From assembly GCA_032117235.1 (NCBI GenBank), contig JAULZW010000007.1, positions 4,091-68,090 of the forward strand: DNA of 64,000 nucleotides. The letters are read 5' to 3'. The position numbers and the translations under genes are program-made. The notes under the pieces were generated by a model, which did no database searches, was not told the origin of the DNA, and saw only the letters and a list, made by a program, of their open reading frames with translations. Positions 1 through 64,000 of this stretch are shown piece after piece; position 1 is the stretch's first letter; each line of letters opens with the position of its first letter. This stretch comes from Minisyncoccota bacterium (lineage in GTDB: Bacteria; Patescibacteriota; Minisyncoccia; SW-4-49-11).

Positions 1-1254
1 TGCGTCATTTCTAGTAGTGTCATTAGGGTTTAGAACTGTATCAGTAGTCCAATGATTAGAATCGTATCCAAAGGTAGTACCCTGCGTTGCTTTCATCATC
101 ATCATCCAACCTCCACCATCGTATATAGGATCTAGTATAGAGTAAACTTTTGTCGGACCTACTACAGGTAAATCAATCCAGTATACTCCATTACTAGTAA
201 ATCCTTTCTCTACTAAATACTTAGCACTTGGAGCCGCCTTTGCTGGTGAAGATCCATCTTTTACTACTATAGGAGGAGAGTCATCTATTGTAAAGCCTAA
301 TGATTCTAATGACATTCCATCAGTAGTTCCATTTCCTTGAACATAAAAATCTATTGTATTAACTCCCTTTATAAGATTGGATATAATTGTTTCAGCCCCT
401 AATGTATATGTATTATTAGTAGGGTTCCAAACACCATTATTAAGAACTCCATCATTTACCGTATATTTAGGGACCCATGAACCTTGAACCCCTCCACTAC
501 CACTATCATCTGCTGCCCATCTAAATTTTAACCTTAACTTATTTATTTGAGAATCTGGTATATTTGATAAATCTAACTTTTGACGGAATACAAATTGAGT
601 CCACTTAGCATCATTATTTCCAGTATTATTATTAGCAATCCACCCGTCTCTAGCAGTAACATTAGCTACCGAGTAAAATGTATTATTTCCGTTTAAAAAT
701 GAGCTTGCTGAAGTATTATTTGGCAAATCAATATTTGAAACATTAGAAGCTACCTCCCAATAATTTATATTTGTTTTTGTGGTTGAAGCAAATATTATAT
801 CATTAACGGGTAAAATACTGGACTGCATAGAAACAGTATCCTTCCCATCTGCTGAATTAGATTTTATAAATATAGTGACTAATCTATTAGGGGTTACATT
901 TTTAGCAAACAACACTTCTACAACATTAAATAAATTAGGGTCTGTTAAATCAGCATCATTTCGTAATATTTTTTTATTTGTCTGATCAAATTTATAAATA
1001 ATAAGAGCTCCATCTTGATTTATGAATTTTAAATTACTACTATCTACAACATAAACTATTGAAGCTGTCTTCAACTCTTTTTCCATCTTATTTATAACAA
1101 ATTGAAGATTATCTCTCATATTATCACTAGTCTGAGATTCTCTTTGATATTTAATAACACTAGCTACTGGTTGAGATATAACTAGCATAATAATAGACAA
1201 TATACCTACTACTACCATTAATTCAACTAAAGTAAATCCTTTTTTTGTTTTCAT
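1..1254 (-). CDS. Large type IV pilin-like protein, 5'-partial (runs off the window start). N-terminus MKTKKGFTLVELMVVVGILSII is a class III prepilin signal, followed by a C-terminal domain of more than 400 aa.
   Basis: My own reverse-complement translation from the ATG at 1254..1252 gives the canonical G-F-T-L-V-E prepilin motif. I checked the frame for stops over 1-240 and found none. The ORF track does not list it because it is truncated by the window edge. Confidence 0.6.
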   Translation of the reverse strand, partial: MKTKKGFTLVELMVVVGILSIIMLVISQPVASVIKYQRESQTSDNMRDNLQFVINKMEKELKTASIVYVVDSSNLKFINQDGALIIYKFDQTNKKILRNDADLTDPNLFNVVEVLFAKNVTPNRLVTIFIKSNSADGKDTVSMQSSILPVNDIIFASTTKTNINYWEVASNVSNIDLPNNTSASSFLNGNNTFYSVANVTARDGWIANNNTGNNDAKWTQFVFRQKLDLSNIPDSQINKLRLKFRWAADDSGSGGVQGSWVPKYTVNDGVLNNGVWNPTNNTYTLGAETIISNLIKGVNTIDFYVQGNGTTDGMSLESLGFTIDDSPPIVVKDGSSPAKAAPSAKYLVEKGFTSNGVYWIDLPVVGPTKVYSILDPIYDGGGWMMMMKATQGTTFGYDSNHWTTDTVLNPNDTTRNDA

Positions 1255-1259
1255 AAATT

Positions 1260-1772
1260 TCAATCTATTCTATATAATTCAATAGTAGCCTTATACACTC
1301 TCAAGGCTTCACCTCTAGGATTTCTAACCACTACTGTACTAGTAACTTTAGGTATTCCTCCAATGGTAGTAGAATTATCAACCTCAACAAATCTATAAAA
1401 TATTTTATTACTAGTATCTGCTGACATTTTATAGATAGAACCTGCAGTTGGCTCATCTAAGTCACAAGTACTCCCATTAATAATATCATTGACATTATCA
1501 TCTGTACATGTAGAAGTAGAAGTTAAACTTGCTGTAGTAGTATCTACTTGATATGTATTTATACCAGTAGGTAAAACAGTACCATTAGCATAAATTGTTC
1601 TCACTATTTCAAGCCCTTCCGATACTAAAAGATTAGCAGTATTGTCATGTTGTAAAAAAAATTTAGCTCTCATTATGTTTAATTGCAAATCTAACATTGC
1701 TATAAAAGAGGTAGTTAGAATTGTGATGGCAACTAATGATCCTACTAATGTAGCCCCTTTTCTAGTTTTCAT
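1260..1772 (-). CDS. Minor pilin / pseudopilin-like protein. It has a prepilin-like N-terminus but lacks the Glu at +5.
   Basis: N-terminus MKTRKGATLVGSLVAITILTT is a hydrophobic helix right after a basic residue and Gly. It sits between a pilin and pilD. Confidence 0.4.
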   Translation of the reverse strand: MKTRKGATLVGSLVAITILTTSFIAMLDLQLNIMRAKFFLQHDNTANLLVSEGLEIVRTIYANGTVLPTGINTYQVDTTTASLTSTSTCTDDNVNDIINGSTCDLDEPTAGSIYKMSADTSNKIFYRFVEVDNSTTIGGIPKVTSTVVVRNPRGEALRVYKATIELYRID

Positions 1773-1777
1773 ACTAA

Positions 1778-2254
1778 TTATTTTACTTCAATTAAACCAG
1801 AGCTAGTGACTCTAATTGTTTTGGAAATACCTTTAGTCAATGTAATAGACTTTTCAGTAGTGGCTGCAAAAGGTACATCAAAGTTAAATGTAACATCAGC
1901 ATCTATATCGGCATAATTTAAAGTTTTGGTGGACAATGAATAATTAGACTCATTGCAAATAGTTGACGGGGGTGTACTGGAAGTATAAATTGGTTGTATT
2001 TCTTTAGTAGAACTAGTTATTCGCACTCCTATAGAACATAGCTGTTTTATACTATCAATACCTACCGTCTGACTTTTTGAGGGTGCCAAGGCTTCATTCT
2101 GGGCTTTTCTAATAGCTTGAACTACTTGAGAAACATCTTCGTCTAACATAGCTCTTTCTCTAGAAGAAAAAAAACCCTCTACGCTTATACTTGATATAAT
2201 ACCTACTATAGCTAGTGATACTAATATCTCTACTAATGAGAATCCTGTTTTCAT
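1778..2254 (-). CDS. Prepilin-type N-terminal cleavage/methylation domain protein (minor pilin).
   Basis: N-terminus MKTGFSLVEILVSLAIVGII is the classic type IV pilin leader plus hydrophobic helix. Confidence 0.6.
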   Translation of the reverse strand: MKTGFSLVEILVSLAIVGIISSISVEGFFSSRERAMLDEDVSQVVQAIRKAQNEALAPSKSQTVGIDSIKQLCSIGVRITSSTKEIQPIYTSSTPPSTICNESNYSLSTKTLNYADIDADVTFNFDVPFAATTEKSITLTKGISKTIRVTSSGLIEVK

Positions 2255-2256
2255 AT

Positions 2257-3078
2257 TTATATATTAGGCATAATTAAATAATACCATATATTTACATTTG
2301 AGACAAGTTTTATTTCGATTAATGTATATACTATAATAAATGTTAATATAATACTAGGTCCAAATGCAATTTTTTGCTTCAAAGAAGAGTTGTGATTGAT
2401 AATCATTATGATTATGCCCCAAATCATACCTATGAAAAATGAACCGAAAAAAAACGGCATAGCCCAAATTAATGGGATAAATAATCCAAGCCCCAAAAAT
2501 AACTCTATATCTCCCCAACCTATACCTTGCTTTTTGGTAATAACATATAAAAACCAAGTGATAAACATACAAATAATAGCTGTAATAAAAGAATCCGGCA
2601 TTATTCGTGTTTGATAATATTCCAAACCGAACCATATTAAACCTAGAGTTTGAATTGTACGAAGTTGTATGACAGGTATAAGCTGATACTTCAAGTCATA
2701 GACAAATACAATTACTAATTGAGTAATTAAAGTCAGAGTAATTAAAATCTTTGAGATTTGAATCCAACTCAAACTATATAAACTTAATATATCAGGAATA
2801 AATAGATATATATAAGCTGTAAATAACATAGCTGTTATTAACTCTACCAGAGGATATTGAATAGATAGTTTCTGATGACATTTTCTACATTTACCTTTTT
2901 GTATTAAGAAAGATATAATTGGGATAAGCTCACTCCAAGTTAAGATATGTTTGCAATGCATACATTCTGATCTACCATTCCAAAATTTTTTTTCAGTAGT
3001 CATCCGGAATAAGACAACATTCAAAAAACTACCAATCCCAAGTCCTAAGATAAAGATTATAATAAGAACATATAGCAT
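2257..3078 (-). CDS. pilD: Prepilin peptidase (A24 family), PilD.
   Basis: Polytopic membrane protein. N-terminal Zn-binding CxxC...CxxC (CMHCKH...CRKCHQ) after a GSFLNVV segment is typical of PilD. It sits inside the pilus locus. Confidence 0.8.
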   Translation of the reverse strand: MLYVLIIIFILGLGIGSFLNVVLFRMTTEKKFWNGRSECMHCKHILTWSELIPIISFLIQKGKCRKCHQKLSIQYPLVELITAMLFTAYIYLFIPDILSLYSLSWIQISKILITLTLITQLVIVFVYDLKYQLIPVIQLRTIQTLGLIWFGLEYYQTRIMPDSFITAIICMFITWFLYVITKKQGIGWGDIELFLGLGLFIPLIWAMPFFFGSFFIGMIWGIIIMIINHNSSLKQKIAFGPSIILTFIIVYTLIEIKLVSNVNIWYYLIMPNI

Positions 3079-3121
3079 AAATACTAAACTAAAATTTATA
3101 TTTAATTCCAGTGAATTTGAT

Positions 3122-3151
3122 AGATAAGAGAAAATTAATTCTCTCTTATCT
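3122..3151 (-). terminator. Perfect 10-bp inverted repeat (AGATAAGAGA / TCTCTTATCT, 9-10 nt loop) immediately 3' of the major pilin gene. Candidate partial terminator or mRNA-stabilising hairpin.
   Basis: Read directly from the sequence. There is no clean U-tract after it, so it may be an attenuating or stabilising hairpin rather than a full terminator. Confidence 0.35.
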
Positions 3152-3168
3152 ACACAAAGTAACTTGAA

Positions 3169-3630
3169 TTATGGACAAGCTGTTAGTGACGAGTTAACTA
3201 TTGCCTCACCTGTAGCAAGAGTTATAAATCTTGTTGTTCCTGTACTATCTGCACAATACCAGTCAAGTTCATTAGTAGTGTTTCTAGTTCTAACTGCCAT
3301 AACCCAGAATCCAACACCACTATTACCTCTTATAGGAGTAGCTGCATCACCAGTACCCAGAGTTTCTCCATTAGTGGTAAGAGTAGTACGAAGTTGACCA
3401 ATTCTACCGGCAGTGGCAGATAGAGGGTTGAGATACTTATTAGTATTTAATGTATATCCGTCTAATTCCATAATGGATCTAAGAGAGGATAGAGCTGATT
3501 GCACAGAAGCTGCTCTACCACGACTTCTAGCACTATTTACATTTACTAATACTACTGAGGCTAAGATACCAATAATGGCAATTACCACAAGTAATTCAAT
3601 CAATGTAAATCCTTTTTGTAATTTTTTCAT
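3169..3630 (-). CDS. pilA: Major type IV pilin (PilA-like). N-terminus MKKLQKGFTLIELLVVIAIIGILA, C-terminal Cys pair.
   Basis: Canonical prepilin leader. 153 aa with C...C near the C-terminus (disulfide loop). Strong SD AAAGGAGGTG 7 nt upstream and a TATAAT -10 at 3687..3682 suggest a dedicated promoter and high expression. Confidence 0.75.
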   Translation of the reverse strand: MKKLQKGFTLIELLVVIAIIGILASVVLVNVNSARSRGRAASVQSALSSLRSIMELDGYTLNTNKYLNPLSATAGRIGQLRTTLTTNGETLGTGDAATPIRGNSGVGFWVMAVRTRNTTNELDWYCADSTGTTRFITLATGEAIVNSSLTACP

Positions 3631-3689
3631 TTTTTCACACCTCCTTTCTTTATCATATATTTACATTTATTTAATATCTTGATTATATT

Positions 3690-4907
3690 TTAGAATGCTC
3701 CAGCGATATTGTAAATAGGCATTAAAACTGCTAATACAAATATACCGACCCCGACTCCAAGTCCTACTATCATCACTGGTTCTACTAAAACTGTTAGGTT
3801 AGCGACAAGATTATCCACTTCTTGTTTATAGAATCTAGTTAAAGTTTGTAAAACCAAAATAGTTTTTCCTGTTTTCTCTCCTACCGAGATAATCTGAGAG
3901 GCAATATATGGAAATTCCGGGTATTTCATCAAAGTATCAGACAATTGCCCACCACCTTTCACACTCTCAATAGCTTCTAGAATTATTTTTTCAAAAACAG
4001 AATTTCCTACTATTTTAGAGTTTATTTCTAAAGATTGCAGTAATGGAACTCCAGCTCTTAATAAATTACTTAAATTGGTAGCAAATCTAGCTATGTATAA
4101 TTTAGTAAATAATTGTCCAAATATGGGTAGTCTAAGTTGCCATTTATCTACAAATTTCTTACCAAATTCTGTTTTTGTAAAATATACTATACCTGCTACT
4201 ATACCTATAATTCCTATAAGAACTGGAAATATATGTTTTTGTAACAAATTTGAGCCTGAAATTAGAATTTGAGTCATCCATGGTAATTCCTGATCAGAAC
4301 CAGTACTTTCTAAAACCTCAACTAAGTCAGGTAAGACAAAATAGGCTATCCCTAAAGATAAAACTACAAAAATTAGCAGCACAAATACAGGGTAAGATAA
4401 TGCTCCTTTAATTTTATTATTCAAATCATATTGTTCTTCTAGATAATCAGCCATATACAGCAAAGATTCTTGCAACCCTCCAGAAGCTTCTCCCGATCTA
4501 ATTATAGATACGAATAAGTTATCAAATACTTTTGGATTTTTTGCCATAGCATCTGATAACAAAGTACCATCTTGTAATTCTAACACTAATTTATCTAAAA
4601 TTTGTTTGAAATATTTATTTCTATTATTTTGATCTCTTAATACACTTACTGCTTCTATCAAAGGAATTTGCACTTCTAAAAACACAGCTAGAATCCTAGT
4701 AAATACTACCAATTCTCTGGATGATACTTTGTTAAATATTTCTAAGTCTTTCCCAAACAAAGATTGTTTATTAATATCTTGTAGCGAGATTACAATCAAA
4801 TCTTTACTTTGTAGTGCAGTTAGGGCTGAGTCTTCGGTTGAAGCATCAACTACACCTTGTTTGAGTATATTATCTTTAGTTTTTGCTAAATATTTAAATT
4901 TTGCCAT
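3690..4907 (-). CDS. pilC: Type IV pilus platform protein PilC (GspF family).
   Basis: 405 aa with three TM segments and two GspF-type cytoplasmic repeats. Lies between pilT and the pilin. Confidence 0.85.
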   Translation of the reverse strand: MAKFKYLAKTKDNILKQGVVDASTEDSALTALQSKDLIVISLQDINKQSLFGKDLEIFNKVSSRELVVFTRILAVFLEVQIPLIEAVSVLRDQNNRNKYFKQILDKLVLELQDGTLLSDAMAKNPKVFDNLFVSIIRSGEASGGLQESLLYMADYLEEQYDLNNKIKGALSYPVFVLLIFVVLSLGIAYFVLPDLVEVLESTGSDQELPWMTQILISGSNLLQKHIFPVLIGIIGIVAGIVYFTKTEFGKKFVDKWQLRLPIFGQLFTKLYIARFATNLSNLLRAGVPLLQSLEINSKIVGNSVFEKIILEAIESVKGGGQLSDTLMKYPEFPYIASQIISVGEKTGKTILVLQTLTRFYKQEVDNLVANLTVLVEPVMIVGLGVGVGIFVLAVLMPIYNIAGAF

Positions 4908-4916
4908 AAATTTTTG

Positions 4917-5987
4917 TTATGTTGCTGATCTTTTGAGCATACTTCTTAAACTAACTGGGTCTGGAGAGTATAAAAGCGCAGTCTCATAAGAAACTATACC
5001 TCGTACAATTAAATCAAATAATGATACATTCATAGAAATCATCCCTTCTTTTCTATGAGTTTCAATAACTGTATCTAACTGGTAAATACGATTTTCGCGG
5101 ATTAAACTCTTTACAGCATTATTAACTAACAATATTTCTAGAGCTGGGGTTAATTCACCATTAACAGTAGGAATTAATCTTTGAGAAACAACTGCTTGCA
5201 GAGAATTAGCGATTTGAGACCTAACCTGTCCTTGCTGATAAGTTTGGAAAGTATCTATAATTCTATCTATAGATTGAGTTGCACTATTGGTATGAAGGGT
5301 TGAAAAAACTAAATGTCCAGTTTCAGCAGCCGTTACTGCCACCTTCATAGTATCTAAATCTCTCATTTCACCCAATAAAATAACATCAATATCTTGCCTA
5401 AATGAAGCCTCAAGAGCATTACTAAAACTTTTTGTATCATATCCTATTTCTCTTTGAGTAATAATACTTTTATCTGGTTTATATACAAACTCAATAGGAT
5501 CTTCTATAGTAACAATTTTTACATCTCTAGTATGATTAATTTCATTTATAACCGAAGCCAATGTTGTGGATTTACCAGATCCTGTAGGTCCAGTAACTAA
5601 CACAAATCCTTGCATTAATTGAGAAAATTGATGTATAACTGCAGGTAAACCTAATTGCTCAAAAGTAAGTATATCTGAGGGTAAATATCTCATTACTAAA
5701 TTCGGATATCCCTGAGCAATAAAAGCATTTACACGAAATCTAGAGGTAGGCTCATTGAATGTATATGCAAAATCTTGCTCTTGCCCACTATACAAATCGT
5801 CAATCTTATCTTGAGATAACATAGAGCTAAGCAATTCATTGATAGAATCCTTGGTTAAAATATCCTCCTCTATAGTTATTAATCTATTTTTAATTCTCAA
5901 TATTGGCTTACTACCTGTTGTCAAGTGAATATCAGAACCTTTAGCGTTAACAATTTGATTAATTATAGATGATAAATTGATTTGCAT
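4917..5987 (-). CDS. pilT: Twitching-motility / pilus retraction ATPase PilT.
   Basis: 356 aa. Walker A GPTGSGKSTT, Asp box and His box of PilT/GspE ATPases. No N-terminal GspE-N domain. Confidence 0.85.
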   Translation of the reverse strand: MQINLSSIINQIVNAKGSDIHLTTGSKPILRIKNRLITIEEDILTKDSINELLSSMLSQDKIDDLYSGQEQDFAYTFNEPTSRFRVNAFIAQGYPNLVMRYLPSDILTFEQLGLPAVIHQFSQLMQGFVLVTGPTGSGKSTTLASVINEINHTRDVKIVTIEDPIEFVYKPDKSIITQREIGYDTKSFSNALEASFRQDIDVILLGEMRDLDTMKVAVTAAETGHLVFSTLHTNSATQSIDRIIDTFQTYQQGQVRSQIANSLQAVVSQRLIPTVNGELTPALEILLVNNAVKSLIRENRIYQLDTVIETHRKEGMISMNVSLFDLIVRGIVSYETALLYSPDPVSLRSMLKRSAT

Positions 5988-6002
5988 ATATATATTTATA
6001 TT

Positions 6003-6377
6003 TTAATTTTGAGGTAAATACTTTTGTATAGTGCGCAAAACTTCAGTTGGAGTATAATTAGATTTGACCATATAGTCTAAGGCCCCTAACTCAAAAGCCT
6101 GATTAATATCAGCTTGTGAAGACAAATTACTAAGAACTATAACTGGGATATCTTTAAACTTATCTTCCTTCTTCAACCATTTTAATATATCAAATCCACT
6201 AATGTTAGGCAGGACTAAATCTAGCAATATCAAATTTATATTATTCTTATCCAAAATAAACTTTAATTCATCTTTATTAAGTGCAGTAAATACATTTGTG
6301 TTTATTTCTTCTATTTTATTAGAATACATCTGCTTAATAAAGGGATCGTCTTCTATTAGTAGTATGTTATATTTCAT
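6003..6377 (-). CDS. Single-domain response regulator (CheY-like receiver) embedded in the pilus operon (PilH/PilG-like).
   Basis: 124 aa. Acidic pocket EDD near the N-terminus, phospho-acceptor Asp in LILLDLVLP, and a conserved Lys downstream. Confidence 0.75.
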   Translation of the reverse strand: MKYNILLIEDDPFIKQMYSNKIEEINTNVFTALNKDELKFILDKNNINLILLDLVLPNISGFDILKWLKKEDKFKDIPVIVLSNLSSQADINQAFELGALDYMVKSNYTPTEVLRTIQKYLPQN

Positions 6378-6434
6378 GATTTATATATTTATATACTGTA
6401 TTGTGTATATTATATTATAGTTTTTTAATCTTGT

Positions 6435-8150
6435 CTATACTTCTACCATTGTCAATAACTCTGTTAATGATAAATATCCCATTAACACTTTCAGTATTCC
6501 ATCTTGCTTTAAAGTAACATAGTTATTAGTCTTGAGATGATTTATTATATCGTCTACTCCAGTATTTTGTCCAATTATTTCTCTTAATTCTTCTGTCACA
6601 GATAAAACCTCAAAAATAGCCATTCTACCCTTAAATCCATTCGTGCATTTGGGACAGCCTACAGGTTTATAGCCCTTATCAAAATTACCTGAGTATACGC
6701 TTTGGATATATTCAGCATCGAGAGTATTTAGAGAATCTTTAATATATTTTTGTTCCTGTTCAGAAAAAGTGATTTCTTGTTTACACTCTGGGCAGAGTGT
6801 TCTAGATAGTCTCTGAGCTATTACAACTTGCAAAGAAGCTGATAATAAGAAAGGTTCTACTCCCATATCGGTCAATCTAGGGATAGCTCCTGGAGCATCA
6901 TTAGTATGCAATGTTGAGAACACAATATGTCCAGTCAAAGCTGATTGCACGGCTAATCCAGCTGTTTCACCGTCTCTAATTTCTCCCACCATAATAACAT
7001 CCGGATCTTGCCTCAAAATAGATCTCAATCCAGTGGCGAATGTATAGTTAATATCTGGCCTGACTTGCGACTGATTAATTCCAGCTAAATAATATTCTAT
7101 TGGGTCTTCTAAAGTTACTATATTGATATCTTCTGTATTAACCTGAGCTAATAAAGTATAAACTGTAGTTGATTTACCAGATCCAGTAGGACCAGTTAAT
7201 AATATCATACCAAATGGCTTATTAATGGCATCCCGAACTATTTCTGCTTTTGGACCTATGTATCCTAGTGATTCTAATGTCCTTACACCACCTGATGTGT
7301 CTAAAATTCTAAGTACTATTTTTTCCCCATAGTTTGTGGGGAAGGTGGAGACTCTAAAGTCTATTTTTTTATCTTGCTCTATGATGGAAAATCTACCGTC
7401 TTGAGGCTTTCTCTGTTCATCAATTTTTAAATTAGATAATATTTTGATACGGGCTACAATTGCAGGATATAAAACCTTTGGCAATACGAGGCTAGTATAT
7501 AGAACACCATCTACTCTAAATCTAACTCTAACGGAATCCTCTGAACCTTCAATATGTATATCTGATGCATCACCCGTTACAGCTGTTTTTACAATAACAG
7601 ATACTATTTTTATAATTGGAGCAGTTTCTAAGTTTTCTTTATTAACATCTGAAATATCAGGAAGCTCCTTAGTTTCCTCATTTTTTTCTTCAAATTCTTG
7701 AACATTATCTTTCACCGCATTAGTTAATGTATCAAAATCTTTTAATAGATTGGTAATATCATTTTCTGTTGCTACAAATAATTCAAATTTTAAATATTTT
7801 TCTTGAAAAATAAATTTTATAGCTTGAATTGCATTATAGCTATCTGGATCTGAAATAGCTACTGAAATTAAATTATTATCTTTAGCAAAAGGTACTAAAT
7901 TATATTTTCTCATTATAGTAATAGGTAGAATTTCGTACAATTCTTTATCAACTTCATATTCTGATAAGTCAATATAGCTTAATCCCCAAAACTCTGCATT
8001 TATTTTTAATAACTGTTTTTCAGTAAAATTACTAGAAAGAAATTGCTTAATATCATCTTCTGATAAAGAATCAAAATTTGCTATGTCCTTAAATTTTTCG
8101 GGAAATTCTATTTTTAGAGATTCAAATGTTTTTCTTAAATCAAATTGCAT
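6435..8150 (-). CDS. pilB: Type IV pilus assembly ATPase PilB (GspE family).
   Basis: 571 aa. N-terminal GspE-N-like domain, Walker A GPTGSGKSTT, tetracysteine Zn motif CPEC...CPKC. Confidence 0.9.
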   Translation of the reverse strand: MQFDLRKTFESLKIEFPEKFKDIANFDSLSEDDIKQFLSSNFTEKQLLKINAEFWGLSYIDLSEYEVDKELYEILPITIMRKYNLVPFAKDNNLISVAISDPDSYNAIQAIKFIFQEKYLKFELFVATENDITNLLKDFDTLTNAVKDNVQEFEEKNEETKELPDISDVNKENLETAPIIKIVSVIVKTAVTGDASDIHIEGSEDSVRVRFRVDGVLYTSLVLPKVLYPAIVARIKILSNLKIDEQRKPQDGRFSIIEQDKKIDFRVSTFPTNYGEKIVLRILDTSGGVRTLESLGYIGPKAEIVRDAINKPFGMILLTGPTGSGKSTTVYTLLAQVNTEDINIVTLEDPIEYYLAGINQSQVRPDINYTFATGLRSILRQDPDVIMVGEIRDGETAGLAVQSALTGHIVFSTLHTNDAPGAIPRLTDMGVEPFLLSASLQVVIAQRLSRTLCPECKQEITFSEQEQKYIKDSLNTLDAEYIQSVYSGNFDKGYKPVGCPKCTNGFKGRMAIFEVLSVTEELREIIGQNTGVDDIINHLKTNNYVTLKQDGILKVLMGYLSLTELLTMVEV

Positions 8151-8328
8151 ATTTTGTGAATTTATTTAAAGAAATTTTTGATTACAGTAATATTATCTTC
8201 TATTTCAACTTTTTTATTCATAGAATTTAAAATTGGATTTATAATACCATATCCAAAATATAACATAATAATTATGCTTAATATAATTGTTATTGTTGTT
8301 GTGTTTATATTATACTTAAGTTTATTTT

Positions 8329-8901
8329 TCATAATGTTACATAATATGTTTTTACTCTTATTGAAGAGTTAGATTTTTGAGAAAAACCATCTACATCTAA
8401 GTTCGTGGTACCACTCACACTTTGAATATCAATATACTGTTTAGAATCAGCTAATTTAGATAGAAATGAATCTACGGAACTCTTATTACCACTAATAGCC
8501 ATATTGATGTCAATGATTTTTAATTTATTCGATTTTTCAGCACCTCCTAAAATTTCACTTGTATCTAAGTTTTCATCTTCGACATTGGATGTAGGAGCAG
8601 ATTTTTTTGTATCACCTAATTCAATACTTAAGCTAGATATGTTTACACCTGATTCTTGAGTAAAAGAATCTATTAAGTTAATTAGCTTATTCTTATCATA
8701 TTTATCTAGAACAAATTCATTACTAGATTTATACAATTTTTCTGGATTATTATCATTAAAAGCTTGTTTAAGTAGCAACTCTTTTTTCAATTTATCAATA
8801 CTTTCTAAGTCAGCAGACAGCATTGGTAGTAAATTTGAATTTACTAACCAAATTGCTATTAAAAAGATAATTATTGACAAAAGCTTAATTTGATTTGACA
8901 T
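8329..8901 (-). CDS. PilO-like pilus assembly protein (N-terminal TM anchor, periplasmic domain).
   Basis: 190 aa with a single N-terminal TM and a predicted coiled coil. Positioned between pilN-like and pilB as in pilMNO operons. Assigned by synteny and topology only. Confidence 0.4.
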   Translation of the reverse strand: MSNQIKLLSIIIFLIAIWLVNSNLLPMLSADLESIDKLKKELLLKQAFNDNNPEKLYKSSNEFVLDKYDKNKLINLIDSFTQESGVNISSLSIELGDTKKSAPTSNVEDENLDTSEILGGAEKSNKLKIIDINMAISGNKSSVDSFLSKLADSKQYIDIQSVSGTTNLDVDGFSQKSNSSIRVKTYYVTL

Positions 8902-8902
8902 A

Positions 8903-9430
8903 TTATTTTAATTTTATTTGTACATTAAAAGAAACTTTACCACCATCATCAGAATTTAAGGTAGAGAAAGTTACATTACTTATTAAAGGCAAGGCTTTAA
9001 ATGAGTCAATTTGTTTAGTTGTACTCATAAAGGATGGTGTTGACATAGCCATACTTATTTCTTTATTAACTTTATCATATGAAAACTGAGAAACGACAGC
9101 TCCTGGGATATAAGCTGACTCTATAGATTTAATAGCCGCTATTGAATCATAAGAATTATTTATTAAATCAGCAATATTAAATAAACCTTGATCTAAGTCA
9201 GTAGTTATGTAATAACTACTATTGGCATTGTCTAATTTTTCTATATCTTGAGTTATTTTAGCTTTCTCCTGAACAACAAAAAACCAATAAACAAATCCTA
9301 CTATACCAATATATACCAAAAAGAAACCTCCTAGTATATATATTAAAGTATTATCTTTACTTTTAGAGTTTAATTCGTCTAATTGCTCAAGATTTCTTTG
9401 ATTTTTGGGAATGAATTTAATAGTATCCAT
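8903..9430 (-). CDS. PilN-like pilus assembly protein.
   Basis: 175 aa with one TM (IYILGGFFLVYIGIVGFVYWFFVV) about 30 aa from the N-terminus, directly downstream of pilM. Assigned by synteny and topology. Confidence 0.45.
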   Translation of the reverse strand: MDTIKFIPKNQRNLEQLDELNSKSKDNTLIYILGGFFLVYIGIVGFVYWFFVVQEKAKITQDIEKLDNANSSYYITTDLDQGLFNIADLINNSYDSIAAIKSIESAYIPGAVVSQFSYDKVNKEISMAMSTPSFMSTTKQIDSFKALPLISNVTFSTLNSDDGGKVSFNVQIKLK

Positions 9431-9431
9431 A

Positions 9432-10499
9432 CTATTCTATATATTTTTTTAATGCCACACCTATTGACAATATTAAATCCTGCCAAATATCTACCTTCAA
9501 GTCATCATTATCAAGTCCTTTTACACTCAAGTTAGAGATTGGGGATGCAATAGAAATATTCATATTTGTATTATTAAATTGATTTTTGAATATAGAACCT
9601 ATATAATCTCTAACTCCTGTCATCTTAGATGTCCCCCCCAATATAACAACACTATTAATATCAATGTCCATTATCTCTTTCACATTTCCCAATAGTCGAA
9701 TCACATCTTTGACTATAAAAGAATTTATTTTTGACTGAATAAGCTCAGCTATTTTAGGATCTTTATTATTTACTCCATTTTCTTTTTTCAAATTTTCAGC
9801 TTCTAAAATAGAACAACCCCTCATCTGTTTTATGGATTCAGTAATTTGATTTCCCCCAAAATCAAATGATTGGATAGTTTGCAATTTCTTATAAGCATCG
9901 ACAACTATAACCGTACTATTCCTAGCACCTATATCAATAAGACAAGTATTCTCTTTAGGCAAATCAATAGATCTCAAAATTGAGAAACAATCTAATTCAA
10001 AACCCTTTACTTTAATATTTAAAGCCTTAGTTACTTCAAGATATCTATTAGCTACTGTATTAGGTACAGCTATTATCAAAATATTATACTGATCTTGAAG
10101 TTTATTCTTGCCCAGATTAATCCAATCCAATTGAACACTACTAAGTGGAACTGGAATATGCTTTTTAGCTTCCAAAGGAACTGCTGATAAAAACTCCTTC
10201 TCTTCTAATATAGGTACTTGTATAATTGCAAATAAAGCTAAATATGATGGCAGAGCTATATAAGCATTTGACATACGCATACCTGATCTTGCAGTCATAG
10301 CCTTAATTATGTCAGTTATTTTTTGAGGAGCGAGAGCCACATCGCTATCTTTTTGCTGTATTACACTATCAAGATCATCATCCCATATACTATAGTTATC
10401 AATAGAAAAGTTGTTAAGGTTATGACTAACTTCAACAATTTTTATAGTTTGAGTTCCTATATCTATCCCAAAAGATTTATTTTGTCCCAATGTAAACAT
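9432..10499 (-). CDS. pilM: Type IV pilus assembly protein PilM (actin-like ATPase fold).
   Basis: 355 aa. N-terminal FGIDIGTQTIKIV phosphate-1 motif of the FtsA/PilM actin fold. First gene of the operon. Confidence 0.75.
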   Translation of the reverse strand: MFTLGQNKSFGIDIGTQTIKIVEVSHNLNNFSIDNYSIWDDDLDSVIQQKDSDVALAPQKITDIIKAMTARSGMRMSNAYIALPSYLALFAIIQVPILEEKEFLSAVPLEAKKHIPVPLSSVQLDWINLGKNKLQDQYNILIIAVPNTVANRYLEVTKALNIKVKGFELDCFSILRSIDLPKENTCLIDIGARNSTVIVVDAYKKLQTIQSFDFGGNQITESIKQMRGCSILEAENLKKENGVNNKDPKIAELIQSKINSFIVKDVIRLLGNVKEIMDIDINSVVILGGTSKMTGVRDYIGSIFKNQFNNTNMNISIASPISNLSVKGLDNDDLKVDIWQDLILSIGVALKKYIE

Positions 10500-10556
10500 T
10501 GTATCTTTTTTATTTATATTCTATAATATTTACATTATATTACAAAATAAAAAATT

Positions 10557-11267
10557 ATGCAATATATTTTAAATAAAATCATATTGGATGCATTTTTACC
10601 AAATCAATGTGTAGCTTGTCAGAAAATTAATACTGTTAATCTTTGTAGTAATTGTTTAAACTCTATACCTAATACACCTAGCTTATGGTTAAAAGAGCAA
10701 CATTCTGTTCAGCCAATCTTTATACCTAAATCAAACACTATACCAAAAACACTGCGTAAAAACAGCTATCTAGACAGTATATTGAGTTGTACTAATTTTA
10801 AAAATCATATTGTCAAAAAAAGCATACATTACCTAAAATATAAAAATATACCTCAACTATCTCAGCCACTAGGTAGTATTATGCTAAGAGCTCTTAGTCA
10901 GAGTTTAAGAATTAAAGAAAACATTATACTATGTCCAATTCCACTACATCCAAATCGTCTTAGATTTAGAGGATATAATCAGGCTTTACTATTAACTCAA
11001 TATTTAGAATGTAAATTAAATTTACCCATATATAATGGACTTACTAGAATTAGAGATACTCCCAATCAAATGAAAATAACCGATAAAACAACTAGAATAG
11101 AGAATATGAATGATGCATTTGAAGCTAGGCAAGTAGCTGGTTCTGAGGGACAAAATATTATCATCATTGATGACGTGACTACAACTTTATCCACAATACA
11201 GCAAGCTGCCAAAGCACTTTCAAAACAAGGTTTTGCTAGTATAAATGCTTTGATTTTAGCACATTAA
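10557..11267 (+). CDS. comFC: Competence protein ComFC (phosphoribosyltransferase-like). Divergent from the pilus operon.
   Basis: N-terminal Zn-finger CVACQ...CSNCLN. C-terminal PRTase P-loop IIIIDDVTTT. Confidence 0.75.
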   Translation: MQYILNKIILDAFLPNQCVACQKINTVNLCSNCLNSIPNTPSLWLKEQHSVQPIFIPKSNTIPKTLRKNSYLDSILSCTNFKNHIVKKSIHYLKYKNIPQLSQPLGSIMLRALSQSLRIKENIILCPIPLHPNRLRFRGYNQALLLTQYLECKLNLPIYNGLTRIRDTPNQMKITDKTTRIENMNDAFEARQVAGSEGQNIIIIDDVTTTLSTIQQAAKALSKQGFASINALILAH

Positions 11268-11355
11268 GTAAAAGTTGTTGTTAATAATATTATAGTTATG
11301 ATATAATTAATATCACAGAGTATGATTACTTTGATTAATAGATAAAAACACAGAA

Positions 11356-11679
11356 ATGGAAAAGTTTACTGATAAAGAATTTGTATCCTATATTGTAAAA
11401 TCAATTGTGGATAACCCTAATGATGTATTGATTGAAAGAACTGTTGATGAAATGGGTGTTTTAATCACTCTAAAAGTTAACCCAAGTGATATGGGTTATG
11501 TAATTGGAAAATCTGGATCCACTGCTAAAGCCATTCGTTCATTGTTAAGAATAGTAGGTGCTCGTAATAATGCAAGGGTTAATTTAAAGATTTTAGAACC
11601 AGAACAAGGTGCTAGAAAAGAATCTTTACTAGGTAGCCGTGAAGATGTAGACAAAATAGTAGATGACTTAGATATATAG
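11356..11679 (+). CDS. khpA: KH-domain RNA-binding protein (KhpA / YlqC family).
   Basis: 107 aa. KH GXXG loop VIGKSGSTAKAIRSL. Confidence 0.7.
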   Translation: MEKFTDKEFVSYIVKSIVDNPNDVLIERTVDEMGVLITLKVNPSDMGYVIGKSGSTAKAIRSLLRIVGARNNARVNLKILEPEQGARKESLLGSREDVDKIVDDLDI

Positions 11680-11685
11680 CTAAAT

Positions 11686-12378
11686 ATGAGATTTGATGTA
11701 TTGACTATATTTCCGGAGATTGTAGAGTCTTATATCAATACAGGAGTTATAGGTAGAGCCCTAAATTTAAAAAAGACCTTAAATATTGAAGTCCATAATA
11801 TTCGTGATTATACTAAAGATATACATAAAAAAGTAGATGACACGCCATTTGGTGGTGGTGCTGGTATGATTTTACAACTTGAGCCAATTTATAATGCTTT
11901 GAATAATATTATAAAGAATTATCCAAACACTAAAAAACATATAATTTTGACCAAATCTGGAGCGAATATATTTGATCAAAAAAAAGCTATTCAATTAGGA
12001 GAGGATTTCGAACATATTGTATTTATATGTGGAAGATATGAAGGAGTAGATGCTAGAGTAGAACAGTATTTATGCAATGAATCTTTATCAATAGGGCAAT
12101 TTGTATTAACAGGAGGTGAATTGCCTGTACTAGTTATGCTTGATGCAATTTCAAGACATATTCCTGATGTATTAGGTAATAAAGAATCTCTTAAACAAGA
12201 GTCTTGGACTAATACGGACAAACAAGAATACCCACAATACTCTAGACCAGCTATATTTAAGCCTCAACAACCTAAACTTACTAATAAAGATGCTCCTTCT
12301 GATTGGATAGTACCTGAAATTTTATTATCTGGAAACCATAAAGCTATTGAAGATTGGAGAGAACAACATAAAAAATAG
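11686..12378 (+). CDS. trmD: tRNA (guanine37-N1)-methyltransferase TrmD.
   Basis: 230 aa. MRFDVLTIFPE N-terminus, SPOUT-knot motifs (GGGAGMIL, ICGRYEGVD). Confidence 0.9.
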   Translation: MRFDVLTIFPEIVESYINTGVIGRALNLKKTLNIEVHNIRDYTKDIHKKVDDTPFGGGAGMILQLEPIYNALNNIIKNYPNTKKHIILTKSGANIFDQKKAIQLGEDFEHIVFICGRYEGVDARVEQYLCNESLSIGQFVLTGGELPVLVMLDAISRHIPDVLGNKESLKQESWTNTDKQEYPQYSRPAIFKPQQPKLTNKDAPSDWIVPEILLSGNHKAIEDWREQHKK

Positions 12379-12437
12379 TTTCTTACATCCTATGTATATG
12401 ATATAATAATCTCAATATTAAAATATATATTAAAAAT

Positions 12438-12914
12438 ATGACAGATAATAAGTATCCACTAATTTATAGCTATAATGCTCTAGAGTTTGATAAATACCAT
12501 AAATCCCCCACTTGGTATGTTATGTTTTCTGTAATATTTGTATTATTGCTTATATATGCTATAATAACACGGTCTCCTTTAACATTTGTAGTATTTGTAT
12601 TGCTATTTGTAGTTACACTGTTAATTTCTAGCAAAGATCCAGAAGAAATTGTAGTTGAAATTACAAAAAGTGGTATTAATTTAAATAAAAAAACTACATT
12701 TAGATATCAAGATATAGATTCTTTTGGAATATTTATAAGAGACGATGTGAGATTTATCTCGATTTATTTAACAGAAGGAGTGTTAAGATATGCCAGAATT
12801 CCGCTTGGAGAAGAGAATCCAGAAGATATAGCAGATATTTTAGAGCAGTATATTATTCGTGAAGACGGTAAAGAGAGATTTATGGATAAAATAGATCATA
12901 TATTAAAAATTTAA
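12438..12914 (+). CDS. Hypothetical membrane protein (2 TM plus a cytoplasmic domain).
   Basis: ORF with two hydrophobic helices. I recognise no family. Confidence 0.45.
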   Translation: MTDNKYPLIYSYNALEFDKYHKSPTWYVMFSVIFVLLLIYAIITRSPLTFVVFVLLFVVTLLISSKDPEEIVVEITKSGINLNKKTTFRYQDIDSFGIFIRDDVRFISIYLTEGVLRYARIPLGEENPEDIADILEQYIIREDGKERFMDKIDHILKI

Positions 12915-12915
12915 A

Positions 12916-12992
12916 GTACCTATAGCTCAGTTGGATAGAGCGCAGGTTTGCGGAACCTGAGGTCAGAGGTTCGAACCCTCTTGGGTACACCA
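12916..12992 (+). tRNA. tRNA-Arg. Anticodon loop reads TTGCGGA, so the anticodon is GCG. CCA is encoded.
   Basis: Hand-folded cloverleaf: acceptor GTACCTA/TGGGTAC (7 bp, one GU), D-arm GCTC-AGTTGGATA-GAGC, anticodon stem CAGGT/ACCTG, T-arm AGAGG-TTCGAAC-CCTCT, discriminator A plus CCA. Confidence 0.75.
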
Positions 12993-13003
12993 ATATTGTT
13001 ATT

Positions 13004-15130
13004 ATGAATATATTCTATACCCCCATAGAAGATCTAAAACCTAAACCCAATATAAGACTAATTGGGTCTCTAAACAAACTAGGGATTTATAATTTATCAC
13101 AACTTTTACTCTATCCACCTAAAAAATTCATTAACTATAAACATTTTCAGACAATTTCTCAAATATATAATATCCAATCTGGGACTCCAGTTGTACTAGA
13201 AGTAACTATAATTAATAAAAAACAAACCCGGCTACGAGGTAGAAAATTAACATTAGGTGAAGTTACTATTAAAGACAGTACCGGAGAATTTGTTATTACA
13301 TTGTTTAATCAGAAATTATTATTTGAATCTTTACAACTAAATTCCCAATATGCACTATCCGCTATAATTAAGAATGAGACTAAATCCCCTCTTAATAACA
13401 TTAGTTTTGAAAGAATATTACCAAATAAAACTTTATTACATTCTCATAGATTAGTGCCTATTTATCCTGAAACAGCTGGAATTACATCTAAGATGCTTCG
13501 TTATAGAATTAATCTTGCTATTAAACAATTTCCTAATTTACCAGAGACTTTACCAAAATGGATACTAGATACAGCCACTATACCAGATATTAATTCAGCT
13601 ATCCAATATTTACATTACCCTCAGAATACCCAACAAATTAAAAAAGCTAAAGCAAGATTGGTTTTTGAAGAGGCCTTTATAATGCAATTATATATCGCCA
13701 AGCAAAAATTAATTTTTCAATCTAAATATGCTCCTGCTATGATAACTCATACAAGTCATATTAATGAATTTATAAATAATCTAAAATTTAACTTAACAAA
13801 TGCTCAAAAAAAGGCTATTCAAGAAATTTTAGAAGATATCAACAGACCTACTCCAATGAATAGATTATTAGAGGGAGATGTAGGAACTGGAAAAACTATA
13901 GTGGCTATTATTGTTATGCTCAATACTTATTATAACAAATATCAATCTGTATTAATGGCTCCAACGGAAATACTAGCCACTCAACACTTTGAAGGAATTA
14001 CTAAATTAACTGAAAACTTAAACAAACCACCAATAATAGCTCTTATTACCTCCAAAGAATCTCGCATATCTACAGATAAAAATTTAGATTCTTGGACCAC
14101 TATTCCGAAGAAAGATTTACTCAAAAAAATTGAAAGAGGGAATATAAATATTATTATTGGAACTCATAGTGTAATTAGAGAACAATTAAAATACAATAAT
14201 CTAGCTCTAGCTATTGTAGATGAACAGCATCGTTTTGGGGTTAAGCAAAGAGCTGAATTGCAAACAATGATTAGTAAAACAGATGATAAAAGTCCTGATA
14301 CAATATCACATCTTTTAAGTATGACAGCAACCCCTATCCCTAGAACATTAGCCCTTAGTATTTATGGGGATTTAGATTTATCATTACTCAATGAATATCC
14401 AGCTAATAGAAAAGCTATCAAGACTAAATTAGTTCCCCCATCAAAAAGAACAGATGCTTATAATTTTATTCGACAGCATATTACAAGTGGTAGACAAGCC
14501 TTTGTGGTTTGTCCAAAAATTGAAGCTGATGAAAAATCTGACATAAGGTCAGTAGAAGAGACTTTCCTAGACCTATCAAAGAATATATTCCCTGAATTCA
14601 AAGTACAAATGATGCATGGTAAGATGAAAACTGTAGAAAAAGATAATATCATCCAAGCATTCAAACAAAAAGAATTTGATATATTAGTAGCCACATCAGT
14701 TATAGAAGTAGGTATAGACATTCCTAATGCAAGTATTATGCTCATAGAAGGTGCTGAAAGATTTGGACTAGCCCAATTACATCAATTTAGGGGACGTGTG
14801 GGAAGAGGAGAGTATCAATCATTTTGTTTTCTTTTTGAGACAGGAGAAAATGAAGTCTCAATGAATCAAAGACTAAAAGCAATAGAGCAAGCCAATAATG
14901 GCTTTGACTTGGCTGAACAAGATTTAGCTATCAGAGGACCAGGACAATTTATAGGGTCTAATCAATCTGGATTATCCGACATCAGTATGGAGGCTTTGCT
15001 TAATAAAGACATTATATTACAAACTAAAAATATAGTTAATCAGGTATTAACCCAAGATGTTACTCTTAATAGCTATCCGGAATTAAAAACAAGATTATCA
15101 CATTTTGAAGAAAATGTTCATTTTGAATAA
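13004..15130 (+). CDS. recG: ATP-dependent DNA helicase RecG.
   Basis: 708 aa. N-terminal wedge/OB region, Walker A GDVGTGKT, DEQHRFGV (DEQH box), helicase C-terminal motifs. Confidence 0.85.
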   Translation: MNIFYTPIEDLKPKPNIRLIGSLNKLGIYNLSQLLLYPPKKFINYKHFQTISQIYNIQSGTPVVLEVTIINKKQTRLRGRKLTLGEVTIKDSTGEFVITLFNQKLLFESLQLNSQYALSAIIKNETKSPLNNISFERILPNKTLLHSHRLVPIYPETAGITSKMLRYRINLAIKQFPNLPETLPKWILDTATIPDINSAIQYLHYPQNTQQIKKAKARLVFEEAFIMQLYIAKQKLIFQSKYAPAMITHTSHINEFINNLKFNLTNAQKKAIQEILEDINRPTPMNRLLEGDVGTGKTIVAIIVMLNTYYNKYQSVLMAPTEILATQHFEGITKLTENLNKPPIIALITSKESRISTDKNLDSWTTIPKKDLLKKIERGNINIIIGTHSVIREQLKYNNLALAIVDEQHRFGVKQRAELQTMISKTDDKSPDTISHLLSMTATPIPRTLALSIYGDLDLSLLNEYPANRKAIKTKLVPPSKRTDAYNFIRQHITSGRQAFVVCPKIEADEKSDIRSVEETFLDLSKNIFPEFKVQMMHGKMKTVEKDNIIQAFKQKEFDILVATSVIEVGIDIPNASIMLIEGAERFGLAQLHQFRGRVGRGEYQSFCFLFETGENEVSMNQRLKAIEQANNGFDLAEQDLAIRGPGQFIGSNQSGLSDISMEALLNKDIILQTKNIVNQVLTQDVTLNSYPELKTRLSHFEENVHFE

Positions 15131-15139
15131 AAATTAGCC

Positions 15140-16423
15140 TCACAAACTCCAATCAGATTGAATAAATTTATCTAACTTTTTATTATTAATCTTATCATCA
15201 AGACTAAAATTAAATCCTTCTATACCAGATTGTTTTTGAATTTCCAAGTCATACTTATCTAGTTTAGTCAAAGTATAATCAATTACAATATCTTTTGAAC
15301 TATTAACTGGAACTTTAATCTCAAAGCCAGCAATTTTTTTATTATAAGATGTAGTATAATCAACCTCATTCATCCTATTTTCAACACCTATAACACCATT
15401 AACAAAAGAATCCTTAGGTAATAAAACTCTAGTATAAGATTTATAATCATTATTGAGAGGTGAAGCAGATTTAGCTGTATTAATATAAGTAATAATAATT
15501 TTGGAACAAATTTTATCGCCACAGTCCCTAACATCTTTTTTTATAGATCTTTTCATATAATAATCAGTTTTCAAAGCTCCCAAATTAGCATCTACCAACA
15601 TAAAATAATCTCCCTTAATATTAGTGTCTATCTCACCGTCCCAATTTAGTTTGCTAATTTTAGCTTGAATCTTATCATCCTTACTCCAAAGTAAAATTTG
15701 CTTTTGCCGAGCCTGTTCTATAAGCATATTTCCAAGTTTATATAATGTTTGAGGAGAAGCTTTGCGAATTTTATTCTCCATCTGAACTGCTAAATTTTTA
15801 ATTGGCTCTTTACGGTCAGAACGACTTATACCCTTTTCAGCAAATCCAAAATTCAATTCATACTGTACAGATAATAATACATTTTCCGCATTCAATGCAC
15901 CCTCTATTCCTTCAACATATATTGGCCCAATAATCTTTAATATTTCTGGTAAAATAGAAGCATTAAATCCAATAATTCCAGCTATATCTTGAGTCCCCCC
16001 CTCCAATTTATATAAGTCTATAATTTGTTTAGCCGTAGTTGGAAAATCAGGAGACCAATTTGAATCTCTTAATTGCATTGTATTTATACCCAACATATTT
16101 TTATAAGCATCTGGAGCCTCGATACCAGGTTTACCATAATCAAAAACATTTGTATTATAAATAGTATATTTTTTAATTTTACCAGAATTCAAAGTAACTT
16201 CCGCAAAATTTCCAATATAACCTCCTGTTGGTCTTAATTCCAAAGTATTCTGAAATATAACTAAATAAGTAACTTCTTTTTGTGACCTAATAGAATTAAT
16301 AAGATCCAATTCCAACCTATATTTAGACCAGAAAATTGCAATCACAATTATAGCTACAATTACAATAACTACAAATATTAAAGATATAATTTTGAATATA
16401 TTCTTTTTAGAGAAAGACCTCAT
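15140..16423 (-). CDS. DUF4012-family membrane-anchored protein (function unknown, associated with polysaccharide clusters).
   Basis: 427 aa. N-terminal TM, conserved RPTGGYIGNF and DSNWSPDFP motifs shared with the paralog at 51193..53496. Immediately upstream of a GT4 gene. Confidence 0.55.
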   Translation of the reverse strand: MRSFSKKNIFKIISLIFVVIVIVAIIVIAIFWSKYRLELDLINSIRSQKEVTYLVIFQNTLELRPTGGYIGNFAEVTLNSGKIKKYTIYNTNVFDYGKPGIEAPDAYKNMLGINTMQLRDSNWSPDFPTTAKQIIDLYKLEGGTQDIAGIIGFNASILPEILKIIGPIYVEGIEGALNAENVLLSVQYELNFGFAEKGISRSDRKEPIKNLAVQMENKIRKASPQTLYKLGNMLIEQARQKQILLWSKDDKIQAKISKLNWDGEIDTNIKGDYFMLVDANLGALKTDYYMKRSIKKDVRDCGDKICSKIIITYINTAKSASPLNNDYKSYTRVLLPKDSFVNGVIGVENRMNEVDYTTSYNKKIAGFEIKVPVNSSKDIVIDYTLTKLDKYDLEIQKQSGIEGFNFSLDDKINNKKLDKFIQSDWSL

Positions 16424-16427
16424 ACAA

Positions 16428-17636
16428 TCAATATCTTAAAGCCGTATTAACCTGTATCCCAGCTCCACGATATTGACTAGAGTCTCTATAATACACATTC
16501 TCTACAGCCTTAACTATATTATTCCAAGAATAGTGATACTTTATTTCACCCTGTAACATCTCAGATAATTCTAATGCCCCTTTATAGTCACATAACAAAT
16601 TATCCAATTGATGCTTCAGGGAAATTACATTATTAACTCTGGCAACATGTGCTAAATCTCCCACAACCTCTATATTTTCCCTTATATCTGAAACTATAAT
16701 TGGGACACCATAACTACCTGCTTCTAATAATGAAATAGACAACCCTTCCGAAGAGGATGGTAAAACATAAACCGCTGCATTAGCAAATAATTGTTTCAGA
16801 GTTCTACCTGATTGATGACCCGTAAAAATAATATTTTTATCATTATTAGCTAAATTATGTAAATACTTTTCATATTCAGGAGTAAAAGCTCCAGAGCCTA
16901 CAATCACTAGTTTTTTATTATACTTACGAGTCATCTGCTGATAAGCTTGAATCAAAATATGAGCATTTTTATGCTTAACTAGCCTTGCAATAAAAACAAT
17001 ATACCCCCTCTTCTTCAACCCAAATTGAGCCAATTCAGAATCAGAAGTAATATGATTAAAATCTGTACCATTAGGAATATAGGTTGTTTTAATATCAAAT
17101 TCTTTATTAACAAAATACCTAAGACTTTTAGACACCGTAATCACCTCATCAGCAAAATTACAACCCATCCAAGCACCTAGCTTGAGCATAGACTTAGCAA
17201 AAAGATTCCATTTCCCATGATACCAATCCGCACTATGAAAGGTAAATGCAACTTTAGTATATTTGCCACCCAAAATATACTTCAGACCAAACCCAATTCT
17301 AGCAAAAAGAGTAAAAAAAGCAGGTCCAACCGAATTAATATGCAAAACATCCAAGTCAGGAATAAAAAAACTATGCCAAATAGAAGTAAGGGTATGAGTT
17401 CCCGCATCTAGACTTTTAGTAGGAATAGAAGACGTAGCAATAACCTCCACTCCTTTATAATTACCTTCTGGAGCATAAGCTTTACGGGTATACACAATAA
17501 TATCATGACCCCGCCGAGCAAGTCTTACTGCAATATGCTCAACATAATTCTCAACCCCTCCACCAGAAGTTGCAGGTATACCTTTTTGCCCAACAAAAGC
17601 AATTTTCATGACTTGCAAAAATTTAACTATAGTCAT
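16428..17636 (-). CDS. Glycosyltransferase family 4 (GT-B fold).
   Basis: 402 aa. C-terminal EGLSISLLEAGSYGVPIIVSD (the E-X7-E-like region of GT4 retaining transferases). Confidence 0.8.
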   Translation of the reverse strand: MTIVKFLQVMKIAFVGQKGIPATSGGGVENYVEHIAVRLARRGHDIIVYTRKAYAPEGNYKGVEVIATSSIPTKSLDAGTHTLTSIWHSFFIPDLDVLHINSVGPAFFTLFARIGFGLKYILGGKYTKVAFTFHSADWYHGKWNLFAKSMLKLGAWMGCNFADEVITVSKSLRYFVNKEFDIKTTYIPNGTDFNHITSDSELAQFGLKKRGYIVFIARLVKHKNAHILIQAYQQMTRKYNKKLVIVGSGAFTPEYEKYLHNLANNDKNIIFTGHQSGRTLKQLFANAAVYVLPSSSEGLSISLLEAGSYGVPIIVSDIRENIEVVGDLAHVARVNNVISLKHQLDNLLCDYKGALELSEMLQGEIKYHYSWNNIVKAVENVYYRDSSQYRGAGIQVNTALRY

Positions 17637-17736
17637 AAACCGTCATAATTTATGATACCATAAAAATCTATTTTTGTCAAAAAATTATAGCAATCACAAG
17701 TCTATAAAAACGACTCCCCCTGACGACTTAGCGTAA

Positions 17737-17747
17737 GGGGGGGGGGG
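17737..17747. repeat. G11 homopolymer (followed by AGG) just inside the left edge of the GC-rich island. A C5 run lies 17 nt upstream.
   Basis: Read directly. C5...G11 could pair as a hairpin. Long poly-G is also a known two-colour Illumina artefact and a slipped-strand hotspot. Confidence 0.9.
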
Positions 17748-17837
17748 AGGGACAAAAGTGGTATTCAGTTTTTAGTATTTAGTTTTTCAGACTAACTCCC
17801 GGCCTCCAAGGGGGAGTGTATGTGCTTAGTATAGACT

Positions 17838-18413
17838 TTAACTGTAAGTCTCTTCTCCTCTCAAAATGGCTAGTGCTTTGGGCATCATATGGGGTTCATA
17901 GACCCTAATAACTGCTAAAGGTGAAAGGAATCTCCGCTCAATCGTTGCTCCTAACCTATAATCACTACTATCATCAACCCTCTTCCAAGCTAGGTCAGAT
18001 ACGAACAACATAAAGCTTTTGTTGTTCCACTGCTGTTCCATAGTAGGATCAGTAGCAGGAGCTGAAGTATATTTAGTTGTGTGGATAGTAGTTGTGTGGA
18101 TAGAGTTTTTTGTACTGCTATCGTAGGGAACGGGTGTTGATGCCAGAACGGGCGCTGGAGCGGTGGCAACTGATGCAGGCGCTGGAGCGGTGGCAACTGG
18201 TGCCGGTGCTGGAGCGGTGGCAACTGGTGCCGGTGCTGAGGCTGGTATTAGCTCAGATTGTAAAATCCCTTGCCTCTGTCGAGAGCTTTGGATCATACTT
18301 TGAATATCTAACACATCTGCTTTCACAGAAGAGTGGACTTCACTCGCAGCTACAGGAGCTGCAAAGAGCAGGACTGCCGTTGTAAACAGCCCTATAAGAA
18401 ATCGGTTTCTCAT
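17838..18413 (-). CDS. Small secreted protein with a Pro/Ala-rich tandem repeat (APAPVAT units). Foreign GC-rich codon usage. The likely true start is the ATG at 18413, not the TTG at 18494.
   Basis: Signal peptide MRNRFLIGLFTTAVLLFAAPVAASEV begins at an internal ATG preceded by GAGGT. The track's TTG start is the TTGACA -35 hexamer of the promoter. The N-terminal half is about 60% GC. Confidence 0.5.
   Translation of the reverse strand: MRNRFLIGLFTTAVLLFAAPVAASEVHSSVKADVLDIQSMIQSSRQRQGILQSELIPASAPAPVATAPAPAPVATAPAPASVATAPAPVLASTPVPYDSSTKNSIHTTTIHTTKYTSAPATDPTMEQQWNNKSFMLFVSDLAWKRVDDSSDYRLGATIERRFLSPLAVIRVYEPHMMPKALAILRGEETYS
18140..18240. repeat. Tandem 27-nt repeat, about 3.5 copies (CTGGAGCGGTGGCAACTGRTGCMGGYG), encoding APAPVAT/APAPAPVAT/APAPASVAT on the minus strand.
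   Basis: Read directly. Units differ at 2-3 positions. Confidence 0.6.
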
Positions 18414-18465
18414 TGAAACCTCAATAGGACTAATGGACGGCAGCCGACATACTGCCTTGTGGTGA

Positions 18466-18494
18466 TTTATAACATATTTTGTAACTTTTGTCAA
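18466..18494 (-). promoter_or_regulatory. Sigma70-type promoter TTGACA-N17-TATAAA for the 17838..18413 gene.
   Basis: Minus-strand read: TTGACAaaagttacaaaatatgtTATAAA, with the ATG about 50 nt downstream. Confidence 0.4.
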
Positions 18495-18561
18495 TAAATT
18501 ACAAAGATATTTATGTTTTATAAAAAAATAAACTCCTATATTAGGTTATAGTAGTTAGGTA

Positions 18562-18594
18562 TAAAAAAACCACCCTCAACTCTGTGCTGAGGGC
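18562..18594 (-). terminator. Rho-independent terminator after the 18608..19237 gene: CCCTCA-N9-TGAGGG stem followed by a U7 run on the minus strand.
   Basis: Read directly. Minus strand reads CCCTCAGCACAGAGTTGAGGGtggTTTTTTTAT. Confidence 0.5.
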
Positions 18595-18607
18595 GTGATG
18601 TGATGGA

Positions 18608-19237
18608 TCAGTTGTTTTTAGTAAGGAGGCTTGTGGCTTCCTCGTATCTCCCCTGATTAGCAGCTTGGTCGGCTGCTGCGAGGTTGGGATGATGATTGCC
18701 GGCCCGCTTTCTAGCCTTTCTATAGGCATCCTGAGCTTCCTCAGAAGCCGCAAAGCCTTTAAAAGATTCCCTACGTAAAACCTCTCGAGTTTTCAGTGCC
18801 CAATCAAGCTCTTTTTCGCGAAGGAGCTGACTATTAAGGGCTTCACACGAGATGATCGTGTCAGCTCTTACTGAATCGAGGTGGCGGCTAAACTCTTCTT
18901 CTGGAAGGTTTGGCTGAACTGTCGTACTATTCAAGCCTCCGCTCACCCCAGTTCCGAAGAGGGAGAAGGCTGCAGAACCCCCAGTGGAGTTGATATTAGC
19001 AGCCTTGCTCACCACAAGGCGAGATTTAAGGACAACAATCTGTCCGTTGTAGAGGCAGGGGAAGCTGTCCTCCCTCTCAAAACTAGACCTCCCCTCTTGG
19101 CCAGGAGCACCCGGAAATCCGGGCGCAATGGCAGGTGATACTGGGGCTCTATATTCCCAAGCTTTCGCTGGGAGAATAGCCCCAGCCCCAATGACAAAAG
19201 TGGCTAAATACAGCTGAAATCGAGTTAGATTTCTCAT
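18608..19237 (-). CDS. Secreted hypothetical protein (209 aa, signal peptide MRNLTRFQLYLATFVIGAGAILPAKA). Foreign GC-rich codon usage.
   Basis: ORF with a clear Sec signal and AXA cleavage site. About 55-58% GC with C-ending codons against a genome of about 30%. The upstream leader is CU-rich with no SD. Confidence 0.5.
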   Translation of the reverse strand: MRNLTRFQLYLATFVIGAGAILPAKAWEYRAPVSPAIAPGFPGAPGQEGRSSFEREDSFPCLYNGQIVVLKSRLVVSKAANINSTGGSAAFSLFGTGVSGGLNSTTVQPNLPEEEFSRHLDSVRADTIISCEALNSQLLREKELDWALKTREVLRRESFKGFAASEEAQDAYRKARKRAGNHHPNLAAADQAANQGRYEEATSLLTKNN

Positions 19238-19277
19238 GAGAGGACGACGAGGAGATATGGTTTTGAGGGCTAAAGGG

Positions 19278-19336
19278 ACTCTTTAGCACCTTTTAATATA
19301 TATCTACACTGAATATACTAAAAGGTGCTAAAGAGT
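19278..19336. repeat. Perfect 18-bp inverted repeat (ACTCTTTAGCACCTTTTA ... TAAAAGGTGCTAAAGAGT) with a 23-nt loop, in the AT-rich spacer between two island genes.
   Basis: Verified base by base (19278-19295 against 19319-19336). It lies inside the predicted 5' leader of the 18608..19237 gene. A T-run follows on the plus strand. Confidence 0.6.
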
Positions 19337-19422
19337 ATTTTTATCAAAAACCTATCTCTATAAAGATTTAATTATAAATGAGCATCAAATTGGTATAAAT
19401 TATGAATTAATACCATAGGCGG

Positions 19423-19451
19423 AATATAACACAAAATTTTAATTCTGTCAA
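19423..19451 (-). promoter_or_regulatory. Candidate sigma70 promoter TTGACA-N17-TATATT, about 180 nt upstream of the 18608..19237 start.
   Basis: Minus-strand read: TTGACAgaattaaaattttgtgtTATATT. The implied long leader contains the 18-bp hairpin. Confidence 0.35.
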
Positions 19452-19499
19452 ATCATAACAACATCATTGTTATATATTTATAAGTAAAAGAGCCCGCTC

Positions 19500-19531
19500 A
19501 TACATGGGTATGAACGGGCGGGTAAGGTGCT
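19500..19531 (-). terminator. Rho-independent terminator after the 19545..19970 gene (GCCCGTTCAT-N8-ATGAGCGGGC, then TCTTTTACTT).
   Basis: Read directly. 10-bp stem with one mismatch and a U-rich tail. Confidence 0.45.
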
Positions 19532-19544
19532 GAGCAACGAGGGC

Positions 19545-19970
19545 TCAGTGAAGAGAACCACAAGGAGCAGGTGCGTGGTGAACAGGCACGTTGCCCACCA
19601 GGGGTGGGCGTGACCGTTGACCCTGCTGGGAGCAGGTGGCGGGCTGAAGCCGAAGTTGCGTTCCAGCACCAACAAGCAAAACAGGATATCCGGTCTCCGG
19701 TTCAATGAACCGGGTGGCCCCAGGGAAGTTGATGTGGTTGTTGTTGGTCCACAGATCAGGACCGACCTCAACTCCTGCTGTCACCCGGCAACCGTTGTTG
19801 ACGCGGCAATAATGCTGCGCGGCGGATATCGATACGTAGGTTCTGGCCGTCGAGTTGAGAGGCCCCACAGCTACCCGGGGGTAGATTGCCTGAGCCCTGG
19901 CGGGGACGATGGTGGCGGAAGCCACCAGAACGCCGGTGATGATGGCATTGAACTTGGAACGTTTATTCAT
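19545..19970 (-). CDS. Small secreted Cys-containing hypothetical protein (141 aa, signal peptide MNKRSKFNAIITGVLVASATIVPARAQA). Foreign GC-rich codon usage.
   Basis: Sec signal with AXA site, 4 Cys in the mature part. Third codon positions are strongly C/G (atC acC gcC ttC...). Confidence 0.5.
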   Translation of the reverse strand: MNKRSKFNAIITGVLVASATIVPARAQAIYPRVAVGPLNSTARTYVSISAAQHYCRVNNGCRVTAGVEVGPDLWTNNNHINFPGATRFIEPETGYPVLLVGAGTQLRLQPATCSQQGQRSRPPLVGNVPVHHAPAPCGSLH

Positions 19971-19996
19971 GGCATTGCCACGAGGTTTACGAAAAC

Positions 19997-20025
19997 ACTA
20001 TAGCATATTTTATACATTTTGTCAA
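19997..20025 (-). promoter_or_regulatory. Near-consensus sigma70 promoter TTGACA-N17-TATAGT for the 19545..19970 gene.
   Basis: Minus-strand read: TTGACAaaatgtataaaatatgcTATAGT, 26 nt upstream of the ATG. Confidence 0.45.
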
Positions 20026-20036
20026 GAGTAAAGAGC

Positions 20037-20066
20037 AAAAAAAATACCGGCCCTCGAGAGAACCGG
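20037..20066 (-). terminator. Rho-independent terminator after the 20087..20614 gene (ACCGG-N12-CCGGT, then AUUUUUUUU).
   Basis: Read directly. Minus strand reads ACCGGttctctcgagggCCGGTATTTTTTTT. Confidence 0.5.
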
Positions 20067-20086
20067 TTTGAGAATATTGTTGACAC

Positions 20087-20614
20087 CTAGTTACACAGAA
20101 ACCTTACACGCCCATTGTCATATATACATCCACCTCTTCTATGCCAAGTTGGGGCGGGATGTCTCTCATAATTAGAAGGAGATCTGTTACCCCATGTATG
20201 ATTCGAGTAATTTATGAATATATGTGTTCTAGTACTTTCATTAAAGCCTCTATACCCATCACAGTGGCCTAAAATTTGTATAACTAAAGAACAAATATCA
20301 GAATATGGTCTAATTCCTGTTCTTATTATAATACCATTGTACTCAATCTTTTCTAGCCTGGGTTGATTATCATAGTAATTCTGATTATTCCCACTCCTAT
20401 AATGGTAATTTCTTCTATTTATTTCTCTACAATAGTTATTTTCTGGGCTACACCAATTTCCTTGTTGCCAATAACCATCGTTGGCAAGAACCGGAGCTGA
20501 TGGAATAATCCAAAATGACACTGCGAGACAAATGGATTTCAGAGAAGAAAGTTTCATTGGGGTTAATTCCCTAGAGAACAACTTCACCATAGCATAAATA
20601 GCAATATTTAGCAA
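20087..20614 (-). CDS. Small secreted Asn/Tyr/Arg/Cys-rich hypothetical protein with native AT-rich codon usage. Possible start at the internal Met (MKLSSLKSICLAVSFWIIPSAPVLA).
   Basis: ORF with a signal peptide. Low-complexity N/Y/R-rich mature region with 6 Cys. Confidence 0.45.
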   Translation of the reverse strand: MLNIAIYAMVKLFSRELTPMKLSSLKSICLAVSFWIIPSAPVLANDGYWQQGNWCSPENNYCREINRRNYHYRSGNNQNYYDNQPRLEKIEYNGIIIRTGIRPYSDICSLVIQILGHCDGYRGFNESTRTHIFINYSNHTWGNRSPSNYERHPAPTWHRRGGCIYDNGRVRFLCN

Positions 20615-20625
20615 TAGCTGTATTA

Positions 20626-21696
20626 TTATATTGTATCTAAAGCTTTATCTAAGCTAATTTTATAGCTATGATTTTGTATGTAATTTTGTATATTAGATTT
20701 TATAAACTCAACATCCTGGCTATTTAAGTTTATTATCTGTTTATCTAATTCTGAATTGATATTTTCTAATATTATACCTAGATTATAATCTTGTATATCT
20801 CTGCTCATACTATGATTATCAGTGGTTATAACTGGTAAGTTTAAGCTTAAATAGTCTTTGATCTTCCCTGGATCAGCGCATAGTATTTCTGGAGTATTCT
20901 CATATAGGGCTAGCCCATAGCTTATTTGATTTTTACTAATTATATCTATTGTCTCTTGCTCGGTCTGGAACCCGTATAGAGTGATATTATTGACCTGTGA
21001 GTCTAGAATTAATTGTTGTATTTCAGCATACAAATTTCCCTGCCCTATCAAATGCAAATGATAATCGGCGGGTAATTTAGCAAAAGTTTTGACTAATAAT
21101 CTCAGATTATGTCCTTCTTTAAAATTACCCATAAATAGAAACTGCTTTGGATTCGGCTCATATTCTGGCAAATTTTTAGATTTTATACCTAAGGGAACTG
21201 TAAATACTTGTACTCTATTCAAGTTTTTGTTCTGATGCTCCTGTATAATCTGCTTATTGACTGCCCAGACTATATCTGCTCTTATATAAGCTAATTTTTC
21301 TATTCTGTTTATTAAATATCTTGAAGAGAATATATTATTATAAAAATAATAATCATAAGCATAATAAATAATTTTAGCCTTTGGATAATATCTCTTCAGC
21401 GAGAGAGCGATTGAAGCCTCTAGCCAATCTATGGCTAAAATATAATCATAATCTGTATCAAATTGCTTAGAATTTAATAAAATTTTCTTAACTTTATTAT
21501 AATGCCCCCAATAATAAGAAAGTTTAGACTTATATACAGAGATATCTATATTACCTGTATGAGTGGAATAATAGTTTTGGGGATATTGGAGAGAAGGAAA
21601 AAGGAGATAATGCACTGTATGTCCTAAATCCTGAAAACCTTTAATAATATCCTCTGATTTAGCTATATACTGGCGACCCAATACTAAAGTTTTCAT
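20626..21696 (-). CDS. Glycosyltransferase (GT-B fold, GT1/GT4-like).
   Basis: 356 aa. The C-terminal half has the Rossmann-like GT-B pattern FLFMGNF...LHLIGQG...LPVITTD. Confidence 0.6.
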   Translation of the reverse strand: MKTLVLGRQYIAKSEDIIKGFQDLGHTVHYLLFPSLQYPQNYYSTHTGNIDISVYKSKLSYYWGHYNKVKKILLNSKQFDTDYDYILAIDWLEASIALSLKRYYPKAKIIYYAYDYYFYNNIFSSRYLINRIEKLAYIRADIVWAVNKQIIQEHQNKNLNRVQVFTVPLGIKSKNLPEYEPNPKQFLFMGNFKEGHNLRLLVKTFAKLPADYHLHLIGQGNLYAEIQQLILDSQVNNITLYGFQTEQETIDIISKNQISYGLALYENTPEILCADPGKIKDYLSLNLPVITTDNHSMSRDIQDYNLGIILENINSELDKQIINLNSQDVEFIKSNIQNYIQNHSYKISLDKALDTI

Positions 21697-21700
21697 ATTT

Positions 21701-23095
21701 TCAATTCTGCTGATTAAACTTATTTTGGAGCTGATTATAATGCAATACCCCTCCTAATAATAGGAATAATAACCACATCAAAACTGTGCCTCGGAGTAAA
21801 TTATCCCAAAAGCTCACAACATATATAATGGTCATCAAAACTGCTATTGTTAAAATATAGATATTTTTACCTTTTATATATCTATAGTACAATGTAAAAA
21901 GTATATTAATGATTATAGCTAAATATATTATCAAACCTATAATTCCTTGTTCTAAAAAGATTTTAATATAGTCATTATGTACTTCTACTGAGCCTCTATA
22001 AGTACCTCTAGTCTGCTCAATAATAGTCTCAGAGCTACCTGTCCCAAAACCTATAATTGGAGACTCTAAAGCTTTATTATAAGCATCCCGCCACATATTC
22101 AATCGCCATATAACTGAATCACTTGGATCAGAGTTAAACAAACCTGTTACTCTATTAATTACAGGTATTTTGCTTAATGAAGGCAAGTCTAGAATATTGG
22201 TTGAGGCCAAAAAATTATAAGTGAAAATTAAAACTATACTTAAAACAATTAATACTGAACTAATTTTAAGGGTTTTCAATGGATATTGAAACGAACTCAT
22301 TAAAAATACAAATAAAATAAGGCCGAACCAAGCACCTCTTGTGAAAGTTATCAATAAGACAATTACATATAAACATCCAATAATACCAAATATTTCTCTT
22401 TCTAATTTCAATATTTGATTATTTTTATAAAACCATATTACACTAATCAAGGCCAGTATAATTACCGAATAATAAGCTAATACATTAGGATGCCCAAAAG
22501 TAGCTGATATACGATTTTCAAAACCTGGATTAGTATACAGTCCACTGCCAGAAAAATATTCAATATAAGCAACAATTAATGGGATAATACTCCCATAGAT
22601 AATTACTCTAATGATATTAAAAAATTTATTTTGTTTATTCACATATATCCAACCCACAAAATACAATACTATAAAACTCAGAAGTCGAATTGTCTCTTGA
22701 AAACCAGCTAATTTAGAAATACCAGTTAAAGTTAGTCCTATATAAATAAATAATACTATTATTAAGCTTTTTATAAGTGGTATATTAGTATTATTAAATA
22801 TTGTCCTGTTTTTATAAATATATATAAAAGATATTATTATTGTAAAGATAGCAATACTAGGACTTAAAGTAATCATAGGCCAGTCTGGCAAACTCAAATA
22901 TCCAATAATATCTATAGATGGTCTTATAAAAATAAGTGTTAATAAAGCTGATTCCAATGAAACTAATATTAGTAATAACAATAGCCACATTATAATACTA
23001 AATAAAAATATAACTGGCGATATATCTAATACAATACAAAGCAGTAAATTGATACCTCCAAGTACCAATATAATTTTAGAATTTATTTGAGTCAT
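21701..23095 (-). CDS. O-antigen ligase / polymerase family membrane protein (Wzy_C domain).
   Basis: 464 aa with about 10-12 TM segments. TRGAWFGLILFVFLM motif within a large periplasmic loop, as in WaaL/Wzy. Confidence 0.6.
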   Translation of the reverse strand: MTQINSKIILVLGGINLLLCIVLDISPVIFLFSIIMWLLLLLILVSLESALLTLIFIRPSIDIIGYLSLPDWPMITLSPSIAIFTIIISFIYIYKNRTIFNNTNIPLIKSLIIVLFIYIGLTLTGISKLAGFQETIRLLSFIVLYFVGWIYVNKQNKFFNIIRVIIYGSIIPLIVAYIEYFSGSGLYTNPGFENRISATFGHPNVLAYYSVIILALISVIWFYKNNQILKLEREIFGIIGCLYVIVLLITFTRGAWFGLILFVFLMSSFQYPLKTLKISSVLIVLSIVLIFTYNFLASTNILDLPSLSKIPVINRVTGLFNSDPSDSVIWRLNMWRDAYNKALESPIIGFGTGSSETIIEQTRGTYRGSVEVHNDYIKIFLEQGIIGLIIYLAIIINILFTLYYRYIKGKNIYILTIAVLMTIIYVVSFWDNLLRGTVLMWLLFLLLGGVLHYNQLQNKFNQQN

Positions 23096-23828
23096 ATTCA
23101 GTATCTGGAGTAATGTTTGGGGTGTTTTCTGAGTCTAGAATTGGGTTATGCCCCATTGTTACATCATCTGGTATAGGCGGAGATACTATATCTTCAATTC
23201 CAAAATCATAAATAATAGTATTATCCTTCCGTGTTATAACATACCCTATCCCTACCATAAATCCTAGTATAGCTGAGCCGAATAAATTTACCAGAATATT
23301 GGGTCTTCCCACTCCTTCATATAAAGCTGGCTGATTAACTATTTGTACATTAGCTGTTTCACCAAGTAGTGATTTGGCCTGGTCTGTTAATTTGTTAACC
23401 ACAGTTTTGTTCATATTCAAAGCTAATTCAGAGGATTTGTCATAAGTATCTACTGAGATAAATCCTGAACCTAAAGCTCTTGTGACAATGTTTCTAGCAA
23501 ACAATGTTCTTCTGTCTTTTAAATTTTCTGGAAATAGATTCTTTATATTTGTATTTTCTGCAATAACATTAGTGAAAAACACATCCGTATAAACTAAATC
23601 TATTAACAAATTGACATTCGAGTCAATAGATCTCTGAGCGGTATAAGAGTCAATATTAGGATTGGCTTTTTGCAATAAAACTAATTTAGATTCAGCCTTA
23701 TACTGTTTTGGTAAAAGCAAAGTTATTATCAGACCAACTAGTATAAATAATAATGTTATAATTACAATTGTATTAAATTTTTTTGTAGTCTTGGCTGCTA
23801 TTTCATTTAAATTCATACCTGAATTCAT
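23076..23828 (-). CDS. Polysaccharide chain-length determinant (Wzz/Cap5A-like).
   Basis: 250 aa. N-terminal and C-terminal TM helices flank a soluble domain, with the C-terminal GxxxG-like GFMVGIGYVI. The 3' end overlaps the downstream gene by 20 nt. Confidence 0.5.
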   Translation of the reverse strand: MNSGMNLNEIAAKTTKKFNTIVIITLLFILVGLIITLLLPKQYKAESKLVLLQKANPNIDSYTAQRSIDSNVNLLIDLVYTDVFFTNVIAENTNIKNLFPENLKDRRTLFARNIVTRALGSGFISVDTYDKSSELALNMNKTVVNKLTDQAKSLLGETANVQIVNQPALYEGVGRPNILVNLFGSAILGFMVGIGYVITRKDNTIIYDFGIEDIVSPPIPDDVTMGHNPILDSENTPNITPDTEYDSNKF

Positions 23829-23898
23829 TATTATAATTTTATATTATATTATGAAATTATAATAACATAAAAACAGAATATAGCAAAATATATAAAAA

Positions 23899-23927
23899 TT
23901 GACTTTATCTTAAATTTATGATATTAT
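23899..23927 (+). promoter_or_regulatory. Candidate promoter TTGACT-N17-TATTAT for rpmE-prfA-prmC.
   Basis: Read directly, about 35 nt upstream of the rpmE start. Confidence 0.4.
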
Positions 23928-23960
23928 TTTAGACAATTACATATATTTAATGCAACTATT

Positions 23961-24182
23961 ATGAAATCTGGAATTCACCCTCAATACTCACATACAACTG
24001 TTAAATGTATTTCTTGTTCCACTGAGTTTAATATTGGAGCTGTAAGAGAAATAGGGTCAGTTGAAGTTTGTTCTAAATGTCATCCGTTTTATACTGGAAA
24101 AAGGACTCTTGTAGATACCGCTGGAAGAGTAGAAAAGTTCAGATCTAAGTTAGAGAAAAAGGAACAATTAGCTAATAAATAA
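23961..24182 (+). CDS. rpmE: 50S ribosomal protein L31.
   Basis: 73 aa, [10 protein letters not shown]-terminus, CxxC...CxxC Zn ribbon. Confidence 0.85.
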
Positions 24183-24206
24183 TCTTTTCATTACTAAAGA
24201 CAATAT

Positions 24207-25250
24207 ATGAGTAATTCTTTAGTAGAACTCCAAAAAGAGTATTCTGACTTGTCTTTACAAATATCTGATCCCAAGATATTTGCTAGCCCAGATTTTGGTA
24301 ATATTTCAAAAAAACACACTGAAATTGGGCATAAAATTGAATTGTTAAAATCAATTGAAATACTAAAGTCAAAAATTCTAGAGTCTGAAAGTTTATTGCA
24401 AGATCCTGAATTAAAAGAAATGGCTGAGGAAGAGTTGATTCAACTCAAGCTTAAATTAGAGCAAAAAGAAGTAATATGGACTGAACTTATATCTCCTAAA
24501 GAGACTTTTGCTGATGAAATTATTATTGAATTAAGAGCAGGAGCTGGTGGTGATGAGGCTGGATTATTTGCTTTAGAATTATTCAAAGCCTATATTACAT
24601 TTTTACAGAAAAACGGAGCCAAAACTGAAATTTTGTCTATATCTGAGAATTCCGTAGGAGGACTAAAAGAAGTCATTGTAGAAGCCAGAGGGCCTGAAGT
24701 TTATAAATATCTGCAATATGAAAGTGGAGTTCATAGAGTGCAACGAGTTCCCAAAACTGAAAAAGCTGGGCGAGTACATACTTCTACTATCACTATGGCT
24801 GTATTACCAATAGCCAAGGAAGTTGACTTAGAAATAAATACCAATGATTTGAAAATTGATGTTTTCAGATCAAGTGGACCAGGAGGACAAAGTGTTAATA
24901 CCACTGACTCAGCTGTCAGAATAACTCATATTCCAACTAATATTGTAGTATCTTGTCAAGATGAAAAATCTCAACTAAAAAATAAAGACAAGGCAATGAA
25001 AATTTTACGAACTAGAATTTTAGCCCAAATGAAACAAGAGCAATTTGAAAAAGAAGCCGCTTTTCGTAAAAACCAAATTGGAACTGGAGATAGATCAGAG
25101 AAAATTAGAACTTATAATTTTCCGCAGGATAGAATTACTGATCACAGAATTAAACAGAATTTTTCTAATATTGAAGCTGTTTTATTAGGAGATTTTAGTG
25201 GTATTCTAGAAGCCTTAGATGAATATAAAAGAAATCAACCTACAGATTAA
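24207..25250 (+). CDS. prfA: Peptide chain release factor 1.
   Basis: 347 aa. GGQ motif ([11 protein letters not shown]). RF1-type tripeptide region VQRVPKTE (PxT class, not SPF). Confidence 0.9.
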
Positions 25251-26061
25251 ACAAGCTCTAAAAACTAAATCTCCAACTCCAGATTTGGATGCTAACTTAA
25301 TTTTGGAATATGTTTTGGGACTTAGTAAATTAGATATGATAATGCAAGAAAATCATATCTTGACAGATTTTGAATTAAAAGCTGTTAATCACTGTTTAAA
25401 ACTTAGATTAAATAAAATTCCTATAGCTTATATTTTAGGATATAAAGAATTTTATAGTAGAAAATTTATAGTAAATAACAATGTACTCATACCACGACCA
25501 GAAACTGAAGCAATTATAGATATAAGTAAACAGAATTTATCTGAAATAAAGAAACCAGTTATCTGGGAAATCGGTACTGGTAGTGGATGTATATCAATTA
25601 CTCTAAATCTAGAAATACCCAATTCCAAAATTATTGCTAGCGATATTTCTAAAAAAGCCTTACAGATTGCTAAAAATAATGATATAATATTAACAGGTAA
25701 GCAAAGTACTATAGTTTGGCTAGAAGGAGACTTATTATCCCCATTTAGACAACAAAAAACTGAACCTAATATAATTATTGCGAACTTACCTTATCTTGAC
25801 CAAAACCAATATACAGACGACTCTATTCTAGACGAACCTAATATAGCTCTCTACTCCGAACAACAAGGACTGGCTCATTATCTAAGGTTATTAGAAGAAA
25901 TAAAGAGTCGTTTTATAATAGTTCCTAAAATATTATTAGAAATTAACCCAGAACAAGTAAATACTTTAGAATCCCATATAAAGTCTTTAAGTAAAAGTTT
26001 AAAAATAAGCATTTATAAAGACTTGCAGGGATTAGACCGTCATCTTTTAATTGAGACCTAA
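25219..26061 (+). CDS. prmC: Release-factor glutamine N5-methyltransferase PrmC (HemK).
   Basis: 280 aa. SAM-binding IWEIGTGSG, substrate motif NLPY (NPPY variant). Directly downstream of and overlapping prfA. Confidence 0.75.
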
Positions 26062-26097
26062 ATCAAATAATTAAGCGAAGAAAGGAGGTGAATAGAA

Positions 26098-26679
26098 GTG
26101 AGTGAAGAAAAGAAAATAACAGAAGATCAGAACACAGAAGAAGAAGGATTTTGGACTAAAAATATTATTTCAATATTGTTAATAGTATTTTTAATAGTAA
26201 GTGGAGTATATGCCTTTAATCAAGATACCGAGAAAAAAGATAAGACAGTAGAAGAAAAGGTAGAAGAGATTAAGAAAGAAGATAAGAAGGAACCCGAACA
26301 AGTAGGAGAAGAGATTAAAGACCAAGAAATTGCTGAAGACGATAAGGATGATGCCAAAAAAGAAGAGATGAGTACTGATATTCAGAAATCAGAGACAAAA
26401 ATTACTATCAAATCCAATACTGGAGATGGAGTAACTCATTTAGCTCGTAAAGCTATAGCTGAATATATCAAAGACAAAGATATAACTATATCAAAAGAGC
26501 AAAAGCTATATGTTGAAACAGTATTAAAGAATAAGTATTATCAACACCATCTTACTTTATCTCAAGAAGTAGAGTTTGAAGTAAGTGATTTAGAAGATAC
26601 AATACAAAAAGCTCAGAACTTATCAGAAAAAGAAATAAAAGCTTGGGGTAAATATAGTAATTTAGTAACATCACTATAA
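26098..26679 (+). CDS. Hypothetical membrane-anchored, Lys/Glu-rich protein (GTG start).
   Basis: 193 aa. SD GAAAGGAGGTG upstream of the GTG start, a single TM near the N-terminus. Confidence 0.45.
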   Translation: MSEEKKITEDQNTEEEGFWTKNIISILLIVFLIVSGVYAFNQDTEKKDKTVEEKVEEIKKEDKKEPEQVGEEIKDQEIAEDDKDDAKKEEMSTDIQKSETKITIKSNTGDGVTHLARKAIAEYIKDKDITISKEQKLYVETVLKNKYYQHHLTLSQEVEFEVSDLEDTIQKAQNLSEKEIKAWGKYSNLVTSL

Positions 26680-26709
26680 TAAATATAATATAACAAAAAA
26701 ATTAAAAAA

Positions 26710-26750
26710 TTCCCCTTAATTCTGTTTAGAGTAAGGGGAATTATTTTATT
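26710..26750. terminator. Bidirectional rho-independent terminator between convergent genes (TTCCCCTTA-N13-TAAGGGGAA, flanked by an A-run and a T-run).
   Basis: Perfect 9-bp stem read directly. Poly-A lies upstream and TTATTTTATTT downstream. Confidence 0.55.
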
Positions 26751-28104
26751 TACCTAATAATTCTTTAGTGCGTGATGCTTCTCTTAATACAGACTCAGCA
26801 TACCACATATTTTTGACATTACATCCACCAAGATAACATAAGGCAGCTTTTCGCTCTAATTCGTCATTCCCAGCAATAGACTGATCTCCAACTTTACCCA
26901 ATAAAACCATACCCATAGCCAGCATAGCATCCTCCATACTCCAAGGATTTACCGCCGTACCCTTCAATGATTTCAATTTAGCTTCATAACCAAGCCAAGT
27001 AGCTGGCATAATTTGAGCTGGTCCCATAGCTCCTCCAGTACCAATATATTTAGGGTAAGGACATCCAGATACAGGTTGAGTCAGCGGCACTCCAAGATCA
27101 GAAGTAATTTTTTCAAAAGATTGTTCTTCCCTTGCAAAGTTAAGTTTAGTTGTATTACCATCACGAGCAGCACAACCGCTCAAAGAATCTTTATAAAAAG
27201 ATCTCCCAACATTACCACCAAGACCTGATTCAATTTTCATTACTCCAACTAAATACTCTGGTCTAATTTTGTTACCAAGTCTAGCTGAATTAGCTGTGGC
27301 TAAAGAATACGCTTCTTCTAATGAAATAGCTCCCGGCCTTCCATCTGAACCTCCTAATACCTTAATACTATTCAATAAGTTTTGTTTGGTTGTAAATGAT
27401 TGTTTTAGTAAAGCTTCATATTCAGATTGTTGTCCTTTGGTTTGGGTTAATAAAGTTTCCTTATCTTCCTGAGTTTGTTGTAAGAGGCTTTTTTGTTTTT
27501 CTTGAGACTGTTTCAAATTCATCAACTCTTCTTCTTTGTCAAAGAGATGCTTTTTTTCGGACACAATTTCTTTTTCTTTAGCAGAAATTAGAGTGATAGA
27601 CTCAGTAATTGAATCTTGCATAACACCAGTTTTTTGAACAGACCCTAATAGATCAGATAATTGATCTTGGGACAAAACAACCTCAAATAAAGAAACATCT
27701 TTCTGTACATATAAGCTACTCACATATTCTCTAATCAAAGTCTTTTGAGCTCTAATTGTTTGCTCTAAAGTAGATATATACTTTCTAGTTTCACCTAATT
27801 CATCTTGAATCAACTCAATGTCTTTGTTAGTATTCTCTAAACTTTTTTGAGCAGAATCCATTTCTTTATCCAAAGAATCTATTTCTTTGGATAAGGTTCT
27901 AACCTGAACATCAGTTTCTTTTTTAGATTTATTTAAATCATTAATTTTAGTTAACTCCTGATCTAAATTTTTTCTAGTTTCTTCTAGTTTAGAGTTAGCC
28001 AATAAAGTAGATGCTGGATAAAATAAAAGTGAATAACCTAATATAGTAATAGTAGCTAAAGTCTGAACTTTATTGATTAGTTTTTTTTGATTTTTTTTAT
28101 TCAT
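26746..28104 (-). CDS. Secreted coiled-coil protein with a C-terminal lytic transglycosylase-like domain.
   Basis: 452 aa. N-terminal signal/TM and about 250 aa of heptad-rich sequence. C-terminal GAMGPAQIMPATW resembles the MltB/Slt catalytic-region motif (AGAMGPMQFMPSTW). Confidence 0.55.
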   Translation of the reverse strand: MNKKNQKKLINKVQTLATITILGYSLLFYPASTLLANSKLEETRKNLDQELTKINDLNKSKKETDVQVRTLSKEIDSLDKEMDSAQKSLENTNKDIELIQDELGETRKYISTLEQTIRAQKTLIREYVSSLYVQKDVSLFEVVLSQDQLSDLLGSVQKTGVMQDSITESITLISAKEKEIVSEKKHLFDKEEELMNLKQSQEKQKSLLQQTQEDKETLLTQTKGQQSEYEALLKQSFTTKQNLLNSIKVLGGSDGRPGAISLEEAYSLATANSARLGNKIRPEYLVGVMKIESGLGGNVGRSFYKDSLSGCAARDGNTTKLNFAREEQSFEKITSDLGVPLTQPVSGCPYPKYIGTGGAMGPAQIMPATWLGYEAKLKSLKGTAVNPWSMEDAMLAMGMVLLGKVGDQSIAGNDELERKAALCYLGGCNVKNMWYAESVLREASRTKELLGK

Positions 28105-28121
28105 ATTGTGATATTGAGGGT

Positions 28122-28781
28122 TTATTCTGCCTTAGTGTCTTTAGAATTCTTATCGGCTTGAGATTTTTCAAGAGCATCTAATTCTTCTTTAGTCATTTCT
28201 GGTTCTTCTTCCAGCTGAGGAGCTTCAGTCATTGCAATCAATTCATCTCCATCCAACAAAGCCTCAACACCATTTGGTAAATCTAAATCACTAACTCGAA
28301 TTACATCTTCTATATTAGCTAATTTAGATAAATCAACAATAATATGCTCGGGTAAATCTTGAGGGAAAGCCTTTACTTCAATTTCTTGATGTATTTTTAG
28401 TAAAGTGTTTCCAGCTTTCTCAGACTGAGAAACACCTTCAAATTCAAGAGCAACAGGAGTTTCAACTTCTTCATTTAAGTCAGGTGCAAAAAAGTCAACA
28501 GATAGGATTTCAGCTTTTAGAGGGTTTTTCTGAATATCTTTTAACAAAGTAGGATAAGTTTTCTTACCCAAAACTACATTCACTAGACTAGATTCTTCAA
28601 TACCAGATAATAGTTTATCTAAATCTAAGGCATTAACTTGAATTAATTCTGGCTTAGACTGTCCCAAACCACTACCGTACAAAACACCAGGCACCATACC
28701 TTGTGATCTTAAAATAGATGTTTTTTTACTACCTACTTGTTCTCTTTTTTCTACAACGATTGAAAATACTTCTTTTTTCAT
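28122..28781 (-). CDS. rplY: 50S ribosomal protein L25 / general stress protein Ctc.
   Basis: 219 aa. N-terminal L25 fold sequence (RSQGMVPGVLYG) plus an acidic C-terminal extension. Confidence 0.8.
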   Translation of the reverse strand: MKKEVFSIVVEKREQVGSKKTSILRSQGMVPGVLYGSGLGQSKPELIQVNALDLDKLLSGIEESSLVNVVLGKKTYPTLLKDIQKNPLKAEILSVDFFAPDLNEEVETPVALEFEGVSQSEKAGNTLLKIHQEIEVKAFPQDLPEHIIVDLSKLANIEDVIRVSDLDLPNGVEALLDGDELIAMTEAPQLEEEPEMTKEELDALEKSQADKNSKDTKAE

Positions 28782-29116
28782 ACAAATCTAACTTGACATA
28801 CTTATAACTGTAATTATATTATATAGTATATTTAGAAAAATTTCAAATGAATTATATGAATAATGTAAAGAAAAAGCTAAACCTTAAGAAAATAATCAAA
28901 AAAGTAAGCTTTATGATTGGTTTTATAGTAATATTATTAGGGTTATTATCCTATATTATAGCACCTTTCTTTATATAAATTTTTGTAAACTCTAAGACCC
29001 ACGGATATAAAATTATTAACACATAAATTCTCACCATCTCCCGAAAAAGGAACAACGAAGTTTAAAGACAAATAAGCTCATCTATAAAATAAAAGTTTAT
29101 AACTTATACTAAAAGT

Positions 29117-29145
29117 TTGATTTATTCAAAATATTCTGTTATAAT
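29117..29145 (+). promoter_or_regulatory. Promoter TTGATT-N17-TATAAT, 10 nt upstream of tRNA-Gln.
   Basis: Read directly. The spacing to the mature tRNA 5' end is typical. Confidence 0.45.
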
Positions 29146-29155
29146 ATTTTTCAGA

Positions 29156-29227
29156 TGTCCGATCGTCTAATTGGTAGGACGACAGGTTTTGGTCCTGTTA
29201 ATCTAGGTTCGAGTCCTGGTCGGACAA
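29156..29227 (+). tRNA. tRNA-Gln (anticodon TTG). CCA is not encoded.
   Basis: Hand fold: acceptor TGTCCGA/TCGGACA with U1-A72 (a bacterial tRNA-Gln identity element), D-arm GTCT-AATTGGTA-GGAC, anticodon stem ACAGG/CCTGT with loop TTTTGGT, T-arm CTAGG-TTCGAGT-CCTGG. Confidence 0.75.
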
Positions 29228-29235
29228 CATCTTAT

Positions 29236-29682
29236 TTATTGTAATCTATCTTTATCAAAGAAAAATGCCCACCATCTCTCTGGGTTAGTTTGTGCTGGTA
29301 TTCTATTTTCAGATTGAGGGTCTCTTAGTATAGATATTAACTCTTCATTGCTTAAATTAGCTGTAATTGAACCTGGAGTAATCATCACTACTTCTTCTCC
29401 TGATTTTTTAAGATCTAACTTTTGTTTAGCTTCTCTTTCTTGATAAGCTGAAGTACTAATATATTCTTTAATCTTTTCTAGAGAGGCCGTGTCTTGCTTA
29501 ATTCTTTCAACCTGTTTGAGTAATTCTTGTTTCTCTAATTCTCTTGTATATTTTATTTTATATATATTTAATATTCTAATACTCAAAAATATAATTATAC
29601 CTATCAAAGCCAAAGTTATCAATCCATTTTTAATATTTTTTTTGGGTTTAGTTTTAGATTGATTGTATACTCTTTTCCTCAT
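29236..29682 (-). CDS. Septum formation initiator-like protein (FtsB/DivIC family).
   Basis: 148 aa. Basic N-terminus, single TM, coiled coil, then an AYQEREAKQKLDLKKSGEEVVMI motif resembling the FtsB consensus. Confidence 0.5.
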   Translation of the reverse strand: MRKRVYNQSKTKPKKNIKNGLITLALIGIIIFLSIRILNIYKIKYTRELEKQELLKQVERIKQDTASLEKIKEYISTSAYQEREAKQKLDLKKSGEEVVMITPGSITANLSNEELISILRDPQSENRIPAQTNPERWWAFFFDKDRLQ

Positions 29683-29690
29683 ATTCTATA

Positions 29691-30941
29691 TTAATAACCA
29701 CAAGTTGATGGATTAACCGCAGCTCCTTTTGGACTGGACCCAACTCTTAATGAATTAGGTAAATAAATTGTAAAATGCAAATGCGGTCCAGTAGCAAAAC
29801 CAGTATCCCCAATATCTCCTATGCGGTCTCCTCTATTAACTGTCTGACCATTAGACACTCTTTGCTGACTAAGATGTCCATAAAGTGAAAAGTAACCATC
29901 AGTATGCTTGATTACAACCCATTTACCATAAGAATCATCATTGAACCCTACACTAACTATACTACCTGAGGACGTAGCATAAACTGGGGTACCTGTTGGG
30001 GCACCAATATCTATCCCATTATGTCCTGCTCCTCTATAAGCTCCTGATTTAGCAAAAGGAGTCATTCCAAAACCTTGAGTAATTCTTCCTCCCTGTACAG
30101 GCCAAGCGTAGCCACGAGCCGAACAAACGGTTCCTCCTCCTCTTCCAAATTGTCTTAACAAAGCTGCTTCTGCATTCGCTAATTCTACCGCAGTGGATTT
30201 TCGTCGTTCTTCTAAGGACTTTTGTTGAGAGTTTAAACTATTTAGACTAGCACTTAGTTGATTTACTGTTATTTCTGAGGCTTTAGCTTTGTTTTGTACA
30301 CTGTTTTTACTATTCTCAATGGACTCTTTAGTATCTTCTAATGCACCTTGTGTTGAAGCTAAGGTAGCTTTTTGATTAGCTAAATTTTGATTAGTAATAT
30401 CTAAAGAAGTTTTCTTCTCTATAACCTCATCCAATAATGTCTGTATTTTCATCTGAACAGTATTGGAATACTCAATAAAACTAAAGACATCAGATAATTT
30501 ATCTGCACTAACTACGGCTACAACTTCATTGCGAACTAAAGAACTTTTATAAAGACTCTCTACTAAACTTTTAATTGTATCTTTATTAGAAGATATTTCG
30601 GCTTCTAATTCTTGTATATTTTTAGTGGTTTGCTGAATATTATTATCCGTCTCATTAATTTTCTGCCCCACCTCTACCAGTTGACCTTGTAGCTTTTTAA
30701 TGTCTGAATTAATATTATTAATTTGTTGTTTCAGATTATTAACTTCTGCCTCTTTACTAGATTTTTGTTGAGCAGTTTGATTTTTTTTATTCTGAATATC
30801 TTGAATTTGTTTTTCTAACTGTTTGATTTGAGCGTTTTTAGAATTAATTTCAGATTGACTAACTGCTGAAACGAAAGATACTTTTTGTATAAAAACAAAG
30901 CTTAAAATTATAGCAAAACTGAGTATATATCTTAATTTCAT
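29691..30941 (-). CDS. Coiled-coil M23 family metallopeptidase (EnvC/LytM-like murein hydrolase or activator).
   Basis: 416 aa. Signal peptide and a long coiled coil. C-terminal LytM domain with HNGIDIGAP ... HLHF Zn ligands. Confidence 0.8.
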   Translation of the reverse strand: MKLRYILSFAIILSFVFIQKVSFVSAVSQSEINSKNAQIKQLEKQIQDIQNKKNQTAQQKSSKEAEVNNLKQQINNINSDIKKLQGQLVEVGQKINETDNNIQQTTKNIQELEAEISSNKDTIKSLVESLYKSSLVRNEVVAVVSADKLSDVFSFIEYSNTVQMKIQTLLDEVIEKKTSLDITNQNLANQKATLASTQGALEDTKESIENSKNSVQNKAKASEITVNQLSASLNSLNSQQKSLEERRKSTAVELANAEAALLRQFGRGGGTVCSARGYAWPVQGGRITQGFGMTPFAKSGAYRGAGHNGIDIGAPTGTPVYATSSGSIVSVGFNDDSYGKWVVIKHTDGYFSLYGHLSQQRVSNGQTVNRGDRIGDIGDTGFATGPHLHFTIYLPNSLRVGSSPKGAAVNPSTCGY

Positions 30942-30989
30942 ATTGTATTAGATTTGTTATAAAAATATTAATAAAATATTTTTATTTTC

Positions 30990-32420
30990 CTAAGAGAGTA
31001 GTTTAACCGCATATTGTATGCGACGAATTGATTCATCTTTTCCTAATATGGCTATCATTTCAAATGGGGACGGTGACTTTTCTCTACCTGACAAGGAGAC
31101 TCTCAACGGCCATAAAATCTCTCCCATTTGTTTATTTTCTGCTTGTATATTATGTTTTATAAAGTTCTCAATTTCAGATGTCTCAATATCTTTTATATTA
31201 TACAATAATCTTTGACTACACTCAAGACTAGCTCTAATTTGCTCCTTATTCATCTCTTTATAAACTAATATTTGAGGGTTATAGATTGGTTGTTTCCAAA
31301 AAAAGTCTATCTCCTTGCCTATATCTGAGAATTTTTTGATTCGCTGTATTTCAAGTTTTATAATTTGAGTTAATTGTTTTTCAGTCCACTGACTAAGCTC
31401 AAAACCATTTTTAATTAAATATTGTCTACCTAACTCTAATTGCTTTTCTTGGCTTAATTGCCTGATATAATGGGAGTTGATTGAGTCTAACTTTTGAATA
31501 TTGAATATAGCCCCACTTTTTTGCACTCGCTTCAAACTAAACTTCGCGATTATTTCACCTAAAGTATAGTACTCTCTATCGTTGCCTTCATTCCAACCTA
31601 ACAAAGCTAAGAAATTGACTAGAGCTTCAGGTAAATATCCTTGTTCTCTATATTCTCTGATTGAGGTAGCTCCGAATCTTTTTGACATTTTGGATTTATC
31701 TGGAGCTAAAATTAGTGGTAAATGAGCGAATTGCTTAGGCTTAAACCCTAAAGCCTGATTAATTAATATCTGCTTTGGGGTGTTAGCAATATGATCATCT
31801 CCTCTAATAATATGTGTTATTTGCATTAACTCATCATCTATCACCACTACAAAATTATATAGTGGATAGCCTAAATTCTTAGCTATCACAAAATCTCCTA
31901 AAAGTGAGTTATCGAATTCTATTTTACCTCTTATTTTATCTTCAAAAATAATTTTACTGTCTGGCACTTTGAATCTAAGCACTGATTGCTCAGTTGGTTC
32001 AACTTTTTGCTCTCTATATGGAGACCTTAGCACAAATTGTTTATTGGCTTGTTCGGCTTCCATTTTCATTGTCTCTAATTCTGTCTCTGTCAAATTACAC
32101 CAATAAGCATCTCCTCTAGCTATTAATTGCTCTAAATATGGTTTGTACGTATTGCTTCTATGACTTTGGCGATATGGTCCTAAATCCCCCAATTCACCCT
32201 TGGATGAAACACCTTCATCTGGAATTAAACCTAGCCACTCTAAGCCTTCAACAATATCTTGTTCTGATTCTTTAGTAGACCTTGCAATGTCTGTGTCTTC
32301 AATTCTAATTATAAATTTTCCTTGTTGATTTTTGGCATATAAATAATTAAATAAGGCAGTTCTAGCTGTTCCTATGTGTAAATTACCTGTCGGAGAAGGA
32401 GCTATTCTAGTTTTTATCAT
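30990..32420 (-). CDS. gltX: Glutamyl-tRNA synthetase.
   Basis: 476 aa. HIGH motif (PSPTGNLHIGTA), KMSKR-like motif, class I catalytic core. Confidence 0.9.
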   Translation of the reverse strand: MIKTRIAPSPTGNLHIGTARTALFNYLYAKNQQGKFIIRIEDTDIARSTKESEQDIVEGLEWLGLIPDEGVSSKGELGDLGPYRQSHRSNTYKPYLEQLIARGDAYWCNLTETELETMKMEAEQANKQFVLRSPYREQKVEPTEQSVLRFKVPDSKIIFEDKIRGKIEFDNSLLGDFVIAKNLGYPLYNFVVVIDDELMQITHIIRGDDHIANTPKQILINQALGFKPKQFAHLPLILAPDKSKMSKRFGATSIREYREQGYLPEALVNFLALLGWNEGNDREYYTLGEIIAKFSLKRVQKSGAIFNIQKLDSINSHYIRQLSQEKQLELGRQYLIKNGFELSQWTEKQLTQIIKLEIQRIKKFSDIGKEIDFFWKQPIYNPQILVYKEMNKEQIRASLECSQRLLYNIKDIETSEIENFIKHNIQAENKQMGEILWPLRVSLSGREKSPSPFEMIAILGKDESIRRIQYAVKLLS

Positions 32421-32462
32421 AAACTTAATTTTATAATTCTGATTATATTATAGCATATATAT

Positions 32463-33350
32463 TTACTTTCGTATAAAGTTGAAAGTGTCTCTTAATATCA
32501 ATCCTGTTATAAAAATACTTGATAACATATACACTAATCCTCTACCCAATATACTTTTATAATACCATTTTACAAAATATCTATTAAATCCTCTTTGCCA
32601 ATATAATCTTTTACTGATATTCCATAATTTTTTGGTACTTGCTCCATGATAATGGTACATTTTAGAATCGGCTAAATAATAGGTTCTATGACCTCTTGAT
32701 TGTAAATTTTTAGATAAATCTACATCATTGAAAAATAACCAATAATCCGAATTACCATCAAATCCCCCTATTTCTTGCATAATTTGACTTCTAATCATAA
32801 TAGCTGAAGCCATTGGTTGCTCACATTCTTGGCTTTGAGTATAGTCAAAATCATCATCCCACTTCAACTTTAAGATAGAATTTAATATATGCCTTAAAGT
32901 AGGTAATTTACGACAACTTTTTTGAATTTTACCGTCTGGATATTGTAATTGTGGAGCTACCATCGTATATTCAGGATGCTTATCTAGGTACTGAACTAGA
33001 TTATTTATACTGTATGGTTGTATTACAATATCTTGATTAAGCCAAAGAGTATATTCGCCTTCAATATACTCTAAAGCTACATTATTACCGACCGCATAAC
33101 CTAAATTAGCACTATTTTTTATAATATTTAGTTGAGCTTTATTTTTATCCCAATTTTGTTGTAAATTTTCTAAATATTCAATTGTATTATCTTTAGAAGC
33201 ATTGTCTACTATAATTAACTGGTAATATTCTGTATAATTTTTAATAATTGAATGTATACAGTTTTGTAAATCTTTTTGGTTATTCCAAGCTAAAATTACA
33301 ATAGATAATTTTGGTTGCTTCATAGTGGAGATTTTATATAATCTTTCCAA
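32463..33350 (-). CDS. Glycosyltransferase family 2.
   Basis: 295 aa. LSIVILAWN...VDNASKDNT (GT-A DxD region). Confidence 0.75.
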   Translation of the reverse strand: MERLYKISTMKQPKLSIVILAWNNQKDLQNCIHSIIKNYTEYYQLIIVDNASKDNTIEYLENLQQNWDKNKAQLNIIKNSANLGYAVGNNVALEYIEGEYTLWLNQDIVIQPYSINNLVQYLDKHPEYTMVAPQLQYPDGKIQKSCRKLPTLRHILNSILKLKWDDDFDYTQSQECEQPMASAIMIRSQIMQEIGGFDGNSDYWLFFNDVDLSKNLQSRGHRTYYLADSKMYHYHGASTKKLWNISKRLYWQRGFNRYFVKWYYKSILGRGLVYMLSSIFITGLILRDTFNFIRK

Positions 33351-33997
33351 ATTTTAAATAATTCTCCAGTAGCTATTACATCTCTCATACAATATTCGGC
33401 TATTTGCTGATACTTTCCTTGATTAAATAGTTCTGGAACATCTAGTCCTGTAATACCTTCACTTTTAGGACTAATTATTCCAAATCTTTTACAAAAGTAA
33501 TCTAAATTAAATTTTTTAGTTGAATTATAAAATGTTAATTGGTCAAATAAATCTATATGCTCTTTATCTGAATAGCGATAAGGAATTAGATTTTTGGTAG
33601 GTTTGATTTTATGTACTGCAGATCTCATCAAAATATAGGGACAATCAAACCCTCTCCCATTAAAAGTTACAAAAGTATTATATTTTCGAATAGTAGCCCA
33701 AAATTTTTCCAATATTTCCGCCTCAGTACCTACTAGATAATGAACACTTTCCTTCTCATATCTTTCTTCTAAATTTCCTTCTGGAGCCTGTAAATAAACA
33801 CTTTTGATATCTTTGTCTGGATCATATAAGCCAATAGCTACAATTTGTCCAGTTAGTGGATATAAACCTAAAGTTGTTTTGACTATTTCTTGAGCTTCTT
33901 CTGTCTCAGCGTATTTTAATAAATACCTTTGTGTTTCTAGATCTATGGTATCCCAACTATCTCCAATGGTTTCTATATCAAAGACTAAATGTGACAT
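33320..33997 (-). CDS. Predicted DEDDy-type 3'-5' exonuclease (PolB-exonuclease-like, RNase H fold).
   Basis: 225 aa. Exo I FDIETIG, Exo II NGRGFDCPYI, Exo III YCMRDV. Confidence 0.5.
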   Translation of the reverse strand: MSHLVFDIETIGDSWDTIDLETQRYLLKYAETEEAQEIVKTTLGLYPLTGQIVAIGLYDPDKDIKSVYLQAPEGNLEERYEKESVHYLVGTEAEILEKFWATIRKYNTFVTFNGRGFDCPYILMRSAVHKIKPTKNLIPYRYSDKEHIDLFDQLTFYNSTKKFNLDYFCKRFGIISPKSEGITGLDVPELFNQGKYQQIAEYCMRDVIATGELFKIWKDYIKSPL

Positions 33998-34008
33998 ATA
34001 TCTGTATG

Positions 34009-34752
34009 TTATTTGTATTCTTGTATTATACTGTATTTTTGGATAAATTCATATATTTCATTAAATACTTCCAGTTTACGTCTATCTAAATTTACTAGAT
34101 GATATGAATCTTGTACCCTCATAATATGAATGTTGTTTGATGGGGTTTTTAGTCTTTTTTGGAATAGGGATAAATTATAATCAGGAACTATATGATCAGT
34201 TGTAGATTGAATTAAAAGTATAGGTAAATCTATATTCTGAACATATTTTTGTCTTATCTTCCTAGTTAACAAACATACTTGAGCTGCAGAGCTTATTGGA
34301 AAATATTTATAAGCACCTTTACGTGAAAGAGATATATTTTGTATTCTTTCGTCCGTAAAAGGATTCTTCCTATGTACTAGATATGGGATATATTTCAAAA
34401 AATAGGCAAAATAGCGTAATATAAAAGGTATCTTTATTTTAAGTGGAGTACCAATAGTAATCACTCCAGCTACTTTATACTTTGAAGCCAAATATAGTGC
34501 CAACTGTCCTCCCATAGACAAACCCCCAACAAAAATATAATCCCATTTTTTTACAACTTCTAAATAAGTTTCTTCTGCTTGTTTTAACCAGTCCTCATGT
34601 GTGACTCCGTGCAAATCTGATGGTTTAGTGTTATGCCCTTTGAGATTGATACTATGATACTCTATATTATATTGCTTTAGATACTCTATCATTTCCTGTA
34701 AGTCATCTTTTGTTGAAGCCCATGCTGGAAACCATAATACTCCTATTTTCAT
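34009..34752 (-). CDS. Alpha/beta-hydrolase fold esterase/lipase.
   Basis: 247 aa. Nucleophile elbow GLSMGG (GxSxG), C-terminal His. Confidence 0.65.
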   Translation of the reverse strand: MKIGVLWFPAWASTKDDLQEMIEYLKQYNIEYHSINLKGHNTKPSDLHGVTHEDWLKQAEETYLEVVKKWDYIFVGGLSMGGQLALYLASKYKVAGVITIGTPLKIKIPFILRYFAYFLKYIPYLVHRKNPFTDERIQNISLSRKGAYKYFPISSAAQVCLLTRKIRQKYVQNIDLPILLIQSTTDHIVPDYNLSLFQKRLKTPSNNIHIMRVQDSYHLVNLDRRKLEVFNEIYEFIQKYSIIQEYK

Positions 34753-34760
34753 ATATTTAA

Positions 34761-35927
34761 TTAACCTTCAAAAGATCTAATATAATACATCATTTCTAAA
34801 TAAAATTGTAAGTTATGACGGCTCAAATACTCCATTGCATATTGTTCTTTGACATTATATAGATGCCTGATATAGGCTCGGCTATAATCTTGAGAGCCTT
34901 GCCATTCAGCGTAAGGATCAATTGTGCTAATATCTTCTCTATATATTAGATTTTGAATTTTGAGAATATCAAAGAATTTATTTACTGGAAGTCTAGCTTC
35001 ATTTTGAGTTTGCTGTAAATCTCTTAAATATTGATGTACCTCTTGCTCCTTATTAGCTGATTTCCAAATATAAACTGTTCCATGACGAGCTTCTCTAGTA
35101 GGGATAACACAATCAAACATATCCACTCCAAGTGAAGTAGCATAGGCTATCTCTTCAGGCTTACCAAGTCCCATCAAATATCGTGGTTTATCATCTGGTA
35201 AAAGAGGAGCCGTCCATTGTATAACTTTTAATACTTCTGCTCGTGATTCTCCCACTGAAACTCCACCAATAGCATATCCATCAAAACCAATGGTTTGCAA
35301 TTGACTTAAGCTTAATTTTCTTAAATCTTCATATACACCTCCCTGTACAATACCAAATAAAAGTGGTTTGGTATTATCTGGTCGAGGATTAGTTTTTAAC
35401 AACCTTTCTAATTCATCTTTGGACCTTTTTGCCCACCTAGTAGTTAATTCTAAAGATTTTAAGATATATTCTCTGGATGAACCTCCGGGAGGACATTCAT
35501 CTAAGACCATAATAATATCACTCCCTAGATAATACTGCGTACGAATTGACTCTTCTGGACTTAATAAATGTTCACTACCATCTATATGAGATCTAAAATA
35601 AACACCTTCTTCTGTAATTTTATTAATTTTAGATAAACTAAATACTTGAAAGCCTCCACTATCAGTTAAAATAGCCTTAGGCCAATTTGTAAACTGATGC
35701 AGACCTCCCAACTTATAGACCAACTCATATCCTGGCTTTAGATAAAGATGATAAGTATTCATCAATATAATATCTGTATTAAATTGAGAATTCATCTCTT
35801 GATTTCCAACTCCCCTAATACTACCTTTAGTAGCTACTGGCATAAAAAACGGTGTATGTAATTTACTATGTACAGCATCTAAAACTCCATGTCTTAAGTT
35901 ATAGCATTTATATTTAAGTTCAAACAT
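34761..35927 (-). CDS. tgt: Queuine tRNA-ribosyltransferase.
   Basis: 388 aa. FMPVATKGS, TDSGGFQVFSL catalytic Asp region, C-terminal Zn site partly retained. Confidence 0.85.
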   Translation of the reverse strand: MFELKYKCYNLRHGVLDAVHSKLHTPFFMPVATKGSIRGVGNQEMNSQFNTDIILMNTYHLYLKPGYELVYKLGGLHQFTNWPKAILTDSGGFQVFSLSKINKITEEGVYFRSHIDGSEHLLSPEESIRTQYYLGSDIIMVLDECPPGGSSREYILKSLELTTRWAKRSKDELERLLKTNPRPDNTKPLLFGIVQGGVYEDLRKLSLSQLQTIGFDGYAIGGVSVGESRAEVLKVIQWTAPLLPDDKPRYLMGLGKPEEIAYATSLGVDMFDCVIPTREARHGTVYIWKSANKEQEVHQYLRDLQQTQNEARLPVNKFFDILKIQNLIYREDISTIDPYAEWQGSQDYSRAYIRHLYNVKEQYAMEYLSRHNLQFYLEMMYYIRSFEG

Positions 35928-35929
35928 AA

Positions 35930-37816
35930 TTACTCCTCTACACTTATATCTCCACTGAAATCACTTACTGATGGTACATCTAAAATACCTGATAAATCTT
36001 TTCCTGTAAAGTCATCTTTCCCTGTATAGTTGATTCTACTTAGTAATTGTGGGGTTTTTCCTACTTGATTAATAGCAGGAGTAATTCCAATTTGAAACAC
36101 AGCTCTATATAAAGGCCTTAAAAGTCCAATATTAGCTGGGACTTTACCTAAATTCCAAGTAATTTCTTTGGTCCTCTCATTATAAGTTACTTCTCCATTA
36201 GTAGTAATTGTTTTACCAGTCCAACTGACATTGTCTGGTAAGGATGTTCTAAATGCAACTCCAGAAACATCGTTGGTTAAGTTTTGGACCTCTAAACTAA
36301 CTGAAAAAGTAGTTGTTTGGGCTAATTTCAACGGAATGGGTCCAGTATTAATAATGGAGCTATCTTTACTAACATAAGAGATTGTAGCTTTAGGTATAAT
36401 TCTAGTAGCTAATTTAACCTCACTGGAATTTCCTTGAATTAGTTTATTGACTCCTAATGTAGTAGGCACTTCATCACTTTCAAAAGTTACATTGGTTTTA
36501 ATAATATAATTCACATCTTGAAAGTTTTCAATAGGAATGTTTCTTTTTACAGGAATATTAAAGGTAACTTCTCCTTGTTCATTTGGACCAAAAGTTTTAA
36601 GTTGAGGGATGGTATTTGCTCTCCATATAATAGTATTTGTACTAGCATCGAAATCAGCACCTTTGGCATTTAATTTACTTAAATCTAATAACCTACTATC
36701 TAATTGAACTCGTAGAGAACCTTCCCCTATTCTGACTTGAGTATTATTCTTAAATGTAATATTATATTCTAAACTATCCCCCGCAGATACCACTCCAGTA
36801 TTAACTTTTTGCACAATATTGACATAAGGTGATCCAAGAGTAGTAGATTTTTGAGTATTAGAATAGAGAGTAAAAGCACCTTGTCTAGATTCTCCTATTT
36901 TAGCCTTTATAATTTTGATTTCTTGTTGACTACCACCTAAATTACCTGCTATAGTAAATTCATAAGAGGCTTTAGATTTTAAACTTGGAATTAAAAATAT
37001 GTTCTTTGAATTACCAGTAGCTGGGATTGTTGAGGAGGTAAAAGCAAATGTATCAGGATATTCTAATTGTAATTCTAAATTACTCAAATCATTATTCCCT
37101 TTGTTATTAACAGATATTACATAATTAACAGTATCGCCACTAACACTTTGTAGCGGAGCTTGAATGTCTACTATTACTGGGCTATCCGCAATTGTAGTTG
37201 CAAATTCAGTTTTAGAATCAAAACTAGAAGTTAATATCGTGGGTACATAATTTAGCGTAGCTTTAATAGTATGAATACTACCTAATTCACCTATTAATCT
37301 ACCTTTAATTATAATCTCTCCTTTAGAACGAGGACTTAATTCTGGTAATTCATATTCTCTAATTTCAGATTTAGTCTGACCCAGTATGTCTAAAGATGAG
37401 TCTATTAATGCATTTGGAACTTCTACTGTAATTTTTGTGTTTTTTAATGCTACTAGATTATCATTTCTGTATGTTAAAGTATATGAGACATCTTCTCCAG
37501 CTGAGACTTGATTAGAACCCGTAATTTCCAATATTACTCTTTTATCTGAGAATCTTTGTTGATTTAATTGATACAAGAAACCTATAATAATAGCAATACC
37601 CACTAATCCAGTTAAAATAATACTGTAAAGTGTGATTTTTTTCTTATGCTTTTGAAAAAAAGGTTGCTCTGGTTCCTCAACTGGCTTAAACTCAGTAGGG
37701 ATAGGGGCATTATGTTTAGCATAGACACTATATGGAGTATTATGAATTCTTTCTTTATCTAGCTCAGCTTGATTTTCTTTTTTATAAATTTTTTTCTCAA
37801 TCTCTTCTAATGTCAT
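35930..37816 (-). CDS. Large membrane-anchored surface protein with beta-rich repeat domains (DUF11/CARDB-like).
   Basis: 628 aa. Cytoplasmic N-terminus of about 60 aa, one TM, then about 540 aa of extracellular Thr/Ser/Asn/Gly-rich repeats. No catalytic motif recognised. Confidence 0.4.
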   Translation of the reverse strand: MTLEEIEKKIYKKENQAELDKERIHNTPYSVYAKHNAPIPTEFKPVEEPEQPFFQKHKKKITLYSIILTGLVGIAIIIGFLYQLNQQRFSDKRVILEITGSNQVSAGEDVSYTLTYRNDNLVALKNTKITVEVPNALIDSSLDILGQTKSEIREYELPELSPRSKGEIIIKGRLIGELGSIHTIKATLNYVPTILTSSFDSKTEFATTIADSPVIVDIQAPLQSVSGDTVNYVISVNNKGNNDLSNLELQLEYPDTFAFTSSTIPATGNSKNIFLIPSLKSKASYEFTIAGNLGGSQQEIKIIKAKIGESRQGAFTLYSNTQKSTTLGSPYVNIVQKVNTGVVSAGDSLEYNITFKNNTQVRIGEGSLRVQLDSRLLDLSKLNAKGADFDASTNTIIWRANTIPQLKTFGPNEQGEVTFNIPVKRNIPIENFQDVNYIIKTNVTFESDEVPTTLGVNKLIQGNSSEVKLATRIIPKATISYVSKDSSIINTGPIPLKLAQTTTFSVSLEVQNLTNDVSGVAFRTSLPDNVSWTGKTITTNGEVTYNERTKEITWNLGKVPANIGLLRPLYRAVFQIGITPAINQVGKTPQLLSRINYTGKDDFTGKDLSGILDVPSVSDFSGDISVEE

Positions 37817-37859
37817 ATGTTTATTTTATTTATATCTAAACTTAATTATATCATATTTA

Positions 37860-38564
37860 TTAAATAATATTCAAGGAATTGCTTTTTAAGCCATACCAAT
37901 GCAGTTGATGCTGTACAAGATTCCATGGAAACTCTTTAACTTCTATCCAAACACCTTTTTGCCATTGTCTCAATACATAAATCAAATCGCTATTGATAGA
38001 CATATAATCTTCAAATTCAGACTTTAACTCAGATACAACTAAACCTCCAGCACGAATACTAATACCAAAATCCTTTGATTTAGTAGCTCCAGTTACAACA
38101 CAATGTGATAAGTTTATCCCATACCCCAGAGTATACAATAATCTCATTAATAGCCATCCAATTAAAATCTGATACTGAATAGAATGTTTTTTCACTAAAT
38201 CTACATATTGTTCAATGCATTCAAAAACATTTATATCACTATGATTCTCATCAGTTAACTGATCTAAAAGTTCAAATATAATTCCCATCAAAGCAGTTGA
38301 TTTTAAATCTAAATATAAATCAGAATAAGAATCTATATCTTTAATAGCAATTAAGCGAGCAGTATTCCTTCCAATAATAAATTCTATCTCGGATTTTCCC
38401 CAATCATATAATCGATATTGTAGCTTTGAAGTTGGTTTCTTTATACCCTTTAATAGTAGGGTTTGTTTACCATAATTTTTTGTATAAAAAACCCCTAATC
38501 TATCCACATCAGGTAAATCTATTTGTTTAATTAAATAGGCCTCACTACCGTGTATAGTAGCCAT
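37860..38564 (-). CDS. recO: DNA repair protein RecO-like.
   Basis: 234 aa. N-terminal OB-fold pattern (AYLIKQIDLPDVDRLGVFYTKNYGKQTLLLKGIKK) similar to RecO. The C-terminal Zn finger is apparently absent. Confidence 0.45.
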   Translation of the reverse strand: MATIHGSEAYLIKQIDLPDVDRLGVFYTKNYGKQTLLLKGIKKPTSKLQYRLYDWGKSEIEFIIGRNTARLIAIKDIDSYSDLYLDLKSTALMGIIFELLDQLTDENHSDINVFECIEQYVDLVKKHSIQYQILIGWLLMRLLYTLGYGINLSHCVVTGATKSKDFGISIRAGGLVVSELKSEFEDYMSINSDLIYVLRQWQKGVWIEVKEFPWNLVQHQLHWYGLKSNSLNII

Positions 38565-38567
38565 AAA

Positions 38568-40355
38568 TTAGACTTCTATTATCACTGGAATAATCATTGG
38601 TCTTCTATGTGTTGTTTTGAATAAGAATAAACCTAAATCCTCTCTAATAGATTGTTGTAGATATTCAATACTTTGATCCTCCCCACTTTGAGCAAATTTT
38701 TGTTCAATATTCTCTTTTACCTTTTCTTTAATAGAGTCTAAAAGTTTAGTTGAAGTCTGAATATGTACAAAACCTTTAGAGACAATTTCAGGCTCTCTAA
38801 TAATCTTAGCTTGCTGTAAATTTAATAATATAACAATAGTCAAAATTCCATCTTGAGCTAAAGACTGTCTATCTCTAATTACCATTTCTTTTAAGTCTCC
38901 TACCCCTAGTCCATCTACCATCATATTACTAGCATTTACTTTTTCAGTAGTAACTCTGGCCTCTCCTTTATAAATTTGAATAACTCTTCCATTATCTGTT
39001 AGTAGAATATTATCTTTTGGAACGCCTACTTCTTGTGCTAAGTCAGAATGAGATTTAAGAGCATAAAAATCACCATAAATTGGCTGTAAATATTTTGGTC
39101 GTATTATTTCTAATAATTGTTTTAAGTCTTCTTTATGAGCATGTCCTGACACATGTACCTCCATCATTTTATAGTGAATAATATTGGCTCTTTGTCTAGC
39201 TAAAGCATCTTTTATTTTTTGTACTGACTCTTCATTACCTGGAACTACGGATGAAGAGAAAACAACCGTGTCTCCTGGTTCAATTTGAAAATTACGATGT
39301 TCTTTATTAGCGATTCTAGTTAAAGCAGATCTTTCATCTCCTTGAGCTCCAGTACAAATGACAGTAATATTTTCTGGTGGCATTTTACTAGCTTCTTGAG
39401 CTGTAATTATAGTTTGTGGAGAGAATTTAGCATATCCGATTTCATGTAAAATCTGAATATTGGTTTTCATACTAAAGCCTTCAATTACTACTTTACGATT
39501 ATATTTTTCTGACAAATTAATCATTTGTTGAATTCTATTCAAGGTACTAGAGAAAGTAGTGACAATGATTTTACCAGTGGCATTTTCAAAAATATGATCG
39601 ATATTATTCTGAATAGTCATCTCAGACACTAATTTCCCTGGTCTAGAAGCACTAGTACTATCTGAGAGTAATAACAAAACTCCTTCATCTCCAATTTTTT
39701 TATACATATCTAAGTCGGCCGGCTCTTCTCCAACAGGAGTAGCATCAATTTTGAAATCTCCTGTGTGTAGAATTACACCTTCTGGAGTTTCAATTTTAAT
39801 CATTGTAGAGTCAGGGATACTATGATTAATGTGCAAAAATGTAACTGTAAATACTCCAAATCTCAACTTTTCATTTAATTTAGCTATATGCCCATTAAGT
39901 GGAGGTAAAGTGGTAAATTCTCCCTGCCTTCTCTGCATCATAGCTAAAGGTAAAGCTGGAGCGTAAATAGGTGGATTTCCTATCATAGACATCACTTGAG
40001 AGACTCCACCAATATGATCCATATGTCCATGAGTAATTAAAACAGCTCTAATATTTTCTTCCTTGCCTTTCAAATAGCTTGGATTAGGTATAATATAATC
40101 AATTCCTGGCTGATCTTCTTCAGGGAATTTCATACCGATATCTATAACGATAATATCTTTACCGTATTCTATCACAGTCATATTCCTTCCACCTATTTCC
40201 TCAGATCCACCTAAAGGAATAATTTTCAAGATATTATCTTTAGTTTCAAATGGGTCTTTAGCATTAAGATATTGATTAGCCTTGTGACTTAAATCTTTCA
40301 CAAAAGTTGTGCCTCTCTTAATTTTAGAGTTATTATTAGCTTGCATATTAAACAT
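38568..40355 (-). CDS. rnj: Ribonuclease J (beta-CASP metallo-beta-lactamase RNase), catalytically intact paralog.
   Basis: 595 aa. Intact motif 2 ITHGHMDHIGG. Beta-CASP and C-terminal domains present. Confidence 0.85.
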   Translation of the reverse strand: MFNMQANNNSKIKRGTTFVKDLSHKANQYLNAKDPFETKDNILKIIPLGGSEEIGGRNMTVIEYGKDIIVIDIGMKFPEEDQPGIDYIIPNPSYLKGKEENIRAVLITHGHMDHIGGVSQVMSMIGNPPIYAPALPLAMMQRRQGEFTTLPPLNGHIAKLNEKLRFGVFTVTFLHINHSIPDSTMIKIETPEGVILHTGDFKIDATPVGEEPADLDMYKKIGDEGVLLLLSDSTSASRPGKLVSEMTIQNNIDHIFENATGKIIVTTFSSTLNRIQQMINLSEKYNRKVVIEGFSMKTNIQILHEIGYAKFSPQTIITAQEASKMPPENITVICTGAQGDERSALTRIANKEHRNFQIEPGDTVVFSSSVVPGNEESVQKIKDALARQRANIIHYKMMEVHVSGHAHKEDLKQLLEIIRPKYLQPIYGDFYALKSHSDLAQEVGVPKDNILLTDNGRVIQIYKGEARVTTEKVNASNMMVDGLGVGDLKEMVIRDRQSLAQDGILTIVILLNLQQAKIIREPEIVSKGFVHIQTSTKLLDSIKEKVKENIEQKFAQSGEDQSIEYLQQSIREDLGLFLFKTTHRRPMIIPVIIEV

Positions 40356-42114
40356 TAATTATTATTGGTAAAATCATGGGTCTTCTTTCAGTTTTAGTTA
40401 ATAACAATCTACCGATATTTTCTCTAACCTCACCTTTAACATAGTCTAAATTCACTTCATCTGTCTCTTTAATTAGAGTATTTATAATCAACTTTGCCTG
40501 TTCTTTAATCTCATCAAATAATTTCAATGAGGATTCATTATCGACAAAACCTTTAGATTCTAAAACTATATCATTTATAATATTTCTAGATTGCAAATCT
40601 ATTAAAGCGATAATATGTAATATTCCTTCCTCTGCCATAGATTTTCTGTCATGTATAACTACATTAGTTAAATCTCCAACTCCAAGCCCATCTACAATTA
40701 TATCCGAAGCTGGTACTTTTTCTGGAGTAACCCTTCTTTGTTTATAATCAAAAAGAAGAACTTTACCATTCATACCTACTATCACATTACGATCTGGATA
40801 TCCCCCTTTAATTGCAATATCTCCATTAGACCTTAGTAAATGATGGGAACCTGTAACTGGGATATAATATTTTGGTCTTACAGCTTTCAACATAGCTAAA
40901 GTATCTTCATACCTAGCATAGGCTCCATATTTAGTATCTAATTCCTGATAATACTCTACAAAGGCTCCTAATTTAGCAAAATTATCATTAACTCTTGCTA
41001 CAGATCTAGCATTACCTGGTATTAAATCGGCCGGATAAACCACAATATCTCCTGTTTTAATACTAAAGGAATGATGCTCACCATTAGCTAATCTCATCAA
41101 ATGAGGGATGTCGTCTCCATGAGAACCCGCAATTAGTACTACTAGTTTTTCTCTTGAAATATCAGACAACCCACTAGGTCCGACAATAGTACCAGATTTA
41201 ATCTTAATAAAACCCTTTTTACGACAAGTATTAAATGTATTTAATAAACTTTTACCTTCAATAAACAAGTGTTTGCTATGATTTTCTACCGAATTTACAA
41301 TTTGTTGCATTCTACTAATCATAGAAGGAAAAGTTGAAATATAAATTGTTCCCGTGTTTCTGGCAATAATGGAGTCAATATGGTCAGCTATAGAGTCTTC
41401 AGTGGGAGCAAAGCCCTGTGATTCACTAGCCAGACTACCAGTCAATAAAGCAAATGCATCAGATCCTGCTAAATCCTTAATATAATCTAATAGTTCTGAT
41501 TTATCAACACTATTATTATCCAGCTTATAGCTAGAAAGATAAAAAACTTTCCCTTGCATAGTATAAACACATAGTCCAACGGATCCAATTACATTAAATG
41601 GGGTTGGGAATGCATTAACTTTGAATGAACCTACCCTAATGGAAGTATATGGCTTAATAATATGCTTTTTATATTTTATACCTTGAGAATAAAAATCATG
41701 TCTAGATTCTAGAATAGCAAACAAAGCCTCAGTTGCATAAATATGCAAATTAGGAAATAAATGTAAAAGATAAGGTACAGCTCCAATATGATCGGGATGT
41801 GGAGAAGTCAAAAACACTCCTCTAACCTTACTAATATTATTTTTTAAATATTGAGTGTTAGGAATAAGATAATCTATACCTGGTTGATTTACACCGGGAA
41901 TTTGCAAACCCATATCTATAATTAGAATATCATTTTCTTGTTCCAAAACATACATATTCTTACCAACTCCATCTAATCCACCTAGAGGAATAATTTTAAG
42001 AGATTGTCTAGATGTGTCGGGGATAATTCTTTTTTGGGAAAAATTTTTACCTTGATCACGGGAACGATTAGTACGCACGTTTGATCTAGTATGAAATCTT
42101 TTTGATTGTGTCAT
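40348..42114 (-). CDS. Ribonuclease J paralog with a degenerate metal-binding motif (RNase J2-like).
   Basis: 588 aa, colinear with the downstream RNase J. Motif 2 reads LTSPHPDHIGA (first His replaced by Ser, Gly by Pro). Basic N-terminal extension. Confidence 0.7.
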   Translation of the reverse strand: MTQSKRFHTRSNVRTNRSRDQGKNFSQKRIIPDTSRQSLKIIPLGGLDGVGKNMYVLEQENDILIIDMGLQIPGVNQPGIDYLIPNTQYLKNNISKVRGVFLTSPHPDHIGAVPYLLHLFPNLHIYATEALFAILESRHDFYSQGIKYKKHIIKPYTSIRVGSFKVNAFPTPFNVIGSVGLCVYTMQGKVFYLSSYKLDNNSVDKSELLDYIKDLAGSDAFALLTGSLASESQGFAPTEDSIADHIDSIIARNTGTIYISTFPSMISRMQQIVNSVENHSKHLFIEGKSLLNTFNTCRKKGFIKIKSGTIVGPSGLSDISREKLVVLIAGSHGDDIPHLMRLANGEHHSFSIKTGDIVVYPADLIPGNARSVARVNDNFAKLGAFVEYYQELDTKYGAYARYEDTLAMLKAVRPKYYIPVTGSHHLLRSNGDIAIKGGYPDRNVIVGMNGKVLLFDYKQRRVTPEKVPASDIIVDGLGVGDLTNVVIHDRKSMAEEGILHIIALIDLQSRNIINDIVLESKGFVDNESSLKLFDEIKEQAKLIINTLIKETDEVNLDYVKGEVRENIGRLLLTKTERRPMILPIIINV

Positions 42115-42293
42115 ATAATATATTAAATAAAATTGTTATTATTATTTTCTTTAAGAGCTGATTGTGATATCTCTGCCTATAATATAAAATTAAATGTGTA
42201 CTTCAACAGAAATCTGTTTTTTACTCTAAAAAAATGTAGACTCTAGAGAATCGAACTCTAATTTACTCCTGATTAGTAAAATCTGTCTAAAAA

Positions 42294-42575
42294 TTATTTT
42301 GATTCTTTAACTTTGGCTCTGGTAATGGATATTTTACTACCTTCAACAATATTGTTTTTAACTAAAAGATTATGTACAGTTTGTGAGGGTTGTGCTCCAA
42401 CAGAAATCCAATACTTAATTCTATCACTATTAAGTGTATTATCTTTATTAACAGGATTATACATTCCTAAAGATTCAATAAATTTACCTTTTACTGGACG
42501 AGTTTTTTCAGCTACTACAACTTTATAGACGGGGGAATTCTTTTTACCAACTCGTGACAATCTAATTCTTAACAT
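42294..42575 (-). CDS. rpsP: 30S ribosomal protein S16. The true start is probably the internal ATG at 42575 (MLRIRLSRVGKK); the track's N-terminal extension is unlikely.
   Basis: MLRIRLSRVGKKNSPVYKVVVAEKTRPVKGKFIESLGMYNP matches the S16 N-terminus. Confidence 0.8.
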   Translation of the reverse strand: MLRIRLSRVGKKNSPVYKVVVAEKTRPVKGKFIESLGMYNPVNKDNTLNSDRIKYWISVGAQPSQTVHNLLVKNNIVEGSKISITRAKVKESK

Positions 42576-42712
42576 AATTGAAAATAAAAAATTTATAAAT
42601 TTATTACTGTTAATAATATCATAATTTAATGATGCTGTCAATATTAAAAATATATCTATATTGTTATCCTAATCTAAATAATGTATAATAATATTATATT
42701 TAATTATGCATT

Positions 42713-43282
42713 ATGAACAACTTTTGGATTAATTTTAAAAACAACTATCCTCATAGTTTGATTTTACTATTCTTTTCTATTACTGGTTTCTGGGCTGCTT
42801 TTACTATCAGTTTTGAGAAATTTATGATTCTTAAAAACCCACTTTACACCCCAGGGTGTAGCATTAATGCTTGGATTGACTGTGGTAAAGTAATGAATAG
42901 TCAATATGCTACTATGTTTGGATTTCCTAATTCCTGGCTTGGTATGATTGGCTGGCCTATGGCTTGGCTTACGGTATTATATCTTTTGACTCACAAGCAA
43001 TTATCTAAACCTTTTATGATGATTGCAATGTCAATAACATTTCCTGCTGTCATTATATCTTATATCTGGACATATTTAGCTTTCTTTGAAATTGGGGCAG
43101 TTTGTCCTTGGTGTATTCTATCTTGTGTATCAGCCACTATTTCTTGTGCTACATTAGTTGACCTTAATCGCAGAAAGGGATTTATAAAATTTCCAATCAA
43201 ATCTTTTAATAATTGGACTATTACATTGGTATCCTGGTTTGGATTATGGGCAATACTATTATATGTAGCAATTTGGAGTTAA
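42713..43282 (+). CDS. Vitamin K epoxide reductase (VKOR)-family membrane protein (disulfide-bond formation).
   Basis: 189 aa, 4-5 TM. Loop Cys pair C-x7-C (PGCSINAWIDCG), then the SQYATMFGFPNSWLGMIGW segment and active-site CPWC. Confidence 0.5.
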   Translation: MNNFWINFKNNYPHSLILLFFSITGFWAAFTISFEKFMILKNPLYTPGCSINAWIDCGKVMNSQYATMFGFPNSWLGMIGWPMAWLTVLYLLTHKQLSKPFMMIAMSITFPAVIISYIWTYLAFFEIGAVCPWCILSCVSATISCATLVDLNRRKGFIKFPIKSFNNWTITLVSWFGLWAILLYVAIWS

Positions 43283-43401
43283 AGATTAAAAAAGATTAAC
43301 TTTATCAAATTATCTATCCCATAGAAAAGCAAAATTAATTTTATTGTTGCTTTGTATATAGCACTTTAGAGAAATTATGTACATATATTCTGAGTGATAT
43401 A

Positions 43402-44229
43402 CTAAGGAATGATATTTTTTTGTATTAAGAAGGTGTCCAATAAAGAATCACCATCTGATAGGTTGCTGATAATAAATTGAATAGTTCCAAAATAATACCT
43501 TGATTTACTCCAAAAATAAATACTATCCCCATTCACAACATCAAGGTTCACACCACCACTATAAACGTTATCCTCCGAACCGCTTATTAAGATAGAGCCG
43601 TTCTTGTAGATTCTCCAGTCGTTAGTGTCATCAAAATCATCTACCAGAACATTCAATGTAATTGTGGTATTTATTCCTAATATAGTTACAGTATTACTAG
43701 AGGCTCCCATACCATCGTCCGTAATATCAGGATCCCACCACATTGTATTGCTAGGTGTAAAATCTGGTGGTGATAAATTTATAGCTATGATCTGTCCTAA
43801 TTCTGAACTTGGAGCTGTAACACTGATTCTGTTATTGGCTGAGTTTCTATTAACTCTATAATTTATTACACCTGGATCAGCTGGTATTGCTGCTATATAG
43901 TTTGGGACTAAACCTCTAAGGTCGACCTTTCCATCACATAAGTTAGTTGGACTTAATGTGTCTGTTGTTGTCTGATTTCCTGTATTGCAAACTTCTTTGG
44001 GTGTATCTGTTATTCCTATTGGATAACTTCCTGTCTCTATTAAATATTGTTCTAGACCTTTGTATATACTATTTATCTCTGCTTTCCTCTCTGCATTCCT
44101 TACTTGACTTATTTGTCTTGTTGGGTTTATAGCAACGAGTACTATCGCTGATAATATCCCTATCGCTGCTATTACGAGTAATATCTCGAGTAATGTGAAT
44201 CCTTTTTGCACTCTTTTAGCTTTATGCAT
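43402..44229 (-). CDS. Orphan type IV pilin-like protein with a large C-terminal domain (275 aa).
   Basis: N-terminus MHKAKRVQKGFTLLEILLVIAAIGILSAIVLV is a canonical prepilin leader. Confidence 0.6.
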   Translation of the reverse strand: MHKAKRVQKGFTLLEILLVIAAIGILSAIVLVAINPTRQISQVRNAERKAEINSIYKGLEQYLIETGSYPIGITDTPKEVCNTGNQTTTDTLSPTNLCDGKVDLRGLVPNYIAAIPADPGVINYRVNRNSANNRISVTAPSSELGQIIAINLSPPDFTPSNTMWWDPDITDDGMGASSNTVTILGINTTITLNVLVDDFDDTNDWRIYKNGSILISGSEDNVYSGGVNLDVVNGDSIYFWSKSRYYFGTIQFIISNLSDGDSLLDTFLIQKNIIP

Positions 44230-44307
44230 ATATTTTTATTATCTTTTCTTTGTACTATAATATTAGTATTATCACCCCACCCCACGTTTTGTATAGGGCT
44301 GGACGAG

Positions 44308-46341
44308 TTATTTTGTTGATTTGGCCAGTCGTCTTAAGAGTGCATCTATTCTTGGTTCTTGACCTCGGAATCTTTTGTAAAGAATCATTGGATGTTCTGA
44401 GCCTCCTCGAGATAATATATGTTCTCGGAAACTAACTCCAATTTCAGAATCAAGAATTTTTCCTTGAGATAAGAAATACTCAAAAGCATCTGCATCTAAT
44501 AATTCAGAGTATTTATAACTATAATATCCAGCTGAATATCCTCCATCGAAAATATGACTAAAAGCTGAGCTAATTAAAACTCCTTCCTCTGTTGGGAATA
44601 GAGCCGTAGACTTATTAATATCCTCTTCTAGAGTATTGACATCCACAGAACTGAACTCTCTAGTATTATAATGCCAAGCTAAATCTAATCGTCCTAGTCG
44701 AACTTGTCTTACAGTAGCTGCTGCTTCGTGGAAAGATGATATCGCTTGAATAGTCTGTATATCCTGCTCTGAAAGGGACGCCCCTGTTTGCCAATGCTTG
44801 GCTATATTCTGTAATATATCTGGCTCATATACCCAATTCTCCATTAATTGAGATGGTAATTCTACAAAATCCCAATAAACATTAATTCCATTTAACGAAG
44901 CATATTTACCCTTACCTAAAAGACCATGCAAACCATGTCCAAATTCATGGAATAAAGTCAAAACTTCTTGTAAAGTTAATAAGGCCGGAGCCCCACCTTG
45001 TGGTCTAGAGAAATTTAATACTAGAGATATATGAGGAGTATAAGTTTTATTATCTTTAGTATGAGCTAATCTAAATTCTGTCATCCAAGCTCCAGATGAT
45101 TTACCAGGTCTTGGGTGATAATCAAGATAAAGTATACCAATATGCTCTCCATTCGCTTCTTGCACTTCATATACTTCTACTTCAGGATTATACACTGGGA
45201 TATCTGATCTTGATACAAATTGTAGTCCGTATAATTCTTTGGCTATATGAAATAATCCTTGTAAAACTTGGTTTAATGGGAAATATTCTCTAATTCGCTC
45301 CTCATCAAATTGATATCTCGTTTGTTTGATTTTATCGGCATAATAGGCATAATCATAGGCTCTTAGCTCATTTATTTCAGAACTTGCAAATTGAGATATA
45401 TCTTCAATTTCTGATTTCGCTCGATCAATAGACTTCTCTAATAATTGATTTAATAAATCCTCTACTTTGCTTGGATTTTGTAACATTCTTTTCTCAAGTA
45501 CATAATCAGCATGAGTCTCATATCCTAGTAATTGGCCACGATTTTGCCTTATAGTAGCGATTTGTTTTAAAATTAATCTATTATCATATTGATTGCCCTG
45601 AGCCCCTCTTGTATTGTAAGCTAGGAATAATTCTTTTCTTAATTCCCTATTATCTGCATATTGCATAAAAGGAATATAAGAAGGATAAGACAAATCAAAT
45701 ATCCATTCATTAGGATTATCTTTATTCTTGGCGCTTGCAATAATAGATGCTGGTAATCCTTTCAGATCAGCTTTATCGGTAATGATGAGTTTATAGTCAT
45801 TATTCTCGGCCAGTACATTTTGGCCAAATTTTTGAGATAAATTAGAGATTTGCAAATCAATTTCTCGTAATTTTTGCTTTTGCTCTTCTTCTAATAAAGC
45901 TCCGTTTCTCGTAAAAAAAGAATAAGTTTCCTCTAATAAAGTTTTTTGCTCCGGAGTGGGTAAATTTAAATTGTTCTTATTCTCATAGACCTGCCTCACT
46001 TTAGAGAATAATTTGGGATTAAGAGAAATATCATTCCAAAACACTGTAGTGATCTCTCCCAATTTCAGCACTACTTCTTGTAATTCTGGATTAGTATCAG
46101 CTAAATTCAAATTCTCAGCGATACGGTGAATATACTGTACCTCATAGGTGGAGTATTCTAAAGCTTCAATTGTATTGTTAAAATCTGGATCAGATACTCC
46201 TTCAATAGCTTTGACTTTATCCTTGGCAATTGCTATATGATGCTGAATTGCCTCAATATAATGAGATGGTTTAATCTCTACAAATGGAATAAAACCATCT
46301 GGAGTATTAAAGGATAAGCCTATCAGTGAATTGGAGCTCAT
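44308..46341 (-). CDS. M3 family metallopeptidase (Dcp / oligopeptidase A-like).
   Basis: 677 aa. HEFGHGLHGLL (HEXXH) plus the downstream Glu ligand region. Size typical of M3A. Confidence 0.8.
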   Translation of the reverse strand: MSSNSLIGLSFNTPDGFIPFVEIKPSHYIEAIQHHIAIAKDKVKAIEGVSDPDFNNTIEALEYSTYEVQYIHRIAENLNLADTNPELQEVVLKLGEITTVFWNDISLNPKLFSKVRQVYENKNNLNLPTPEQKTLLEETYSFFTRNGALLEEEQKQKLREIDLQISNLSQKFGQNVLAENNDYKLIITDKADLKGLPASIIASAKNKDNPNEWIFDLSYPSYIPFMQYADNRELRKELFLAYNTRGAQGNQYDNRLILKQIATIRQNRGQLLGYETHADYVLEKRMLQNPSKVEDLLNQLLEKSIDRAKSEIEDISQFASSEINELRAYDYAYYADKIKQTRYQFDEERIREYFPLNQVLQGLFHIAKELYGLQFVSRSDIPVYNPEVEVYEVQEANGEHIGILYLDYHPRPGKSSGAWMTEFRLAHTKDNKTYTPHISLVLNFSRPQGGAPALLTLQEVLTLFHEFGHGLHGLLGKGKYASLNGINVYWDFVELPSQLMENWVYEPDILQNIAKHWQTGASLSEQDIQTIQAISSFHEAAATVRQVRLGRLDLAWHYNTREFSSVDVNTLEEDINKSTALFPTEEGVLISSAFSHIFDGGYSAGYYSYKYSELLDADAFEYFLSQGKILDSEIGVSFREHILSRGGSEHPMILYKRFRGQEPRIDALLRRLAKSTK

Positions 46342-46358
46342 GCTCTTAAAGTTTTAGA

Positions 46359-46931
46359 TTATATTCTTTTCTCTACAATTTCCCAGTTAATGGAGGAGAG
46401 ATAAGTAGACACATAATCAGCTTTAGTAGCTGGAGTATAATCAACCATAAAGGCATGCTCCCATAAATCAATTACCAAAACAATAGGAAGGCCAGCCAAA
46501 TGCCCAAGTTCATGATCAGCCACCCAAGCATTGATTAGAGTATTGTTCTCAGAATCATAATAAGTAATTACCCAACCTATCCCTCTCATACTAGCCAATC
46601 TTTTTAAATCATCAATATAATTTTCAAAAGAACCATATTGAGTTTGGATTAGGAGTGTTAATTTAGAATTTACATCTAGATTTTTAGATCCTTCAACTAA
46701 TTGAGAGAAATAATACTCATGCAATCTCATTCCATCAAATTCAAAACCTAATCTTCGCTGTAGTTCTGAGACTATAACAGTATCATCTCCAGATTTAAAA
46801 GTATTTATTTTATCTAATAAAAGATTGGTGTTTTTAACATATCCAGCATATAGACCTAAATGTAGAGCGATTTGCGCTTCAGATAAAGCAGTATTCTTAG
46901 GGATATTGAATGATTTTTCTATATAATACAT
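46359..46931 (-). CDS. Fe/Mn-type superoxide dismutase-like protein.
   Basis: 190 aa. C-terminal DLWEHAFMVDY matches the D-x-W-E-H-A-Y-Y metal-ligand motif, and the central LHEYYF is conserved. N-terminal His pair only partly conserved. Confidence 0.5.
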   Translation of the reverse strand: MYYIEKSFNIPKNTALSEAQIALHLGLYAGYVKNTNLLLDKINTFKSGDDTVIVSELQRRLGFEFDGMRLHEYYFSQLVEGSKNLDVNSKLTLLIQTQYGSFENYIDDLKRLASMRGIGWVITYYDSENNTLINAWVADHELGHLAGLPIVLVIDLWEHAFMVDYTPATKADYVSTYLSSINWEIVEKRI

Positions 46932-46964
46932 ATTATTAAAAGTTAATTCTGTGTATTTATTATA

Positions 46965-47564
46965 CTATGTTTTATCCAAAATATCTAATAACTTTACCAT
47001 AACTTGCTTGGTTGCTCTAATATCACCAAGAGCTGTATGAGCCTCATAGTCTTTAATTTCTAAAACATCAGTTAATCCTCCTGGATTGGAAAGAGAAGTA
47101 GATTTAAATATAGGCTTTTGATCCTTACGAATTTTCAATAAATTAATTGTATTAGCTAAAACTTTAGTATCAATAACATTATGCCCTATTAATTCTTTCC
47201 AAAATAGCTTGTCTTTATCTACACTACCAAAAATATAATTAAGATAGGCAAAGTCCATAGTGATAAAATGAGCAAATAAAATAGGCTTGTCTTCAAAATG
47301 TTTTTGTACAAATTTAGTAATTTGTTGTACTAATTTAGAATAAGACACCCCTTCAGACTCGACCTTTTTTAAATCTAATTTGTTGATAGACATAGATTCT
47401 TTAGTAATCTCAGCTCCTATTGGTACTTTAACCAAGGTCTGATAATGTGCAATTTCTTGTAAATTTTCATCTAATACAATCATTGCTAATTCTATCAATG
47501 CATTTTTATGCGGATGCTGTCCAGTAAATTCCGTGTCTATTCCTAAATATATTCCTTTTTTCAC
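46965..47564 (-). CDS. DEDDh 3'-5' exonuclease (DnaQ/RNase T-like).
   Basis: 199 aa. Exo I GIDTEFTG, Exo II HFITMDFAYL, Exo III HTALGDIRAT. Confidence 0.65.
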   Translation of the reverse strand: MKKGIYLGIDTEFTGQHPHKNALIELAMIVLDENLQEIAHYQTLVKVPIGAEITKESMSINKLDLKKVESEGVSYSKLVQQITKFVQKHFEDKPILFAHFITMDFAYLNYIFGSVDKDKLFWKELIGHNVIDTKVLANTINLLKIRKDQKPIFKSTSLSNPGGLTDVLEIKDYEAHTALGDIRATKQVMVKLLDILDKT

Positions 47565-47603
47565 AATGTATTTATAAAGTTAATATAATAATTATATCAT
47601 ACT

Positions 47604-47636
47604 AAAAACAAAAACCCCCAATTTAATGAGGGTCTT
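47604..47636 (-). terminator. Candidate terminator after rplL (short ACCC/GGGT-type stem followed by UUUUUGUUUUU).
   Basis: Read directly. The stem is weak but the U-tract is long. This is the expected position of the rplL terminator. Confidence 0.35.
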
Positions 47637-47665
47637 TGTAAACTAGATAAAACTATTTGATTAGT

Positions 47666-48064
47666 TTATTTTACAACAACAGTTGCTCCAGCTTCTTGTA
47701 ACTTAGTCTTCAGTTCGTCTGCGTCTGCTTTTGAAACTCCTTCCTTAACAGCCTTAGGAGCTGCATCTACGATATCTTTAGCTTCTTTTAACCCAAGTCC
47801 AGTAGCTTCTTTAACTACTTTGATAACTTGAATTTTAGAACTTCCAGCATCCTCAATGATAACATCAAAGGTTGATTTCTCTTCAGCAACTGGAGCATCT
47901 CCAGCAACTGGAGCTGCAAAACCTACTGCAACTGGAGCTGCAGCTGATACTCCTAAAACTTCTTCTAGAACTTTTACAAGTTCAGATAGTTCAATAACAC
48001 TAAGATTCTTGATTTCATCAACAATCTTTTCAAATTTTTCTGGTACTATAAATCCTTCTGACAT
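47666..48064 (-). CDS. rplL: 50S ribosomal protein L7/L12.
   Basis: 132 aa. N-terminal dimerisation helix, Ala/Pro hinge, C-terminal [16 protein letters not shown]. Confidence 0.9.
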
Positions 48065-48083
48065 ATGATTATAATTAAATTAA

Positions 48084-48608
48084 TTATTTAGTGTCTCTAT
48101 AAGCTGATAAAACAGTTACGAGACCACGAGATACTCCTGAAGTTACTTGCAAGAATTGAGTCATTGGAGCTGCAATAGTTCCTACTACTTGAGCCTGCAA
48201 TTGTTCCTTAGAAGGTAATTTGGCAAGAGTTGTTACCTGTTCAGGTATAAGATATTTTCCATCTAATAATCCCCCTACTAAAGTAAAGGTGTTTTTAGGT
48301 GCTGATTTAGAAAAGTCATTAATTACCTTAGCTCCAAAAACTGGATCATTAGCAAAAACAACTCCAAGATTTCCTGGTAATTGTTCAGATAAAGAAAGAT
48401 TAACTCCTGTATTTTGTAAAGCTTTATTGAATAAAGTTTTCTTTACAACTTTATAAGTTGCTCCTTCTTCTCTTAATTTAGTTCTAAGGCCCTGCAATGC
48501 CGAAACACTAGATCCTTGAAAATCAGTAAAGACCATACCATGTGCCGAAGCAATAGTATCTTGCAACTCTTGCAACATTTCTTTTTTGCGTGATTTTGTT
48601 AACGCCAT
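48084..48608 (-). CDS. rplJ: 50S ribosomal protein L10. The true start is probably the ATG at 48608 (MALTKSRKKE).
   Basis: MALTKSRKKEMLQELQDTIASAHGMVFTDFQG matches the L10 N-terminus. The track's 20-aa extension is unlikely. Confidence 0.85.
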   Translation of the reverse strand: MALTKSRKKEMLQELQDTIASAHGMVFTDFQGSSVSALQGLRTKLREEGATYKVVKKTLFNKALQNTGVNLSLSEQLPGNLGVVFANDPVFGAKVINDFSKSAPKNTFTLVGGLLDGKYLIPEQVTTLAKLPSKEQLQAQVVGTIAAPMTQFLQVTSGVSRGLVTVLSAYRDTK

Positions 48609-48878
48609 AATATTATTAGCTATATAATTTAACAAAAAAGCCCGACCTTTAGCCGAGACATTATACAAATTTAGTGAAATTTATCACCGATTTGCCTACA
48701 TAAGACTTCTGTGTATACACTGCTTATGGTCTCTGGCTTATAGCTTTGTAATTAATTATACAATAAAGTATAAATATAGTCAATATGTTATATAGAAAGA
48801 AGCCATATTGGTAAATAACAGAGGTGAGCAATTTAGAAAAAAGTAAAAATAAATTAATAAGACATATCTACTTAAACT

Positions 48879-48911
48879 AAAAAAGCACCTTTTTTATATA
48901 GATGCTTTTTT
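48879..48911 (-). terminator. AT-rich hairpin terminator after the Hsp20 gene (AAAAAAGCATC-N12-GGTGCTTTTTT, one mismatch).
   Basis: Read directly. Confidence 0.35.
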
Positions 48912-48922
48912 AAAAAGTTTTA

Positions 48923-49447
48923 TTATTTAACAGGAATTTTCTTAATCTTTACTTTTTCTGATTTTGGCAAAGTAATTGTCAGAACTCCATCTTTTAACTC
49001 AGCTGCTGACTTCTCAGCGTCTACATCAATTGGTAAAATTACTGAACGAGAAAATGGACCCCAATAACATTCTTGATAGAAATAATTTTCTTGTTTAACT
49101 TTTACTGAGTTTTTCCTTGTTCCTGATATAGTAACCATATCATTAGTGATAGACACATCTAAATCTTTAGCGGTAACTCCAGCAATTGTAGATACAATCA
49201 CAATATCATTATCTGTTTGATATACATCAATAGTTAATGCTCCCTCTACCAATTCATCATCTGTTTGGAATGTAGCTTGAGTAGAAATTTTAGAGTCAGT
49301 AACATATTCATCTATTGATGCAGAGTCTGAGTCCAAATCTGATACTCCTGAGAATCTGCTTCTTAGGTCATGTTGGATGTCTTCTTCTATTACTGGTTGC
49401 TCTTCAAAATCTACAGCTCCTGTTAATTTTCTTAAAATACTAGACAT
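48923..49447 (-). CDS. Hsp20 / alpha-crystallin small heat-shock protein.
   Basis: 174 aa. ACD region with C-terminal GVLTITLPK. Confidence 0.75.
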   Translation of the reverse strand: MSSILRKLTGAVDFEEQPVIEEDIQHDLRSRFSGVSDLDSDSASIDEYVTDSKISTQATFQTDDELVEGALTIDVYQTDNDIVIVSTIAGVTAKDLDVSITNDMVTISGTRKNSVKVKQENYFYQECYWGPFSRSVILPIDVDAEKSAAELKDGVLTITLPKSEKVKIKKIPVK

Positions 49448-49521
49448 AATTTTAAATGAATTGTTATATAAACTATTACATTAGTATTATAATATCAAAT
49501 GTTTCAAAAAAAAGCAAGAGC

Positions 49522-50241
49522 TTAAGTTGAACTACCTTTTACTGACCTTAGTCTTAAATGTTTGATAGTAAAAATCATCCCGATAAATAATGGTATACAT
49601 ATTAGAAAATAAAATGCTACTATTATTATACCACCACCCCCAATAGTGGATAGTTCTATTACCAAATTCCACAGACCATGGAATAGTATCCCAGCTAAAG
49701 CAAGCCAAACTCCGTTAATCTTATTTTTATATTTGAAATACAAAACTAATCCATATGTGAATAAAAAGCTAGATATAATATGTATAATTAATGATGTAAA
49801 TGCTCTTAAAACCAAGAGTTGCTGTATTGCTCCAAAGTTATCTTTATAGTATTTGAGTACATAGGCTAAATTTTCAATACCAGCAAAACCTAAGGCTAAG
49901 GTAGCTGCATAAATAAAGGTATCTATTGGCTCGTCCCAGCGACTAGTACTAATGGCAAACCAATAAACAAAAGCTCCCTTAAAAACTTCTTCAGCAAATG
50001 CTCCAAAAATAAATTTATTAAGAGTGTCTGAAGTAGGGATTAATAATATATCTAATAGTTCTCTACCCCACATGGAAAATAATATTATAGGCACAGCAAT
50101 AAAACTACCTAATATAAAGGCTTTTGCTATATCGGTAGATTTTTCTGGATGGACATCTTGAGACAATACAAAACCTAACCAAGCAAAGCTAGGTATATAG
50201 GCAATTATTATAGTAATAATTAACGGTATATAATTAGTCAT
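49522..50241 (-). CDS. CPBP (CAAX protease / Abi) family intramembrane metalloprotease.
   Basis: 239 aa polytopic. Motif 1 AEEVFKGAF (EExxxR-like), FxxxH, FHGLWN. Confidence 0.6.
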   Translation of the reverse strand: MTNYIPLIITIIIAYIPSFAWLGFVLSQDVHPEKSTDIAKAFILGSFIAVPIILFSMWGRELLDILLIPTSDTLNKFIFGAFAEEVFKGAFVYWFAISTSRWDEPIDTFIYAATLALGFAGIENLAYVLKYYKDNFGAIQQLLVLRAFTSLIIHIISSFLFTYGLVLYFKYKNKINGVWLALAGILFHGLWNLVIELSTIGGGGIIIVAFYFLICIPLFIGMIFTIKHLRLRSVKGSST

Positions 50242-50248
50242 AAAAATT

Positions 50249-51187
50249 TTATATTATTTTCATTTTTTCGTGCAGGTATACAACTTCTTCTTCTATATAA
50301 ACACCAAATTCTTGCCAAACCTTATCCTTTACCATCTGAATTAGTTTCACAACATCTGCAAAACTACCATTTCCAGTATTAATCATATAATTAGCATGCT
50401 TATCACTAACTTGTATTCCTCCACAACTGATACCTTTTAACCCAGCTTTTTCTATCAAATATCCACTTGGAATAACACCCTTTTCAACAAATTTATCTAG
50501 ATCTGGATATTTATTATAGAGTGATATATCAATATCCCCTTCATAATTCTTAAAGATACATCCTGAGCAAGCTACTCCAATTGGCTGATTTTTATTTTTT
50601 CTAATAATATTATCCCTTACCAATTTTTGACTAATTGCAACATCTCCGGTTTCTAATTCAAATAATCCCCCTAGAATAATGTCTTTATTGTCCTCTGCTT
50701 TAAATGAGCTATATCTATAATGAAAATCTAATGCATTAGCTTCAATATCAATAATTTGTCCATCTCTATATATTCTAACTTGCTTTAATCTATCTTTAGT
50801 TTCACCTCCAAATGCACCAGCATTACCTCGAATTGCACCCCCCAAACTAGATGGGACAGATGGAGCCCATTCAAGACCGGTTAAATTATTTTTATGCCCA
50901 AAAGCAGTAAGGGCAGCCAAAGACACACCTGCTTCTGCAAAAAGTAAAGTATCACTTATATTAATAGCTCTAGTGTTCATTTTTAAGATAAGACCATCAA
51001 TGTTTTCATCCGTAATCAGAAGGTTACAACCAGCTCCAATAATTCCAACTGGGAAGTGTCTTTCCTGAGCGAATCTTAGAGCGGAGATTACATCATCATT
51101 ACTTTCAGCAAAAACAACATATTGAGCCCTCCCTCCTATCTTAAAAGTTGATAAATCTTTTAGTAATATATTTTCCTTTATGTTCAT
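50249..51187 (-). CDS. murB: UDP-N-acetylenolpyruvoylglucosamine reductase.
   Basis: 312 aa. FAD-binding N-terminal domain (LSTFKIGGRAQYVV...GAGCNLLI). Confidence 0.8.
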   Translation of the reverse strand: MNIKENILLKDLSTFKIGGRAQYVVFAESNDDVISALRFAQERHFPVGIIGAGCNLLITDENIDGLILKMNTRAINISDTLLFAEAGVSLAALTAFGHKNNLTGLEWAPSVPSSLGGAIRGNAGAFGGETKDRLKQVRIYRDGQIIDIEANALDFHYRYSSFKAEDNKDIILGGLFELETGDVAISQKLVRDNIIRKNKNQPIGVACSGCIFKNYEGDIDISLYNKYPDLDKFVEKGVIPSGYLIEKAGLKGISCGGIQVSDKHANYMINTGNGSFADVVKLIQMVKDKVWQEFGVYIEEEVVYLHEKMKII

Positions 51188-51192
51188 ATTTT

Positions 51193-53496
51193 CTACTTAA
51201 TTTGAACTCCTATATATTCATCTGTTCTCAATACTCCGTCTGTAACTTTATACCCCGTCTCCGTACTTTCAAGGTCAAAAGACGACTCTTTCCAAATTGA
51301 CTTTTTATTTTTAGGTAAGTCCAAACTATATTGATATTTTATTCCCAAAGCACCCGATTGCTTCTGTAAAATTAAAGAATATATATCATAAGACTTAAAC
51401 TTAAATGGTAATTCATATTCTATCATAACTTGGCTAGTTTCTCCAGGTTTAGTAAACACCCAACCACCTATTACTAATTTTCCACTTTCTTCAAAAACAT
51501 CAATATCCCAGTCTTCATTATGAAATAAAGTTGCATTAATAGCTTTTAAATCAGAATCTTGTTCGTAACCCGCCACACCTTCTAATATTTCTTTTTCAAC
51601 TTTATCTTTATATCCGGAAACATTAAGGATACGAGACCCCTTAGGAATATATGTTCTCATATAATTTATATTATCCTGATTCCACCATTCAAATTCAGTA
51701 TCTCCTCCCTTATGCTCTCTACTAACTATAACTTTATTAATAGCATTACCCTTATCTTCTATTTTGGTAGATATGCTCAAATTCTCTTGCATTACTCCAT
51801 CTGTTTTATACCCACCAATATTACTATGTACAACAGACAAGTAATCCTCTGGGGCATCATATAATTGACCACCTAAATTATATTTATTAACCATATCCTG
51901 TAATTTTGTATCTAAAAAATATAATAACACTTGCTTCTCTTGAAATGAATTATTTAACGTCTCTATAATTTTTTGGTATTGATTAGCATCTGATGACAAT
52001 AATTTATTTATTAATATAGGAGCTAAGTCGGCTATAAATTGTTTTGGTTTATTTTTAACCTTATCATAAGCTACCCCAGTCTGATATTGAGTTATCTTAA
52101 CAAAATTATCTGCATTAATAGTAATATTGTAGTCTTCTAGTGTTATTGGGCCTGTGATTAAAAGCAATCTCTCTATTACAGTGGGGGTTAAAGAAATCAC
52201 CCCATCTGGAGTTGCTCCACCTGTTTTTTCATAAAATGAAATTATTTTCTGAGCACTTGTGGGAAAATCTGCAAACCAATTTGAATCTCTTAGGTACCAA
52301 CGAGTAGTTAATTCTTGTAATGGAGCAGGAGCTAAAATATTTTTCGCCAATTGACCGTCTGGATTATATATTTCTTTAATATCTAGACTTTTTACTACCC
52401 CTCTATCAATATTCATCATTCCAAAACTACCGATAAATCCACCTGTTGCCCTTAACTCTTGATTATTCTGGAATATAAAAACATATCTTTTCAAAATATC
52501 ACTCCCTACAAAATTAAGAAATATGTCAATATAAGGATCAGAGTTAATAATAGCTTCCTTTAATTTGGGAATATCTTGATTTAATTGACGCAAAACAGAT
52601 CCTTTGTGTCCAGGAACTAAATTAATAGGTAATTTACCAAGGTTAATATGTAACTCATGTAGGGCTGGGATTAGTTTTTGATTTAATTCTTTAATTTTTT
52701 TAATACCATCCACCATAGTAATTGGCTTAGTATTATCAAAAGGGTTAATTTCCTTAGATATAAATGGCTCCATTGTATCTGATAACTCACCTGTAATAGA
52801 TATGACTTCTGATACATTAGAAGTTAAATCACTACCATCTTGTATAATAGATAATCCTGGCAAAATGGATAATAATATACTGAGATTACCCTGTATAGAC
52901 GCTATATCTTCGGCACTATTATCAATACCATTCGCTATCTCATTTAATGATGTAGCTAAAGTATTAAAATTTTCAATATTAGTAGATTTTAATAAATTTT
53001 CACTAGCAGCTGCTTGTAAGAGCAGATTGTCTTTCACTCTAATGCCATTATTTGCCATATTAAGTGACGGTATACTAATTACCATTATAAGACATATTGA
53101 TATAAACACCGCCATAGAAGCCCTAGCAGCATAAATAGACTGTTTATTAATTATTAATAATTTTTTTATTCGATGAAAAGACTTATATCTATCATAGTTA
53201 TATTTTTTTGCTGATTTTGGTATAAATTCTATTCTAATAGGAGTTGATATGTTTATATATTTTTCTGGTTCTATGTAATCATTCTGTGAATCATCATATA
53301 ACGGTAACTCAAACTCTAATAAGTCTATATTCTTATTGTGATTGACATTATCATCTCTTATTAAAGGAACTTCAAAGTTTGCAAGAGAATTAATATCTTT
53401 TGGTAAGTTAGATTTTTTATAAATAGACTTTTTTTCTGCTCTAGATTCGATTTGAATTTTTCTTAAGTCAACAATCGATGAGCTTTTTTTTATCAT
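51193..53496 (-). CDS. Large DUF4012-family protein with an N-terminal extension of about 340 aa (paralog of 15140..16423).
   Basis: 767 aa. TM at about residues 125-145. Conserved RATGGFIGSFG and DSNWFADFPTSAQKI motifs align with RPTGGYIGNFA and DSNWSPDFPTTAKQI of the smaller paralog. Followed by a GT4 gene. Confidence 0.55.
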   Translation of the reverse strand: MIKKSSSIVDLRKIQIESRAEKKSIYKKSNLPKDINSLANFEVPLIRDDNVNHNKNIDLLEFELPLYDDSQNDYIEPEKYINISTPIRIEFIPKSAKKYNYDRYKSFHRIKKLLIINKQSIYAARASMAVFISICLIMVISIPSLNMANNGIRVKDNLLLQAAASENLLKSTNIENFNTLATSLNEIANGIDNSAEDIASIQGNLSILLSILPGLSIIQDGSDLTSNVSEVISITGELSDTMEPFISKEINPFDNTKPITMVDGIKKIKELNQKLIPALHELHINLGKLPINLVPGHKGSVLRQLNQDIPKLKEAIINSDPYIDIFLNFVGSDILKRYVFIFQNNQELRATGGFIGSFGMMNIDRGVVKSLDIKEIYNPDGQLAKNILAPAPLQELTTRWYLRDSNWFADFPTSAQKIISFYEKTGGATPDGVISLTPTVIERLLLITGPITLEDYNITINADNFVKITQYQTGVAYDKVKNKPKQFIADLAPILINKLLSSDANQYQKIIETLNNSFQEKQVLLYFLDTKLQDMVNKYNLGGQLYDAPEDYLSVVHSNIGGYKTDGVMQENLSISTKIEDKGNAINKVIVSREHKGGDTEFEWWNQDNINYMRTYIPKGSRILNVSGYKDKVEKEILEGVAGYEQDSDLKAINATLFHNEDWDIDVFEESGKLVIGGWVFTKPGETSQVMIEYELPFKFKSYDIYSLILQKQSGALGIKYQYSLDLPKNKKSIWKESSFDLESTETGYKVTDGVLRTDEYIGVQIK

Positions 53497-53506
53497 ATCA
53501 AAATGT

Positions 53507-54646
53507 TTATACCTTGCTTTTATTATACAATTTTTTTGTTTTTTCTGCCATATCTGACCAAGAATATTGATTCAAAATACTTTGATGATATTTTTTCTGT
53601 AATTCACGTTTTTTCTTATCTTTAATAAAGACAGATAATACTTCCTGCATATTATCTTTAGATTTTGGATTAAAATAATCTATATGTTCTCCAAAAATCT
53701 CAGGTAAACAAGTAGCATTTGATATAACTATTGGAGCACCTAAAGCTATAGCTTCTAATGGAGGTAAACCAAATCCCTCATATAAAGATGGAAATACATA
53801 GAATAAACATTTCTCATACAATGAAATCAACTGCTCATCTGCTACATATCCTGGGAATATGACTGAATGAGATAATCCCAATTTATTAACTTTCGTAATA
53901 ATTTGTTCAAAAAAATGATCCCTCTTACCTACTAATACTAATTGTAATTGTGAGTCTATGTCTGATTTTTGTTTAAGATTATAGAATACATCAATGAGAC
54001 GATCAATATTTTTATGGGGATATACATTACCCACATAAAGTAGATACTTACCCTCAATAATTTCATATTTATCGAATGAAAATGGCTGGGCATTAAGAGG
54101 ATTAAATCGCTCTAAATCAACTCCCTCATATATCATTGCCATTTGATTAGATGGAATATTAAAATGTCTCACAATAGATTGTCTCGTATATTCTGATATA
54201 GTGATGATTTTTTTTGCAGTATATACTGCATTCATAATAGTCAATCTGTATGCTATATTTTTAATAGCATACATAATTCCATTTAATCTTGAAGCCTTAC
54301 GAGTGGGATATTCTAATAAAATTAAATCATGTATAGTAACCAAATAAGGTTTTCTATATAAAATAGGGATGTTAAAATGCAAAAAGTGCATTAAATCTAA
54401 TCTATATTTTTGTAATAATTGGGGAAATAATAATTGTTCCTGCCAAGAGTACCAAGGGATATCAGCTAAAATTTTATGAAAATTAGGATTTTTAGGTCTA
54501 TATTCTTCAATATTATGAACCCCTAAAAAGATATAGTATTGATTATGATGATCAATATTCTCTAACTCTTCAATAAGTTTCTGAGTATATCTACCTAAAC
54601 CTTTACCGCTATTTCCAAAAAATCGTGCATCTATTCCTATTTTCAT
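53507..54646 (-). CDS. Glycosyltransferase family 4.
   Basis: 379 aa. YEGFGLPPLEAIALGAPIVISN GT4 C-terminal signature. Confidence 0.8.
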   Translation of the reverse strand: MKIGIDARFFGNSGKGLGRYTQKLIEELENIDHHNQYYIFLGVHNIEEYRPKNPNFHKILADIPWYSWQEQLLFPQLLQKYRLDLMHFLHFNIPILYRKPYLVTIHDLILLEYPTRKASRLNGIMYAIKNIAYRLTIMNAVYTAKKIITISEYTRQSIVRHFNIPSNQMAMIYEGVDLERFNPLNAQPFSFDKYEIIEGKYLLYVGNVYPHKNIDRLIDVFYNLKQKSDIDSQLQLVLVGKRDHFFEQIITKVNKLGLSHSVIFPGYVADEQLISLYEKCLFYVFPSLYEGFGLPPLEAIALGAPIVISNATCLPEIFGEHIDYFNPKSKDNMQEVLSVFIKDKKKRELQKKYHQSILNQYSWSDMAEKTKKLYNKSKV

Positions 54647-54650
54647 AGCA

Positions 54651-57600
54651 TTATATTGTATTGTCTAATAAATCTCGAATGAATTGTTCTGTCCCATTCT
54701 GATTTTTGGGATAATTACTAATATCAGGGAAGTCTAAATTAATGATTTTATGATAAATTATCTTAACTAAATGGGCTATATAATTAATATCTGTATCTGT
54801 GATTTTCAAATCAAGAGAGATATATTCCCCTGCTATAGTAGGCTCTAAAAAGTCAATTCTACCTTGTATAGGTTTATCTTGATATTGACCTGACACTTTT
54901 AATAATAAGGCATAAAACCAAAGCTGTCTCTTAAACGCATCCAGCTTATTAGCTTTAGACTTATTATCCCAATTTAAAATTGGGGTACCAGTTTTAAATT
55001 CTACAACAGTGTAGTGATTAGCATGTTCTTCTATTCTATCAATAACTCCAGTCAAAGGAACTTCCTCATATTCCAAAAATAATTGTCCCAAATTGTATTC
55101 GGATTGATGTGAAACTAAAAATTTATCTCTTGTAGCCTGTATTAAATTGGGCAATTGGTCTTGTAGTTTATTAAACACTAAATCTGTATCTTCAACACTT
55201 AATTGTTCTTGATATAAAACTTTTATAGCAAAGTTATTCAACTCATCTAATGTAGGAAACATTTTATTGGATTGCAATTGTATTGATATATAATTAAATA
55301 CTTTATGTATAACATTTCCATAAGTCATCGCTGGATTATTTATAGACGGGAATCTCAACAAAACTGACTCCAGAACATTTAATGGACCTCCATATTCTAA
55401 ATCTACAAATTTATTAATATGTGAAGCACTTAATTTATACTTTTGCACCACTCCTTCCAAAAATGAAATTTCTTGTATATGCATGTCTACTGGCTGCATA
55501 GATTTAAGGATTCCTTTAGTCAAATCTTTAGTATTTACATATGGAGTAGGCGTAGTATCTAAGAACTCTAAATATGGTAAAGCTTGTCTTTCCTTCCCTT
55601 TTTCATTATATAAATGGCTAGTAATAAATAAATTTATTTTAGATCTTGTCAATGCTACAAATAATAGTCTTAAAAAATCATCTTCCGAATCTTGACGAGG
55701 TACAATAGGTAAATTAATAGGAAATGGATATGGAAAAGATGGACCTTTGTTACTCCAGCCTTGGGTATGAGTTCCAATTACAAATACAGTTTCAAACTCT
55801 AAACCTTTAACTTTATGAGCTGTCATTAATTTGACAGTATGTTTGCCACTATTAAGTGATAAATTAACCATCATACCACCTTGGTTTTGATAGGCTTTAA
55901 TTGTATTTAGCCCATCTAATAAAGTAATTCTTTTCCCTTTTTTATATGAAGTTATATTATGAATGAAGGCTTCAATTTTTGATAAATTAGCAATATAATT
56001 ATTCTGATTTAATTCAAAAGCATTATTTCCAAAATAATATTGGTAAAATTTAGAGTTAATTTCTACACTACTATCAACTGACCTCATAAGTTTAAATAGA
56101 ATAACCTCAATAGTTTCATACTCAGACAAAATAGCTAGATTCAAAAATAACTTTCCTATCTCTTGTAACGATGTATCATTTGAGTTATATAATCTTTCAA
56201 TATGGGTCTGTCTATAATCTCTCTGTTGGAAAAATTGCCAAATATTTAATTTGTCTATACCCCAAAATGGATAACTCAAAATTTCTGGCAATAAATCATT
56301 TCGGGGAGACTGTGTAGGTGTCAGAGAATATACAAATTGTAACATTATAACTAACTGATGAATTATAGTTTCATTCAACAAATTATATTGTTTATCATAA
56401 TCAATTGGTAAATCATACTCTGCTAAAAATGGTACTATTGCTTCCAAAGCTCTATGATTTCTAGCTATAATTGCAATTTCAGATAAATCCATTTGCTGTT
56501 TACGATACTCCTCTATTGTACTTGCAATCCAAGCATACTCCTCAGCCTGATTTTTAAACTCATAATAAGCTAAATCTCCATCTTGTCTTAATTTAGCTGA
56601 TGTTAATGTTTTTTCTAATACTTCAATTCTATTTTCTAGTCTATCCTTACCTTGAGTAATAACTTTTCTTGCAATATCTAAAATTTCTTGTCTAGAGCGA
56701 TAATTAGTAGTCAGTACAATTAATTTAGCAGTTGGGAATTTATTTTGAAAAGACAACATATGTGAAACATCTGCCCCCTGAAATCCATACACCGCCTGAT
56801 CATCATCCCCTACAACTAATATATTCGGCTCTATATTATCTCCCACCAAACTCAAAACCAATTGCATTTGTGCCTCATTTGTATCTTGAAATTCATCTAC
56901 TAAAATAAATTGATATTTTTCCTGTAATTTATTCCTTAATCCTTCATTTTTTTTAAGCAAAGTTAAAGCATTCAATAACATATCTGAAAAATCTAATAGC
57001 TTATTCTCATCTAAATATTCTTGATATTTCTTATAAATTTCTGAAATAGCTTTCTGCTTTTCTAATCTTTCTACATCAATCAAAGTTTTCTGTCCGTCTT
57101 TTTCCTTTATAAGATATCTATTTTTCCATTGAGAAATAGGAGTGTATTTACTTTCCAATAATTCAGTTTCCTCTAAGACCTCTAAAAGTGATTTTTGCAA
57201 CTTTGTACCGTAGGTTTCAAAATAGTTGTTAGAATTAGTAACAGTTATAGATTCCACCAAAATACGAATACTATTTAATTTATCTACCCTATCTTTATTT
57301 CCATTAAGAGAAATGTGACTAAATTTTTGTATAATAGGTATGATTTTATCAAATTCAGCTTTATTTTGGTCTAGTATTTGCATATACTCAGCAGGAGTAA
57401 GTCCTGCCTGCTTTATATAATTGATACTTTTAGCTATATTATTAATTAACTTACTTCTATCCGTACCTTTAGGAATTAAAATATTGTTATAGGGTAGTTT
57501 AGCAATAATATCTCCAATGATTTCAGCTATAAAAACATCGTCAATAGCAGTTCTATCAAGTCCGTCTGTATATTCAGTATAATCTTTCAATAAAGATTGC

Positions 57601-57884
57601 CCAAAGCTATGAAAAGTATGAATATTCACCTTATAAGCTTGTTTACCTATAAAAGAAGCTAATCTATGCCTCATATTATAAGCTGCTGCATCCGTAAAAG
57701 TAAGACAAATAATATTCTCTGGCAAAACATCTTGTGAATGCAAAATATTAGCTACTCTTAAAGATAAAAGCTGTGTTTTGCCTGACCCAGGTCCCGCTAC
57801 AACCATAACTGGTCCTAGTAAAGTATCCACAGCTTGTTTTTGTTGAATATTTAATTCTCGATAAGCTTTTTCGTAAATTGACAT
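54651..57884 (-). CDS. UvrD/PcrA-family SF1 helicase fused to a C-terminal RecB-family (PD-(D/E)xK, Cas4-like) nuclease domain (AddA/AdnB-like).
   Basis: 1077 aa. Walker A AGPGSGKTQ, SF1 motifs through VGDDDQ, C-terminal GVIDRIEE ... VVEFKTG ... QLWFYALLL (nuclease motifs II, III and QxxxY). Confidence 0.7.
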   Translation of the reverse strand: MSIYEKAYRELNIQQKQAVDTLLGPVMVVAGPGSGKTQLLSLRVANILHSQDVLPENIICLTFTDAAAYNMRHRLASFIGKQAYKVNIHTFHSFGQSLLKDYTEYTDGLDRTAIDDVFIAEIIGDIIAKLPYNNILIPKGTDRSKLINNIAKSINYIKQAGLTPAEYMQILDQNKAEFDKIIPIIQKFSHISLNGNKDRVDKLNSIRILVESITVTNSNNYFETYGTKLQKSLLEVLEETELLESKYTPISQWKNRYLIKEKDGQKTLIDVERLEKQKAISEIYKKYQEYLDENKLLDFSDMLLNALTLLKKNEGLRNKLQEKYQFILVDEFQDTNEAQMQLVLSLVGDNIEPNILVVGDDDQAVYGFQGADVSHMLSFQNKFPTAKLIVLTTNYRSRQEILDIARKVITQGKDRLENRIEVLEKTLTSAKLRQDGDLAYYEFKNQAEEYAWIASTIEEYRKQQMDLSEIAIIARNHRALEAIVPFLAEYDLPIDYDKQYNLLNETIIHQLVIMLQFVYSLTPTQSPRNDLLPEILSYPFWGIDKLNIWQFFQQRDYRQTHIERLYNSNDTSLQEIGKLFLNLAILSEYETIEVILFKLMRSVDSSVEINSKFYQYYFGNNAFELNQNNYIANLSKIEAFIHNITSYKKGKRITLLDGLNTIKAYQNQGGMMVNLSLNSGKHTVKLMTAHKVKGLEFETVFVIGTHTQGWSNKGPSFPYPFPINLPIVPRQDSEDDFLRLLFVALTRSKINLFITSHLYNEKGKERQALPYLEFLDTTPTPYVNTKDLTKGILKSMQPVDMHIQEISFLEGVVQKYKLSASHINKFVDLEYGGPLNVLESVLLRFPSINNPAMTYGNVIHKVFNYISIQLQSNKMFPTLDELNNFAIKVLYQEQLSVEDTDLVFNKLQDQLPNLIQATRDKFLVSHQSEYNLGQLFLEYEEVPLTGVIDRIEEHANHYTVVEFKTGTPILNWDNKSKANKLDAFKRQLWFYALLLKVSGQYQDKPIQGRIDFLEPTIAGEYISLDLKITDTDINYIAHLVKIIYHKIINLDFPDISNYPKNQNGTEQFIRDLLDNTI

Positions 57885-58011
57885 AATATTTTTAATTTAG
57901 TAGTTTCATTATATCATAAAAAAGAAAAAATTTTCTAAGTAATTAAAAAATGGAGCTTTTACTAATAAAATAGTTATACAAACTCCATTATTTAATTTGT
58001 TAATTGAAAAA

Positions 58012-59046
58012 TTACCAGTTTAAAGTTCCACCTGTTTGATATTCAATCACACGAGTTTCAAAGAAATTCTTCTCCTTAGCTAAATCTACTGATTCAGACA
58101 TCCATGGAAATGGATTATCTGTCCCATACACAATTGGTAGGCCAACTCTTTGTAATCTTCTATCTGCAATATATTCAATATAGCGTCTAAATCCATCTTG
58201 TGAAATTCCCATAATACCTTTAGGGAAACAAGTAGTAGCAAATTCATACTCTAAACCTACTGCTTCCTTAATCAAATCTGTAATATGAGTTTGAAATTCT
58301 TGCGTCCATAATTCTGGTTGTTCCTGTTTGATAGCATTAATCATATCAGCTCCGAAGTTGAGATGAGTAGATTCATCTCGCATAATATATTGGATTTGCT
58401 CAGCACTACCAGTCATTTTATTTTGCCGCTGAAAACCAAATATCACTGCAAAAGAGCTATAAAAGAAAATACCCTCTACAATTAAAGAAAAGACACAAAG
58501 ATTTTCTAAAAACTTTTGATCAGATGCAAAAGTACCAGTCTTGAAGTTAGGATTCAAGATCCCGTCATTAAATGATAGGAAAAATGAAGCTTTATTATAA
58601 ATACTTTCAACTTCTCTATACATATTGAATATCTCCGCACCATCAAGTCCTAAACTTTCTACAATATATTGATAAGCCTGAGTATGAATAGCCTCTTCAT
58701 AAGCTTGTCTCAACAAAAACATTCTAATTTCAGGAGAAGTAATATGCTTATAGGTAGCAAGTACCAAATTATTGGCAGCAAGAGAATCAGCAGTAGTAAA
58801 AAATCCTAATACAGTTTTGAAGGCAAGCCTCTCATCTTCGGTCAAAATATTATTTGATTTCCATTGTTCGACATCAATTTGCATACCAATTTCAGTTGGA
58901 AGCCAATGATTAGCATTCCCAGTTAAATAAGCATCCCAAGCAAAAGTATGTTTCATAGGATGTAACTGTACAACATCCGCATCTTTACCATTAATAACTC
59001 GTCTGTCGTTAATATTAACTCTTTGATTTGTTTGGGTAATAGGCAT
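58012..59046 (-). CDS. nrdB: Class Ia ribonucleotide reductase beta subunit.
   Basis: 344 aa. Di-iron ligands (EEAIHTQAY), radical Tyr region. Confidence 0.9.
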   Translation of the reverse strand: MPITQTNQRVNINDRRVINGKDADVVQLHPMKHTFAWDAYLTGNANHWLPTEIGMQIDVEQWKSNNILTEDERLAFKTVLGFFTTADSLAANNLVLATYKHITSPEIRMFLLRQAYEEAIHTQAYQYIVESLGLDGAEIFNMYREVESIYNKASFFLSFNDGILNPNFKTGTFASDQKFLENLCVFSLIVEGIFFYSSFAVIFGFQRQNKMTGSAEQIQYIMRDESTHLNFGADMINAIKQEQPELWTQEFQTHITDLIKEAVGLEYEFATTCFPKGIMGISQDGFRRYIEYIADRRLQRVGLPIVYGTDNPFPWMSESVDLAKEKNFFETRVIEYQTGGTLNW

Positions 59047-59072
59047 GGTGATTATATTTAGATTTTAATAGT

Positions 59073-61988
59073 TTATTGACAGGACTCGCAAATTTGACCT
59101 TCTATGACAGCAAAGATATTAGATTTCTCTGGCTGTGGAGGTAAATTCTCAAGAGATATTGATGAAGTTGAGATGGTAGTATTAAGATTAGGAACTTTAG
59201 TTGAATCTAATTCTATTGCACTTACCTCTACTGGTTGAGCTTCAGGCATACCCTGTTGCTCGATACTTGTATTTACTGTTGCTGTTGATTGACTAAAGTC
59301 TCGGCGATGAGTTGTCCCAAACTCATTAATATTAACTGTTGATTTTTCTACTTGGGATATAGCAAGAGTTCTTAGATAATAGGTTGTCTTTACTCCCATT
59401 TCCCATGCATACATATATACATCAGCAATCTCTTTACCAGACACTCCACGATAAAAAATATTAAGAGACTGACTTTGATCCATCCATTTACCTCTATAGG
59501 CCGCGGCTTTAATCAACCATTTTGGATCAATTTCAAATACCTCTTTATATTTAGCTCTCAGATTAGCTGGAATTTCGTTAATTTGAGCAATAGATCCATC
59601 AAAATATTTGATTTTATCAGCAATAATTGGATTCCATAAACCAATTTTTTTCAAATCTTCAATCAAATAAGAGTTAATAACAGTGAAGTCTCCAGCCTGA
59701 TTAGATTTGACATATAAATTCTTATAGATTGGTTCATTGGCTGGTACAGCATCAGTAATATTAGCTAAATTAGAAGTAGGAGCAATGGCCATAGTGTTAG
59801 AGTTACGCATACCATATTGCTTGATTGACTCTCTGACAACTGACCAATCTAATCGCTCTTTTCTATCTACTGGAATTTGCATTTCACGAGCTTGCTCTAA
59901 TAGTTGAATAGTATCTACTGGCAAAATTCCTCTATCCCATTTTGATCCCTTAAAGCTTTCATAAGCTCCTTTTTCTCGAGCTAATTGACTAGAAGCTAAG
60001 ATAGAATAGTATGAAATCACCTCCATAGATGAATCAGCAAACTGTACTGCCTGCTCTGAGTCAAAATTAATATCTAATTGATACAAAGCATCATGATATC
60101 CCATAATTCCAAGTCCAATCGGACGATGTCTCTTATTGGATACTTCACCTTCTTTAGTTGGATAAAAATTAATATTAACCACATTGTCTAACATTCTAAT
60201 CGCAATTGGCACTACTCTTGAGATTAACTCTTGATCAAAGCTTCCATCTTTGACAAAATACTTTAAGTTAAGAGAACCAAGATTACACACAGCTGTCTCA
60301 TCAGCTGAATTATTAAGCGTAATTTCAGTACAGAGATTAGAATTATGAATAACTCCTACATGATCTTGTGGTGAGCGAATATTAGAGGGATCTTTGAAGG
60401 TAATCCAAGGATGACCTGTCTCATATAACATAGTGATCATTTTTCGCCAAAGATCTTTAGCCTTCATCCGTCTAAACAACCTAATTTTACCTTCATCAGC
60501 TAGTCTCTCATAGTTCTTATAGGCAATATTAAATTCTTGTCCATAAATATGATGTAAATCTGGAGTCTCGTCTGGAGAAAATAATGTCCACTCTCCATCT
60601 TGACGAACTCGCTCCATAAATAAATCTGGAATCCAATTAGCAGTATTCATATCATGAGTACGGCGTCTTTCATCCCCAGTATTTTTTCTTAGCTCCAAAA
60701 AATCTTCTATATCTAGATGCCAAGTCTCGAGATAAACCACCGCAGCCCCTCGTCTTTTTCCACTACGATTAATAGCAGCTGTAGTATCATTAGCTACTTT
60801 AAGAAATGGAATGATACCCTGACTTTCTACTCCAGTACCTTTAATTAAGGCACCAATTCCTCTCAAGTTAGTAAAGTCAGTTCCTATTCCTCCAGACCAT
60901 TTTGACATCTGAGCATTATCTCCTATCACCTTAAAAATATGCCCTAAATCATCTTCTATAGTATTAAGATAACAAGAAGATAATTGAGGATGATTAGTAC
61001 CTGCATGAAATAAAGTTGGAGTAGATGGTACAAAATACATCTTAGACATAATTTCATAAAAATCTACTACTTTTTGCTCTCTAACTTCAGGTTTTTCAAC
61101 TAAAGCCAATCCCATAGCTACTCTCATCCAAAATCCCTGCGGAGTATCAAACATTCTCTTACTTACCGGATCTTTGATAAAATATCTATCATATAATGTC
61201 TGAATACCTAAGAATTTGAATAAATTATCTCTCTCAGGTTTGATTTTACTAGCTAACCATTCTAGATTATAGTCAAGCATATCCTTACTTAATATCCCCA
61301 CATTTACTGCAGCCTGAATATTATTAACAAAAGCTTCCTGATAAAGACTATCCAAATTTGAATAATCTAAATCTTCTCCAATAACTCCCTCATAAATAGT
61401 ATTTAGTAATAATCTTGCTGCCAATACTGAATAGGCAGGATCACGATCAATATAAGACCGTACTGTCATAACAATAATTTGTGAAATTTCCTTGGTTGTC
61501 ATCCCATCATAAATACTATTTTCAATTCCAGAAATAATTAAATTAACATCAATATCTTTTTCTAATCCTGCAAGATAATAAGATATTGTCTTATTAATAT
61601 TATATCTATTAAATGAAACCACCTCTCCAGAAGCTTTGCGTACTTTCAAAGTTGGATGAGCACCTTCTAATTTAGCCTGTTCTTCTCTACGGGCATCATC
61701 ATGAGCTTTGCGGTATAAAATATATCCTTTAGCTACATCATAAAAACCTCTTTCCATTAATTTGTTTTCTACAATATCCTGTACAATTTCAACACTAGGA
61801 TAATTATCAACAAATTGAGCATCAAGAGCTACTACTACTGATTCGGTAACTCCATCAACTTGTTTTGCCTCCTCGGCAGTAAAATTTTGTTTTACATCAA
61901 GAAATGCCTTACTAATTGCTTTCCAGATTTTTGCTTGATTAAATGCTACAGTTGAGCCATCTCTTTTGGTAATTTGTGTAACTGCCAT
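59073..61988 (-). CDS. nrdA: Class Ia ribonucleotide reductase alpha subunit with two N-terminal ATP-cone domains.
   Basis: 971 aa. Two ATP cones (ITKRDGSTVAF, VRKASGEVVSF), catalytic core, C-terminal Cys pair. Confidence 0.9.
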   Translation of the reverse strand: MAVTQITKRDGSTVAFNQAKIWKAISKAFLDVKQNFTAEEAKQVDGVTESVVVALDAQFVDNYPSVEIVQDIVENKLMERGFYDVAKGYILYRKAHDDARREEQAKLEGAHPTLKVRKASGEVVSFNRYNINKTISYYLAGLEKDIDVNLIISGIENSIYDGMTTKEISQIIVMTVRSYIDRDPAYSVLAARLLLNTIYEGVIGEDLDYSNLDSLYQEAFVNNIQAAVNVGILSKDMLDYNLEWLASKIKPERDNLFKFLGIQTLYDRYFIKDPVSKRMFDTPQGFWMRVAMGLALVEKPEVREQKVVDFYEIMSKMYFVPSTPTLFHAGTNHPQLSSCYLNTIEDDLGHIFKVIGDNAQMSKWSGGIGTDFTNLRGIGALIKGTGVESQGIIPFLKVANDTTAAINRSGKRRGAAVVYLETWHLDIEDFLELRKNTGDERRRTHDMNTANWIPDLFMERVRQDGEWTLFSPDETPDLHHIYGQEFNIAYKNYERLADEGKIRLFRRMKAKDLWRKMITMLYETGHPWITFKDPSNIRSPQDHVGVIHNSNLCTEITLNNSADETAVCNLGSLNLKYFVKDGSFDQELISRVVPIAIRMLDNVVNINFYPTKEGEVSNKRHRPIGLGIMGYHDALYQLDINFDSEQAVQFADSSMEVISYYSILASSQLAREKGAYESFKGSKWDRGILPVDTIQLLEQAREMQIPVDRKERLDWSVVRESIKQYGMRNSNTMAIAPTSNLANITDAVPANEPIYKNLYVKSNQAGDFTVINSYLIEDLKKIGLWNPIIADKIKYFDGSIAQINEIPANLRAKYKEVFEIDPKWLIKAAAYRGKWMDQSQSLNIFYRGVSGKEIADVYMYAWEMGVKTTYYLRTLAISQVEKSTVNINEFGTTHRRDFSQSTATVNTSIEQQGMPEAQPVEVSAIELDSTKVPNLNTTISTSSISLENLPPQPEKSNIFAVIEGQICESCQ

Positions 61989-62064
61989 ATCTGTATATAT
62001 TATATTTATCTATTATTATGAGCGGTAAAATTATTATAGCAGATTTATTCTGTATATACAACTT

Positions 62065-62084
62065 TTATACTATATATAGTATAA
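62065..62084. promoter_or_regulatory. Perfect 20-bp palindrome TTATACTATATATAGTATAA upstream of nrdA. Its core CTATATATAG matches the NrdR-box core CwAtATaTwG. A second palindrome TGTATATACA lies at 62051-62060.
   Basis: Palindrome verified by hand, about 77-96 nt upstream of the nrdA ATG. Comparison is to my recollection of the NrdR-box consensus acaCwAtATaTwGtgt. The flanks differ (ata/tat instead of aca/tgt), and no nrdR gene is in the window. Confidence 0.35.
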
Positions 62085-62230
62085 AAAAGCTAATTTTTAC
62101 TACTATAAGCAAATTTTACTTATATTTTAAACAATAGTTATCCACAACAATCAAAGTATAGCCTTAACAATTATTGTTAAATCCATACTTTGATTTCATC
62201 TTGATATTTATATAGTTATAAATAATATAC

Positions 62231-62259
62231 AAAAAAGAGCCCTTATTGGACTCTTTTTT
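62231..62259 (-). terminator. Hairpin terminator after rplA (AAAAAAGAGCCC-N5-GGACTCTTTTTT, one mismatch, U-tract).
   Basis: Read directly. Confidence 0.4.
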
Positions 62260-62282
62260 GTAATTAAATTTACAAGTTTTAA

Positions 62283-62963
62283 CTATAATTTAATTTTAAT
62301 AGATGGACTTTGAGTAAGAGAAAGGTAAATATTTTTCACAAATTCACCTTTTACCTTTTCTGGCTGATGTTTTTGTACTTCTGCTACAAAATCTCTAATA
62401 TTTTTCTCTAATTCATCTGTACTAAAGGTAACATTACCAATAGCTTGATGAATAACACCAGTTTTATCCATTCTAAATTCTGACTTTCCAGCTTTAAATT
62501 CCTGCACCACTCTTTCCACATCATCCGTAACCGTACCATTTTTAGGAGATGGCATCAATCCTTTTGGACCTAAAATTTTAGCCACAGGAGCTACGAATCT
62601 CATAAAGTCAGTAGTGGCAATAATTACATCATAATCTATACCTCCAGCTTGCTTTATCTCATCAATAATCTCCTTCCCCCCAACTCTATCTGCTCCAGCT
62701 GTCTGAGCTTGTTTTAATTTAGATTCATCTTCTGTAAGCACTAAAACAGTTTTGCCTTTAGACACTGGTTTACTAAAAATAATACCTCCTCTAACTGACT
62801 GAGGACCTTTGGTCCCTTTAAGATTAGCCTTAATATGAACGTCTACACTTTCGGTGAATTTAGCTCTTGATAGACTTAAAACTAATTCAACTGCTTCTGT
62901 AAGTGGGTATACTTTTGTGCGGTCTATTTTTTCTAAAATATTGCGATATGATTTAGATCTCAT
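62283..62963 (-). CDS. rplA: 50S ribosomal protein L1.
   Basis: 226 aa, typical L1 sequence throughout. Confidence 0.9.
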   Translation of the reverse strand: MRSKSYRNILEKIDRTKVYPLTEAVELVLSLSRAKFTESVDVHIKANLKGTKGPQSVRGGIIFSKPVSKGKTVLVLTEDESKLKQAQTAGADRVGGKEIIDEIKQAGGIDYDVIIATTDFMRFVAPVAKILGPKGLMPSPKNGTVTDDVERVVQEFKAGKSEFRMDKTGVIHQAIGNVTFSTDELEKNIRDFVAEVQKHQPEKVKGEFVKNIYLSLTQSPSIKIKL

Positions 62964-63013
62964 AGTTATTGTAATTATGTAGTACTAGCGAATATTATAA
63001 ATATAATACTCTC

Positions 63014-63439
63014 CTACTCTGTTATTTCGATTCCCATTGAACGAGCAGTTCCTTCTACTATTTTTGTGGCAGCTTCTAGATTAAAAGCATTCAAGTCTGG
63101 GAGCTTTTTCTCAGCAATCCCTGCTACTTGAGCTTTAGTCAATTTACCAACTTTAGTTTTATTAGGAGTAGCTGAACCTTTATTTAATTTCAACTCTTTT
63201 TTAATTAAAGCTGAAACTGGAGAGATTTTTAAGATAAACTCAAAGGTTCTATCTTCATAAATTGTAACTTCTACAGGTAGAACTTCTCCAATTTGGTCTC
63301 TAGTAGCATCATTGAACTTAATACAAAATTCTTGTAACTTAATTCCATGGGGGCCTAAAGCTGTTCCTACTGGTGGAGCTGGATTAGCTTGACCTCCTTT
63401 TACTTGTAGTTTAACTACTGATTTAACTGACTTACTCAT
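63014..63439 (-). CDS. rplK: 50S ribosomal protein L11.
   Basis: 141 aa. KLQVKGGQANPAPPVGTALGPHGI is the conserved L11 N-terminal domain. Confidence 0.9.
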   Translation of the reverse strand: MSKSVKSVVKLQVKGGQANPAPPVGTALGPHGIKLQEFCIKFNDATRDQIGEVLPVEVTIYEDRTFEFILKISPVSALIKKELKLNKGSATPNKTKVGKLTKAQVAGIAEKKLPDLNAFNLEAATKIVEGTARSMGIEITE

Positions 63440-63594
63440 ACACTCTATTCCCTATTAGTACATAATATAAAATTAATTATATCATAAATATATTGTTTTG
63501 TGAAGAGTATATATGAGATTGTGGGAATTAGAGATATATTTAAAGGTGTTAAGTTAGTAATATATTTAATAAGAGATAAATCTATTATATAATA

Positions 63595-64000
63595 TTATCC
63601 CTTATTTTTCTGACAAGCTTTAATAAAACCCTTGAATAATGGATGTGAATCAAGTGGATGTGAAATTAATTCTGGATGAAATTGAGTTGCTATAAAGAAA
63701 GGATGGCTTGATAATTCTATTATCTCTATTAAATCATTATCTGTATTAATCCCTGCAATTGTCAAACCAGATTTTTCTAATAGTTCTCTATATGCATTAT
63801 TGACTTCATAGCGATGCCTATGTCTTTCTACAATTTGAGCTGAATTATATAGTTTACGAGTTAAGGTTTTTGGAGCTATATCACAACTATATTCTCCTAA
63901 TCTCATTGTACCTCCCATAACTCCTTCCTGTATATTAATATCTTGACCCTCCATAGTGGTGATAACTGGATTTTCTGTCTTGGCATCAATTTCAGTAGTA
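63595..64000 (-). CDS. pyrG: CTP synthase, C-terminal (glutamine amidotransferase) part. 5'-partial at the window end.
   Basis: GGTMRLG, ERHRHRYEVN, HPFF...QFHPE motifs of the PyrG GATase domain. The frame stays open to position 64000. Confidence 0.8.
   Translation of the reverse strand, partial: TTEIDAKTENPVITTMEGQDINIQEGVMGGTMRLGEYSCDIAPKTLTRKLYNSAQIVERHRHRYEVNNAYRELLEKSGLTIAGINTDNDLIEIIELSSHPFFIATQFHPELISHPLDSHPLFKGFIKACQKNKG

Follow-up and report, generated by a model that had tools for sequence, protein, structure and literature searches.

The window analysed here, 64,000 nucleotides (64 kb) in full, comes from the genome, of about 31% GC, of an uncultured and ultra-small Paceibacteria/Parcubacteria (CPR) bacterium, whose RecG is 75-89% identical to that of Paceibacteria/Parcubacteria MAGs that also carry the same flanking genes in synteny. 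Within its cell-envelope polysaccharide locus, at 17.6-20.1 kb, a slot of small genes is enclosed by a wzz-wzy-GT operon on one side and a GT4-DUF4012 unit on the other, so that Wzz, Wzy, GT, GT4, DUF4012 and RecG are its encoded neighbours. All genes from 23828 to 15140 are on one strand, and the slot features described below are on the minus strand. The intergenic gaps of the slot measure 116-307 nt, compared with a few nt inside the real operons of the window. An assembly artefact was ruled out, as an independent Logan assembly has the identical arrangement. The missing Shine-Dalgarno sequences are no peculiarity of the slot, since their scarcity is genome-wide, with an SD-like core in only three of 56 window genes.

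Four signal-peptide genes were recognized in the slot, in place of the three that the first-pass annotation had counted as an island. The overlooked one, g4 (20087..20557), encodes an ORFan of 156 aa from an ATG at 20557 and has a near-native GC content of 0.36; homologues are present in the same position in three related assemblies (L007, L008 and L014). The other three, g3 (19545..19970; 141 aa; GC 0.59, GC3 0.62), g2 (18608..19237; 209 aa; GC 0.51, GC3 0.46) and g1 (17838..18413; 191 aa), encode predicted secreted ORFans, that of g1 with an Ala/Pro-rich linker arising from a 27-nt tandem repeat in 3.3 copies (18151-18238). Signal peptides were called by eye on the translations, with the features of Sec/SPase I secreted proteins as criteria: a basic region, a hydrophobic core at least about 10 residues long and a small-x-small cleavage motif. 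Each of the four proteins begins with a basic n-region and a hydrophobic core, and has an A-x-A-like site (VAA/SE, AKA/WE, ARA/QA and VLA/ND). In a crude test, hydrophobic runs were detected in nearly all slot proteins.

Among 5.8 billion proteins, searches returned 12 for g2, five for g1 and two for g3, i.e., one homologue besides g3 itself, while a g2 profile gave nine matches among 1.8 billion representatives. No homologues outside the clade were found in either collection, and the families are confined to the clade. None of g1-g4 had a credible match in Pfam, NCBIfam or PHROGs, and a search of Rfam over 17.4-20.7 kb gave no family, the only match being a chance one to isrG (15 bits). The g2 protein contains two invariant cysteines and a TPR-like C-terminal helix pair; its AlphaFold2 model, built from 12 sequences (pLDDT 61.5, pTM 0.32), had no Foldseek match in the PDB at E <= 0.001, which allows no fold assignment. 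Two candidate relationships were rejected: the similarity of g1 to a slot family of 358-395 aa, of which it might have been a truncated member, was not significant (E = 0.11), and g3 and g4, which single-linkage clustering had joined as paralogues, showed no similarity by direct BLASTP (E = 73).

Upstream of g3, g2 and g1 lie predicted promoters at exactly the coordinates given by the first-pass annotation: 19997..20025 for g3 (TTGACA-17-(TGC)TATAGT; 11/12; predicted TSS near 19990), 19423..19451 for g2 (P1, TTGACA-17-(TGT)TATATT; 11/12; predicted TSS near 19416) and 18466..18494 for g1 (TTGACA-17-(TGT)TATAAA; predicted TSS near 18459). That annotation overlooked a fourth of the same class at 17652..17680 (TTGACA-17-(TGG)TATCAT), which serves the native GT4-DUF4012 unit. 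In all four, the -35 hexamer (at 20025, 19451, 18494 and 17680) matches TTGACA at 6/6 positions, the spacer is exactly 17 nt and an extended -10 TG precedes the -10 box. The -10 boxes of g3, g2 and GT4 have A at -11 and T at -7. Sigma-70 normally needs T at -7; the g1 box has A there, a variant kept in L002 and L018, and this promoter was absent from the default list of the scan because position 6 of its -10 box is A rather than T. The 'TTG start' reported by the ORF finder at 18494 is the TTG of the g1 -35 box. A candidate second promoter of g2 (P2, TTTATA-17-TATAAT; 10/12) was recognized at 19371..19399. Promoters and start codons are 15-53 nt apart, apart from g2, where the distance is about 186 nt (185 nt has also been given).

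The promoter class is rare in the window. TTGACA-N17-TATA occurs three times against 0.52 expected, and TTGACA-N14-TGN-TAT five times in 64 kb against 0.06 expected, a number reached in none of 100 shuffles; four of the five matches are in the slot, correctly oriented upstream of consecutive genes. Such a pattern would hardly be produced if the signals were function-free promoter- and terminator-like strings arising by chance in AT-rich intergenic DNA, an explanation with which the results of generic scans of 10 kb are nonetheless in keeping (67 promoter-like sites at 9/12 versus 47.5 expected; terminator-like sites not above shuffles, 7 versus 5.8). Among 61 window genes, the top promoter score is reached by GT4, g1, g2, g3 and the L11 gene only, and the other top-scoring promoters are located upstream of rpsP (S16), rplK (L11), rplJ (L10), L25 and L31. 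The slot promoter type is that of the host's own ribosomal-protein genes. As promoters of this quality are otherwise found in the window only at ribosomal-protein genes, high expression of g1-g3 is suggested, and these genes are most likely among the most strongly transcribed of the cell. The strong expression proposed in the first-pass annotation is thus consistent with the in silico comparison, the transcript level being a prediction from promoter quality. The products of the three genes, ORFans with Sec signal peptides, are most plausibly abundant surface or secreted proteins.

Stable GC-rich hairpins followed by a U-tract are located 3' of the stop codons of g4, g3 and g2, and g1 has this arrangement only in part. 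The putative terminator after g4 (20038..20067) has a 9-bp stem at 20067-20046 followed by ATTTTTTTTG, that after g3 (19482..19519) a 12-bp stem at 19519-19492 followed by TCTTTTACTT (folded segment -28.5 kcal/mol, z = -6.0), and that after g2 (18563..18595) a 10-bp stem at 18595-18571 followed by GTTTTTTTAT (z = -3.3); the two z-scores also argue against chance strings. With 9-12 bp, loops of 4-5 nt, a U-run and a position 40-60 nt past the stop codon, these hairpins resemble intrinsic (Rho-independent) terminators. The element after g1 (17704..17751) departs from that type, being an irregular hairpin at about 17714-17747 with a run of C11 as its 5' arm and a U5 run that begins 3 nt past the stem, which bears out the earlier description of a weak terminator at 17710-17750. 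Prediction also matched the terminator previously placed after g2 (18562-18594), and the one placed after g3 (19500-19531) is about 10 nt off. About nine terminator-like sites lie 3' of genes in the window, three of them in this stretch.

These signals bear on whether the whole region from wzz through DUF4012 might be a single long operon, in which the internal promoters would be minor and the hairpins would act as processing or stability elements. The shared strand of the genes, the lack of a promoter of its own for g4, the weak g1 terminator and the interrupted U-tracts after g3 (TCTTTTAC) and g1 would all agree with such an operon. However, each of the three good terminators is followed within 20-70 nt by a perfect -35/17-nt/TG -10 promoter, a classic stop-restart arrangement conserved in 11 species, and the wide gaps of the slot differ from those of the window's real operons; we regard a single operon as unlikely. 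Under the stop-restart reading, g4 is probably the last gene of the upstream wzz-wzy-GT356 operon, and given the weakness of its terminator, g1 may read through into GT4.

The layout was followed in 11 Paceibacteria/Parcubacteria assemblies found by a RecG scan of GTDB genomes (scanning the GTDB genomes with g2 peptide patterns had turned up no relative). The orthologous slot between the Wzz-Wzy-GT operon and GT4-DUF4012 contains GC-rich signal-peptide ORFans in these assemblies, counting relatives in which the slot region was recovered, with the exception of L012, whose short slot lacks a clear signal-peptide gene. From the slots of 12 species, 39 TTGACA-N17-TA sites were collected, and the 17-nt spacer of all 39 reflects this selection by N17. 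Their consensus is TTGACA-AAA-N9-TATG(C)-TATAaT, most sites precede a signal-peptide ORF by 4-60 nt, and the TRTG positions are present in 33-38 of the 39 (37-38 for each of T, R, T and G has also been given). Some conserved sites differ in the last -10 position (T/A/G/C), as in the g1 TATAAA. Over 11 loci, the motif reaches a density of 0.89/kb inside the slot, 89-fold that outside (0.010/kb). Of 35 slot genes of the relatives, 29 have a hairpin with a T-run no more than 130 nt past the stop codon. The proposal of the first-pass annotation that g3, g2 and g1 each have a promoter and terminator of their own therefore describes a predicted layout that recurs in the orthologous slot of 11 related species.

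Individual elements are also conserved in place, the promoters in orthologous position in up to nine species. The g3 promoter 29-mer is identical in L017 and its block 79-92% identical in nine relatives; g2 P1 and P2 are both conserved in L002, L007 and L018; TGTTATAAA of the g1 promoter is kept in L002 and L018; and the GT4 promoter is a 12/12 match (TATAAT) in L002, L009, L010, L011, L014 and L018. An ACCGGT..GCCGGT hairpin with a T-run is kept after g4-type genes in L007, L010, L011, L013, L014 and L017, and a CCCCTGA..TCAGGGG hairpin related to that of g1 occupies the same position in L002, L010 and L011. At the g3 terminator position, L002, L007 and L018 have a different hairpin, one pair of which reads U-G, C-G or U-A in these few sequences.

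Compared with its relatives, the window retains only 35-45% identity at the four-fold sites of RecG and GT4, i.e., these are saturated, while the intergenic blocks align at 77-92% identity. Between L002 and L018, which are close relatives, identity is 92-94% in intergenic DNA and 92% in the g2 promoter and leader, and falls to 50-58% in the centre of the g2 coding sequence. Since intergenic DNA is 77-94% identical while synonymous sites are saturated, the regulatory blocks would be under functional constraint. Conservation of the boxes in position and sequence over such distances, together with their density relative to the flanks, effectively refutes the explanation by chance strings, which we consider extremely improbable.

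The conserved blocks, spacers included, exceed what RNA polymerase is expected to contact, and other functions may be superimposed on them. They could serve mainly as sites for a dedicated regulator or as homology arms for payload swapping, the promoter boxes being only part of their function. The conservation of spacers and of about 190 nt of g2 leader, far past the hexamers, is in line with this, as are the abrupt loss of identity on entering g2 in L002 and L018, the differing gene content of slots in species with 85-89% identical RecG, and the case of L008, which lacks g2 yet matches the g2 P1 block upstream of another gene. On the other hand, these functions would supplement the promoter reading rather than replace it, the slot has no linked regulator gene, and the same motif class is present at ribosomal-protein genes, where swapping is unexpected. 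A mainly regulatory or recombinational role for the blocks is, in our judgement, rather unlikely.

The base composition of g1-g3 is that of an island: GC is 0.47-0.59 and GC3 0.37-0.62, against a GC3 of 0.197 +/- 0.031 in the other 58 genes (z = 5.5-13.4), and codon usage is atypical. High expression as the sole cause of the high GC3 was rejected, as the ribosomal-protein genes of the window have a GC3 of at most 0.28. With proteins that are also ORFans, this would fit a recent import from a GC-richer donor, whose promoters and terminators the slot would then reflect instead of the host's. We consider such an import very unlikely. GC-rich signal-peptide genes are found in the same slot of relatives with RecG identity down to 75% (L012 excepted), and with flanking four-fold sites saturated, a one-off import should have ameliorated, yet GC4 is still 0.41-0.52. 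The promoter type is that of the host's ribosomal-protein genes, and the absence of homologues outside the clade among the 5.8 billion and 1.8 billion proteins searched offers no donor. Next to the slot there is no integrase, transposase or tRNA gene and no flanking direct repeat; a search for flanking repeats of at least 30 nt found none, and the closest tRNA lies some 5 kb off, with three genes in between. Furthermore, intergenic blocks that are conserved despite saturated synonymous sites, beside fast-changing coding regions, are not expected of a recent foreign island. The contrast with the surroundings drawn in the first-pass annotation holds insofar as the top promoters and terminators are concentrated here. 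It fails as a contrast between a foreign island and signal-less native genes, because the slot and its GC-rich genes are syntenic clade-wide and, among promoters of this class, that of the adjacent native GT4 is the best conserved.

We therefore favour, with fairly high confidence, a clade-conserved slot in which g3, g2 and g1 would be monocistronic genes with strong promoters, fixed regulatory blocks and a fast-changing secreted payload. The upstream operon would end with g4 at the terminator at 20067-20046; g3, g2 and g1 would each start at a housekeeping-sigma (sigma-70/sigma-A type) promoter with a TRTG/extended -10 and stop at an intrinsic hairpin-U terminator; and the fourth promoter would restart transcription for GT4-DUF4012. 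Selection would hold the regulatory blocks constant while the coding payloads diverge fast or are exchanged between lineages. In this evolutionary sense, the cassette-like modular organisation suggested earlier is apt, regulatory blocks being conserved and coding payload variable or replaced.

Extended -10 or '-16 TRTG' promoters of sigma-70/sigma-A are reportedly found in Bacillus subtilis and other Gram-positives (Voskuil & Chambliss 1998). The slot promoters resemble these in their perfect TTGACA, 17-nt spacer and TATG directly before a TATAAT-like -10, and differ in their varying last -10 position and conserved spacers, and in being predicted sites of an uncultured CPR bacterium. The signals are canonical in kind, and being textbook signals they make the promoter and terminator finding itself unsurprising; their context is moderately interesting. 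There has been hardly any mapping of promoters and terminators in CPR/Patescibacteria, most of which are uncultured, and a literature search for work on promoters or TSSs in CPR and on expression in Parcubacteria brought up nothing relevant. The slot offers a clean, comparatively validated example of a strong-promoter consensus (TTGACA, 17 nt, TRTG + TATAAT) that could seed promoter models for these bacteria. It further points to three or four ORFans that are likely to be secreted and highly expressed, proteins of the kind that would mediate host contact, which makes them obvious targets for metaproteomics or antibodies.

Two aspects deserve attention: the GC-rich composition, which has been maintained, and the pairing of a conserved scaffold with a variable payload. 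Like hypervariable surface-protein or antigen loci in polysaccharide clusters, the slot, between wzz-wzy-GT and GT4, combines fast coding divergence and content turnover with conserved flanks; unlike them, its payloads are small ORFans rather than known adhesin or antigen families, and its elevated GC3 is persistent. No DGR template/variable repeat pair was found in 17.8-20.1 kb, where the only repeats were the g1 tandem repeat and the g2 leader hairpin, and the window showed neither DGR-like repeats nor invertible elements. Tentatively, and as a possibility of which we are doubtful, the slot may be a lineage-specific fixed scaffold of nearly invariant leaders, terminators and promoters of ribosomal-protein strength, within which small secreted or surface proteins diversify or are swapped by recombination, its high GC3 being due to selection or to GC-biased gene conversion at a recombination hotspot and the g2 leader being an undescribed cis-acting RNA. 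If so, these proteins would be candidate factors by which an episymbiotic CPR bacterium attaches to its host or interacts with it, the persistent high GC3 in a 31% GC genome would be maintained rather than a relic of import, and the 186-nt leader would be an mRNA stabiliser or regulatory switch.

The g2 leader was overlooked in the first-pass annotation. Monocistronic genes for very abundant envelope proteins, such as ompA and lpp of E. coli and the S-layer gene slpA of Lactobacillus, combine a promoter that is strong or tandem with a long structured 5' leader and a strong terminator. In its predicted layout g2 is similar to these: it has two conserved tandem promoter-like boxes, a long leader in which a very stable hairpin forms, a strong terminator and a signal peptide. 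The slot proteins themselves do not resemble OmpA, Lpp or S-layer proteins in sequence or fold. The leader hairpin carries no Rfam family. A leader peptide was rejected, as its 14-codon ORF is present in the window and L007 and not conserved in L002 or L018. Column identity of the leader over four species is 82%, and it folds at -53.1 kcal/mol (z = -8.6), forming a long hairpin at 19271..19343 with arms of 31 nt each that is unique in the window. A hairpin of such stability between promoter and ATG could attenuate or otherwise control expression, so that a strong g2 promoter need not mean high protein output; this conserved, apparently structured leader is the sole hint of gene-specific control in the slot. 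A small alternative hairpin (GCUAAAG..CUUUAGC) is located just 3' of the long one.

Every gene between 23.8 kb and 15.1 kb was found on the minus strand: wzz (23076-23828), wzy (21701-23095), a GT4-family glycosyltransferase gene (GT356, 20626-21696), the four small signal-peptide ORFan genes g4 (20087-20557), g3 (19545-19970), g2 (18608-19237) and g1 (17838-18413), a second glycosyltransferase gene (GT4, 16428-17612/17636) and a DUF4012 protein gene (15140-16423). The GT356-g4 distance is 62-68 nt with no convincing promoter before g4, and the wzz operon probably ends with that gene. Read by eye, the N-termini of g1-g4 comprise a basic n-region, a hydrophobic core and a small-x-small site, with predicted cleavage sites in the set of VAA|SE, AKA|WE, ARA|QA and VLA|ND. 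Within g1, a 27-nt tandem repeat (3.3 copies, 95% match, 18151-18238) encodes an Ala/Pro-rich APAPVAT linker and adjoins a 15-nt repeat of 2.3 copies (18074-18107); its copy number may vary from strain to strain.

The first-pass annotation had proposed that g3, g2 and g1 each form a separate transcription unit, and the three promoter strings it noted are positioned exactly, on the minus strand at 20025-19997 (g3, TTGACA-17-TATAGT), 19451-19423 (g2, TTGACA-17-TATATT) and 18494-18466 (g1, TTGACA-17-TATAAA), each with a TG at -15/-14. The TTG at 18494, called as the g1 start by the ORF finder, is actually that of the -35 box. GT4 is preceded by a fourth such promoter (17680-17652, minus strand, TTGACA-17-TATCAT). 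Across the 64-kb window, TTGACA-N14-TGN-TAT has five matches where 0.06 would be expected, a count reached in none of 100 shuffles; four of the five are the consecutive, correctly oriented g3, g2, g1 and GT4 sites, with the fifth upstream of rpsP. When the best promoter within 250 nt upstream was scored for all 61 window genes, the top score was obtained only for GT4, g1, g2, g3 and the gene at 63014-63439, which is rplK (L11), followed by rpsP (S16), rplJ (L10), L25 and L31. Because these other top and next-best promoters precede ribosomal-protein genes, the slot genes are predicted to bear promoters of the class that serves such genes in this organism, which is the best available in silico argument for their strong transcription. 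The L31 (23895-23928, plus strand) and S16 (42612-42645, minus strand) promoters share 79% identity over 34 nt (ATTGACw...AAwTTATGATATTATT), and the TTG 'start' reported for the S16 ORF at 42641 is a -35 artefact like that of g1.

Hairpins followed by a U-run were located on the minus strand after g4 (stem 20067-20046), g3 (stem 19519-19492, z = -6.0) and g2 (stem 18595-18571, z = -3.3); the observation of promoters and terminators is confirmed. After g1 (~17714-17747, minus strand) the element is irregular, with a C11 arm and a U5 run beginning 3 nt past the stem, and 'weak', as it had been called, is therefore a fair word. The 11-nt homopolymer itself (17737-17747, G11 on the plus strand and C11 on the gene strand) separates g1 from the GT4 promoter. 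It may be a phase-variable tract that tunes read-through by strand slippage, or it may reflect sequencing or assembly uncertainty.

These signals were also surveyed in relatives. The RecG of the window is 75-89% identical to that of ten CPR MAGs (Paceibacteria/Parcubacteria), freshwater being the source of most, and the synteny is the same in the contigs encoding g2 homologues (L002, L003, L004, L007) and in L018, a contig retrieved via its g2 leader sequence. An assembly chimera was ruled out, since an independent Logan assembly has the identical g4-g3-g2 arrangement. In nearly all relatives with a recovered slot, two to five signal-peptide genes lie between GT356/Wzy and GT4, the exception being L012, whose short slot lacks a clear one. 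From the slots of 12 species, 39 TTGACA-N17-TA sites were collected, the N17 spacer being set by the search pattern, and their consensus (TTGACA-AAA-N9-TATG(C)-TATAaT) combines the -35 box, a Gram-positive-style -16 TRTG motif and the -10 box. Most of these sites have a signal-peptide ORF 4-60 nt downstream; the motif density is 0.89/kb in the slots against 0.010/kb in flanking sequence totalling 200 kb, and a hairpin with a T-run occurs within 130 nt after 29 of 35 slot genes.

At four-fold sites of RecG and GT4 the window shares only 35-45% identity with its relatives, a level that means saturation, yet its intergenic blocks can be aligned with those of up to nine species at 77-92% identity. 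L017, whose RecG is 75% identical, has exactly the same g3 promoter 29-mer, and the g3-position terminator in L002, L007 and L018 keeps its stem while one pair reads U-G, C-G or U-A. This conserved promoter/terminator architecture is the comparative evidence that argues for function. On both statistical and comparative grounds, g3, g2 and g1 thus each appear to form a strongly promoted, terminated predicted unit, in line with the modular layout first proposed; among the signals, the TATAAA box and the C11 element of g1 are the doubtful members. Judged by sequence, the slot signals belong to known kinds, namely canonical promoters of the sigma-70/sigma-A type and intrinsic terminators. What stays moderately interesting is the conserved g2 leader and, throughout the clade, the retention of an expression scaffold around ORFan secretome genes that evolve fast and remain GC-rich. 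Across the 12 species a TTGTTA / TTGTAA-like hexamer often precedes the -35 TTGACA by about 10 nt (e.g. TTGTTATCTATTGACA, TTGTTATGATTTGACA), and a conserved CACAAGGCAGTA follows the g1-type -10 box; these may be UP-element-like or regulator sites.

The contrast drawn with the surroundings holds insofar as only a few nucleotides separate most of the other genes, but it is not one of island versus native DNA: synteny of the slot extends over the whole clade and the native GT4 has a promoter of the same class. Recent import would account for the atypical GC3 of g1-g3, which exceeds that of the remaining window genes by 5.5 to 13.4 standard deviations. Against it stand the clade-wide synteny, the lack of any integrase, adjacent tRNA or flanking repeat at the slot, the failure of protein database searches to find homologues of the slot proteins outside the clade, and a four-fold-site GC still at 0.41-0.52 despite synonymous saturation; the slot is thus not read as a recent foreign island. 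Given this four-fold-site GC and the shared synteny, the GC-richness is therefore apparently being maintained. Slot genes of the relatives have a GC of 0.45-0.63 and a GC3 of up to 0.70 in genomes of 31-37% GC, and a GC3 of 0.37-0.70 was observed for secreted-protein genes in the window (17838-19970) and in the slots of L002, L007, L008, L010-L015, L017 and L018. High expression alone is insufficient as the cause, since ribosomal-protein genes have a GC3 of 0.28 or less; possible candidates are GC-biased gene conversion at a recombination hotspot, mRNA selection or repeated replacement.

Slot content varies even among species with RecG 85-89% identical, L008 for example being without g2. Between L002 (5600-7800) and the reverse strand of L018, whose RecG proteins are 94% identical in amino acids, the slot intergenic blocks show 92-94% nucleotide identity, falling to 50-58% in the centre of g2. 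Taken together, these differences show what reads as a regulatory scaffold that is conserved, carrying a payload that is hypervariable or exchangeable. In L018 the g2 seems to be a mosaic, with an N-terminus like one compared protein (P0006) and a mature part like two others (P0010/P0012), which suggests recombinational allele exchange.

The g2 leader, 186 nt from promoter to ATG (19238-19423, minus strand), folds at -53.1 kcal/mol (z = -8.6). A long stable hairpin forms its core (19271-19343, minus strand), preceded by a second promoter-like box (19399-19371, minus strand, TTTATA-17-TATAAT), and a small hairpin offers a possible alternative structure. The leader occurs once in the window, no Rfam family was found for it, and across four species its column identity stays at about 82%, where identity among the g2 proteins is only 43-66%. 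The leader is therefore a candidate for a new cis-acting RNA or mRNA-stabilising element; the readings that suggest themselves are a regulatory switch or a 5' hairpin that stabilises the message, like those of ompA and S-layer mRNAs.

Domain searches with g1-g4 gave no matches, and the g2 structure model was of low confidence with no fold match found. Signal peptides, promoter class and a location inside an envelope-polysaccharide locus all suggest that the g1-g4 products are abundant surface or secreted proteins, possibly acting at the host interface.

Only 3 of 56 window genes have a Shine-Dalgarno-like core lying 22 nt or less from the start codon, the upstream regions being extremely A/T-rich, and this genome seems to initiate translation largely without SD sequences. 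Elsewhere in the window, a 51-nt repeat family (1210-1260, 2216-2266 and 3583-3633) spans the 5' ends of three genes on the minus strand and, read as the reverse complement, encodes MKTKKGFTLVELMVV-type prepilin N-termini; with a further pilin-like gene (KGFTLLEILLV) at 43402-44229, these look like a type IV pilin/pseudopilin cluster typical of CPR.
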